A stretch of DNA of 64,000 nucleotides, taken from NCBI GenBank assembly GCA_951406725.2, contig OX597830.1, positions 25,730,001-25,794,000 on the forward strand, written 5' to 3'. This stretch comes from Octopus vulgaris. Taxonomy: Eukaryota. The translations under genes and the position numbers were made by a program. Below the pieces are notes generated by a model. That model made no database searches, was not told the DNA's origin, and worked only from the letters and a program-made list of their open reading frames with translations. Positions 1 to 64,000 of the stretch are shown one piece after another (position 1 is the stretch's first letter; each line of letters begins with the position of its first letter).

Positions 1-695
1 ATCCCTGGCCTGGCAGTGCTACCGAGAAGCGCTACCCGTTCGGGATAAGCTCTACAGACACGGCTCGAGAAACACGGGGCCGACCTGCCCGAGATGCGGT
101 CAGAGCGACGAAACCGTTCTGCACGCACTCGTTCAGTGTCCAACAATTTCCGACCTGTGGGCTTATGTCGAACAACTGCTGTCACGTGTGGGACGAGTCG
201 GTTTATCAGCTGAGTCTATCGTCAATATTGTCACGCCTCCTTCCTTCAAACGGGAAGGAAGAGCTATTTTCATCATCCTTGTGGCTATGGCGAAAGAATG
301 TATCTGGTGGACGCGTCTGAAAGGATTGGAGACAAACACTTTCCTCTCTGGTCAATCTCTCATCAACTTCTTCAAGTACCACTTGAAAAGGAAAGTGAGA
401 GTAGAGAGGCAAGTTTTGTCTAGCGAATGTTTTAAAAAAAGATGGGTGAATGTAGCAAGAATGGCACGTATGAATGACGAAGCCACCTTGAGCATAGTCC
501 TATGAACCCAGAAATCGAAAACAGAGAGTTGCTTATTTGCAAAAAAAAAAAAAAAAAAAAAAGAAATATAAAATGTGACTTCATTGACCGAGGTCACCGT
601 GGTCTTTTCCGTAGGCTTTTCTTTCCACGGGTAAACCTCACCTGTCCTCCCCTTTACACTTCATATTGACATTTCTGTGATAACGATCCCTATTG

Positions 696-726
<31 letters not shown>

Positions 727-902
727 CCTCTCCCCCTTTTTTAACCCCCCTTTTTTTGTCCTCCTTCTCTCCTTTTACGATCCCTTTTGATCGAAACTCC
801 CCCCTTACTTTTTTTTTTTTTTTTTTTAAACATTCAAAAGAAAAGCTCTACCTTGTAATTTGTTCTATCTGTGTGCAGCCCTGTGTGGCTAATAAAGAAA
901 CA
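1..902 (+). mobile_element. L1/Tx1-like non-LTR retrotransposon, 3' portion (copy 1; continues upstream of the window): ORF2 C-terminus plus 3' UTR
   Basis: The frame from nt 2 to the stop at 505 reads SLAWQCYREALPVRDKL...CPRCGQSDETVLHALVQCP (C-terminal CCHC, zf-RVT-like), colinear with 58470-58973. A T-rich 3' UTR follows, with AATAAA at 891-896 and then (TATC)n from 903. Confidence 0.9.
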
Positions 903-986
<84 letters not shown>

Positions 987-1006
987 CGTCTGTCTGTTAA
1001 TATATA

Positions 1007-1252
1007 CTCTCTTTTCTTTTTACTCTTTTACTTGTTCCAGTCATTTGACTGCGGCCATGCTGGAGCACCACCTGTAGTCCAGCAAGACGACCCCAGGACT
1101 TATTCTTTAGAAGCCTAGTACTTAATCTATCGGTCTCTTTTGCCGAACCGCTAAATTACGGGGACATAAACACACCAGCATCGGCTGTCAAGCGATGTTG
1201 GGGGGACAAACAGACACACAAATATATACACATACATACATGCATACAACAT

Positions 1253-1283
<31 letters not shown>

Positions 1284-1526
1284 CATACATACATACATAC
1301 ATACATACATACATACATACATACATACATACATACATACATACATACGTACATACATATATACGACGGGCTTCTTTCAGTTTCTGTCTACCAAATCCAC
1401 TCACAAGGCTTTGGTCGGCCCGAGGATATAGTAGTAGATACTTGCCCAAGGTGCCACGCAGTGGGAATGAACCCGGAACCATGTGGTTGGTAAGCAAGCT
1501 ACTTACCACATAGTTACTCCTCTACC
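1007..1526 (-). mobile_element. tRNA-derived SINE, local family B, with an internal (CA/TACA)n tract
   Basis: Reverse complement of the family seen at 28951-29308 and 60433-60906: A/B-box-like head, CCTTGGGCAAGT core-like block, tail ...CAGCATGGCCGCAGTCAAATGACTG... Confidence 0.8.
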
Positions 1527-1576
1527 TATATATATAGACGTCACTAAAGTCATCAACACCATCATCGTCGTCGTCA

Positions 1577-1607
<31 letters not shown>

Positions 1608-1996
1608 CGTCGTCGTCATCATCATCATCATCATTATCATCATCATCAAGTCCTCATCGTCTATATCTTCATTATCATCCGTGCCTCCTGTAACGGAAGT
1701 GGTCCGTGGACAAATTTAATGTGGAGGAGAACTGTTTACGCAGTTAAGTGATGCAATTTTCAATGTTTGATTCCCCCTAAATGGACATATTTCCATATCT
1801 ATTGCACAAGATATATAAAATAATAATAATAATAAAAAAAAGAAGATAAACAAACTAAAAAATATAGATATCAAAGGGTTATCCTACGGTAAATAAATTA
1901 ACTCGAGTTGTAAAGATCACAAACTTCGCCTGTTAAGGCATGGAAATGGCGTGTGTATATTTCTAGCACCCAAATATTGGAGTCGATATAATCGAT

Positions 1997-2528
1997 GGTG
2001 TAACTTCAGATTTCTGTTCCTCTCGCGAATTTGGTTGATCATAACTTTCAGAAAAATGGATATTTTTTAATCAAATTCTCTACAAATAGGTGTTATATCA
2101 TGTAGATTCTGAATATACAAAATTTTGTTTGGAGTAAAGTGTTTTTCGAGGGGTTAAGGTAGGGAATTTCGGAAAATTCATCGGAGTCCACTTCAATTCG
2201 TCTTAACTTTCAAGAAAATGGATATTTTTTTTATGAGATTCTCTACAAATATACCTCAGACTATGTAGATTCCGAGGACAAGAATTTTGGAGGAAAATAA
2301 TTGGGGGCTATTTTTGAGAAATGTTCCCCACTCAGGGGTGTTTCGGAAAAAGTCGTCCTAATTTGATTCATTTTCTCCGTTTTGTTTCTCCCAAAATTTT
2401 GTATATTCGGAATCTACATGATATAACGCATATTCGTAGAAAATCTCATTAACAATTATCCATTTTTCTGAAAGTTATGATCATCCAAAGTCGGTTCGGG
2501 GTGGGGTCAGAAATCTGTAGTTATGCCT
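1997..2528. repeat. Decayed foldback/MITE-like element with long imperfect inverted arms and one internal direct copy
   Basis: 1997-2130 (..TGATCATAACTTTCAGAAAAATGGATA..CATGTAGATTCTGAATATACAAAATTTTG) is the imperfect reverse complement of 2387-2528. A direct copy of part of the arm lies at ~2203-2292. Confidence 0.6.
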
Positions 2529-2665
2529 AGTCGGCTACCCCAATTTCCTTAAAATAGCTGGCCTTGTGCCGAAATCGAAATGAGAAAATTATTGAGGCGG
2601 TGAGCTGGCAGGATTGTAAGCGCGTCGAACAAAATGCTTTGTGTCAAAAGCTGAGACAATTATTA

Positions 2666-2841
2666 AGGTGGCGAGCTTGGCAGAATAGTCAGCGTGTCGA
2701 ACAAGATGCTTGATAGCATTTCTTCCATCTCTTTATGTTCTGTGATAAATATCACCGAGACTTTGCTTTTTATGCTTTCGGGATTGGTAATCGACTTACA
2801 CCCTCCCCCGAAATTGCTGGCCTTGTGTCAAAATTTGAAAC

Positions 2842-2842
<1 letters not shown>
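2666..2842 (+). mobile_element. tRNA-derived SINE, local family A (decayed monomer), ending in (TTA)n
   Basis: GGTGGCGAGCTTGGCAGAAT head and GGCCTTGTGTCAAAATTTGAAACCATTATT tail match other family A copies. Confidence 0.65.
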
Positions 2843-2902
<60 letters not shown>

Positions 2903-3459
2903 GAGTGAGAGAGCAGTTCATGCCATCAATGTGACACTGGGGTAACATATATACGAAGCCCAGTATACCCATCATGACTACCCGTCTGATAAGGGTACAC
3001 AAGGCACATGCATCACAACCATATGTGCGCGACATGGTGATCTCATATCAAGATAAACAGCACATGACCTTGCAGGTGGGGCCCAGTTAGAATTTTCTTC
3101 AGGTTGAGTAGCCCATCCCGCTCAAACGGTCCCTGAATAAGGGTTGTTTAAGGATGTTGAAAGAACCACCCATGTTTCCAGAGGTGAATTATTCAAACCC
3201 CAAAGAATCCCTCTCAACACACGGCTATGATGCTCCCCCACTACTTCTGCTCGTGATCAGAGATGCACATATCGTCAGCCACTAAGGGACATGCTCAACT
3301 GGTTAAGGTCAAACAACTGACAAGCAAATCTGTGGTATTGAGCAGAATATTTGCTGTAGCCCATCTTTTATACCAAGACAAAACAATGTACATGATAACA
3401 CTTCCAATCAGTTAAGATCAGAAGCCATGAGAGCCACTGCCTGGTACTGCATCAGGGCA
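2903..3459 (-). mobile_element. ~560-bp non-coding interspersed element (local family C) inserted in (TAA)n
   Basis: Near-identical to 54653-55182. Flanked by (TTA)n on the left and (TTC)n(TTA)n on the right. No TIRs or ORF. The strand is inferred from the truncation pattern of other copies. Confidence 0.8.
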
Positions 3460-3524
3460 TTCTTTTTCTTCTTCTTCTTCTTCTTCTTCTTCTTCTTCTT
3501 CTTCTTCTTCTTCTTCTTCTTCTT

Positions 3525-3624
<100 letters not shown>

Positions 3625-3939
3625 GAGCACATGGTCTTTTGAACTTCGAAATCTCTTAAAATAATAATAACCTCTGATAAAAGAATTATAATAATAATTA
3701 AATATAATTATAATTAAATTTGTTTAATTAGAAGCAAACTTAATTATTATTATTTTGAAGGAAGGAGATCAATCAGGTTACATCCCTCAAAGGACTTGAA
3801 CAGTACTTTACTTTTACGACACCGGAGAGGTAAAAGACCAACTTGGCCTCGGATGAATTTGAACTCAGAACGTAAAGTCGTGAAGCAAATTCGAAAAGGG
3901 ATTTTGTTTGACGCTCAAACTATTCGACCATTCCACCAA

Positions 3940-4163
3940 ATAATCCTTTCTACTATAGACACAGGGTCTGAAACTTGGGGTGGGGGAGGGGATGAATCGA
4001 TTACATCGACCCCAGTATTTCACTGGTACTTAATTTATCGACTCCGAAAGGATGAAAGGCAAAGTCGACCTCAGCGGAATTGGAACTGAGAACGTAAAGA
4101 CAGACGAAATACCGCTAAGCATTCTGCCCATAGTGCTTAGCGACTCTGCCAGCACGCCGCCTC
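3940..4163 (-). mobile_element. SINE family A monomer
   Basis: Matches the family A body (GAAAGGATGAAAGGCAAAGTCGACCTC..GGAATT.GAAC) and head (CTGCCAGC.CGCCGCCT) in reverse. Confidence 0.8.
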
Positions 4164-4216
<53 letters not shown>

Positions 4217-4242
4217 TGATGATGATGATAATACTAATAATA

Positions 4243-4532
4243 CCCTGATGCAGTTCCAGGCACTGACTCTCATGGTTTCTGATTGGAAGTGTTATGTAAA
4301 TTGTTTTGTCCTGGTATAAAAGATGGACTACAGCAAATATTCTGCGCAGTAACACAGATTTGCTTGTCAGTTGTTTGACCTTAACCGTTCAGCATGTCCC
4401 TTGGTGGCTGACGATATATGCATTACTGATCACGAGCAGGAGTAGTGGGGAAGCATCATAGTCATATGTTGAGAGTAATTCTTTGGGCTTCGTAGTATTT
4501 GTTCTTTGATGGTATGTGCTGCTCTCTCACTC
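4243..4532 (+). mobile_element. Family C element, internally deleted, in the opposite orientation
   Basis: Retains both ends (CCCTGATGCAG... and ...GCTCTCTCACTC) of the reverse complement of 2903-3459. Preceded by (TAA)n. Confidence 0.75.
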
Positions 4533-4936
4533 AATATTACTACTAATATTAATGGCTTCATAATTTAGCACAAGGCCAGGACTTTCCACCCAAGTACTGA
4601 ACTGGTACTTAATTTATAGACTCCGAAAGGATGAAAGGCAAAATTGAACTCAGAATGCATGCAAAGCGTTTCGACCACTGTGCGAACGAGTCTTCTATTT
4701 CGCTGCCTCACACCCAATAACAACAACAAAAGACTACAACAATAGCTATAATAATAATCCTTTCTACTAAAGGCACATCGACCCAGTGCGTAACTGGCAC
4801 TTGTTTCATCGACCTTGAAAAGACGACAGGCAAAGTCGACCGCGCCGGAATTTCAACTCAGCGACGGAGGAAATGCCCGCCAAGCATTTTGCCCGGCGTA
4901 CTTCTAGTTCGCTGCCTTACACCGAGCAACAACAAC

Positions 4937-5521
4937 AATAACCCTTTTTGTTATAGGCACAAGGCCTCAGATTTGTGGGGGAAGGAACTAGTCGATTACA
5001 TCGACCCCAGTGTGTATCTGTTACTTAATTTATCGACCCCGAAAGGATGAAAGGCAAAGTCGACCTCGGCGGAATTTGAACTGTGAACGTAGCGGCAGAC
5101 GAAATACCTATTTTTTACTACCCACAAGGGGCTAAACACAGAGAGGACAAACAAGGACAGACAAACGGATTAAGTCGATTATATCGACCCCAGTGCGTAA
5201 CAGGTACTTAATTTATCGACCCAGAAAGGATGAAAGGCAAAGTCGACCTCGCGGAATTTGAACTGAGAACGTAGCGGCAGACGAAATACCTATTTATTAC
5301 TACCCACAAGGGGCTAAACACAGAGAGGACAAACAAGGATAGACAAACGGATTAAGTCGATTATATCGACCCCAGTGCGTAACAGGTACTTAATTTATCG
5401 ACCCAGAAAGGATGAAAGGCAAAGTCGACCTCGGCGGAATTTGAACTGAGAACGTAGCAGCAGACGAAATACGGCTGCATATTTCGCCCAGCGTGCTAAC
5501 GTTTCTGCCAGCTCGCCGCCT
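4937..5521 (-). mobile_element. SINE family A trimer (head plus three tandem bodies, ~182-bp period)
   Basis: The body block recurs at ~5000-5100, ~5180-5285 and ~5360-5470, separated by the ..CCCACAAGGGGCTAAACACAGAGAGGACAAACAAGGA.AGACAAACGGATTAA.. tail. Confidence 0.85.
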
Positions 5522-5522
5522 A

Positions 5523-5587
<65 letters not shown>

Positions 5588-6366
5588 GTAGCAATGACTA
5601 TTATTACATCATCATCTTCGAAATCTTAACCCTTAATCCAGAAATCCCAATAATAGCTTGTGTACAACGATACTTCTTGTTGTTGCCATGTTGACTCTAA
5701 AGTAAATGTTATTGCTTCTAGTAAACAGAAAGACAAAAAGAAGAAAAAAAAAGACAGAAATGAATTATGCTTAAGATGAAAAAAAAAACAAAAAAACAAA
5801 ACAAAAGAACCTTGATTATACTATAAACGAATTATATTCCATTGATATCTGTTTATAATACAAACACTGCATCAGATATACTTTATAGATCCCAATAGAA
5901 ACTGTGTTTAAGAAGCAGGATTAAGATAAGGCAAATTTTGTGTTTGTTTTAGAATCTTATGTCTTTATGTCCTACACCGATTTTGTTTGCAAGAAAATAC
6001 TGGCTGGTGTGGCGGGAGATTGCGGAAGAAGTAATGAAGCTGATGGTAATAAGAGCTGGTGGGAATGGTAGCGGTTGGAGCGGTAGTTGCAGTGGTGGTG
6101 GTGGTGATGGTGGTGAGCATGACCTGAGTGCGGTTGCTTTATTTTCAGGTCTTATTTTTTATTGCCTTATTTTGTTTTAATTTTATTTCATTTTTTGTTA
6201 TATGAGAGAGAAGGAAAAAAAAATGAAAATTGCGTTCATACAAAATGCTTGTAATTCCGCCATCTTAAGTTGAGTTATCGGAAAGAATTTAACATTCAGA
6301 GAGATTGTAGGACTTAATCCTGTGATTAATCACTGGATAACAGCGTGATTGAACAAAGTGTAATTA

Positions 6367-6408
<42 letters not shown>

Positions 6409-6417
6409 TATATATAT

Positions 6418-6879
6418 CTTGTCTTTTATCTTTTACATGTTTTATTTGAGGGATCGTGGCCATGCTGTGGCATCGCCTCGAAGGATTTAGTCGAACAATT
6501 CAAATCAATCCCAGGACTGACTTTTTCAGTGTTTGATATTCATTCTGTCGGTTTCTTTGTCGAAACGCTGGATTGCGGGAACGTAAGTAAACCAACACCG
6601 GTTGTTAAGCGGTAGGTTGGGAACAAACACAGACAGAGAAAGACGCACACATATTTATGAACGCACAAAATACATGCAGACATATATATATACTTACGTA
6701 CAGATGTATGTAGGTATGACGGGCTTCCACACAGTTTCCGTCTACTAAACTCACTGACAAGGCACTGGTTAGCCCAGGGCTACAGTAGAAGACGTTTTCT
6801 CTCGGTAGCGCGCTGTGAGACTAAACCTGAAACCACCTGACTGCAAAGCGAGCTTCATAACCACACATGCCTGCACCTA
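6418..6879 (-). mobile_element. SINE family B, diverged copy
   Basis: Tail GGCCATGCTG..., central GACGGGCTTCCACACAGTTTCCGTCTAC and head CCACACATGCCTGCACCT are colinear with family B. Confidence 0.65.
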
Positions 6880-7194
6880 TGAACACACAGCCCTATATTG
6901 CAGACATATCTGGGTGATGATGAAGTTCATTTGATTTCGAGTTCGGTTCCGCTGCATGGCAGTTTGGGTAAATGACTTCTTCTATAGCCCCAGCCCGACA
7001 ATGCTATATGAGTGGAATTTGGTAGTCGATAACTGTTTCAATGTGTCTGCCTCTCACCGCTTGACAACCGATGTTGTGCTTACGTAAATTAACCATTCAG
7101 TAAGAAAAAAAATCCTCTTCCGTACGATTTCAGATTACCCCACTCAAATCCTTCCCGAAATGTTATCACCCTGATGGCAAATAAAATAATAAAA

Positions 7195-7632
7195 ATAGTT
7201 TCAAATTTTGGTACAAGGCCAGCAATTTTAGGGAAGGTTAAATCGATTAAACTGGTACTTATTTTATCGACCCCGAAAGAATGAAAGGCAAGGCCGACCT
7301 CAGCGGTATTTGAACTCAGGTCGTAAAGACGGACGAAATGCTGCTAAGCATTTTGTCTGACGTGCTAACAGTTCTGCCAGCTCGCCACCTTATCATCATT
7401 TTTATAATATTAATAAGGCGGCGAGCTGGCAGAATCGTTAGCGCGCCGGGTGTAACGTTTAGCGGCATTTCGTCTGCCGTTACGTTCTGAGTTCAAATTC
7501 CGCTGAGGTTGACTTTGCTTTTCATCCTTTCAGGGTCGATAAATTAAGTACCAGTGAAACACTTGGGTCGATGTAATCGACTATCCCACGCCCCCAACTT
7601 CAGGCCTTGTGTTTATAGTAGAAAGGATTATT
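7195..7632. mobile_element. Two family A SINE monomers head-to-head (7195-7392 minus, 7414-7632 plus)
   Basis: CTGCCAGCTCGCCACCTT ends at ~7391 and AAGGCGGCGAGCTGGCAGAATCGTTAG starts at ~7414. B-box GTTCAAATTCC lies at ~7491. Confidence 0.85.
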
Positions 7633-8631
7633 ATAATACTAATAACTTTTTTTTCTGCCACTTACAATTATCATAACTAACCAAAATAATTTATAAATAC
7701 CATCAGAAACATTTAAAGTGTATTAATACATTTTGTTTTTGTACATAAATAAATACATAAATACAATTCGTTCACATAAACAGAAATATATATATTTATA
7801 CACTTCAAATAAGAAAAAAACCGTAATATGTTTATGGGTAAACAAGTATTACGGTTGTAAATCTAATCCAACAAAATTTCTCATTAAGAAAGAAATTCTT
7901 AGAATCTCTGGTGTTAAAAGCATATTTTTTAAAAGACATCATAAAATAGGGGGCGTTTAAAAATGCCGATATTCTTTTTTCTTCACACATATGAATATTA
8001 GCTTAAATGTTATACTGGAAACGTATCACGAGTTGTACAGCGTTAGAATTTATCATTTTAGAGAAATTAGAGATGGGTTAATGTGAATGGTTAATTTGAA
8101 ATCGGGCGCAGGCTACCCCTGTCCGTGGGTAATTTGAAATCGATTTCAGATTAACGGGAAGGAACTTGAAATGGGAATGGGGAATAACTTCAAATCTTTA
8201 CACTGGTGAAACCGATACATTGTAAGTGAATTTCGGAAGCGAAAACATACATGTCTGTGTGTGTGTGTGTATGTGTGTGTTCATGCATGTTTGTGTGTGT
8301 ATGCGTGTGTGTGTGAGTGCATGTCTTCGTGTTTTTCTTCTACATTTGACAACCAGTCCAGTTTTGGTTTGTTTACGTTCCTGTAACGGCAAAAGATATC
8401 GAGAAAATAAATATCATATTTAAGAATAAGTACTAGAGTCGATTAGTTTGAGAAAACCCTTTAAGATGGTGTCTCTGCACGGCAACAGTACAATGACTGA
8501 AACAATTAAAGGAATAAAAGAATATTATAATCGTGTTCGTTTTGTGAGTGTATATATAGCCGTGTAATTAAGAAATCCGTCTCAGAACCGCGAAGTTTCG
8601 AGTTCGTTCCCGTTTCGCAGCATTTCTTTAA

Positions 8632-8674
<43 letters not shown>

Positions 8675-9340
8675 CGCCACCTATTTTTTGCTTCATGTTA
8701 ACAAATCCACTATGTTATAAGTATCTGGGCTAAATCTCTGCTCTAAGGACAATTTCTTTCTTTTCTCTCACCTGAGGTCACAACTGCTACCCTTCTTCTT
8801 CCCACTTCGTCATGAAAAGAAAATACACTTTTGCTAAACATGTCATTCAACCATTTTCGACCCCTTTCTGGATGAAGACTCGGCATACATGTTGGTTCTA
8901 AGTCTATCTGCCCATCTGGCTAATACCGGTTGTATGGATTGATCCTGTGGTTGAGTCATTTATCCCAATCATCATCGCATAAGCGGAATATGAACTCGGA
9001 ACGCAAAGAGACGAAATATATACAAGTAATCCGGTCCGATGCTCTAACGATTCAACTATCTTTGATTGGTACTTTTTTTATTCGACCATGGAAATATAAA
9101 ATGTAGAATCGACCTTGCTGGCTTTGAACTCGGAACGTAAAGAGCCAAAAAGATGTACCAATAGAGATGTAGAACGATCCTTTAACATTTCCACTTCTTT
9201 CTACTGGAATTCTCTACCTCGGCAGTGAAAAGATAAGACATAGACATGACGTAGGCTGGATTTGAACAAATATGGTCAGACATCCTACCCGAACGTCTAA
9301 CAACCCCGCTATTTCACTATCATTTTCTTTTTTTTTCTTT

Positions 9341-9917
9341 TTTTTCTACTCTAGGCACAAGGTCCGAAATTTTGGGGGAGAGGACCAGTCGATTAGATCG
9401 ACCCCAGTACACAACTGGTACTTAATTTATCGACTCCGAAAGGATGAAAGGCAAAGTCGACCTCGGCGTAATTTGAACTCAAAGTAAAAATAGCCTAAAT
9501 ACTTATTTCTTAACTACCCACAAGGGGCTAAACACAGAGGGGACAAACAAGGATAGACAAACGGATTAAGTCGATTATATCGACCCCAGTGCGTAACTGG
9601 TACTTATTTAACCGATCCCGAAAGGATGAAAGGCAAAGTCGACCTCGGCGGAATTTGAACTGAGAACGTAGCAGCAGACGAAATACCTATTTCTTTATTA
9701 CCCACAAGGGGCTAAACACAGAGCGGACAAACAAGGACAGACATAGGTATTAAGTCGATTACATCGACCCCAGTGCGTAACTGGTACTTAATTTATCGAC
9801 CCCGAAAGGATGAAAGGCAAAGTCGACCTCGGCGGAATTTGAACTCAGAACGTAGCGGCAGACGAAATACCGCTAAGCATTTCGCCCGGCGTGCCAACGT
9901 TTCTGCCAGCTAGCCGC
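9341..9917 (-). mobile_element. SINE family A trimer
   Basis: Three body blocks, with the same tail-to-body junction (AAATAC(C/T)TATTTCTT) at ~9500 and ~9685. Confidence 0.85.
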
Positions 9918-10315
9918 TCTAATACTGTCAATTTCTAAAGCAATCAATGTTAAAAATTTGAAGCTTTGAAATGAATTATTATTAATAATTGCTAATGCTA
10001 TTAATCGCCGGTAACTTTTAATGTTATTAATGCAATTATTGTCAATGTAATTTTTGTTATTGTATTTATTATTAATAAGATTATAATTTTCCGGATTATC
10101 CTCTTAATCTTCAGAGTCTATATTTACAATATTCACATTAAAGCAAGTTTACATTTACTGTCCTATAAATCTCTTATTTTTTTTTTGTTTCCCAGACAAA
10201 TACGGTCTTAATTCTTTTTAATGTTACGTTGATCGTTTAACGATTGTTAGGGCAGTTTCTCATTGATTTTTTTTTTGTATTATTTTGTAACTCTGAACAC
10301 ACAAACATTCAAAAA

Positions 10316-10346
<31 letters not shown>

Positions 10347-10859
10347 TTATATATTTATATACATACAAGCATCTGTCAAATGTAAGCATAAGATGCTGGA
10401 TATTTTGGGGCAGACAAGAAAAAGTGTGTCGTCAAAGAAGTGAATAACTCTTTGAAAATCAAAAAGATGGAGGATAACTATAAATAATGCTTCGAAACGT
10501 TCAGCGTGTTTATCGAGATTACAAATTCACATTTATAGCAATAATAATTGGTGCATTTGTTTTCGTGAGTAAATGCGCAATTCGCAGTCAGGATAAGTTT
10601 GGATTTTCAGAAAAAGAAACCAACCGATTCGTACATTACAAATGCAATCTGTAAGAGGAACAGTGAAAATATGCAAGACTTTTTTGAGGTTTAAACTGTG
10701 GTGTTGTTTCTGTAATCCACGTCCCAACAATGGAGGTCTGTATGTTTGTTAGAAACCAATTCCTTCCTCAGAAGAAGAATTTAGATAATTAAAAACAGGA
10801 GAACATACACACACAGGTATGTATATTGCGGGGTTCCACTCAGATGAAAAACCGCTGTC

Positions 10860-11132
10860 ATGGGGTTAATGTATTCATCGTGAGTTCGATTCCTTGAGCA
10901 AAAAACTTTATTTCATGCTGCTTCATTCAACTCAACTGGCAGAAATGAGTTGTACATGTAAGTCAAACGACCAGCCTTGTCACATTCTAGGTCATGCTGA
11001 ATCCCCCTGAAAACCACGGTTACAGTACACGTGTCCGTGGAGCGCTCAGCCACTTGAACGTTAATTTCACGAGCCAGCTGTTCCGTTGATCGGATCAATT
11101 GGAATATTCGTCGTCGTAACCGACGGAATGTC
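10860..11132 (+). mobile_element. SINE, local family D (decayed head plus long tail)
   Basis: GTGAGTTCGATTCCTTGAGCAAAAAACTTTATTTCA resembles the head/core at 63889-64000. The tail matches the reverse complement of 31222-31400. Confidence 0.65.
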
Positions 11133-11151
11133 AGACCAGCCAACCAGCCAA

Positions 11152-11198
<47 letters not shown>

Positions 11199-11732
11199 AT
11201 CGGCCAGCCAGTCAACCAGCCAGCTCGGTAACGGTTCTGTTAGCTCGAAAATAACGATGACGGCGGCAGCGACGACGACGACAATGAGACGATTATGGTG
11301 ATTTCTTTTATTTATTTATTTGCCACATGAGTGTCTGGTCAGGAAGGAATTACAAGGATAGTTTACAATTTGTGCGAGGGGAATGCCGATTCCAGAAGAC
11401 AGTCTGGATAACTGGATAACCAACTTCGTTCGTAAATGTAAAACAATCATAAAAGGCGACATTTTTCTTCTTCTTTTACAATTCTAAGGCTGTTTAATAA
11501 ATTTTAAGTCTTTGTGTTAGAATACTGAACACAAATTCCAGTAATATTCTAGAATAGATTCAGTAATGAGAAAAACAAAGCAAAACAACAACAAAAACAC
11601 CTATCTTATAATTGCCAATCTATTATTCAAACTATGTATACATACATGCATACAGAAACACATACACATATATAGCTACCTACCAACCTACCTACCTACC
11701 TACCTACCTACATACATACATACATACATACA

Positions 11733-11766
<34 letters not shown>

Positions 11767-11881
11767 CATACATAAATAAGATATACATACATGCATAAGA
11801 CATATATACATACATAAGTTATACTTACATGCATAAAATATATATACTAGCCTATGTAAGATATATATACATATAATATGT

Positions 11882-11912
<31 letters not shown>

Positions 11913-11924
11913 CATGTATACATA

Positions 11925-11974
<50 letters not shown>

Positions 11975-12211
11975 TATATACATATATTTATATAAATATA
12001 TATATATATGTATATGTGCATGTATGTGTGTATCTGTACACACATGCACACACAGACAGACATATATGCAAACATATAGATATACATACCTATATTCATA
12101 TATAGTTATATAAATAAATACATATGCATATGTATATATATATATGTATATACATTTATATAGTTATACACACACACATACATGCATACATACACACATT
12201 TACATACATAC

Positions 12212-12271
<60 letters not shown>

Positions 12272-12475
12272 TATATTATATATAGTACAACAATAGACAA
12301 AAAGTAAAATAATTTTCGAAAATTCATTTTCCCCTAGCTATATTCTGGAAAAATATGTTGGTAGAAAGATAGATAGATACATATACATATCTAGATATCT
12401 CTCTCTCTTTCCTTCTTTCTCTCTCTTTCTTTCTCCTCTCTCTCTCTCTCTCTCCCTTCCTCTCTCTCTCATATA

Positions 12476-12527
<52 letters not shown>

Positions 12528-12571
12528 CATATTTAGATGGACAGATAGATATGTATATCTATGTCTCTGAC

Positions 12572-12618
<47 letters not shown>

Positions 12619-12838
12619 ATGTCTATCTATCTATCTATCTATTTATCTATCTATTTCTCTCTCTCTTTCTGTATTGTTTTCATGTTTATAGCTAGGAGGA
12701 AATGAATTAGTGAAAAATTTTTGCGCTCTAATTTTGCCTAGTTAAATTTTTGTTTCGTCATTTTCGAAACGTTTTTCTATTTTTAAAAGATATATATTCT
12801 CTTTAATACAATCGAACCTACGATTTATCCTATATTTA

Positions 12839-12889
<51 letters not shown>

Positions 12890-12993
12890 AACAACAACAA
12901 CAACTACTACTACTACTACAACTACAACTACAACAACAACTACAACTACTACTAATAATACCACCACCACCATCACCACCACCACCACCACTG

Positions 12994-13064
<71 letters not shown>

Positions 13065-13447
13065 ATTACTACTACTACTACCGCTTCTGAAACTTCTGCT
13101 ACTACTACTAGTTTTTGAAATTACTACTCCTACTATTACTAAATGAAATCCCACTTTCTACTTTCTATAACCCTTTCTGCTGTACTCTAAAGACGCACTC
13201 AACACTCCTACTTTGCACTGTAACATCTCATTAAAAGCACACCCACTCCATTCTTCTCTTTCCGCAACCTCTTAACGAGTCCACGCTGCTCCGCTCTGGC
13301 TTATTAACTCTGGCGTGTCTTAATATTTAATTTAGTTGGAAAGATTTAAGGAAACTGAGAGCAACAAGAACAAGAGCAGGAAGGAAAAAGAAGAAAGCAA
13401 TTAGCAAAACATAACGATTACCCCATCATCACCCTTATCGTCACCAG

Positions 13448-13495
<48 letters not shown>

Positions 13496-13645
13496 TATCG
13501 TCATCATCATCATCGTCATCATCATTGTAATCATCGTCGTCGTCGTCGTCATCATCATCATAATCGTCATTGTCATCATCATCATAATCGTCATTGTCAT
13601 CATCACAGTCATCATCGTCATTATTATCATCACCATCACCATCAC

Positions 13646-13686
<41 letters not shown>

Positions 13687-14532
13687 ATATCATCATCAAT
13701 ATCCTCCTCCTCCTCCTCCTCATCATCATCATTATCACGACCATGATCGTCGAAGTCATCGTCCTCGCCGTAATCCTTATTGCTATCGTTATAGTCATCA
13801 TCATCATCATTGTCATCATCATTGTAACCATCGTCATCTTCATCATCGTCAGTATAGTCATCATAATCATCATCATTGTTGACATCATCATTATGTCATT
13901 CCCTCATATTCAACATCAAGAAATCCTTCCTCTTCTTCTTCTTCTTCTTCTTCTTCTTCTTCTTCTTCTTCTTCTTCTTCTTCTTCTTCTTCCTCCTCCT
14001 ATTCCTCATCGTCATCATCATTATCCTAGTCGTCGTCGTCCACTTCCTCCACTTCCTCCACTTCCTCAACTTCCTCCTCTTCCTCCACTTCCTCCTCTTC
14101 CTCATCCTCTTCTCTTCGTCATCAACAGCAATGAGACACAAAACAATGGGAACACGAACCAAAGTGAGACGGCGTGGTCTTTTTATGGCTTTAACTTCTT
14201 TGATCATAGCACTTCTCGATGAGGGCTGACCTGGGGCTATACAACAATGACCACCACAACTACCACAACGGTAACAACAACAACAACAACAATAACTAAC
14301 ATTACGTTTTCGTTTCGATATTTGTCTTAAACACTTCTATTCTTCAGTTCTGTTCATTGTTGGAAACCATTCAACATAACAGAAGACACAGAACACGTAC
14401 CCACCTCCAAGAAAAATAAAAGCCAAAAAAAAATAAATAAAAAAAGCAAAAATAAAAAATAACCAAAACCAAATATAACAGCACAGTCGCCATCTTGAGA
14501 GGGGGAAATAGAAGAAAATAAAAATAAAAACA

Positions 14533-14563
<31 letters not shown>

Positions 14564-14589
14564 GCATCAATAATAATAATAATAATAAT

Positions 14590-14650
<61 letters not shown>

Positions 14651-14698
14651 GCATCAATAATAATAATGATAATAATAATAATGATGATAATAATAATA

Positions 14699-14974
<276 letters not shown>

Positions 14975-14978
14975 CATC

Positions 14979-15012
<34 letters not shown>

Positions 15013-15614
15013 TTAATAATAATAATAATAATAACAATAATAATATTAATAATAATAATAATAATGATAATAATAATTATAATAATAATTATAATAATAA
15101 AGAAATTAATCTAATGCTACTACTCTTTGACATTTAACTCACGAAAAAAACCAAGAAAACAGGGGATACTCTACTTTCTTTTCTCTGATTTTTTTTTTTA
15201 ACGTCATGGCTATTTGTTTGATTTAAGTTACCATCTAACATTTCTGGAATATTCTTGAGAACATTAACATTTGCTGAAATACCGAACACAAAATACTCAC
15301 ACAAACAAATTTCTAATACATCACCTGTTGCCGTGTTGTGGTTACTTTTATTTCAATAATTCCTTTTATGGTTTGCTTTGTTGAAATGCAAATAGTCTTC
15401 TTCGGTGATTGTAGAATGGTGGATGTTATTAATCGCAAAGTGAGAATTTTTCAGGTAAAAATGTGTTAACGCTAATGTTTCAAGTTCTCCCTCTCTCCTT
15501 CTGCCTGTCTGTCTGTCTGTCTGCCTGTCTGTCTGTCTGTCTCTCTCTCTGTTTGTTTCTTTCTGTTTATCTATCTATGTATTTCTTCCTTTTTTTTCTT
15601 TATGTCTATCTGTC

Positions 15615-15662
<48 letters not shown>

Positions 15663-15901
15663 GCAAACAAACATTCAGGTGAAATAATTAGTCCCACTTT
15701 CAGTGAATTCGTAATAAGCTGTAGCCATAATAGGTAAAAAGACAAACCTTCACACACATGTAAATGCGTGTGTGTGTGTGAGTATGTGTGTGTGTGTGTA
15801 TGTGTATGTATATATTCATAAACACATGCGTACATATATGCATACATATATATGTAGGTATATATATGTAGGTATATATATATATGTATATATATATATA
15901 C

Positions 15902-15946
<45 letters not shown>

Positions 15947-16290
15947 TATATACATTAATTTAATTTACACACGCATACACAAAATGTATATTAGAATATC
16001 AACAGTAAGAACACACATATACAACTATACATAAATGGATATGCACACATACATACACACATGTATTTGTGAATATACGTATGTATTTACATATGTATAC
16101 ATATAATTATATGTATGTATATATCTGTGTAAAAGCATACGAAGATGTGCAGGTATACATGGGCGCATATACATGTATGTGCAAATCTATAGACAGTTCC
16201 AGATAAACTTAATTAGCTACGTATCAACAACGCATTACATTTCATGTAAACAATATTTCACAACACAATATATATTATTTACAATATATA

Positions 16291-16860
16291 TTATTTACAT
16301 TATTTACATTCGACGGATATTTGTCCTCATCTTCTTTGTTGATGTACTCTCCAGCCTTCATCAGATGTCCCGGGAGAATATCGAACCTTGGTATTTTTCC
16401 GATGATGATATAATCGTCGGTGTCGTCATCATCATCATCATCGTCATCGTGATCATCATCCATCATCATCGTCATCGTCATCATCATCGTCATCGTCATC
16501 ATCGTCATCGTTATTATCATCGTCATCATCATCCATCATCATCAACGTCATCATCATCGTCATCGTCATCATCATCATCCATCATCAACATCAACCATCA
16601 TCGTCATCAACATCCATCATCATCGTCATCAACATCCATCATCATCGTCATCGTCATCATCATCGTCATCGTCATCATCGTCATCGTCATTATCATCGTC
16701 ATCGTCATTATCATCGTCATCCATCATCGTCATCGTCATCCATCAACCATCATCGTCATCCATCATCATCATCCGTGCTTCCTGCAACAGATGGAATCCA
16801 ACTCAGAATCTAGGGGTTAGTAGCCTGCGCTCTTAACCAGTACACCGTATGACCGTGGAC
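16291..16860 (-). mobile_element. tRNA-headed SINE-like element (family E): Pol III-like head, (GAT)n expansion, hammerhead-derived tail (HHR partly deleted)
   Basis: The minus-strand head at 16860-16790 is homologous to 22608-22690. The tail at 16405-16291 is homologous to 22295-22149 and retains GACAT-CTGATGA-AGGCTGG but lacks the GCCGAAACGTT half. Confidence 0.7.
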
Positions 16861-17171
16861 AATTATGGAGTGAATTTTAGGGCTTATAAATCTAATATTT
16901 TCCCATCCTTTCTTAGTACCGGTTCCCATATGCTACTCATATCTGCACTAGGTCTGCTTTGGAGGTTATTATGTCCTAGCATATGCATGCATGTATGTAT
17001 GTATGTATGTATGTATGTATGTATGTATGTATGTATGTATGTATGTATGTATGTATGTGTGTGTGTATGTATGTATGTATGTATGTATGTATGTATGCAT
17101 ATATGTAGTCTTGAGCAAAGCACTTCATTTTGCGTTGCTCGGCGATCATTCCGTCATCTGACACATACACA

Positions 17172-17205
<34 letters not shown>

Positions 17206-17447
17206 AACACACACACACACACACACACACTCACACACACACACACACTCACACACACATACATATAGGCATAAAGAATGGGTTATTTCTTTATTGTTTT
17301 ATTTGTGCATCTTAGACTTACAGCTGTTTCTGATATTCATTCTAGGCGTGTACACAGTTCCGTAGATAATCGCTTATTAATAACTCTTTATATACGTGTA
17401 AATATATATGTGTGTGTGTGTGTGTGTATGTGTGTGTATATATAAGC

Positions 17448-17505
<58 letters not shown>

Positions 17506-17692
17506 ATGCATTTTAAGATCATCAAAGTGCAGAACTTATTTGCCGCTCTTGGTGCTCCAAATCGGAGGTACAATCTATGTGGGTGTCTTTTCAGAACATT
17601 GTCTGGTTTAAAAAGCAACATCATATGCCATGATGGTGCTAGGGTGCAAGTACAGGAGGTGGTCAAACCTGCATAAGGTGTAGACAACCACA

Positions 17693-17738
<46 letters not shown>

Positions 17739-17820
17739 TTTACGAAAAAAACAAAAGACGAAGACAGGCGGCGTACAAAACAAACAGATGTATTAGTATA
17801 ACGCTCAGGAAGAGAAAAAG

Positions 17821-17858
17821 TCTTTTACGTTTCGAGCCTACGCTCTTCTACAGAAAGG
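17821..17858 (-). ncRNA. Minimal type I hammerhead-like motif (A6U core variant) in a ~165-bp Penelope-like terminus (17735-17900) abutting (TA)n
   Basis: Minus strand: CUUU-CUGUAGA-A-GAGC(GUAG)GCUC-GAAA-CG-UA-AAAG. Stems I and II pair and stem III is palindromic. Confidence 0.6.
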
Positions 17859-18584
17859 GACACAGAAAAACCAAGGAGGGAAACAAGGAGAGAAAAAAAA
17901 ATATATGTGTGTGTGTGCCTTTGTATTTGTGTCTGTGAGGCAACACTGCTTGATAGCCGGTGTGGGGTTTCTTACGGTCCCCGTACCCTAACGTTTTGGT
18001 AAATTAGAGCCATAGAACAAATACCAGACTTTCAAAGATAGTATTGAGGTCGACTTGTCCAAATAAATCCTACATAACGGTACCCGAGCAGGGCCGCTAT
18101 TCGATGACCGAAACAAGAAAAAGATAGCGTATAGCCGATATAACTGTAGATAATAGCATATTTTTTATAGATGCCCATAACAAAAAACCGATATATAATG
18201 CACTTGCATATAATGTTTCATGTAGCTATACATGTATGCAGAAGCACATAAAAGATGCACATGTTGCATATGTATATAATGCATGTATATTGAACTGTTC
18301 ATACATAAGAGTAAGATATTACATAGAGTTTACGTAACTGCACTTAACGAAAACCAATATTTAATGCAACTCTAAACAATAGTTTCATAGATTTATTCAT
18401 ACTGTGGTTGCGCATAGCAGCCACAATAGATATATATATATATATATGTGTGTGTCTGTGTGTGTGTGTATTTATACATATGTATATATACGTATTTGTA
18501 CATACATATATATGTATATATACATACTTACATTTCTATGTATATATGTGTATATATGTACGGGTGTATATAGGTACATGTGTA

Positions 18585-18657
<73 letters not shown>

Positions 18658-18661
<4 letters not shown>

Positions 18662-19056
18662 AGTAATTGTGCCAAATTTTGGCATTGAAAGCTACACCAA
18701 TGCCAAAAGGGGATGACACTGCATAGTGCCAAAGATCCCAGCAACGCCATCACGCTTCAGGACCAGTTACTGCATCAGCCTGGGTTTCAGGGGCCCACAG
18801 CTTTTTAAAGTTCTCCCAAAGAGTCTGAAGAACTTGCACAAAGTAGATGTAGGGGCTTTTAAATCAAAGCTGGACCTCCTCCTGTCGAGAGTCCTAGATG
18901 AACCTGCCTCACAGCAAGAGGTGCAAAAGAGGGTAGCTATATCAAACTCCATTCTTCACAAAGTGCCACATATTAGAAGAGGCTCTTAGTAATAACAGTG
19001 TAGCAAAACGGCGGTGCATCAGCATGGCTGCAGCTCTGAGCTGAAACTAGAGAGAG

Positions 19057-19058
<2 letters not shown>
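18658..19058 (+). mobile_element. CR1-like LINE 3' fragment (ORF2 C-terminus plus 3' UTR) between (TA)n tracts
   Basis: ORF 18726-18989 reads ...GPQLFKVLPKSLKN...FKSKLDLLLSRVLDEP...SNSIL, typical of CR1-clade ORF2 ends. The short UTR is GGCGGTGCATCAGCATGGCTGCAGCTCTGAGCTGAAAC. Confidence 0.7.
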
Positions 19059-19118
<60 letters not shown>

Positions 19119-19296
19119 AATGTTTAGCGGTATTTCGTCTGTCATTACGTTCTGAATTCGAATTCCGCCAATGCCAAAAGGGGATGACACTGCATAGTGC
19201 CAAAGATCCCAGCAACGCCATCACGCTTCAGGACCAGTTACTGCATCAGCCTGGGTTTCAGGGGCCCACAGCTTTTTAAAGTTCTCCCAAAGAGTC

Positions 19297-19392
19297 AGTC
19301 CCATTGCGTGGCATCTTGGGCAAGTGTCTTCTACTATAGCCTCGGGCCGACCAAAGCCTTGCGATTGGATTTGGTAGACGGAAGGCCTGTCG

Positions 19393-19476
<84 letters not shown>

Positions 19477-19609
19477 CTTGTGTGTCAAAAGAGGCCGTTA
19501 GAATAAGTACTAGGCTTACAAAATATAAGCCTTGGGGTCGATTTGCTCGACTAAAGGCGGTGCTCCAGGTTGGCTGCAATCAAATGACTGAAACAAATAA
19601 ATGAATAAA
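19297..19609 (+). mobile_element. SINE family B lacking its head
   Basis: Core, internal (TA)n(TG)n tract and tail match 28951-29308. Confidence 0.8.
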
Positions 19610-19663
19610 CAGCTACAAAATTGCGTATATATAAGAGTTGAAGAGATATGTGTAGCACAGGGT

Positions 19664-20271
19664 AAGGCAGCGAGCTGGGAGAAACGTTAGCACGCCGGGC
19701 GAAATGCTTAGCAGCTGCCGCTACGTTCTGAGTTCAAATTCCGCCGAGGTCAACTTTGCCTTTCATCCTTTTGGGGTCGATTAAATAAGTACCAGTTACG
19801 CACTGGGGTCGATATAATCGACTTAATCCGTTTGTCTGTCCTTGTTTGTCTCCTCTGTGTGTAGCCCCTTGTGGGCAGTAAAGAAATAAGAGACGTTAGC
19901 ACGCCGGGCGAAATGCTTAGCGGTATTTTGTCTGCGTTACGTTGTGAGTTCAAATTCCGCCGAGGTCGACTTTGCCTTTCATCCTTTCGGGGTCGATAAA
20001 TTAAGTACCAGTTACGCACTGGGGTCGATGTAATCGACTTAATACCTATGTCTCTCCTTGTTTGTCCACTCTGTGTTTAGCCCCTTGTGGGTAATAAAGA
20101 AATAGGTATTTCGTCTGTCTTTACGTTCTGAATTCAAATTCCGCCCAGGTCCACTTTGCCTTTCATCCTTTCAGGGTCGTTAAATTAAGTACCAGTTGCG
20201 TAATTGGATCGATCTAATCGACTGGACCCCTCTCCCAAAATTTCGCATCTTGTGCCTAGAGTGGAAAAGAA
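19664..20271 (+). mobile_element. SINE family A trimer
   Basis: Head AAGGCAGCGAGCTGG followed by three B-box/body blocks. Two copies of tail 1 precede a final tail 2 (..CTTGTGCCTAGAGTGGAAAAGA). Confidence 0.85.
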
Positions 20272-20879
20272 TATATATAGCACATGTGCTTAAATGTGCA
20301 TACATCAGAGCGACATGTAACATATATTTTATGTAAGAAATTTGCATATCAGACCAACATATAAATGTAATTGCACTCATTGCAGTTTAATATATCTATA
20401 TATATAACAGTTGCACATAAACACGTTCACATGCACATGCATTATACTGCATTGCAACTTATCTATAATTCATATGCACAGGCCTACTTGCATTAGCGCT
20501 ACGTATATTACAGATTTTCACAATTGCATCATATAAAGAAAAAAAAGCCGATATTTAATACAGCTGCAACAGAATACAGTTTCACACATTTCTACTCATT
20601 GCAGTAGCACGTAACAGCTGCAGTTGCGCATGCATAATGCATCTACGCAACTGCACATACGTGATTGTACATTACGGAATTACACACAACAAAGTTGTAG
20701 CTTGTGCAACCGCTCATGTATTTACGCTGAAACAACCGTTCATATAACATAGAGATGCTTGTATTAGACATCAGAGAAAGAGAGAGAAGGGGTAGAGAGA
20801 GAGAGGGACAAGAGAGAGAGAGATAGAGGGACAAGAGAGAGAGGAACAAAGAGGAAGAGTATTCGGATAGAGGGGTTAG

Positions 20880-20923
20880 GTAGATAGATAGATAGATATA
20901 AAGATAGATAGGTAGATAGATAT

Positions 20924-20955
<32 letters not shown>

Positions 20956-21058
20956 GTGAGTGGATAGATAAATAGATAGGTAGGTGGATAGATAGGATAG
21001 ATAGATAGGTAGGTGGATAGATTGATAGGTGGATAGATGATATGTAGATAGATAGATA

Positions 21059-21105
<47 letters not shown>

Positions 21106-21512
21106 TAGATAGATAGATAGATAGATAGGTAGGTAGGTAGGTAGGTAGGTAGGTAGGTAGGTAGATAGGTAGATAGATAGATAGATAGGGAGGTAGATAG
21201 ACAGGCTGATAGATAGATAGTCAGGTTGGTAGATAAGTAGATAGGTAGATAGATGGATAGATAGTTAGATAGACAGATAGATAGGTAGGTAGATAGATAG
21301 TTAGATAGACAGATAGATAGATAGGTAGGTAGATAGATAGAAAGATCGATAGACAGATAGATATGTAGGTAGGTAGGTAGATAGATAGGTAGATAGAATG
21401 ATAAATAGATAGGTAGGTAGATAGATATACAGGTAGATTGTTAGATAGATAGGTAAATAAATAGATAGGTAGTTAGAGAGATAGAGGGTGGGGGTAAGAT
21501 AGATAGATAGAC
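20880..21512. repeat. Compound (GATA)/(GGTA)/(TA)n microsatellite
   Basis: Directly visible. Confidence 0.9.
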
Positions 21513-21898
21513 AGATTGAGAGAAAGAGAATGAATTGTAGGGGGGTAAATATTAAAATAATCGATAAGACAGAATCTACTGCACTAAAGAAACTCAGTTA
21601 ATTATTTTCAAGAAATCGAAAATATATTCTTCCGATCTTCTGTTATAGTATTCCTCTTATATTCTTTTATTCTTGTATACCCGATTTCAGTCATTGGGCT
21701 ACGGCCATGCTGGAGTCGTACCTTGGAGAGGGAATTTGTTTTCCTTATTCGATCAAATCAACCTCCGCACTTATTCTGTTGCTCGTCCTAATTTCTTTTG
21801 CCGAACTGCCAAGTTATGCGGACGTAATTGAACCCTTTCAGGTTGTCAAGTGACGAGAGACAAATACATTTGGCGTGCGCATAAATACATGTACAAAT

Positions 21899-21938
<40 letters not shown>

Positions 21939-22200
21939 TTTTTCGTTTGTACTCTGTGTAAGTTGGATCTATTAATATAAATACCTGTATATTTATACTA
22001 AAATATTCATCATCTGAAAGTCTCCCGTTTTGCCTGTATACATATACACATATTTTGTATTTCGCACTCAAACTCTTATATTCAGTATATCTAATATGTT
22101 TATCCGCATAATTGTCTCCACATCTGCTCAACTTCATACTTCTTACACTATTTACATTATTTACATTTGACGGATATTTGTCCTCATCTTGTTTATTGTT

Positions 22201-22246
22201 AACTCAACGTTTCGGCTGATATACCCTCCAGCCTTCATCAGGTGTC
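22201..22246 (-). ncRNA. Minimal type I hammerhead ribozyme motif (canonical core) in the family E tail (22149-22295)
   Basis: Minus strand: GACAC-CUGAUGA-A-GGCUG(GAGGGUAUAU)CAGCC-GAAA-CG-UU-GAGUU. Stem II has 5 bp, stem III is palindromic (ACGU), and stem I has one mismatch. Confidence 0.75.
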
Positions 22247-22295
22247 TTGGGGAAATTTCGAATCTGGGTTTTCATTCCTAAGGTATATTTCGATG

Positions 22296-22482
<187 letters not shown>

Positions 22483-22508
22483 CATTATCATCATCATCAT
22501 CATCATCA

Positions 22509-22554
<46 letters not shown>

Positions 22555-22607
22555 TATTATTATTGTTATTATTATTATTATTATTATAATAATTATTATT
22601 ATTATAT

Positions 22608-22690
22608 GCCCGTGGGCATATGTCGTAATGATTAAGAGCACGGGCGACTAACCCCAAGGTTCCGAGTTCGATTCGAAGCAGTGACGTGAA
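22608..22690 (+). mobile_element. tRNA-like head of family E, inverted relative to the adjacent HHR tail
   Basis: A-box-like TGTCGTAATGATTAAGAGC and B-box GAGTTCGATTC. Homologous to 16790-16860 (minus). Followed by (AAC)n/(AAT)n. Confidence 0.65.
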
Positions 22691-23667
22691 CAACAACAAC
22701 AACAACAGCAGCAGCAGCAATAACAATAAGAATAATGATAATAATAATAATCTTTACAAAACTCCTTCAGAAGTCGTTTGTCAGCCCATGCTCAACCAGT
22801 GGGATCGAAACCGAAACCACATAGTTGTGAAGCGAACACCTTAACTGTACAACCATTCATGCATGTGTCCTTTGGGATCAAACTCATTTATGCTGCCGTC
22901 ATCGTCGATGCTGTTGTTTAGCCCCAGGTCAGCCCCGATTAAGAGAGCATTGATGAAAGGTATTCAAGTCTTGACCGTCCTATTTTTTTAAATGTCTAGG
23001 GTATCTAGGACTACGTAACTGGATGCATCTTTCTCCTGTCCTTCGTTCTCTTTTTAAATGACAATGTTATTTGAGGGGATTTGATTGCTATTTCTAGCAG
23101 ATCGATGGTGTAGTGGCCTTTTCGTTGTCTCCTCCAATGTGAACAAACATGTTATAAATATAGACGTCAAGAATATCAAATATCAAACATGGTATAAATA
23201 GAGCCGATATCATTAGTTTAACATAGTAGCAATGAAGGCCATAAATTTATAACGACGACGACAACGACAACAGCAACAACAACAACAACAACAATAGCAG
23301 CAATAACGATAATAACAATTATAAAAAAAGAATAAAAGGTAGCAAGCAAACATTCTGTGACATTTAAGCAAAATGATATGTAAACGACGATAACAAATAT
23401 ACATGAACACACACACATACATAGACATGCGCAGATGTATGTATGTATGTATGTATGTATGTATGTATGTATGTATGTATGTATATATATATATCAAAAT
23501 ACGTATACACACACACATACACGCCCAGGCATCCCCTCCCCCACATACAACCTCACATACGCATGCGCAGTGATTATAAATATATACGGATCTCTGTCGG
23601 TTTGACGATGAATATTCTAATTTCTCGATGAAACTGAACGGCTTGCTCTCTGAATTATGGTCTAAAT

Positions 23668-23928
23668 CATTGGTTCTGAAGCATTGTTTTTTTTTTCTCT
23701 AACGAATGAGCGCACTTGATTCGCCTTTTACTCGGGTGGACCCTCGTAGCCATTTGATGTTTAAAAAAATCTTATTTTTATTATTGAAAATTGAATATAA
23801 TACGGGAAAATTGTTAAAATATTTTTTGCAGCTTAGAAATATAATTTGTTGCAAATAAATTTTTAAGGACAAAATCTTTTTTGGACCACCTAACCAAGGG
23901 TCATGTCGACACTGGTTGAGAACTACTG
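23668..23928. mobile_element. hAT (Charlie-like) MITE, decayed
   Basis: Ends CATTGGTTCTGAAGC / GGTTGAGAACTACTG resemble CAGTGGTTCTCAACC-type TIRs. The 8-bp flanks GTCTAAAT / GTGTAAAT form a near-perfect TSD. Confidence 0.6.
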
Positions 23929-24301
23929 GTGTAAATGGGTGAGTCACCTGGAAGTTGCTCTTTCGACCTGCTGGTGCAAAGAGAAAGGGGAGGAGGAGGA
24001 GAGAAGGTGATAGCTGAGTATTCTGCAGACATTTGTCCTCTTAACGTAATCCTAGGGCAAAAATCATCGTAAAACAGTGGGTGGTAAGAATGGCCCTTTG
24101 AATTAGGAGTACATAGGTTGACAATATGTTAAAGAGGTTTTTAAGTTTCCGTCTACCCCAGTTTGATTTACAAGACTTGGGTAGACAAGAAGTTATAAAA
24201 AAAAGCCATCACCTAAGATGATACACATTGGGATCGAAACCATGACCTCGTGGCTCCAAAGTGAATTCCCTAACCACTTTACTGACATGCCTATGAATAT
24301 A

Positions 24302-24700
24302 CTTTCCTACTCTAGGCACAAGGCCTGAAATTTTGGGGGCAGTGGCCAGTCGATTAGATCGATTCCAGTACGCAACTGGTACTTAATTTATCGACCCCGA
24401 AAAGATGAAAGACAAAGTCGACCTAGGCAGAATTTGATCTCAGAACGCAAAGACAGACGAAATACCTATTTCTTTACTGCCCACTAGGGGCTACACACAG
24501 AAGGGACAAACAAGGACAGACAAATGGATTAAGTCGATTATATCGACACCAGTGCGTAACTGCTACTTATTTAATCGACCCCGAAATGATGAAAGGCAAA
24601 GTCGATTTCGGCGGAATTTGAACTCAGAACGTAACGGTAGACGAAATACCGCTAAGCATTTCGTCCGGCGTGCTAACGTTTCTGCCAGCTCACCACCTTA
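24302..24700 (-). mobile_element. SINE family A dimer
   Basis: Two bodies, with junction GAAATACCTATTTCTTTACTGCCCAC at ~24460-24485. Confidence 0.85.
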
Positions 24701-26730
24701 TGCCTGTGAATATAGCAAATCAAAACAAACCCACAAAACGCATTACTAAATACGCAATCAAAGCAACACAAGTTTTAAGGGTATATGTTGATTTACAACT
24801 TCAGCACAAAAGTACATATTTTAGTGGATGGCACGGGGCGACTGTAATCGGTTCAACTACCCGATTGGTTGTTGTTTTAATGTTTTGAAAGGCTAAACAG
24901 GCAAGGATCAACTTTGAAGGAATCGAACTAAGAGATGTTGCTAACTACAGATCCAGCCATTCGGGTAATCATCGTCGTAGTTCTCAGCTGGATATATTAA
25001 TGTGTTAGAGCGATAAAGTAGCAGAATTGGTAGAGCATCCGACAAAATGCCTTGCGGTTTTTGACGTTCTAGCCCGATTCCTTCAATGTTTCCGTTCAAA
25101 TCTCACTGAGGTAGATCTCAATTTTCATTCTTCCGGGGTTTTTGATAAAATGAAGAACGAGAGGCGATCAATTTCTTTGCCTAAATGCATTATCCAAAAC
25201 TTGTGACTTTTTACCGCTGCCGCCACCACCACCACCACCACCACCATCACCACCACCACTACCAAAATCACGACCAGCACCAGTACCACCACTACCTCAA
25301 CAATCTCCACCACCTATATCACCACCACCACCACCACCACCAAAATCACCACCACCAAAACCACGACCAGCACCAGTACCACCACCACCTCAACAATCTC
25401 CACCACCACCACCAACACCGTCACTGCCTCAGCAATCTCCACCACTACCACCACCACCACTACAACCGCTCCCACCATCATCGTCATCGTTATCATCATC
25501 ATCATCATCATCAACCCTTGGATATTAGGACACAAAGCTTGTTGATCGATTCCTAACACTGGACCTGAGCGGGACGCTAGTCCCGTGCAGGGTTACTCAT
25601 TTACGGCCGAGTGAACTGGACCAGCATAAAATGAAGCGATGAAGTGTTTTGCTCAAGAACACGACGCACTGTTCAGTTCGGTCCGGACCGGTCTGGGAAT
25701 CGAACCAACGATCTTTTGACCTTGAGTGCAACACCTAAACTACAAGACCACATGTCTTCCCTTCGTGCCTCGGTGAGAAACCGTTATGTTTATATACATA
25801 ACTGGTTTTTGACCCTTTATCCAAAGCATTTCCATAAAATTTGTCCAAACTTTTTGACTTTTTGTTAATCCCCGTTTCATGCGTCCTGAGTAATACAAAG
25901 CTCTCGTTTCATGAGTCCCAAGTTATTCTGCTGGTTGAAATAAATTGGGAAGCCGTAGCATATATGATGTATAGATGTCAAGAAAATATGTCCCATGTGT
26001 CACATGTAATACAAAGGACGAGCAAAGGGTCAAGACACGATCACGAACTCTGTTACGAGATTGTGGTGTGTGTGTGTCTGTGTGTGAGGGAGTTACAACA
26101 GGTAGTTTATGTGAGACAGTGAAATCGATCTTCGATTTCTGCGTTAATTCGAACTTTGTAGCATTTTCCTTTTATTTCGCTTCATTAATTTTAATAACGA
26201 ATGGCTGGCGAATGAATAATATGAATTGAACGAGCGGCTGAATACATGAATAAACGAATGATTAAATAATATGAATGGAAGAATATATGAATGAACGAAT
26301 GACTGAATATATGAATGGATGAATAGTTGAATTTAATAGACAAGTATATGAATAAATGAATATTTATGGAGATTAAACAGATGTTAGAAATCAGAGACAC
26401 GAAAAATAACAAAATATATTTTAAAAACAATCAATCAACACCAACGGGGGAAGAGTGAAGTGAGGATACTACAAATTAGAGTTCAATTTGCAACAAAGAA
26501 CACAAAAATAATCAATGCAAAAAAAAAAAATTAAATAAAAAACAAAAAAAAAAACAAGACAGAAACACGACACAGCACACATGATTGATTCCGGAAGCCA
26601 GAGGTCGAATGTGTCTGAATAAGAGATGACAGTTAAAATTGTCGTTCAGAGAATCTGTTACATCATTGTGATTAATATATAAATAATAGTTTTCATGGCT
26701 CTGCACATCAGAATAAAAACGCAGAAAGAG

Positions 26731-26776
<46 letters not shown>

Positions 26777-26943
26777 TATACAGTTAATTAAAGCCGGGGA
26801 GATTCGTTATTTTTTCTCTTTATCTGCGTAGATTGTTGAGTATTGCTGTCTGGGAGATTTTTTTATGTTAAATTTCGGTATGTGTTGAAGCACATTTTTG
26901 CCGAACCCTAACTATAATTATACTCATAATTATAGAAAATTTG

Positions 26944-27000
<57 letters not shown>

Positions 27001-27004
<4 letters not shown>

Positions 27005-27270
27005 ACGTGACCGACTAGACTTTTGGATGCTGTTGCACATCTTTGGTCACAATGCGCTTTGCATCGTTTTAGCCTTCGGATGACGCCGCCTCGCTGACTA
27101 AGCAAGCAGGCTGACATTTCCTCCTGATCGAAAGGGGGACTTGAGCAACGTGAAAGGAAGCGTTTTGCTCGAGAACACAGAACACACAATGTGCCGTCGG
27201 CTCTGGGAATCGAACCCACGGTCTAGTGATCATGTGTGCGACAGTCCAACCACTAGGTCACGAACTTTCA
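27001..27270 (-). mobile_element. SINE family D-related copy
   Basis: TTTTGCTCGAGAACAC..GGGAATCGAACCCACG is the reverse complement of the family D head/core. Related decayed copies lie at ~25560-25765, 29995-30195 and 30826-31048. Confidence 0.6.
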
Positions 27271-27491
27271 CATATACATGCACATTCACATGTATGTATA
27301 TAAAGCATAATATAATATAGTGCAGTTTTTTTTCTTTTTTGAAGTTGAAAAACTTCACAAATTAACAGCAGAAATGAACTTCAGTCTGATGATGGGTTTC
27401 TTGAAATACTAAATTTTGCTCTAACTTTGCTACTCGAGCACTATTGCTTCCATTTTGTTTTGCTCCTATGTGCTATCACGTATGTATATAC

Positions 27492-27526
<35 letters not shown>

Positions 27527-27680
27527 TGTATGTATGTATGTATGTATGTATGTATGTATGTATGTATGTATGTATGTATGTATGTATGTATGTATGCATG
27601 TATGTATGTATGTATGTATGTATGTAAGTATGTATGTATGTATGTATGTATGTATGTATGTATGTATGTATGTATGTATG

Positions 27681-27726
<46 letters not shown>

Positions 27727-27950
27727 AAAATAAATAAATGAAGGGTTTCATAGACTTAAAGACATAGGGAGAGGAGATCTCTGCCTCAGAAACTTTAACA
27801 GACGAAATGTTATAGCAATACAATAAAAAAATGTGAATGAAAAATGAATTCTCTTGGGATTAAATATCTATACGGCAATAACAAATATTATTTCTTATGT
27901 AAATGCGGTACTGGAATTTCGACTGAAAGAAACTTCTGCTAATCCCACAT

Positions 27951-28018
<68 letters not shown>

Positions 28019-28283
28019 GTATGTATGTATGTATATATGTATGAATACATATATATTACGTGTGTGTTTTCGATATGCAATTATGCCAAATGCAAATCTA
28101 GCTATAAATGATAGCTCATAATGCTTAGAGTTAAAATAAACCCTTAAACGTAAAAAGAAGTTGGAAAGATGGGATTCGAAAAATGCACAGACGATCGTTG
28201 TACCATCACACACGAGTGACTCTCCGCTCTCAACCATCCAAATTAAACGCCATAATATCACAAGCAATATGTGTTTGTGTGTG

Positions 28284-28359
<76 letters not shown>

Positions 28360-28950
28360 TTTCCGCAACCCCTCGTATGTTCATAGTTCGAATCCCGTCG
28401 AACTCATCTTATCTTTTGTCCTTTCGAGGCCCTGAAACTAATTCTTAGTCAAATATCTGGTCTCGATTTGCGCTACCGTTACACCCACCACACAAATTAG
28501 TTCATCCACTGGGTTTCTATTATAACTCTTCGAATTATATCTTCCAAAAGTCAAGGTGGTGTAGTGGTAGAATCATTGGGGGTATTTCTTCTGATTCTTT
28601 GAGAGTTCAAATCCCGTCGAGGTCAAGTTTGCTGTCCATCCTTTCTGAGTTCGATAAAAAAAAATGCTGAAGGTGATGGCCTCAAATTCCCTTCCAAAGT
28701 CATTTTTTTATCTTGTACCTAAATCACCAATCATTATATCTTATTAAATTTTAAGGCGGCGAATTGCAGAATCGTTAGCATGCCGGAGAAATTGATTAGC
28801 GACATTTCTTGTCATTATGTTCTGAGTTCAAATTTCATCTTTGACTCCCACCATTTCGGGATCAATAAAATAATTACCAGTTGAGCACTGACGTCGATAT
28901 AATTCACCAGCCTCCGATCTCGCAAAGATTCAGACCTTTTGCCTATACTA

Positions 28951-29308
28951 GGCGCATGAGTGGCTGTGTGGTAAGTAGCTTGCTTACGAACCACATGGTT
29001 CCGGGTTCAATACCACTGTGTGGCACCTTGGGAAAGTGTCTTCTACTATAGCCTCGGGCCAACAAAAGCCTTGTGAGTGGATTTGGTAGACGGAAACTGA
29101 AAAAAGCCCGTCGTATATATGTATCTATATATATGTATGTGTGTGTTTGTGTTTGTCTTTACGTCCCCGTAACTTAGCAGTTTAGCAAAAGAGACGGATA
29201 GAATAAGTACTAGGCTTAGAAAGAATAAGTCCTGGAGTCGATTTGCTCGACTAAAGGCGGTGCTTCAGCATGGCCACAGTCAAAGGCCTGAAACAAGTAA
29301 AAGAGAGT
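28951..29308 (+). mobile_element. SINE family B, near full-length, nested in the tail of a family A copy (28753-28950)
   Basis: Head GGCGCATGAGTGGCTGTGTGGTAAG (A box) and GGTTCAATACC (B box), then core, microsatellite and tail GAAACAAGTAAAAGAG. Confidence 0.85.
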
Positions 29309-29569
29309 ATAGAAGTAAGGATTATAGAATTATATTTTACTAAATTTCTGGATCATGGAGATACGAAATATGCAGCCAACCGCTCCCTGAATTGAACTCA
29401 AACCACAGAAAGACGGAAGTATACCCTAAAAGATTCTACGATTTACCCACTGCTCCAATTTAGTCATTGTTGTCTTATGCATTTCTGTGTTTATTATAAA
29501 AAGGTAATTATTTCAGGTTCAAATAATGGTAGTCTCACGTAGTCTGAGAAAGACGGTTCTAGCATATCA

Positions 29570-29980
29570 GTGTGGTAAGGAGCTTGCTTTCCAAACACAT
29601 GGTTCCGGCTTCGGTCCCACCGTTTGGCGCCTTGGGCAATTGACTTCTTCACTAGCCTCGGGCCAACCAAAGCCTTGTGAGTGGATCTGGTTGACGGAAA
29701 CTGAAAGAAGCCCGTCGCATATATATATGTATGTATCTATATGTGTGTGTGTGTGTCTTTGTGTCTGTATTTGTCCTCCCACCACTGCTTGACAATCGAT
29801 ACTGGTGGGTTTTTGTCTCCGTAACTTAACGTTTCGGCAAAAGAGACTGATAGAATAAGTGCCAGACTTAAAAAAAAAACAAAATATAAAAATCCTGGGT
29901 CGATTTGTTTGACTAAAACATTTCAAGCCGGTGCCCCAGCATGGCCGCAGTCAGACGACTGAAACAAGTAAAAGATAAAG
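29570..29980 (+). mobile_element. SINE family B
   Basis: Colinear with 28951-29308. Confidence 0.8.
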
Positions 29981-30241
29981 TACCCGCACAAGTGACTTAT
30001 TTACAGTGGTCAAATGTATGTGATTGTACATTAGGCTCGACGTTGCTTGAACAGGTGCACGGCGTGCCACGAGTCAGGTATCGACGTGATCGCAGAACGA
30101 GATGAGATGAAGTACTTCGCTCGCTCAAGAATAAAATGCATCTCCAAGACCAAGAATTGAAACCACCATCTCTTTAACCACTATGCCATGCGCCTCTCCC
30201 ATATACATATAAATTAAATGAAGATGAATTGATGATATGCC

Positions 30242-30284
<43 letters not shown>

Positions 30285-30390
30285 GTAAAAAGTGAAAAAA
30301 CTACAGAAAGCTTGTTTTAAAAGGTTAAAAAATATATTTGAGTCATTATGTCAGAAGAATGTTATAAAATTTTTTCATACAGTGACATAG

Positions 30391-30439
30391 TTTTTGAAGA
30401 AATTACCGGTTTCGTGTTAACTTTTCAAATTTCTCAAAA
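30391..30439 (-). ncRNA. Minimal hammerhead-like motif with a U3-A8 core in a (TA)n-flanked segment (30279-30520)
   Basis: Minus strand: UUUUGAGAAAU-UUGAAAA-GU(UAAC)AC-GAAA-CCGG-UA-AUUUCUUCAAAA. Stem I is long and stem III is palindromic (ACCGGU). Confidence 0.6.
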
Positions 30440-30538
30440 CATCGTGTTATGTCTTCGTTATGAAGTGTAAAGAAGAGTTCCAGGTAAGGGGAGGTAATAA
30501 GTGATTTCTTCCGGTGTAAGTATATATATATACTTTTA

Positions 30539-30748
30539 AGAGATGGTGCTGACAAGTTCCTGGATTTGGGTAAAAGGAAATACAGGAGGATCAGTTAATT
30601 ATGATTTTACTAAACATTTCCCCACCCTCAGATTCATACACTTATTGCAGTGGTCCTTCAGTTTTTCTAAGCCCTGTAAAAGAGCTCGGAAGGATGGGCC
30701 TCCAACCAGGCCTTTCGCGACACCCAGGAACTTTTCAGTATCCCCTCG
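30539..30748. mobile_element. Tc1/mariner-derived MITE
   Basis: Imperfect TIRs GAGATGGTGCTGACAAGTTCCTGG / CCAGGAACTTTTCAGTATCCCCTCG, followed by TA. Confidence 0.65.
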
Positions 30749-31047
30749 TATACATAAATACATACATACATACATACATACATACATAAATACATACATG
30801 CATATACACACACACACACATATCATCATGGTCTCTCACGTTGTTAGACGACGTATGGGTTCGGCAATTTCTTGCCGAACAACTACACAGACGATTTGTT
30901 TATAGTGATTAAATGTTTGTGTCCATATAAGCTCCTCCATCAAAACGACATTACCATGTGCCAAATGATCAGATGACGAAATGAAACGAAGTGCTTTGCT
31001 CATGAACACAACACAATGCCCAGTCTGGAATCGAATCCACGATCTCG

Positions 31048-31110
<63 letters not shown>

Positions 31111-31221
31111 TGTACCTATGCACACATACCTAAATATATAGATATAAAATGTGTGTATGTACGTATGTGCGTGCGTGTGTAAGCCAGAGAATAAGCATCG
31201 AATGAAAAGGAGTGTCAATGG

Positions 31222-31472
31222 TGTATCATGGCACTCCATCGGTTACGACGACGAGGGTTCCAGTTGATGCGATCAACGGAACAGCCTGCTCGTAAACTTA
31301 ACGTGAAAGTGGCTGAGAACTCCACAGACACGCGTACCCTTAACGTAGTTCTCGGAGAGATTCGGCGTGACACAGAATGTGACAAAGCTGGGCCCCCTTT
31401 GAAATACACGTACGATAGAAACAGGAAGAAAGAGTGAGAAAAAGTTGTGGTGAAACAGTACAGCAGGGTTCG
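31222..31472 (-). mobile_element. Family D long-tail segment
   Basis: The reverse complement matches 10970-11132 (CCAGCCTTGTCACA...CTGTTCCGTTGATCG.ATCAA.TGGAA...CGTCGTCGTAACCGA). Confidence 0.7.
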
Positions 31473-32154
31473 TCTTTTCAAATAGACTCTAACTAAGCCC
31501 TGGGGTCGAAATCATTCACAAGCTCCTTTCTCCAAATTTCAGGTTTTGTGACTACAGCAGAATGGTTTATTAATAATATAATAGCAATTATTATTTATAC
31601 TCTTATACATTTTATCTGTTTTTTTTTTTTAAATTCGTATTATAGCAATGGAAATGGCTTTACCCTCTAGCTTTTGCTTTATGTGCTTTTTATTATCGCC
31701 ATTCCTTTTCTCTCTTCTATTGTTATTATATTATTTAATGATCAATTGGCAAGAAAAAGATTTCTTTGGCAGAGGCATGTCAGCTTCTATCAAGTGGTTC
31801 ATATATCACTTGTCTAAAAACCTCAGCTGTTCAATGACGACGTTCTGATACCAATTAGCGGTTGACCACTCCCATTATTTTAGAATGAATTGAAGCTAAT
31901 ATGATGCTACTAGCTGATTAGCTAAGTTCCTAATTTAACTACCTCCTACGGCTGATGTGATCAGGAATGTAGTTCAGAAATTTCCAGAGATCGAATTTTC
32001 TCTGTAGTCTGATTTTTGCCTTCCGATGATTCAAAGATGCTAGCTGAAAAGGTGGACAATTTAACATATACAATACTGCTGTATTATATTAATCACAAAT
32101 AAATTGCTGCGCTATTGAAACATTTGTAGCATGTATTGAATAATATTTGACATC

Positions 32155-32600
32155 CTAGCGGGTCCCCTTCAAGATGACACGTCAGCTCCATATCTTTTCA
32201 TAATCGCTCTGGACTATGCCATGAGGGAAGTCATTGTTAATGAACAAAATCTCGGCTTTACATTGATACAAAGGAGAAGATAGCGAAGCCCACCAACTGT
32301 TATATGTGATACAGACTTTTTGGTGATATAACTCTTTTATCAAACACCATTGGTCAAGCTCAAGAACAAATTCATAAAGTCGAATTCTCCGCCAGGAAAA
32401 TTGATTTACACATAAATGTGAGCAAGACAACGAGTAAATGTCGCCACTAAACCAAGAAGATGAACATTTTGTCACCGTGGATGGTAGAATGGTAAACTGA
32501 GTTGATTATTTTCTATATTTGAGAAGCTGGGTCAGTTCATCAAAAACGGACATTGACATTAGAATTACTAAAGCCTGAGCTACAATGAACAGAATGGAAA
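32155..32600 (+). pseudogene. Decayed RTE-like LINE reverse transcriptase fragment
   Basis: Across frameshifts it reads LQDDTSAPYLFIIALDYAMR..GFTL..DTDF.. and ..DYFLYLRSWVSSSKTDIDIRITKA*ATMNRMEK (QGDTLAP / DF-ADD / F-YLGS motifs). Interrupted by a family A SINE at ~32601-32818. Confidence 0.65.
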
Positions 32601-33034
32601 AGGTGGTGAGCTGGCAGAATCGCTAGCACGCTGGCAAAATGCTTAGCGGCCTCTCGTCCGTCTTTACGTTCTAAGTTCAAATTTCGCCGAGGTCGACTTT
32701 ACCTTTCATTCTTTCGGAGTCGATAGAATAAGTACTTGTTGATCACTGGGGTCACTGCAATCGACTTAACCTCTCCCCTGAATTTGTTAGCCTTGTACCA
32801 ATATTTGAAACCAGTATTTCATCACAGTGGACATATGCAATTAATATTGTTACAAGAATTGGAGTTGCAGTGTACTTGATGTCATTAAGCATCAGTTAAT
32901 CTACTGACTGGATACTGAAATACGACTATTTATCAGTACAATGCAAAACAAATACATGCTAGAGGCTACGGAGTTTATTAACACCAACTGATACACACAC
33001 ACACACACATGCACACACATATATGTGTGTGTAC

Positions 33035-33202
33035 TTTTATTAAAGCTGTAAAAGTTTCACAAAACTGTTACTCTGAGTTTCACGACCCCGTTCGTCGTTG
33101 TGACGAATAACGTTTTGCAGCTTTAATAAAGGCATATTACTCTACCTTCGGTATTCGAGTACTATTTCTTTCCACCTTGTTTTGCATTTATGTGCTTACT
33201 CA
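33035..33202 (+). mobile_element. Second, collapsed copy of the palindromic HHR element at 35837-36069
   Basis: Shares CTGTTACTCTGAGTTTC, GCTTTAATAAAG and the tail GCATATTACTCTACC..GGTATT.GAG.ACTATTT..TCCACCTTGTTT..CATTTATGT. The centre is deleted. Ends in (TA)n. Confidence 0.7.
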
Positions 33203-33460
33203 CATATATATTTATATAGCCACTAGAAGGATGCGAGGCAAACAAGACCACGGTGGAATATCAAAAGAGCCACAAGAAATATCGCTAGGCGTTTTCTCCC
33301 ATTTTGCCAAAGTGACACGATTTTCTTGTATGTGGATGATAATGAAGATTTTACTAAACTAGCTGGCCTCAAACCATCAAAGATGACGGCTAATTGTAGT
33401 ATTTTATATATATATAAGGTACAAAATAATCACAGATACAAACATTTACATACTTCCCTT

Positions 33461-33532
<72 letters not shown>

Positions 33533-33879
33533 TCACACAATGTTGAAATGCTGTTTGATTTTTCTTTTCAGCGTTGAATGTTCACCATCCCACTTCCAGT
33601 TTTATATCACCCACTTCCTTCCTTTTCCATCTATCACTCCTTCCTTTTTCATTCTTATGTTGTGATGGAGAAAAAGCACAGGAGTATTATTACAGTAGAT
33701 GATAGTGACAACATTGGTGGTGCTGTTGGTGGTAATGGCGGTGGGGCTATTGCTGTTGGTGCTGCTGGTGCTGCTACAGTTGCTGTAATAGTTGTTGTTG
33801 GTGATTATGATGATGGTGGCGATTGTGGTGCCAGCGATGATGATGTGGTGTCACTGCTGCTGCTGCTGGTGCTGTAGCT

Positions 33880-34279
<400 letters not shown>

Positions 34280-34712
34280 CCTCAACCAATACCTAGCTAA
34301 GATAGACAGACACAACGCCAAGCTTGTTGACAGGAACGAGATTCGTTTTGGTGTGGGGCGGTGTCGGGAGAATGGTGCCGAGGCGAGATACGAAGCAATT
34401 ATTTGTGTCTGGTTTAAACAGAATCTTCAAGCATTTCCTACTCCATCCCGACAGGTACTTGAAAATAAAACATCTAAGAAACTTAATCAATGTGATATAG
34501 ACATGTTGTGAAGTCAATTCCAGATACTCATAATATGGAGAGTCTGTGAAAAGCATCTCATTCGACGAGAGTGTCATATTGCCGCAGTTATAAAATTATA
34601 AAATACAGTTTCGTGACAAAAGCAAAAATTAATTCTGCAGTTCCTTGACTCCCACTGCACTTAGCTGTGTTTCCTTAAAGTACTTATTTGTAGACATAGC
34701 TATGTACATTCG

Positions 34713-35003
34713 TTTCTACTCTAGGCACAAGGCTCTAATTTTTGGGGGGAAGGGGCTAGTCGATTACATCGACCCCAGTACGCAACTGGTACTTAATTTA
34801 TGGACCACGAAAGGATGAAAGGCAAAGTCAACCTCAGCGGAATTTGAACACAGAACCTTTATTTATTTACTACCCACAAGGGGTTACACACAGAGGGGAC
34901 AGACAAGGACAGACAAACGGATTAAGTCGATTATATCGAACCCAGTGCGTAACTGGTACTTATTTAATCGAACACAAAAAGATGAAAGGCAAAGTCGACC
35001 TCG
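34713..35003 (-). mobile_element. SINE family A dimer, 5'-truncated
   Basis: Two bodies separated by tail 1. The head is missing. Confidence 0.8.
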
Positions 35004-35667
35004 TCTCAACTTATTTCTATTTTATCTTCTCCCATATGAAATTTTATTCTTTGAATTTGATCAATCACGTTCTTAATTCTTACTTATCTGAATTCATTTC
35101 ACTTTATTTCATCTCATTGCACATTATATTATATAATTAGCTAATTAATTAATCATTTAATTAATTTTTGTATATTTATTCACTTACATTTTTTATATAT
35201 CCGTTTATTCACATAATCCCCCGGCCTAATGCATTCATTTTGATTTATTGTTATATACCATTGTCTTTTGCCTTGTTACATTTTATCATAAATTATTTTA
35301 CCTCATTTGTCCCTTAATTTATTATTTCTGTGTCTCTTGAACTTTTTCTATCAATTTTCCGAGCCCCCGAAGTGTTTCGTCCTTTATATTTTCACCATCT
35401 CTGTTCCTTCATCTTTTGCTATACTGTTCCCAAATTATTATAACTAATTATAAATGACATGGTATAATTGAGCTTAATCATTTATAGCACAATCTCAAAA
35501 TCATTTAGAATAAGATGTAACAACAACACACTAAAATAAAATAAAAAGATATGTAACAATAACTCGAAATGAATGAATTGAGTTGAGAACCAATATAAGC
35601 TGGAGGGATTCAGTGAATAAATGGATATATAATTTCAGCGTGGAAGATGTTTATAAGCCATTTAGAA

Positions 35668-35698
<31 letters not shown>

Positions 35699-35736
35699 AA
35701 AAAATCCGTTAGATCCACTTCAACATTTAAATTTAA

Positions 35737-35787
35737 TTTGTCAACATATTTTCGCCGCTTTGAGACCGCGACCTGTCCACTGACAAA
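35737..35787 (-). ncRNA. Hammerhead-like motif with a G3-C8 core (decayed) in a small foldback element (35700-35821)
   Basis: Minus strand: UUUGUCA-GUGGACA-G-GUCGC(..)GCGGC-GAAA-AUAU-GU-UGACAAA. Stem I has 7 bp, but A6 and U16.1 are substituted. An adjacent inverted repeat spans 35773-35821. Confidence 0.45.
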
Positions 35788-35836
35788 ATTCAGTGCCGCA
35801 CGGAATTTTGTCTATGGACAGATATATATATATATA

Positions 35837-36068
35837 CCGGAGTAAATACATAAATGTGAAACAAGGTGGAAAAAATAGTCCTCAAATACCAGTGGTAGAG
35901 TAATATGCTTTATTTAAAGCAGCAGAAAATTCAACAAAATCTGTTACTCTGAGTTTCTCGTTGCCGTTCATCAGACAGTTTTTGCTATATAGCAAAAACT
36001 GTCTGATGAACGGCAACGAGAAACTCAGAGTAACAGATTTTGTTGAATTTTCTGCTGCTTTAAATAAA

Positions 36069-36069
<1 letters not shown>
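35837..36069. mobile_element. Penelope-like terminal remnant: perfect 162-bp palindrome (35908-36069) plus a ~70-bp one-sided tail, between (TA)n tracts
   Basis: The arms are exact reverse complements around GCTATATAGC (centre 35988/35989). Each arm carries an HHR. Confidence 0.8.
35994..36041 (+). ncRNA. Minimal type I hammerhead ribozyme motif (mirror copy on the minus strand at 35936-35983)
   Basis: AAAAACUGU-CUGAUGA-ACG(GCAA)CGA-GAAA-CUCAGAG-UA-ACAGAUUUU. Canonical core, GNRA-capped stem II with one mismatch, near-palindromic stem III, GUA cleavage triplet. Confidence 0.75.
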
Positions 36070-36106
<37 letters not shown>

Positions 36107-36710
36107 GCACAAACACCCAAATCACGTGATGTGCTGGGGAGTTGTTTGTTTCCATGGAAATCTAATGGAAAAATGGTTTGAAAAATAAAACTAAAAAAAA
36201 AAAACTACAAATTAAACATGTTCTCTTGCTTCTATAGTTTGTAATATATTTTTTTATCCCTTGCATTGAACAACCAGAGAAATCGATGCAAGTCAACTTA
36301 AATGTGATCTTCATAAACGAATTAACAAACATAAATACCAGTAACCAATTAGAATGCATGTAGAGTGAGACAATGATAGCATTTGTTACCAAATTCTTGT
36401 GAAACTATACCAAGTATGTCTTATGTACATTGCGTTATCGATCCGACCGTAAGTGATCTTACATAAGCGTTTAAATGACAATGGATCTCGTCGTTATGAT
36501 GTTCAAACATTCCACATTCATCGAGGATTCACTGAAAAATAAAATATAGGCAATAATATAAAATACAGCTAAAAATTTTATGTAAAACGATGAACAAAGA
36601 TTAAAACAAAATGGAGTAACGGCAAAAATCTTCTCAACAACAATGTAATAGAATATATGTAGGTTACGAATCTAAATTGATCCAGTTGTGTAAGACTTAG
36701 GCATGGTTGT

Positions 36711-37095
36711 AGGCGCAGGTGTGGTTGCGTGGCTAGAAGTTTGCTTCCCAACCACACGGTTCCGGGTTCAGTCCCATTGCGTGGTACATTGGGCAAATGT
36801 CTTCTACTATAACCTCGGGTCGAGCAAAGCCATTTGAGTGTAGTTGTTAGACGAAAACTGAAAGAAGCCCGTGGTATATGCATATGTATATGTCTGTTTG
36901 TGTGTGCGTGAGTGTGCTTTTGTGTTTTTCATCCACAACTGCTTGACAACTGGTGTTGGTATGTTTACAACCCCGTAATTTATCGGTTCGGCAAAAGAAT
37001 CTGATAGAGAAAGTGCCGGACTTAAAAATGGAAGTTCTTCAAGGCGGTGCCTCAGCATGGCCGTAGTCTAATGACTGAAACAAATAAAAGATAAA
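36711..37095 (+). mobile_element. SINE family B
   Basis: AGGCGCAGGTGTGGTTGCGTGG head, core and tail are colinear with other copies. Confidence 0.8.
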
Positions 37096-37248
37096 TGATA
37101 GCATGTGTATGTATGCATACACGTGTTAATGGAAGCATGTATATGTACGTCTTTATATAAATATATGTATATATACATACATATACATACATATATACAC
37201 ATATATATGTGTGTATGCGTATATATATATATATATATATACATACAT

Positions 37249-37325
<77 letters not shown>

Positions 37326-37414
37326 TACCTATATATATGTGTATGTACATGGAAATATATATATGCGACCCACGTGTATTGTCGTTATGCCAAAATTTGG
37401 AACCATTATCATTA

Positions 37415-39335
37415 TACTGGTCAACAAAATTCTAACATTTTGCTGTCCCATGAACTAAAGAAAGTGACCTTTATAGTACTTTTAACGTAGATTTCGAACC
37501 TGCGATTAGAATGTTTCTGTCAGGCATGGTTTGTATGTGACAGAGTAATTAAATTGTACAATATTAAATGGACAATATTAACGCAAAAATGAGGATGACA
37601 ATAATAATTGGTCAACAGAATTAATGAAACATTGTCTCCCACGAACAAAAGTAGGTGAACTTAATAGCCTTTTATCTGCAGAATTCAAGTGTGTTTTCAG
37701 ATTTTTTTCTATAAGTCAGTTGTTCGTCACTGACAGCCCTAAGATTTGCAGGAAAAAAGTCCAAGTGAGAGTTCAAGAAGTGGATGTTTAGGCTCATATT
37801 GCATCCGAAGGCCTTGTATGATGTCAGTAGCTCTTCCACAATGTCAGAATAGTTCTCTGCTCTCTGATTCCTCCAGACTCTCTGCGAACTTTCTTAAATG
37901 ACAGTCACGCAGCTTTTTCAGCATAACTGATCTCTTCATCAAACTTTTGGTCCCTCATCAGCTCCCTAATCCGGGGCCTAGCAAAAATACCTTCCTTGAT
38001 TTTTAGGTCACTTACTCTTGAAAATTTAGTTTTCAAATAAGTGAATCCCTTGTCAGTTCTATCCATACCTTTGACGAAATTCTTCATCAACCCTCGCTTA
38101 ATATTCAAAGGAGGCAGATAAATTTTCTCAGAATCAACAAGGGGAGGATTGATGACATTCTTCTGCCCAGGAGTCAGAGATCGTTTCAGCCACGCATCCT
38201 TTTCATGATTTTCTTATCCCGACTGTCTCACTCACAGAAAAAGCATCAAAACATGGTTTAACCCATATACATCATTACAAAACATCACACCATCCTCAAG
38301 TGAGAAACAATTTGCAAAATCACAATGCCAAGCACAATTAAGACTAACTTTGGTCTCTTTCTCGAGAAGATTCCAGCCATTTAACCTGGAACCAAGGAGT
38401 TCGGCTTGCTTTTTCGACAAAATCGTTCAGATCTCCCTGACTCAACAAATGTGGTTGATTTGAAGAACAGTTAGGCTCAAACTCCATGTCTTCTGGTTCT
38501 TTCTCCACATCTTCATCACTTGACTCGTCTTCACTAAATGCCATTTGTTTTGGAGGGTCATTTACAGGTAAGTATTGACTGTGAAGTACTGGTCTCATAG
38601 CAGATTGTAGATTAGGATATTTTACAGCATGCTTGGATTTTGATATTATATCTTATATATTCGTCATGCAGAAGTAGCAATCTGAAGTGTGATCTTTGGG
38701 CTCTCTCCAAACCATAGGGATGGTAAAAGGCATATGGCGTGAACCTTTGGCCCATGCACTGGGAAGCCTGGCACACGTTACACAACACACATAATGGTCC
38801 CAGCTTTTATCCCGGTCACCCAATTTGCAGTCAAAATAATGCTCATAGTACTTTTTAACCAATGGCATGAAACGTCAACTTTGTGACTTAAATGTTAAGT
38901 CACCGCAAATATAGCAAAAATCGTTGGCGATGTTTATACAGTTTCGTGGCGTTATGAAGCGGAATGGAATATGTGAACTTAGTACACAACTGCACGCCAA
39001 CACTTCAAGCACAGTACTGACAAAGCATCGGTGACTCATCGACTCAGTGTTGCCAAGCTTCAGTGACTCATTGACTCAGATAGCTAGATTTATGATGTCA
39101 TTAGGTTAATTCTATTCATAAACATTTAAATTAGGAGTATCTCTAAGACCGTTAGCTTCACATTTCAACAGCTTAACTGAAATTTAGGTCACGCAACAAG
39201 AACTGAGAGGGATATCTTAGAACAGAGAAACTGTGGGCGACACAGATAATTTGACATTATTTTTGAATTCTGCATGCAAAAACATATAAGATAGATGTGT
39301 TCTTTGTCTTGGGACGAATTCTTTGTTGACCAATG
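37415..39335 (-). mobile_element. Decayed DNA transposon, Chapaev3-like (CMC group)
   Basis: TIR-like ends TACTGGTCAACAAA (37415) / TTTGTTGACCAATG (39322-39335), with a second left-end-like copy at ~37607. Encloses a broken transposase. Confidence 0.7.
37715..38952 (-). pseudogene. Disrupted transposase (stops, frameshifts, internal deletion)
   Basis: Fragments PRNCINIANDFCYICG, YFDCKLGDRDKSW..CCVTC..PMVWREPKDHTSDCYFC, SKKQAELLGSRL.GWNLL, GLMKNFVK.MD..GF.YLK.KF..KIKEGIF and LDFFPANL..VSDE. The Chapaev3 assignment comes from recalled motifs. Confidence 0.75.
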
Positions 39336-39353
39336 CTGCTGCTGCTGCTGCTG

Positions 39354-39392
<39 letters not shown>

Positions 39393-39393
39393 T

Positions 39394-39511
<118 letters not shown>

Positions 39512-40643
39512 TCACTACAATTTATTGTAATTTTTTTGTATCCGGTTTGTAGGGGTGGCCCAGATGATAACACTGTGAGCATTAATTTCATTGATTAATG
39601 AATGAGTTCAAATCCTGTCAATTTGATTCGACATTTTATCCCACCGTTGACCCGCAGAAAATATTTACTACATTCAGTTCGATTGACTATTTCCGTATGT
39701 ATGTTTAGTTTCAAGTTATACAATGCAAGACAAATTTATAGAGGGTCAAAGGGTTAACAACTGATCGCGGTACATCAAAACTCAAGTAATGGGGTGTGCA
39801 GAGATGACCACCACAACAGAACTTTTCGGTTAGAACATAGAACAGAGCAACAGAAAAAACGCAAATTTTCAACTCTGTGAAATCCTTTTTTTAAAAAAAG
39901 CGCTATATTTTATTATTTGCTTCATGGTGTATTCTGCCCTGAAAAAACACTTTGTGGTGGACCCTTTTCTCTATGCTCAAATGACGGAACCTGGATGATG
40001 GTGGCGGGTCCTTGTCGCGTTTTGTTGTAGACAACGAGGGAACATAGGAATTATGCTATAACTGACAAAATCATTATCACTGGTTAACTACTGCTTTCTT
40101 TCATAGCATATTTCTAGTTTACTCTCTATTGATTTTTTTGTTTGTAGGTTGCAATTAGTGAAGCTTCTAAAGTTAATGTGTTTATTTTTATTTTCTCTTT
40201 TATTTTCGATGGAATTCACTATATGATGCTAGTATTATCAGCTAATGTTTTTCGATGTCGTTGTGTTTCGTGTTCTGCATTAAAATGCGCTGTAATGGCT
40301 CCACGTTATAAATGTGTAGTCACCGACAAGTAAATGTCATACTTATGAGTCCTCTGTCACAGTCTGTGTCATGAATTTTACACAATGCACATGTTTAATG
40401 TTTCATGCCAATGTCTCCACAGACATAAAATGTCCGTACTAAAATTCCTTGAAATTTTCATTCCCAGAAGCAGCTTTAAATAAGAGAAAAGTCTTGAAAG
40501 CTAAACAAGCATAAGTTAATAATAGATACTGGAATATTTTTATAGAACAAGCTGCGGAATAATACAAGAACAAATTCATTCACATAGATGCGACTGATAC
40601 AATGCCCAATAAAGGAATACAAACCGCATTTATAGCGTAGTAA

Positions 40644-41040
40644 TCTTTATATATAAAAGTGAAGTTGTGTGTCTGTCTCCTACGATTTAGATTCCTAACT
40701 ACTCCCACATTTTGCGGTGCAGTGTAACCAAAACCGGGTATCTTATAGTCGTGATTCATATCGAGCCCTTCTGGGTATTAGCGCGCGTCTACGATGAGTC
40801 TACGATTTAAAAAAAAAATTTACCATCATTTTCTCCCATTTTTTAATGCATTTTTTTGCTGTTATATAAGGGAATTAACTCTCTAAAAATGTATTATTAA
40901 ATCTCAGAACGTAAAAAGCTACAGTAACATCCCCCTTTGTGGTTAGCCATATTGAGATGGCTATTATACTTTACATCTCTAAAAATGCTTATATAGTTAT
41001 TTCCCTTACAAACCCGAGCAACGCCGGGCGATACTGCTAG
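40644..41040 (+). mobile_element. Non-autonomous Helitron
   Basis: Starts A|TCTTTATATATAAA and ends with hairpin CCCGAGCAACGCCGGG then CTAG|T. Inserted between A and T, with no TSD or TIR. Confidence 0.8.
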
Positions 41041-41375
41041 TACGAACTAAAAGCACAATAGATTGAAATTGGATTCATGTATCGTTAGAGAACTCATATA
41101 AACCGAAACAAATGCACCACACCTAACTAGGTATTCTAATAAAAAGTTAAAATTTATTGCTCCTTTAATATGTTATTTGCTTCTGTTATTGGACTGCGGC
41201 CATGCTGGAACACCACTTTCTTCGATAAGTCTAATAAATGCACCTTGGTACCTATTTTAAGTCATGTGATTACGAAGCAAAGTTCTAAGCGACACGGCCT
41301 TGTCTGCGTTTCTAATATTTTCCATCGATTTTCCTTACTGTATGTGTGCGTGTATGCGCGTGTGTGTACGTGTAC

Positions 41376-41410
<35 letters not shown>

Positions 41411-41681
41411 TGTGTGAGTGGTACTTATTCTATCGGTGTGTTTCGCCGGAGCGCTAAATTACAGGGACATTAACAAAGCAACACTGGTTTCATGCATACA
41501 CACACATTGGCTTGACACACACACACGCACGCACACAAGCACACGCACACACACACATGCGTACATAACACTGGCTAGGTGGGCTGACGCACATACATAC
41601 ACATACGCACATATACACGCATAAGCACACACGCACACACACACACACACATACGAGCATATGACTGGCATCCACACTGTT

Positions 41682-41900
41682 TCTTATTTATTGCCCACAA
41701 GAGGCTAAACATAGAGGGGACAAACAAGGACAAACAAAAGGATTAAGTCGATTACATCGATCCTAGTGCGTAACTGGCACTTAATTTATCGACGCCGAAA
41801 GGATGAAAGGCAAAGTCGACCTTGGCGGAATTTGAACTCAGAACGTAGCGGCAGACGAAATACGGCTACGCATCTCGCCCGGCGTGCTAACGTTTCTGCT
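41682..41900 (-). mobile_element. SINE family A monomer with tail 1, nested in a decayed family B copy (~41155-42020)
   Basis: Tail TTCTTATTTATTGCCCACAAGAGGCTAAAC plus a single body. Family B segments lie on both sides. Confidence 0.75.
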
Positions 41901-42250
41901 ACTGTTTCTGTCTACCTAGTTCCCTCAAAGAGTACTGGTCGGCCCGCGACTATAGTAGGAAGCCTGTACACAATGTGCCGCGAAGCGAGATTGAACCTAA
42001 AACGACATGGTTCCAAAGCAAACGTCGTAGCCAGAAAGTCACGAACTAAAAACTTCCTCAACATGAAACTGCACACTTCAAGTCACAAACACTTCTGACA
42101 AACAACGTAAATAAAATGCAAATTTAAATGTAAATATGGAAGTTGTGAAATTTCTTGGCTGAAACTGTTACAAAAGAACTCACGTCAGACATTTTTCTCG
42201 TCGATTGATCAAGCATTTAGAGCAGCGAACCATTACAGGACACTCAAACA

Positions 42251-42309
<59 letters not shown>

Positions 42310-42536
42310 TCGCACTCACATACACGCGCGCACGCACACACACACAGAAAGAAAATTAGATGGAAAAATAATAGAAGTGCAGTCGTGGCCGTATCGGTTA
42401 GAAGTTCGCTTCGCAATCACATGGCTTCAGGTTCAGTCGTATTTTGCGGTAGCTTTGGTAAATGTCTTCTATTGCAGTTTTAAGCCGAGCAATTATTCAT
42501 GATACAATTTGGTTGACAGAAATTTCGTGGAAGCCT

Positions 42537-42619
<83 letters not shown>

Positions 42620-42921
42620 TACGAGTGAGTACATGAATGAAGGAAGAGTACTCGACACATTTATTGGATGTTACATGTATGGATCAAAAATGTTTGATTC
42701 AATCTCCTTAGGTACTCTGAGTTTCAAGCGTGTCACTAGTCTTCGGCCATCGAGTCTCACTAAATAGCCGAAGACTAGCAACATTCATAGTACTGTTTTG
42801 ATCCCTCCATCTATTCATCCATCCATCCATCCATCCATCCATCCATCCATCCATCCATCCATCCATCCATACATACATACATACATACGTACATACGTGT
42901 GTGTGTGTACATACGTACATA

Positions 42922-42985
<64 letters not shown>

Positions 42986-43118
42986 TATGGCCGTCGACAG
43001 CTTTTTCTGCAAAATATAGATAGTTTATCCTGTTCATGCTATATTATTAGCATTATCCCGCGTCTGAGAATAAAATTATTTCCTTTGAATTTAATATATA
43101 TATATATATATATATGCA

Positions 43119-43988
43119 CGAGGTCTGATCAATAAGTATCCGGATTGTTGCCATACTAACGAAGATAAAGCATACAGAGAGAAGTTGATGGGCACAGATT
43201 GACCTGGAACTCTGCTGTGCATGCGCACAAAGTTTTAACGTTCTAGATCACTTCCGCTGTTTACAGCAGTGCTTGTAAGGAACGTGTGTAGCGCGCGATC
43301 GACGCATTGACTATGACAGGGAAAGTTTTCATGACGACACCTGCTCAGAGGCCTTCGCAAAGTTGCAGAAAGTGTATTGAGAGCAGTGTGTGAGCCACAC
43401 ACAGCTATACGACGTTTTCAAGATGGCCGAAAAAATGTCGATATTGACGAACGTTCTGGGAGACTCGCAACCAGCAGAACTGAGTTGTGTGTGCAGCTGT
43501 GAGAAGAAATCGTCGAATCACCATCCGTGAGTTATAAGAAGATGTGCAGATTAGTTACGGTTCAGTTCAGTCCATTATCACTGAAGATTTGGGCCAGAGA
43601 CGCGTGTCTGCCAAGTCTGTGCCAAAACTGCATTCAGCTGACCGAAAAGGCACCCGGGTTTCAGTTGCACAAGATCTCATTGACTGTTTCGAGAAGAATG
43701 AAAATTTTTTGAAAACTTTGCATAGGCTTCTGAGCAGGTATCGCCATACTTTTGGCAAAATTTGCTGCAGATTCTCTGCTCAACTTTCTCTGCAATGGGC
43801 AATGTGGCGATCACACGCTACACACCTTCCTTCTAAGCACTGCTGTAAACAGCGGTATTGAGCTAGAACTTTAAAACTTAGTGCGCATGCACAGCAAAGT
43901 TTATGTTCAATCTGTGTCAAGCAGCTCCACTATGCCTGCTTTAGTTTTGTTACTATAGAAAAAGTCCAGTTACCTATTGATCAGACCA

Positions 43989-43991
<3 letters not shown>
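43119..43991 (+). mobile_element. Mariner-like element with long (~190-bp) inverted termini and only the N-terminal transposase remnant
   Basis: CGAGGTCTGATCAATAAGTA / TACCTATTGATCAGACC ends in TA context. 43119-43310 is mirrored at 43800-43991. Remnant peptide DERSGR, ISYGSVQSIITEDLGQRRVSAKSVPK (degenerate WVPK motif). Confidence 0.8.
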
Positions 43992-44052
<61 letters not shown>

Positions 44053-44057
<5 letters not shown>

Positions 44058-44754
44058 TAAGTTATTTTATTCCACACTGGTAGAAAAATATAAGTTGAAA
44101 ATACACTGAGAATAGGTAAAATATTTGTTATTAATATAAAGCGTTAACCGGTTTCACAATTTACATTGATTTTCAAAAAATTGAAGTTGAAAGACGTGGC
44201 TTATGTCGCAGCTGTCTTGCTTCTGACCAGTTTTTAAGCTTGCCCTATTTTTATGGGGAGTTCATGGCTCAAATTAGTATATGTCTTGAATAGAATTTGA
44301 TTGGCTGCGGATAGTCACATGACTAGTCTTAGACGTTCTTGTAGATTACCCGCTACGTCCGTGTGTTAGAATCAAGTGACATTGTTTGGCGTCGTAAGTT
44401 AAGGTTGACACGGTTGACTGAACATGTCTAAACAGTCAATGCTATGAATGTTTTCTGAACACATGATTAAATTTATAATCTTTTGCACGTTTCCCGCTAC
44501 GTTCGTGCATTAGTGTCACGTGACAGTATATTTTGCGCCTAAAAAGAAGGCCGACACAGTTGAGTGAACATGTTTACTTACAATCAAGGCACTCCAAATT
44601 TAATCTGTCTGGTAGGAGAATGGACAGGAGTCGTTTGTATGTAGTCCGGACAGATACTAAATGATTTTGAAAATCAGTGTAAATTGTGAAACCGGCTAAA
44701 GCTTTAAAAATATTAATAAAAATATATTAACTAGTCTCAGTGCATTTTCAACTG

Positions 44755-44755
<1 letters not shown>
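44053..44755. mobile_element. Non-coding element with ~85-bp imperfect inverted ends carrying degenerate U3-A8 hammerhead-like cores, and an internal ~80-bp direct repeat
   Basis: 44094-44178 mirrors 44665-44752. Both read UUGAAAA-UCA(A/G)U(GUAA)AUUGU-GAAA-CCGG outward. CCCGCTACGT...TGAACATGT repeats at ~44349 and ~44493. Flanked by (TA)n/(CA)n. Confidence 0.6.
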
Positions 44756-44830
<75 letters not shown>

Positions 44831-46697
44831 GTGTGTGTGTGCGTGTAAAAGTAACAAACCAAGGAAAGGAATTCTTTCAAAGGGGTGTGCAAAATATCCA
44901 ATTCACTGGTGTGTCAATCGACAAACTAATAATTTATTTATATTACAATATAATATAATATACTATGAATATAATATTAGATAACATACAAAATTATTAA
45001 AAGCCCCAAAATGCCAACAATTTCTTTCGACGCACACATGCACACACACACACACACACACACATTATGTAAGCTTGTATATATATACATATGTATGTAC
45101 CATAGCTTCCACAAAATTTCTGTCGGCCAAATTTTCTCATAAATGATTGGACAGCCCAGGACTAACGATTTGATTTAGTAGTACAGCCTTCCTGATGATG
45201 AGGATAACTCATACGGCCCACTTTTCAAAAAAAGCCTAGTCCAACAGATCGCATGGAACATGGTGTTTGTTGGATGTTGCTTCATCTCGAACTTGCAGAG
45301 ACCAGGGCCTATTCTGTATGGTAGGCCCTCATAGTCTGGGTGGCTGGTATACACTCAGGACTGTAAGGATCCTAAAGTTACCCTAAAATGTTCTGTAAGA
45401 CGAAGGACTACCATGACATTTAAAATGTGAGATCGTATGTTTGAATGAGATATAAAAGAATGTTAGAAGGTATGATTGCTGGAGTGATATGTCATTGTGT
45501 CTGGCTACTGGGCCCCTGCAGATCTGTAGATGTCACTGTATTTCTCAGGGGAGTTTTTATAAGCTCAGTGTCAAGATCCTGCTGGTTTGCAGATGGGCGG
45601 GGAACCATTGCAGTATTTTCACTCATGCGTATAGCTATCCACTTGGCACATCAAAGCAATTTAGGACTTATGCATTAAGACAAAGAGAGGGAAAGAGTGG
45701 GGAAAGAGGTAGAGAGGGAGAGCTATTGAAAAAAGGAGGAGCAACTGAAAGGAAGAGAAAGAGCGCAACAGAGAGATTCAAAGAGGAGCAGAGAGAGAGA
45801 GAGAGAGAGGGTGAGAGAGCAACAGAGAGAGAGGGAGGGTGAGAGAGCAACAGAGAGAGAGAGAGAAGGAGGGGAGAGAGCAACAGAGAGCGAGAGAGAG
45901 AGGATGAGAGAGCAACAGAGAGAGAGAGAGAGAGTCAGTCTGGAGCAACAATAAAGACAGTGCAAGAGTCAATGTGAAAAAGAAATGTTTAGTAAACGAG
46001 AAAGAGGAGGAAGAAAGGAGAGAGGGGAAGAGGAAGAAAGTGAAACAGTCTCTTTCTCTCCCTCTCTCTACCTGTCTCTCTCTCTCTCTCTACCTGTCTC
46101 TCTCTCTCTCTCTACCTGTCTCTCTCTACCTCTCTCTCACACACACTCACACACACATACATTCGAAAATATTGACGTCATCACAGCAGAAACATAAAGA
46201 TTGAACACAGCATAAATGGCATCAAATGATATTGAAACGGTTGGTGTCGAGTGAGTGGCAGACGACAACGTTTAAGTAAGTGACAGTGGCGGGAAAAAAA
46301 ACTATTCGAGATTAAAATGGTTGGAAAGCGACAAGAACACAACCAGCACCACCAGCACCAGCAGCAGCAGCAGCAGCAGCATCGCCACTACCACCACCAC
46401 CACCACCAGCAGCATCAAAAACAACAAGAAGACACAACAGCATTAACACACAAAATAATAGCGGAAAGAGAAAACGAAATAAAAAAAAAAGAAAATGAGA
46501 ACAAGAAGAAAATCAAATAACAGCGAAAACACATAACTATAAAAAATACCGATTTGATTTCAAATGCCAGAAAAATTTGGTTAATATCAGTTATTGCGTC
46601 TGACGAAACAATTCGCTTATATTCAATGTCGTTCAAAGAGAAATTCTATCTAAGACTGGTGGAACCATTTGGAGATTCATTATTGTATTGATGTTGT

Positions 46698-47002
<305 letters not shown>

Positions 47003-47086
47003 AAGACTGATTGATAGACAGATATGCAGACAGACAGCGAAATAGAAAGGAAAGCAGGTAGGTAGGTAGACAGATACATAGAAAGA

Positions 47087-47146
<60 letters not shown>

Positions 47147-47772
47147 TATATGCACAGACATACACACATATATAAAGAACGAAAGAAGAGGAGAGGGAGG
47201 GAAAGGTTGGAGGGGTAAAAAAAGTCGTCTGACTGAGACATTTTTTTTTGTGGTAGGCAATTGATTGAAAAGTGCAATCCCGCACTAAATGATGTTCGTT
47301 ATTTGATTTATTATAGTTGTTGTTGTTCTTGTTGTTGTATGCATATTTACTTTAGATGGTGCAGTAGGGATTCGAAGCAATCTCGTGATAGCTTTTATTA
47401 ATATTTCAGTTTCATCATTTTGCCGTATTTGTTGTTGTTGTTGTTGCCTGTGTTGTTGTTTTTGTTATTGTTGTTGTTATTCGTGGTGGTGGTGGTGATA
47501 GAGAGATGTTAGAGGGTGTTAAATTAGAACGAAAGACATATTTATGAAATTCTCCAAGGAAAGAAGAAAATGTTATCTGTTATATATCGTTGCTGTTAGG
47601 TTTAACTGTCGTATGTTCAAATATGGCCAAATGCGTTGTTTTTTAATATTCATTTTTGCTTGCAATAGCCGGTTTTGCATAATAGCAACTATATATATAT
47701 ATATATATATATATACCCATATACATAATACATACATATACGTGCAGATATGTGTATGTATGTATATATATA

Positions 47773-48675
47773 TTGGGTCATCCCATAAATAATACATTTT
47801 TTTTTTAATTACATGAACGAAAAGTCGGAAGGGGAGCAAATAAACTACCTGCATCCACTTGCTATAAAAGCAGGTAGTAATTTTACCTTGTGCTTATTCT
47901 TAGTGCAAGTTTTGAAGAGTGCAGTTCGATTTTAACATATTTTTTCAAAGTTATAATTGAAGTGACAAAGGAGCATATTCGGCATATTTTGCTTTATGAG
48001 TTCAATAAAGGTAACGATGCAACGGAAAGTACGATGAATAGTAATGCAGTATATGGAGATCGGACAATAAGCGTAATCCAGTGTCAACGGTAGTTTCAGA
48101 AATTCCGAGCGGGAAACTACAATCAAGAAGACGAGCCTCGTCCTGGAAGATCAGAGTTTGCAGGACAAAGACAACCTGCAAACCCTGGTGGAACAAAATT
48201 CCATCGTAACTGTTGAGAAACTAACAGAAAAGCTTGGATTTGGTCATTCAACCATTCATCGACACTTGCGAACAATCGGAGAACGGTCATCTTTGGTTTC
48301 AAGACGAAAGGTGTTCTTCCATCAGGATAATGCTCTGACACATACATCAAGGATATCATTCCAAAGGCTGGAGCAGTTTGAATGGGGAACGATGCTCTAC
48401 CCACCATATTTGCCAGACATTGCCACATCTGATTGCCATTTATTCCTAAGTCTTCAAAATCATTTGAACGGAAAAATATGAATCATGTAGTACCGGAGGA
48501 GGATTTTTCGCGACGGACAAGTGAATTTTGGAAGAGAGGCCTTGCAAGTTTACCAGGTAGATGGAAGAGCATTGTAGAAAATGAAGGAGAGTATATTTTA
48601 GATTAGAAAAGAACTTTATCTTAATTTAAAAAAATAAAAGATGTATAAGAACCGCATTATTATGGGATGACCTAA
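47773..48675 (+). mobile_element. Mariner (DD34D-type) transposon, internally deleted
   Basis: TA|TTGGGTCATCCCATAA ... TTATGGGATGACCTAA|TA. Remnants EHIRHILLYEF, EDEPRPGR, STIHRHL, FHQDNA..H and YPPYLPDIATSDCHLF (HPPYSPDLAPSD-like). The WVPH region and first Asp are missing. Confidence 0.9.
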
Positions 48676-49133
48676 TAAAAATACACAGGCAAATACAAAC
48701 ATACATTTAATACACATATACATACATACTCAAACTAATGAAAGTGAGCAAGACGAAACTTCGAAGTTACTATCATACTTACCCTTATAAAAGTTTTATA
48801 AACATAAATTCTACTCAGGAGAATTCCACCAGTTTAATGTTAAATTTAATTATTTAAATTATATAATTTTCGATAAACATACACACATATACACATAATA
48901 CACAAATACAAACACATATAAATGCATGGATATGTTTGTAGAAAGCTCTGAGATGATCATCAAAACAATCTCATATAGACCAACAAGCGGATTACTAACT
49001 TCCACTTTGAAGGGTATGCGTTTGCAATCCAGGAAGAAGAAATGTCAACCAAACACCTGATGTAAAAGAGAATAAAAAGGGACAGAGACGCAGGAAAAGC
49101 AGCAAAATGTGATAAGCGATGCAGACTTTGAGG

Positions 49134-49188
<55 letters not shown>

Positions 49189-50001
49189 AGTAAATATGTA
49201 TATGTATATGTATACATATAACATTTAAATTGAGGGACAATGTATGAGAGAGTCGGTAAATTTTCGAACAGATGATCTCGTAGTTGTGAGTTTTATATGC
49301 GTTTTACATCCTGAGTTCGAATCACCCTATCGAGGACGACTTGGCTAGCCAACATTCCAGAGTCGATAGAATAAGTACCAATCAAATACTGTGCATAGAT
49401 TAATAGAACTGACTCACCCCTCCTCTTGTTACTGGCCTTGTTCCTGAAATAGGAATCAATATTACATTTAATGTAAGGACACTAATAGCAGAATTGGAGG
49501 GCGGAGCACAGGACAAAATTCATCGTGGTGTTGAGTTACAATCACTGAATGTGCTGAACTTCAAATCCAGCCGCGAGCCGTCTTTGACATTTCCGTTTCG
49601 TAATCGATAACGTATATCATTTACTGAGCTTTTTTTTTATCAATATATCATTTTATTCCTTCAAGGTTGCTTTTGAAGTTTGAAGGTACATGTGTTTTTC
49701 ACTCTTGTTAGAATTTTGCACTATTTAATTTATATTTTCATCATATTCTTTATTTCTATTCTGTACTGAATATTGTTCTATCTTTGGATGGTTTTAATTT
49801 TTCAACGAGAGGATGTTGTTAAACGCTCGTTCATTGGTTTCTATTTCTGGATGGAGAGACGCTGTAGGGCGTTCCCACCGATGACATCTTCATGTAATCA
49901 ATTCCAACCTCTTTTTTTGACACGTTCTTTCATTTCTTACTGCTCCTAAAAACATTTCACTACATGTCTATAGTCGACACATCTCCCTACCTCCACAAGA
50001 T

Positions 50002-50418
50002 GGCAGCGAGCTGGCAGAAACGTTAGCACGCCGGGCGAAATGCGTAGCCGTATTTCGTCTGCCGTTACGTTCTGAGTTCAAATTCCGTCGAGGTCGACTT
50101 TGCCTTTCATCCTTTCGTGGTCGATAAATTAAGTACCAGTTACGCACTGTGATCGATATAATCGACTTAATCCGTTTGTCTGTCCTTGTTTGTCCCCTCT
50201 GTGTTTAGCCCCTTGTGGATAGTAAAGAAATAGGTATTTCGCCTGCCGCTACGTTCTAAGTTCAAATTCTGCCGACGTCGACTTTGTCTTTCATCCTTTC
50301 GGGGTCGATTAAATAAGTACCAGTTATGCACTGGAGTCGATATAATCGACTTAATCCGTTTGTCTGTCTTTGTTTGTCCCGTCTGTGTGTAGCCCCTTGT
50401 GGGCAATAAAGAAATAAG
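50002..50418 (+). mobile_element. SINE family A dimer (both units with tail 1)
   Basis: Head GGCAGCGAGCTGGCAGAAACGTTAG, junction AAGAAATAGGTATTTCG at ~50225-50241, end GGGCAATAAAGAAATAAG. Confidence 0.85.
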
Positions 50419-50619
50419 ATGATGGTGTGGTATTGATGCTTATAGACTCTGGCCGGTCGTACATTAAGTGACGGGCGCCTTCTCGTTACCTTACCGTATT
50501 GTATGCCCTTAGTGTTTGTAGTACAAAAGATGAGTCAATTTCGTTTGCCATCGTTCTGTCTTTACTTGGAGCAGCAACTGGTGCTGCTGCGAAAACAGCA
50601 ATACTAGCAACAATGACCT

Positions 50620-50822
50620 TCACGTCACTTCATGAACCCATTGCAATCGTTGTTGCTTCCCCTGCTGCTTCTTGCCACATTTACTTCTCTTTTCGTCTTC
50701 ATCTTCGTCCAAGGAGAAAGTTCTCAAATGGCCTTCACTAACACACATATAACAACGGGGTCTTTTACATTGCACAGTCTGTGCTTTCTCAATGGAAGAC
50801 AACCTGGTTATCAGAAGACCCT
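50620..50822 (-). pseudogene. Possible decayed gag-like (zinc-knuckle) ORF1 fragment of a LINE
   Basis: KRPRCYMCVSEGHLRTF resembles CX2CX4HX4C with the last Cys lost. No other support. Confidence 0.3.
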
Positions 50823-50964
50823 GTAGACTCCAATTTATTGCAGGTTATCTCTTCACTCGCTACAGTATGCCTTTGTTTTCTTTCCTATGGAAAGATTTCC
50901 TCGTAAGGAGACTGGCAAGTCCAAATAATAATGATAAAAATAATGAACTGAATAGTTATCATTT

Positions 50965-51156
50965 CTACTATTGGCAGAAGGCTTGAAATTTGGTGGGAGT
51001 GGGATAAGCGGTTATATTGACCCCAGTGCTCAACTGGTACTTATTTTATCGAAATGGTGAAAGGTAAAGTTGACCTTGGCGGAATTTGAACTCAGAACGT
51101 AAAGAGCCGGAAAAAATGTCGTTAAGCATTTTGTCCGGTGCACTAACGTCGCCTTA
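50965..51156 (-). mobile_element. SINE family A monomer, decayed
   Basis: Body AAAGG.AAAGT.GACCT.GGCGGAATTTGAACTCAGAACG. Confidence 0.7.
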
Positions 51157-51522
51157 ACAACAACAACAACAACAACAACGACAACAACGACAACAACAAC
51201 AACAACAACACCACCACCACCAACAACAACAACATATTCTGGGTTGAAGTATCCATGATATCTGTTGTCCTTTCCATAAATCTAGTTTCATGTGTCTGGT
51301 AATAAAGTTGGTTTCACAATCCCATTGTTTCAAGGTCGCTCCTGTTACATGGAATCATGGTTAAGTGTTTTCTGTGAATTCTCCCATCTATGCAATGATG
51401 TCTGTTGTCCTGCAGGGAACTATTCTTAATAAATTATTGTTTTCTACTTGTATTAATGTAATAGATGCCAGCATGAAACGTGTTTGAGTCTTAAATTATG
51501 CAGATGATATTAAGCTGTAACA

Positions 51523-51576
<54 letters not shown>

Positions 51577-51879
51577 TTATAAACAACAACAGATAGTATA
51601 TGCTATAGATTTTTCTTGAAATCTGACTTGGTAAAAATACAGCAATGGATTGCTGACTGGCAACTCAAGCTGTCTTTAAACAAATGCATTATTATATGCT
51701 TGTGAAAGAAAACCGCGGAATTTATCGATTCTCTACGCAACACCAGCTTTAAGAAATCTGCTGGTAATTGTGAACGAGGCATTATTGTTACCAATGATCT
51801 GCGTTGGATGAACAATATTTCCAAAATCGTCAAAAAATCGAATGTGTCAGCATAATTCAATAAGGGCTATGTCAGCCGC

Positions 51880-52335
51880 TCACCAGCTAATCTATTTAAA
51901 GCTAGGCATGATTATGGTTTGTGCAGGCTTATAGTTAGAATCTCCAGTTTGGAATCTCCACCCTGTTTAGTATATCGATCTGTTGAAAGCTGTTCCGAAA
52001 TGTGCAATCAGATGAACATTCCCCACCGGTTACTTACAAAATCTTAAACCTTTTGCTTCTCAGGACAAAAGCTTCAACGTCTAGCAGATTACTTGGTGGA
52101 AGCCTACAAGATTATCCACCATCTTTCCAACAACAATTTTCCGCCACAAATTTGAAGTCAGCTCGTCTAACACTCGTGCTTATAAAAATCATCAAGCAGC
52201 ACAACACCCATGACAGCCCAGAATATTCGTGCTCAGAATTCTCGAAGCATGAAATAAAACAGCCTGAATCCCTTTTTAGCTGCCTGAATACTGCATCCAT
52301 CAAAAATTCCATACTTCCCGAAATTCGTCAACACA
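51880..52335 (+). pseudogene. Heavily decayed CR1-like LINE 3' fragment
   Basis: Cross-frame remnants such as RLADYLVEAYKIIH, TRAYK, KQPES and TASIKNSI fit a CR1 ORF2 C-terminus. Confidence 0.4.
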
Positions 52336-52744
52336 ACTCCTCTTATATTCATGCGCCAATTCCTTTCTGCGGCTCTTTTACGGTTCAATTTACTGTCTTT
52401 TCGCGTTTTAATCTGTGTACTGTGTATGTACTTTCATTTTCATTGCTCTCTTTCTTTATTCGATTTATTGCCACCTCCCGTCCTCTCTTTTATCCCTTTC
52501 CGATGGGTCGTTGTACACCTGAACATCATATGCAATAAGCAGCTCGTAAATATTATTACACAAAAAAAATCGATGTGAAGCTTAATTAAAATATATTGAC
52601 TCTTCTTTCAACTAATGTTTGTATATATAACTCTGTATGAAAACAAACATGACTGTCTCTACCTCCCTCCCTTCCATTCCCTCTGTCTCTCCCTCCATCC
52701 TTCTGTCTGTCTGTCTGGCAGTCTTTCTAGCTATCTATCTATGC

Positions 52745-52776
<32 letters not shown>

Positions 52777-52823
52777 ATATATATGTATATGCATATCTAT
52801 CTATCTGTCTGTCTGTCCGGCAG

Positions 52824-52900
<77 letters not shown>

Positions 52901-52946
52901 ATCTCCATCTATCTATTATCTATCTGTCTGTCTGTCTGTCTGTCTA

Positions 52947-53015
<69 letters not shown>

Positions 53016-53704
53016 TTGTGTGTCTGTCTGCCTGTCTGTCTATCTATATACATACGTACGCTCGCGCACACACACACAAACGCATACATACACACACACT
53101 TGTTTTGGGGATTTACGCAAGAAAGTGTGTGTGTGTGTGTGTGTGTGTGTTGCTCATTCGTCGATGTATATCATCGAAACAGTTAAAAACAAATAAACAG
53201 ACAATCCAACAAATAAAAAAAAAAAAACCTCCGCAAAAAAAAAAACCGATCAAAATAACACAGGCTTTTAACTTCGAATAAAATTATCCAGTATTATTCC
53301 GCCCGAATTGCACAGATACTCCCTTGTTACTCTGGCCACAGGAAATACGCTGAACCAATGACCCAATGATTGGCTGTTTGCTGAAAACCAAGAACCAGCG
53401 ACGCAGATATTTTTTTTCTTGTTAATAAAATGTACGCTATACAACAAATAAACAACAAAATGTGTTCCAGGCAAGTAGCTGCATCAATTTAATTAATTAT
53501 ATCTTTTCTGCTAAATCTTATGGTCACGTGTTAACGAAAGAAATCCAGTCAATGACCCAGAATTGATAAAAGCTAAGTGCCTGGAAACAAGCAAAGATAT
53601 TCCCCCGTGTAGCATACAAGTTTAATCAACAATTCTATATTTACATAATCTACATATGTCATACACTCTTCACTTACTAATGAATAATATAAAGTGCCGG
53701 AAGA

Positions 53705-53922
53705 CGGCGGCAGGCTAGCAGAATCGTCAGCATACCGAGCGAAATGCTCTCAGCAGTATTTCGTCTGTCATTAGCTTCTAAGTTCAAATACCGACGGAGT
53801 CGACTTTGCCTTTCATCCTTGAGGGTTCGATAATCTAAGTACCAGTCGAGCATTCGGGTCGACGTAATCGACTTGCCTCCTCCGTCCAAGGTTTGTTAGC
53901 CTTATGCCAAAATTTGAGACCA
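53705..53922 (+). mobile_element. SINE family A monomer ending in (TTC)n
   Basis: GGCGGCAGGCTAGCAGAATCG head, GTTCAAATACC B box, body, and tail GCCTTATGCCAAAATTTGAGACCA. Confidence 0.75.
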
Positions 53923-54033
53923 TTCTTCTTCTTCTTCTTCTTCTTCTTCTTCTTCTTCTTCTTCTTCTTCTTCTTCTTCTTCTTCTTCTTCTTCTTCTTC
54001 TTCTTCTTCTTCTTCTTCTTCTTCTAAATTATT

Positions 54034-54430
54034 GTATGAGAGAGCAGCGCATATAATCAAAGTAACACTGGCGTACAAATATACGAAACCCAATATACCC
54101 ATCATGACTGCCCGTCTGACAAGGGTACACCAGGCACATGCATCACAACGATACCTGCATGACAAGGTGATCTTATATCATGATAAACAACGCATGACAT
54201 TGTAGGTGGGGCTCGATTAGAATTTTCTTCATGTCGAGTAACCCAACCCGCTCAAAAGGTTCATGAATAAGGTTTGTTTAAGGATGAAGAACAGAATCCC
54301 CATGTTTCCAGAAGGGGCTTATTCAAACCCCAAAGAATTCCTCTCAACAGATAGCTATGATGTTTACTCACTACTTCTGCTCATGATCAGAGATTCGCAT
54401 ATCGTGAGCCACTAAGGGTCACAACTGGTT
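54034..54430 (-). mobile_element. Family C element, diverged and truncated at one end
   Basis: Colinear with 2903-3303 and lacks the last ~155 bp. Confidence 0.75.
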
Positions 54431-54546
54431 CAAAAATTCCAAATTATAGAAATTCAAATCTAAAATATGAACGAGAGCAACCAGCGTCCACACGTTGATG
54501 GAATGACATCATTGATTTTCAAGTTACAATTTTACAGCTGGCGAAA

Positions 54547-54584
54547 TGAACTCGACAAAGACAGGCTTGTCGAAATATCGTTCA
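54547..54584 (+). ncRNA. Minimal hammerhead-like motif, U3-A8 core (with U4C)
   Basis: UGAAC-UCGACAA-A-GACA(GGCU)UGUC-GAAA-UA-UC-GUUCA. Perfect 5-bp stem I and 4-bp stem II, palindromic stem III (AUAU). AATAAA at 54588 and (TTA)n ~45 bp downstream. Confidence 0.65.
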
Positions 54585-54652
54585 ACCAATAAAATATTTA
54601 TTGCAATCGCATCGCGTTCTTGGTCTTGTCTATTATTATTATTATTATTATT

Positions 54653-55181
54653 GAGTGAGAGAGCAGTTCATGCCATCAAAGTGACACTGGGGTAAAATAT
54701 ACGAAGCCTAATATACCCATCATGACTACCCGTCTGATAAGGGTACACCAGGCACATGCATCACAACCATATGTGCGCGACATGGTGATCTCATATCAAG
54801 ATAAACTGCACGTGACCTTGCAGGTGGGGCCCAGTTAGAATTTTCTTCAGATTGAGTAGCCCATCCCGCTCAAAAGGTCCCTGAATAAGGTTTGTTTAAG
54901 GATGTTGAAAGAACCACCCATGTTTCCAGAGGTGAATTATTTAAACCCCAAAGAATCCCTCTCAACACATGGCTCGTGATCAGAGATGCACATATCGTCA
55001 GCCACTAAGGGACATGCTCAACTGGTTAAAGTCAAACAACCGACAAGCAAATCTGTGGTATTGAGCAGAATATTTGCTGTAGCCCATCTTTTATACCAAG
55101 ACAAAACAATGTACATGATAACACTTCCAATCAGTTAAGATAAGAAGCCATGAGAGCCACTGCCTAGTACTGCATCAGAGC

Positions 55182-55182
<1 letters not shown>
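54653..55182 (-). mobile_element. Family C element in (TAA)n
   Basis: Near-identical to 2903-3459 apart from a short deletion at ~54973. (TTA)n on both sides. Confidence 0.85.
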
Positions 55183-55232
<50 letters not shown>

Positions 55233-55233
<1 letters not shown>

Positions 55234-55547
55234 TACTTTTAATCTGCATGTTTATTACACACCCAGCGAGTCCTAGGGCGAGTGAAGGATAAGAGATGTT
55301 ACAGTATGACTGAAAGCTTGGGGAGTGGGAATAGTGGGGGCAGTAGTGAAATATCTTCATGCATTACAACGCAGACATTCAAATGGATAGGGTTTTTCTA
55401 AGAATGTGGGCAGTAGTTGTCAGCACAATCGTTTGGATTTCTCTGAGACGTGGTTCTCCTGGGATATTATCTAGATGCTTCCGACCTCCCTTTCTTATCA
55501 TACCTAGGGCACTCACAATAACAGGAACAGTTCCCGCCTTAAGATGC
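55233..55547 (-). mobile_element. Dong/R4-like RLE-type non-LTR retrotransposon, 5'-truncated 3' end, inserted in (TAA)n
   Basis: Minus frame 55546-55379 reads HLKAGTVPVIVSALGMIRKG..HLDNIPG..LREIQTIVLTTTAHILRKTLSI*, matching the VPVVIGALG...IQK..LL.TA.ILR end of R4-clade proteins. (TAA)n on both sides. Confidence 0.75.
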
Positions 55548-55554
55548 TATTATT

Positions 55555-55637
<83 letters not shown>

Positions 55638-55639
55638 CA

Positions 55640-55740
<101 letters not shown>

Positions 55741-55957
55741 TCTGGAGTCGAAGTAATCGACTTAACCCCTTCCCCGAAATTGTGCCGAAATAGCTGGCCT
55801 TGTGCCAAAATTTGAAACCATTTTTATTTTGAAGTCAGTTATTCTTTTTAGTCTGTTTGTCTCTAAAAATTAACGTAACTCTAACTTTAATGAATATATT
55901 TATAGTTCTAACTTTATTTATGTCCACTATGTATTGATGCAGACTCTATCTCTCAGC

Positions 55958-55991
<34 letters not shown>

Positions 55992-56000
55992 ATCTCTCAG

Positions 56001-56072
<72 letters not shown>

Positions 56073-56077
56073 CCTAC

Positions 56078-56132
<55 letters not shown>

Positions 56133-56136
56133 GATA

Positions 56137-56949
56137 GGGGCCGACCTGCCCGAGATGCGGTCAGAGCGACGAAACCGTTCTGCACGCACTCGTTCAGTGC
56201 CCAACAATTTCCGACCTGTGGGCTTATGTCGAACAACTGCTGTCACGTGTGGGACGAGTCGGTTTATCAGCTGAGTCTATCGTCAATATTGTCACGCCTC
56301 CTTCCTTCAAACGGGAAGGAAGAGCTATTTTCATCATCCTTGTGGCTATGGCGAAAGAATGTATCTGGTGGACGCGTCTGAAAGGATTGGAGACAAACAC
56401 TTTCCTCTCTGGTCAATCTCTCATCAACTTCTTCAAGTACCACTTGAAAAGGAAAGTGAGAGTAGAGAGGCAAGTTTTGTCTAGCGAATGTTTTAAAAAA
56501 GATGGGTGAATGTAGCAAGAATGGCACGTATGAATGACGAAGCCACCTTGAGCATAGTCCTATGAACCCAGAAATCGAAAACAGAGAGTTGCTTATTTGC
56601 AAAAAAAAAAAAAAAAAAGAAGTATAAAATGTGACTTCATTGACCGAGGTTACCGTGGTCTTTTCCGTAGGCTTTTCTTTCCACGGGTAAACCTCACCTG
56701 TCCTCCCCTTTACACTTCATATTGACATTTCTGTGATAACGATCCCTATTGATCAATTTTTTTTTTTCCTCTCCCCCTTTTTTTTAACCCCCCTTTTTTT
56801 TGTCCTCTTTCTCTCCTTTTACGATCCCTTTTGATCGAAACTCCCCCTTCCTTTTTTTTTTTTTTTTTTTTTTTAAACCTTCAAAAGAAAAGCTCTACCT
56901 TGTAATTTGTTCTATCTGTGTGCAGCCCTGTGTGGCTAATAAAGAAACA
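56137..56949 (+). mobile_element. Tx1-like LINE copy 2, 5'-truncated, near-identical to copy 1
   Basis: Matches 76-902 including subfamily-specific bases. (TATC)n on both sides. A 1-bp loss in the A run at ~56495 shifts the frame. Confidence 0.92.
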
Positions 56950-57010
<61 letters not shown>

Positions 57011-57012
<2 letters not shown>

Positions 57013-58973
57013 TCCTGGTTTTGTGAGCCTCGGAGCCGTAACACTGCTAAAGAAAGATCTAAACAAGGGAAATGTAATAGATAACTTTAAGCCCATCACT
57101 CTGCTTAATGCAGACTTGAAAATTTTGGCCAAGGTGTTAGCCAAGAGGTTGGCGCTTGTCATCGAGAAACTGGTCGACAAGGCGCAAACGTGCGTCGTGC
57201 CGGGCCGGACCATCCATGACAACCTCCACCTGATGCGCTACATCATAGACAGGGTAGTTAACGAACCTGGCATGGGTGGGGCGCTGATCAATTTGGATCA
57301 ATCAACAGCTTTCGATAGGGTAGACCATCGATATTTGGAGGCAGTCCTCAGAGCGGTTGGCTTCGGTCCCGTCTTCCGCGGCTGGATAGCCGCTTTGTAC
57401 AGAGGCATCCGTTCGGTAATTCGCGTAAATGAACATCTATCGAGACCTTTCGACATCGCACGTTCGGTCCGTCAGGGATGCCCCCTCTCGTCGCTTCTAT
57501 ACGTATTGACTCTCGAGTCACTACTGCGGAAGCTGGCGACTCTGAGGGGCATCCCGCGAGAACTGGGATGCGGGACGAGCGTGTCTGCATACGCGGACGA
57601 CGTCACCGTCATAGTGTCTAGCCACGAGCACATCGAGCAGGTCGGCGAGACACTGAAAAACTACGAAGCGGTGACAGGAGCAAAAATCAACCGGGAAAAG
57701 TCAGTGGGTTTGCGACTAGGCACCTGGAGAAGCAAGCCCATGCCGTCCACCAGGGCCTCCGTTGTGGGACGCTGGACCGACGGTCCGGTCGAGTTGCTCG
57801 GGGTCTGGTTCGGTCCGGACCTCCAAATGGAGAAGAACTGGAACGAGATAACGAGTAGGGTGGTCACTCTCGCCCGGCAATGGGCCGAGAGGAAACTGTC
57901 CCTAAAAGGTCGGGCGGAGGAGGCGAACACGTACATCGCGTCCGTCATCTACTACCGCCTGACCGTCGTGCCTTGTCCCGACCCTACCATCACCAAACTA
58001 GAACGCATTCTCTTTCGCTTCTTGTGGAAAGGATGCGTCCCGATGGTCAGGCGATCCATTTGCTGTCAACACCCGTTAAAAGGAGGACTGGGCATGCCGT
58101 GGTTGACGATGCGCAGACACGCGCTGAGACTGCGACATCTCAGGCTCTTCGTAGACGACGGTGAACAGGTGTGGTCGCCGTTTGTGAGGCACGCTTTCCC
58201 GCAGCTCGTCTCCATGACCGAACTGAAATCGTGGATCAAAAAGAGGCCGAGGAAGGGCGAATGGCACCGAGAGTGTCGCGTTGCTCTCAAGCAACTCTGC
58301 CGTCCTGGGTCAACCTTGAGTGACTCCATCACAACCAAAGCATTCTATAGGGGATTAGTGGAGGAGGTACGACGAAGAGCTCGGGGCGAACCTGGACATC
58401 GACGAGGAATACCTGACCCGCCTGTTCGGGACGACTTTCGGGCCAGGGCCCATGGACAACTTCCAGAGATCCCTAGCCTGGCAGTGCTACCGAGAAGCGC
58501 TACCCGTTCGGGATAAGCTCTACAGACACGGCTCGAGAAACACGGGGCCGACCTGCCCGGGATGCGGTCAGAGCGACGAAACCGTTCTGCACGCACTCGT
58601 GCAGTGTCCAACAATTGCCGACCCGTGGGCTTATGTCGAACAACTGCTGTCACGTGTGGGACGAGTCGGTTTATCAGCTGAGTCTATCGTCAATATTGTC
58701 ACGCCTCCTTCCTTCAAACGGGAAAGAAGAGCTATTTTCATCATCCTTGTGGCTACGGCGAAAGAAAGTATCTGGTGGATGCGTCTGAAAGGATTGGAGA
58801 CAAACACTTTCCTCTCTGGTCAACCTCTCATCAACTTCTTCAAGTACCACTTGAAAAGGAAAGTGAGAGTAGAGAGGCGAGTTTTGTCTAGCGAACGTTT
58901 TAAAAAAAGATGGCTGAATGTAGCAAGGATGGCACGTATGAATGACGAAGTCACCTTGAGCATGATCCTATGA
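57011..58973 (+). pseudogene. ORF2 remnant: reverse transcriptase plus C-terminal CCHC finger, +1 frameshift near 58363
   Basis: Motifs NFKPITLLNADLKILAK, LDQSTAFDRVDH, VRQGCPLS, AYADD, GAKINREKS, LGVWF and GGLG, then CPGCGQSDETVLHALVQCP. The endonuclease and a true start are absent: the ORF-track start at 56918 runs through UTR and microsatellite. Confidence 0.92.
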
Positions 58974-59425
58974 ATCCAGAAATTGAAAACAGAGGGTTAC
59001 CCACTTGCAAACAAATGTGGTAACATGCAACAATATTGACCAAGTTTACCGTGGTCTTTTTCGTAGGCTTTTCTTCCCACGGATAAACCTTACTTGCTTT
59101 CCCCTTTACACCATACATCATGAAACTGTGATACACGATCCCTATTGATCGTTTTCTTTTTCCTCTTCCCCTTTTTTTCCTCTTTTTTCTTCTTTTTTAA
59201 TTTTTCTTTTCCTTTGTTCCTTTTCCCTCTTTTCTTTTTTTCTTTTCCTTTTTTTTGCTTTTTTTCCCTTTTACGATCCCTTTTGATCGAAAACCTACGC
59301 CACCCTTTTTTTTATTCTTTTGTTTTTTGTTTTTTTTTGTTGTTTTTTTTTCATCCCCCAAAAGAAAAGCTCTACCTTGTAACTTGTCCCATCTGTGTGC
59401 AGCCCTGTGTGGCCAATAAAAAAAC

Positions 59426-59426
<1 letters not shown>
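57011..59426 (+). mobile_element. Tx1-like LINE copy 3, 5'-truncated, different subfamily
   Basis: Begins directly after (TATC)n and contains RT, zinc finger and 3' UTR. AATAAA at 59415-59420, (TATC)n from 59427. Confidence 0.93.
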
Positions 59427-59505
<79 letters not shown>

Positions 59506-59575
59506 ATATTGAACTAGCTAGCTAGTTAGTTATCTGTGTCTTTTATCTAACTAGTTATCTGTATGTTGTCTGTTA

Positions 59576-59606
<31 letters not shown>

Positions 59607-60067
59607 CTGTCTGTCTGTCTCTGTCTGGCTTCTGTTGGTCTTCTCCTCTCTCCTACCGCTGCATCACCACAAAGAAGTATTTTAAAACGACAAAACACTT
59701 AATTCTTATTTCGACACCTTGGCGAGATTATTCCGGAGAAACAGTACTGTGAAGAATATTGCTGCTGTGAAGAATATTGTAAAAATTTACCATTTTCTTT
59801 GAATGTTTCCAGCCTCCCAGAAGCAATATACGTTAATTGTTGTGTCTAGATTAACGACTTTAGGAAACAAACTTCAGTTTTTTTTTGTACTTTTAGCGAT
59901 TTTTGTGACGCATTCAAACATATGGACATATCTATAGACATATATATATACACACACACGCACACATAGATACACATACACACACATTCTCTCTTTCTCT
60001 CTCTTAGTCTCCCATACACTCACGCGCGCATACAAAGACTCACTAATGCACTCGCTCACGCACACAC

Positions 60068-60102
<35 letters not shown>

Positions 60103-60432
60103 GATACAAACATACACACAAATATACACTATACACATGTTCACACTGTCAAGAAAACACGTATACTCGCACATTCATCCTCTCATACACATGCAAGCAC
60201 ACTCTCATGCACACACAGACATACATACATACATACATACACACACGCAGCATAAACACATTCTCACACAAAGACATACACACACATACAAATTCGCTCA
60301 CACACATATCGCATCGGTATACAATCACACACTCATACACAAACACACACACGCACACACACAGACACTCACGCACACATACACACATACACCACATATA
60401 CATTTTCACGTAAAAACACAGATACACATATA

Positions 60433-60599
60433 TAGGTTCAAGAGTGGCTGCGTGGTAAGTAGCTTGCTTTCCAACCATATGGTTCCGGGTTCATTCCCAC
60501 TGCGTGGCACCTTGGGCAAGTCTCATCTTCTATAGACACGGGCCGACCAAAACCTTCTGAGTGAATTTGGTTGACGGAAAAGGAATGAAGCCCGTCGTA

Positions 60600-60682
<83 letters not shown>

Positions 60683-60906
60683 ATATGTTTGCGTCACTGT
60701 GTCTGTCCCCTCCCCAACATCGCTTGACAACCGATGGTGGTGTGTCTGCGTCCCCCGTAACTTAGCGGTTCTGCAAAAGAGACGGATAGAATAAGTACTA
60801 GGCTTCCAAAGAATAAGTCCTGGGGTCGATTTGCTGGACTTAAGGCGGTGCTCCAGCACGGCCGCGGTCAAATGACTTAAACAATTAAAAGAGAAAGAGA
60901 AAGAGA
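60433..60906 (+). mobile_element. SINE family B, full-length
   Basis: Head, core, (TA)(TG)n insert and tail are all present. Confidence 0.85.
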
Positions 60907-61021
60907 ATACACACTCACACTCTCGCTCACATACATACTCACACACACGTACATACAAATCGTCAAGCATACCATAGGAAAGACACTCACAAACACACAC
61001 ACACACTCACACACTCACACA

Positions 61022-61074
<53 letters not shown>

Positions 61075-61102
61075 ACTTTTCTCTTTCCCTCTCCGTCTTT
61101 CC

Positions 61103-61192
<90 letters not shown>

Positions 61193-61195
61193 GTC

Positions 61196-62519
61196 TGGCG
61201 GGGGCGCAACGAGGCAACAAAGCCACCATTAGGTCTCTGACAGATGAAAAGGGGCGCGAATTACTCGAGCCCGAAAGGATGTGTGATGCATTTCAACAAC
61301 ACTTTGCCCGACTGTTCGGGACAACCGGTGGATCAGAACATAGGATTGACTTTAGTGCCTACCTGCATGGCCTGCCACGACTCTCGGCAAGAGAAGCGGA
61401 GTGTTGTGAAAGACGCATCACAGCCGTGGACGTACGGGATGCGATGGCAGGCTGCGCGGGGGACAAGTCGCCAAGATTGGAGGGTCAGCCCTACGAGCTC
61501 TATTTTATATGCCAGGCTTGTTTGGAGGCGTCTTGGCAGCGGTCTTCTGCAACTGGCTGCAAAACGAGAGTATTTCCGTTTTTGTGAAGCGAGGAGCGGC
61601 GGCACTGCTAAAGAAAGATCCAAACAAGGGGAAAGTCATATATAACTTCAGGCCTATGTCTCTGTTCAACGCAGATTTGAAGATTTTGGCCAAGGTGCTA
61701 GCTGAGAGCTTGGCGCTTGTCATTGAGAAACTAGTCGACAAGGCGCAAACATGCGCCGTGCCGGGCAGGGGTGCCCATGACAACCTCGATATGATGCTCT
61801 ACATCATAGACAGAGTAGTTAAGGAACCTGGCATGGCTGGCTGGAGCGCTGATCAATTTGGATCAATCGAAAGCTTTTGACAGGGTTGGCCATCGCTACT
61901 TGGAAGCCGTCCTTATAGCAGATGGTTTCTGTCCTGTCTTCCGCGGTTGGATCGCTGCATTATACAGTGGCATCCGCTCGGTAGTTCGCGCAAGTGATCA
62001 TCTGACCAGATCATTTGACATCAGTCCGTCAAGGATGTCCCCTTTCGTCGCTTTCCCGCAACTCGTCTCTTGGCCAAACCGCAGTCATGAATCAAACAGA
62101 AGACCGAGGCTAGGCGAAAGGCACCGCGAGTGCTGCCTTGCTCTCAAGCAACTCTGCCGTTCGAGATCAAACTTGTGCGATTTCAATTCTACGAAGGCGT
62201 TCTAGAGGGGATTAGTGGAGGGGGAGGTGCGACGACGTTCTCAGGGAGAATCTTGGCGGCGACGAGGAACACCTGACCCCGTCTGTTCAGGACACCTTTC
62301 GGGACGGGTCCTATGGACAATCATCAGAGATCCCTGGTCTGGCAGTGCTGTTGGGAAGCATTGCCCGCTCGGGATAAACTCTACAGACACGGTTCGAGAT
62401 ACTCGAGATACGTTCAGAGCGACGAAACCGTTCTGCACGAACTCGTGCAGCGTTCAACCATTCGGACCTATGAGCTTATGCCGAACAGCTGCTGTCACGT
62501 GTGGGACGAACTCGGTTGT
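61196..62519 (+). mobile_element. Tx1-like LINE copy 4, older, frameshifted, internally deleted and 3'-truncated
   Basis: Starts after (TATC)n. Includes the pre-RT linker (MCDAFQQHFARLF..KSPRLEGQPYELY), NFRPMSLFNADLKILAK and DQSKAFDRV. Jumps at ~62045 from QGCPLS to AFPQLV and ends after the zinc-finger region. Confidence 0.88.
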
Positions 62520-62758
62520 TAGGCATATATATAATACACACATAAACTGATATAAACTTTGATAATCTTAGGTCTGATGAAGTCAGAATCCAAGAATACA
62601 CACACACATACATACATACATACATACATACGTGTGTATGTGCGCGCGTCTGTGTGTAAGCGTAAACAAGAAAGATTGGACTGAGCAAACACGCTTTATT
62701 GCCTAATACAGCAATTCAAATTGAATTGATATCATTGTGTATATGGCTTACATATGTG

Positions 62759-62873
<115 letters not shown>

Positions 62874-63544
62874 ATTCGGATATAAACCGAGATGATGATA
62901 TTAGATCCCCGGTTGTATGCATTTATATATATATATATATATATATACCTCCCTCCCCACACACATATATATATATAATGCTGAGAGAGAGAGAGAGAGA
63001 AGGGTAGACGTAGGGGGAATCAATGGACAGATTACATAAATACAACAACGTTATCCGAATCCTATTAATTAACTGATTGATACGAAAGCAATTTGTTTGA
63101 AGTGAGACACAATATTAATTTAGTTACATCGCATTATCTAAATTGTGCTTAACCAAGGAATCATTATATCCATCACGTGACGTATTGTTGCATAAATGAA
63201 TTGGTAGAGCATCAAATAATATGCCATGGCATATCTATTTACTTCTCTTTAGGTCCTGATTTCAAATCCCACCAGGGATTGGTTAGCTATATCATTTATT
63301 CTCCCGGAGTCATTAACATGATGTTCAATCAAACATTAGGATCGATATAATCGATTGGCTCCCTGTCAATAAATATCTTACTGCGTGATTACGTTAGAAA
63401 TAATTATGTTTACTATGGTAAGGCCGGTGGTTAGCTAAGTAATCGGTGCATCGAACAACATGTCGTGAGATACATAGTTGCCTCCCTTTACAGTCTTTAA
63501 TCAGATCCTGCCAGAGTTTCTTTTTCCTCTTAATCTCCCCTCAC

Positions 63545-63770
63545 TTTTTCTTACTTGTTTCAGTCACTTGACTGCGGCCATGCTGGAGCACCGCCTCGAA
63601 AAGAACTTAGTTGAAAGAATTGACCCCCAGCACTGATGTTTGTTACTTATTCTATCGGTCATTTTCGCCGAACTGCTAAGTTAATGGTCGTGAACACACC
63701 AACATCGGGTATCAAGTGGTAGTGGTGGGTGGGTGAAAATACATACACAGAGACACACAGACATAGAAAT
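63545..63770 (-). mobile_element. SINE family B, 3' half
   Basis: TTACTTGTTTCAGTCACTTGACTGCGGCCATGCTGGAGCACCGCC tail. Confidence 0.75.
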
Positions 63771-63888
63771 ATATATATATGTATGTTTGTATATATAAAT
63801 GTATATACAGTATATATATATATATATATATGAGTGTGTATGTGAGTGTGTGTGTCTCTGTGTGTGTGCGTATGTGTGTGTGTGTGAA

Positions 63889-64000
63889 GGCGCGTGGCTT
63901 AGCGGTTGGGATATTCGGCTCACGATGGTATGATCGTGAGTTCAATTCCCGGCGACGCGTTGTATCCTTGAGCAAAACACTTTACTTCACGTTGCTTCGG
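63889..64000 (+). mobile_element. SINE family D head (runs off the window)
   Basis: A box TGGCTTAGCGG, B box GAGTTCAATTCCC, and core-like GTATCCTTGAGCAAAACACTTT. Confidence 0.75.

Follow-up and report, generated by a model that had tools for sequence, protein, structure and literature searches.

Tx1-like LINEs of Octopus vulgaris that probably target TATC/GATA repeats

A group of Tx1-like LINEs in Octopus vulgaris probably inserts at TATC, mostly within (TATC)n arrays, in a fixed orientation and register and duplicates its target, with an APE endonuclease that likely nicks the GATA strand and so primes reverse transcription. TATC is the chosen target of these elements rather than an encoded tail. 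No GATA-targeting family was found in the literature searched, and by this comparison the behaviour is a known one and the target is new. Tx1 families that target tetranucleotide repeats have been described (PMC4494074), so the novelty suggested in the earlier note extends no further than the repeat unit; Figure 3 of that paper contains further Tx1 targets that may bear on it.

Element copies and TATC arrays in the window

The window, the whole 64-kb stretch of DNA that was analysed, contains four copies, all on the forward strand, as the earlier note had described. Copy 1 (1-902) comprises the 3′ part of ORF2 (codons 979-1145, with the zinc finger) and the 3′ UTR, and is followed by (TATC)21 at 903-986. 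It extends about 2.7 kb upstream of the window start, as seen in locus L031, where it is preceded by a TATC array that itself lies behind a further copy. Copy 2 (56137-56949) is 5′-truncated and preceded by TCTG repeats and then by a TATC array with a TACC interruption (56035-56130); additional bases (TA GATA) are found at its 5′ junction. Copies 2 and 3 are in tandem, joined by a (TATC)15 spacer at 56950-57010. Copy 3 (57011-59426) encodes the RT and the zinc finger (ORF2 codons 491-1145) with a single frameshift near 58364, has a T-rich 3′ UTR and runs into (TATC)19 at 59427-59502. Copy 4 (61196 to about 62517) belongs to a sister family; it is old and degraded, lacks its 3′ end and carries an internal deletion of about 700 bp and several frameshifts. 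It is preceded by (TATC)22 at 61104-61191, and upstream of this array the sequence is not derived from the element.

The three intact 3′ ends, those of copies 1, 2 and 3, consist of AATAAA (at 891, 56938 and 59415), 6 nt and then TATC, and poly(A) is absent. The 5′ truncation points differ as had been claimed, falling at ORF2 codon ~1004 in copy 2, ~491 in copy 3 and ~366 in copy 4. The claim of three such points behind TATC holds for only two independent 5′ junctions in the window, since the 5′ TATC of copy 3 is the 3′ flank of copy 2. Several divergence classes are present: between copies 1 and 2, identity in the ORF part reaches 99.5%; copy 3 shares 96% with both and has a distinct 3′ UTR; and copy 4 shows about 77-80% identity to the other window copies and 85-86% to its best other genomic matches.

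The four copies in the window are members of L1/Tx1-type LINE families, about 6 kb in length. ORF2 of a copy at L049 is 1145 aa long, with Pfam matches PF03372, PF00078 and PF13966, and is arranged as an N-terminal APE endonuclease, an RT and a C-terminal zinc finger. The endonuclease catalytic motifs are intact in copies with an open ORF2 and align with the L1 and Tx1L endonucleases, which bears out the assignment to APE-type elements; a single-sequence fold of this domain (pLDDT 33) was set aside. ORF1 is separate and gave no match in a Pfam search, and both ORF1 types carry a CCHC knuckle (C-X2-C-X4-H-X4-C). Elements of the Tx1 clade have a separate ORF1 that bears a zinc knuckle of this CCHC type. 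Open ORF2s are present in two families. The sister family, whose ORF2 protein is 82% identical, shares the TATC targeting behaviour: in a count by eye, a TATC array stands no more than about 10 nt from each of the 12 visible 5′ heads, 7 of which have no further copy upstream, and the 3′ end runs into TATC at 16 of 20 loci. Relatives at 50-55% identity also exist; a metagenome scan for relatives with flanks yielded one weak locus (L220).

Genome-wide junctions and target-site duplications

Among 8104 exact 3′ ends in the genome, TATCT begins exactly 6 nt past AATAAA in 7122 (88%) and TATAT in 179. AT repeats are about threefold commoner than AGAT repeats (2.94% vs 0.91% of 450 kb sampled). The 5′ side was assessed in 100 copies, the first ones on contig C1, which span its first 18 Mb; these were chosen by an exact 24-mer, so that younger copies are favoured. 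TATC repeats were found at the 5′ junction of 77 of these copies, and GATA at none. Background levels are 0.7-1.7%, and an 8-nt match in TATC phase lies near 1.6-1.7% of window positions. Full-length heads are preceded by TATC in 28 of 30 cases. The 5′ flanks had been posed as a refuting test of TATC targeting; TATC predominates in them, and the orientation relative to TATC is fixed rather than random. PMC4494074 classes a Tx1 family as target-specific if one sequence type makes up more than 20% of its flanks; here the proportions are 88% (3′) and 77% (5′). In the remaining 23 copies an 8-nt TATC is absent from the 5′ junction as called. Some of these are internal deletions or miscalls, and some adjoin other repeats (TA, TC, CCAT, TACA), with TC flanks only occasional. 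Microhomology of 1-3 nt is seen at many 5′ junctions, and of at least 2 nt at 10 of 31 clean ones (4.7% expected), a count from which 24 of 55 junctions were dropped because of additional or mismatched bases.

Rare copies outside arrays, which were selected for a 3′ TATC, carry target-site duplications, 8-18 bp long, whose first bases are the TATC. Such duplications were identified at 16 of 53 off-array sites compared to 1.9 ± 1.3 in shuffles (maximum 7); 7 of 60 loci had been left out because the 5′ junction fell outside the locus. In the 100-copy sample, duplications were found in 8 of 43 informative copies compared to 1.3 ± 1.1 (maximum 7). These counts follow stricter rules than a first test (13/52 vs 7.4 shuffled), which counted trivial matches. 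In some copies, for example at L236, L252, L258 and L280, there is just one TATC, and the unique sequence that follows it recurs at the 5′ junction. Paralogous empty sites, compared with self-hits left out, contain TATC or a one-base variant: TATCTTC occurs once in L209, the empty paralogue of L250; the paralogue of L167 has TATCTATCT in the next tandem unit; that of L266 has TATC or an ATC variant within a common repeat; and the diverged paralogue of L222 reads CATCTTC. A search for the pre-insertion allele at L236 found no element-skipping joint among the matches listed from the contigs of four public runs.

Because the duplications begin at TATC and the empty paralogues hold TATC or a one-base variant, TATC is a target and not a tail, as the earlier note had argued. 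The fixed orientation together with the duplicated TATC indicates that the element picks the TATC/GATA repeat as its target. The (TATC)n target proposed in that note is supported as to targeting, with the refinement that the element appears to recognise a short TATC(T) motif, which is present outside arrays as well. Between them, about a hundred insertions outside arrays delimit the minimal motif and the length of the duplication.

Proposed insertion mechanism and alternatives

The APE endonuclease would read the motif and nick at or beside a GATA unit boundary, and the nicked GATA strand would then prime reverse transcription. Judged from sequence, a putative specificity of the endonuclease for this motif is likely. 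Cleavage of transcripts falls 10-30 nt beyond AATAAA, and this signal stands just 6 nt before the end of the element, so that the transcript is predicted to be cut within the flanking repeat of the donor. It would thus carry a few UAUC units that could pair with the nicked strand, which would account for the exact junction and the absent poly(A). Site choice may in part reflect pairing with a short TATC carried by the RNA. The cut of the second strand would be variable, 0 to ~17 nt away. Since each copy would leave TATC on both sides, later copies of its own and of sister families could stack head to tail.

Alternatively, specificity might be led by the RNA: a relaxed endonuclease would nick widely, and priming would succeed only where the 3′ end of the nick pairs with UAUC from the donor flank. 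The exact register and the absent poly(A) are in line with this model, which we consider rather unlikely. At 14 of the 16 duplications a perfect TATC was already present in the target itself. At the other two (L235 and L275) the 5′ copy deviates from TATC at position 1 or 2 and the 3′ copy is TATC, as RNA-led priming predicts, but these mismatches could be later mutations. The 3′ side of L167 carries one unit more than its paralogous empty site, and at 19 of the 53 off-array sites, a set selected for 3′ TATC, there is neither a duplication nor a 5′-side TATC, so that TATC lies on the 3′ side only; both observations favour the RNA, and for the latter sites targeting by the endonuclease gives no direct account. 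On the other hand, an extra RNA-derived unit was found at none of 27 two-unit sites (14 of 41 loci left out, the 5′ junction being outside the locus), a comparison of low power as a duplication is resolvable in only 4 of them. Single-unit ends exceed two-unit ends by 50 to 11 in one pattern class, although the numbers are 48 and 65 in the other. Furthermore, the purified Tx1L endonuclease is described as sequence-specific on its own (PMC1950540). A broader scenario is similarly doubtful: a cephalopod Tx1-like lineage would have acquired microsatellite targeting independently of Kibi and Koshi and would choose sites largely by pairing of read-through repeats, inheriting the target from its own flank and continually duplicating GATA repeats.

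CR1, L2 and RTE elements encode a tandem-repeat 3′ tail. If TATC were such a tail, the 5′ repeats would stem from insertion into earlier tails, and indeed all intact 3′ ends in the window run into TATC and 13 of the 100 copies lie in tandem behind another. However, 65 of the 87 non-tandem copies, which have no copy upstream, are also preceded by TATC, and the motif is present in the empty paralogues. The duplications largely refute this explanation, which is very improbable, and the single TATC duplicated with unique target sequence rules out a tail-bearing LINE of the CR1, L2 or RTE type. Just as improbable is unspecific insertion into a genome rich in microsatellites, the pattern being produced by passive accumulation, as proposed for Drosophila Waldo-A and -B (PMC3812793), by growth of the repeats afterwards or by artefacts of long-read assembly: microsatellites make up about 9% of the sampled flanking DNA, but the fixed phase and strand refute it, AT, ACAT, AAT and AC repeats are rarely used as sites despite their greater abundance, and the 3′ junction is the same in the short-read contigs of four runs, with GATA-repeat loose ends at the element 3′ end.

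Comparison with known elements

Crocodilian families are, like the octopus element, Tx1-clade APE LINEs that prefer a tetranucleotide microsatellite, in their case (TTCC)n or (TTTC)n (Tx1-1_Crp, Tx1-5_Crp, Tx1-6_Crp, Tx1-1_Gav and Tx1-2/3/5/8_AMi; PMC4494074). Compared by description, they differ in the repeat unit, which is TATC here, and in the host, here a mollusc. Kibi and Koshi of teleosts are likewise microsatellite-specific APE-type members of the Tx1 clade, with the pure-pyrimidine targets (TC)n and (TTC)n (Kojima and Fujiwara 2004, as cited in PMC3812793 and PMC4494074); the TATC target and the occasional TC flanks do not match this type.

In an RT tree (quick IQ-TREE, 65 chosen rows), the octopus elements form their own lineage, separate from the Tx1 group of fish and frogs. 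This lineage joins a clade containing Tx1L at SH-aLRT 94, with a long stem, a midpoint root and no L1 included, and lies outside the clade of Tx1L and the Tetraodon pol-like protein BAC82605 (SH-aLRT 99). BAC82605, a candidate Kibi or Koshi protein, is 36% identical to the octopus element in the RT. Tx1L of Xenopus laevis (P14381 = P0465) has the same ORF2 layout and inserts sequence-specifically, but its target is the Tx1D transposon, its RT is 35% identical, its ORF2 has 1308 aa instead of 1145, and in the alignment the hairpin loop of its endonuclease exceeds that of the octopus element by 2 residues. Human L1 ORF2p (PDB 8sxt) shares the APE-RT architecture (E 1e-53), and L1 also shows target-primed insertion, duplications and 5′ truncation. 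L1 insertions, however, end in a poly(A) tail and occur at a loose TTTT/AA target; the missing poly(A) and the predominance of TATCT at the 3′ ends rule out a mammalian-type L1.

The non-LTR retrotransposons Waldo, Mino, Dong and Togen belong to other clades. They also target microsatellites, with repeat units other than TATC (ACAY, AC, TAA and TG, respectively; PMC3812793, PMC4640811). With a new repeat unit and probably its mollusc host, the octopus element extends the small set of APE retrotransposons that are specific for microsatellites. The way in which elements of this kind locate their repeats is described as poorly understood (PMC3812793), and more than 8000 copies, the two families with open ORF2s and the off-array insertions make this question testable. 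In a genome of this kind, markers based on GATA microsatellites often adjoin element ends.

Copies in the window and the full-length element

The four copies of the Tx1-like element in the window (1-902, 56137-56949, 57011-59426 and 61196 to about 62517, plus strand) share one strand and lie in TATC arrays, and the three intact 3′ termini fall 6 nt after AATAAA, all as the earlier note had claimed. The several divergence classes it described were also recovered. In the coding part, identity between copies 1 and 2 is 99.5%, copy 3 is 96% identical to both, with a different 3′ UTR and a frameshift near 58364, and copy 4 shows 77-80% identity to copy 3. Copy 4 is old, carries an internal deletion and lacks a 3′ end; a free (TATC)28 array (62759-62870) lies 240 bp downstream of its broken end. 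TATC is present on the 5′ side of the three copies whose 5′ truncation is visible, as proposed, but one array serves as both the 3′ flank of copy 2 and the 5′ flank of copy 3, so the window holds two independent 5′ junctions and the genome was needed. The window also contains tandem arrays of a SINE-like repeat with a 182-216 bp unit (4990-5472, 9387-9871, 19680-20104 and 50050-50416), and one element copy (locus L266) is inserted at the TATC position of this repeat.

In the 2.8-Gb source genome, full-length elements in extended loci measure about 6.0-6.3 kb and consist of a short 5′ UTR, ORF1, ORF2 and a T-rich 3′ UTR. ORF1 (about 660 aa) carries a CCHC knuckle and gave no Pfam match. ORF2 (1145 aa) has endonuclease, RT and zinc-finger domains and is open in loci L039, L046 and L049. 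Among the first 100 copies along contig C1, the median length was 560 bp and six exceeded 5.8 kb; one 5′ head occurs in 42 exact copies in the genome. Two full-length types, L039 (C1, 51-58 kb) and L036, are 97.5% identical in ORF2 and the 3′ part and about 70% identical in their 5′ UTRs, and their ORF1 cannot be aligned; this comparison suggests replacement of ORF1 between them. In the first 60 kb of contig C1 (18,900-58,000), at least six copies from several families share one strand. Insertions of 25-28 bp consisting of the 3′ tip alone were seen at L231, L233, L244, L246, L275 and L316, the last within a local inverted repeat.

Junctions with the TATC repeat

3′ ends were counted by exact matches to a 24-mer from the element's 3′ terminus (n = 8104 in the genome). 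TATCT stands 6 nt past AATAAA in 7122 of them and TATAT in 179. GATA-repeat loose ends were observed at the same point in short-read contigs from four public runs; the 3′ junction is therefore not an assembly artefact.

For the 5′ side, the first 100 matches of the 24-mer were taken in C1 order, without ranking by similarity. At least 8 nt in TATC phase were found at 77/100 junctions, against a background of 0.7-1.7% for an 8-nt phase match, and GATA phase at 0/100. The TATC 5′ flank and the fixed orientation thus hold for most genomic copies. Thirteen copies lie behind another copy, and 65 of the remaining 87 have a TATC 5′ flank, as do 28 of 30 full-length heads fetched from the 42. AGAT repeats make up 0.91% of 450 kb sampled from the window and the flanks, compared to 2.94% for AT, and ACAT, AAT and AC repeats are also commoner, so the preference is for the TATC unit and not for microsatellites generally. 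The 23 exceptions include internal deletions or miscalls and TA, TC, CCAT or TACA flanks. Array and element have 2-3 nt in common at 10 of 31 clean 5′ junctions (24 of 55 were set aside; expected, 4.7%). At loci L170 and L171 (C1, 8.48 and 9.07 Mb) the 5′ junction is identical and lies within (CCAT)n; the two are probably a segmental duplication and hence not independent.

Target choice and the insertion step

Few copies have a single TATC unit before their 3′ flank departs from the repeat (50 and 48 matches in two pattern classes); 60 were fetched and 53 were usable. Allowing at most one mismatch and including some junction microhomology, duplications of 8-18 bp starting at the TATC position were found at 16/53 sites compared to 1.9±1.3 in shuffles, with examples in unique DNA at L222, L223, L236, L252, L258 and L280. 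Among the 100 C1 copies, 8 of 43 informative ones have 6-16 bp duplications (1.3±1.1 in shuffles), and a TA array holds one of the eight. TATC is found in one or two copies at the paralogous empty sites of L250 and L167; the empty sites of L266 and L222 have TATC or a one-base variant of it. Since the duplications begin at TATC and the empty paralogues contain it or a one-base variant, the motif was already in the target; the earlier note was right to regard it as chosen target rather than tail. Visible duplication is short or absent in many other copies, so the second cut is variable. At 19/53 sites neither TATC nor a duplication is found on the 5′ side, which counts against a tidy picture; these may reflect rearrangement at the 5′ end, deletion of target DNA or TATC contributed by the RNA.

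Position, phase, strand, duplication and stacking of copies are direct observations. On the established model of target-primed reverse transcription, the GATA strand would be nicked by the APE domain, and the RT would copy the RNA from the nicked end. Reading of the motif by the endonuclease is the default view, because purified Tx1L endonuclease is sequence-specific by itself (PMC1950540, available part). A more weakly supported further step is a contribution of the RNA. Transcripts are generally cleaved 10-30 nt past AATAAA. With AATAAA only 6 nt from the element end, cleavage is predicted within the flanking repeat; the RNA would therefore carry a few UAUC units, which could take the place of poly(A) and fix the register. 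This step would fit two duplications in which position 1 or 2 of the 5′ copy departs from TATC, and it would fit the one extra unit at L167. However, an extra RNA-derived unit was found at 0/27 sites leaving the repeat after two units, a low-power test. If RNA proves to set the target, the finding would be of greater interest.

Sister families, known targets and relatives

Copy 4 belongs to a sister family, with best matches elsewhere in the genome of 85-86%. In 20 extended loci read by eye, the 3′ end runs into TATC in 16, with several different terminal sequences, and a TATC array precedes 12/12 visible 5′ heads; five of these heads come after a further copy, frequently one from the first family. 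The ORF2 proteins of the two families are 82% identical and the endonuclease hairpin is unchanged. Full-length sister-family heads (L329-L341) often start with a TCTGTCTA-like motif resembling the target, which could aid 5′ joining.

Target-specific insertion is thus well supported as real. Within the literature searched the repeat unit is new, whereas microsatellite targeting by such LINEs is already known: the element behaves like Kibi and Koshi, yet its target sets it apart from both. Targets described in the available parts of the sources are ACAY, AC, TC, TTC and TAA (PMC3812793), TTCC/TTTC (PMC4494074, main text without Fig. 3 and supplements) and TG (PMC4640811). No report of a GATA/TATC-targeting LINE was found in the literature searched, outside which lie Repbase, Dfam and Kojima and Fujiwara 2004. 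In one octopus, 13 recently active L1-Tx1 families are described in PMC13282606, the portion examined containing no analysis of their targets, and the available part of PMC8967140 mentions an L1-Tx1 expansion and nothing further.

In RT, the element is 69% identical to its closest named relative, a protein of Argonauta hians, which makes an octopod host probable. In a quick maximum-likelihood tree built from 65 chosen RT rows, with a less thorough search and no L1 outgroup, the element falls beside the Argonauta protein and two unnamed ones (SH-aLRT 99). This group is sister to unnamed 43-55% relatives (SH-aLRT 100), and the lineage joins the Xenopus Tx1L and Tetraodon pol-like protein clade (SH-aLRT 94). 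Judged from these sequences, membership of the Tx1 clade is likely. In Patella caerulea, eleven close ORF2 relatives (cluster P0102) have adjacent locus tags on a contig of the same length, a pattern suggestive of tandemly arrayed copies of a different site-specific element of Tx1-like type.
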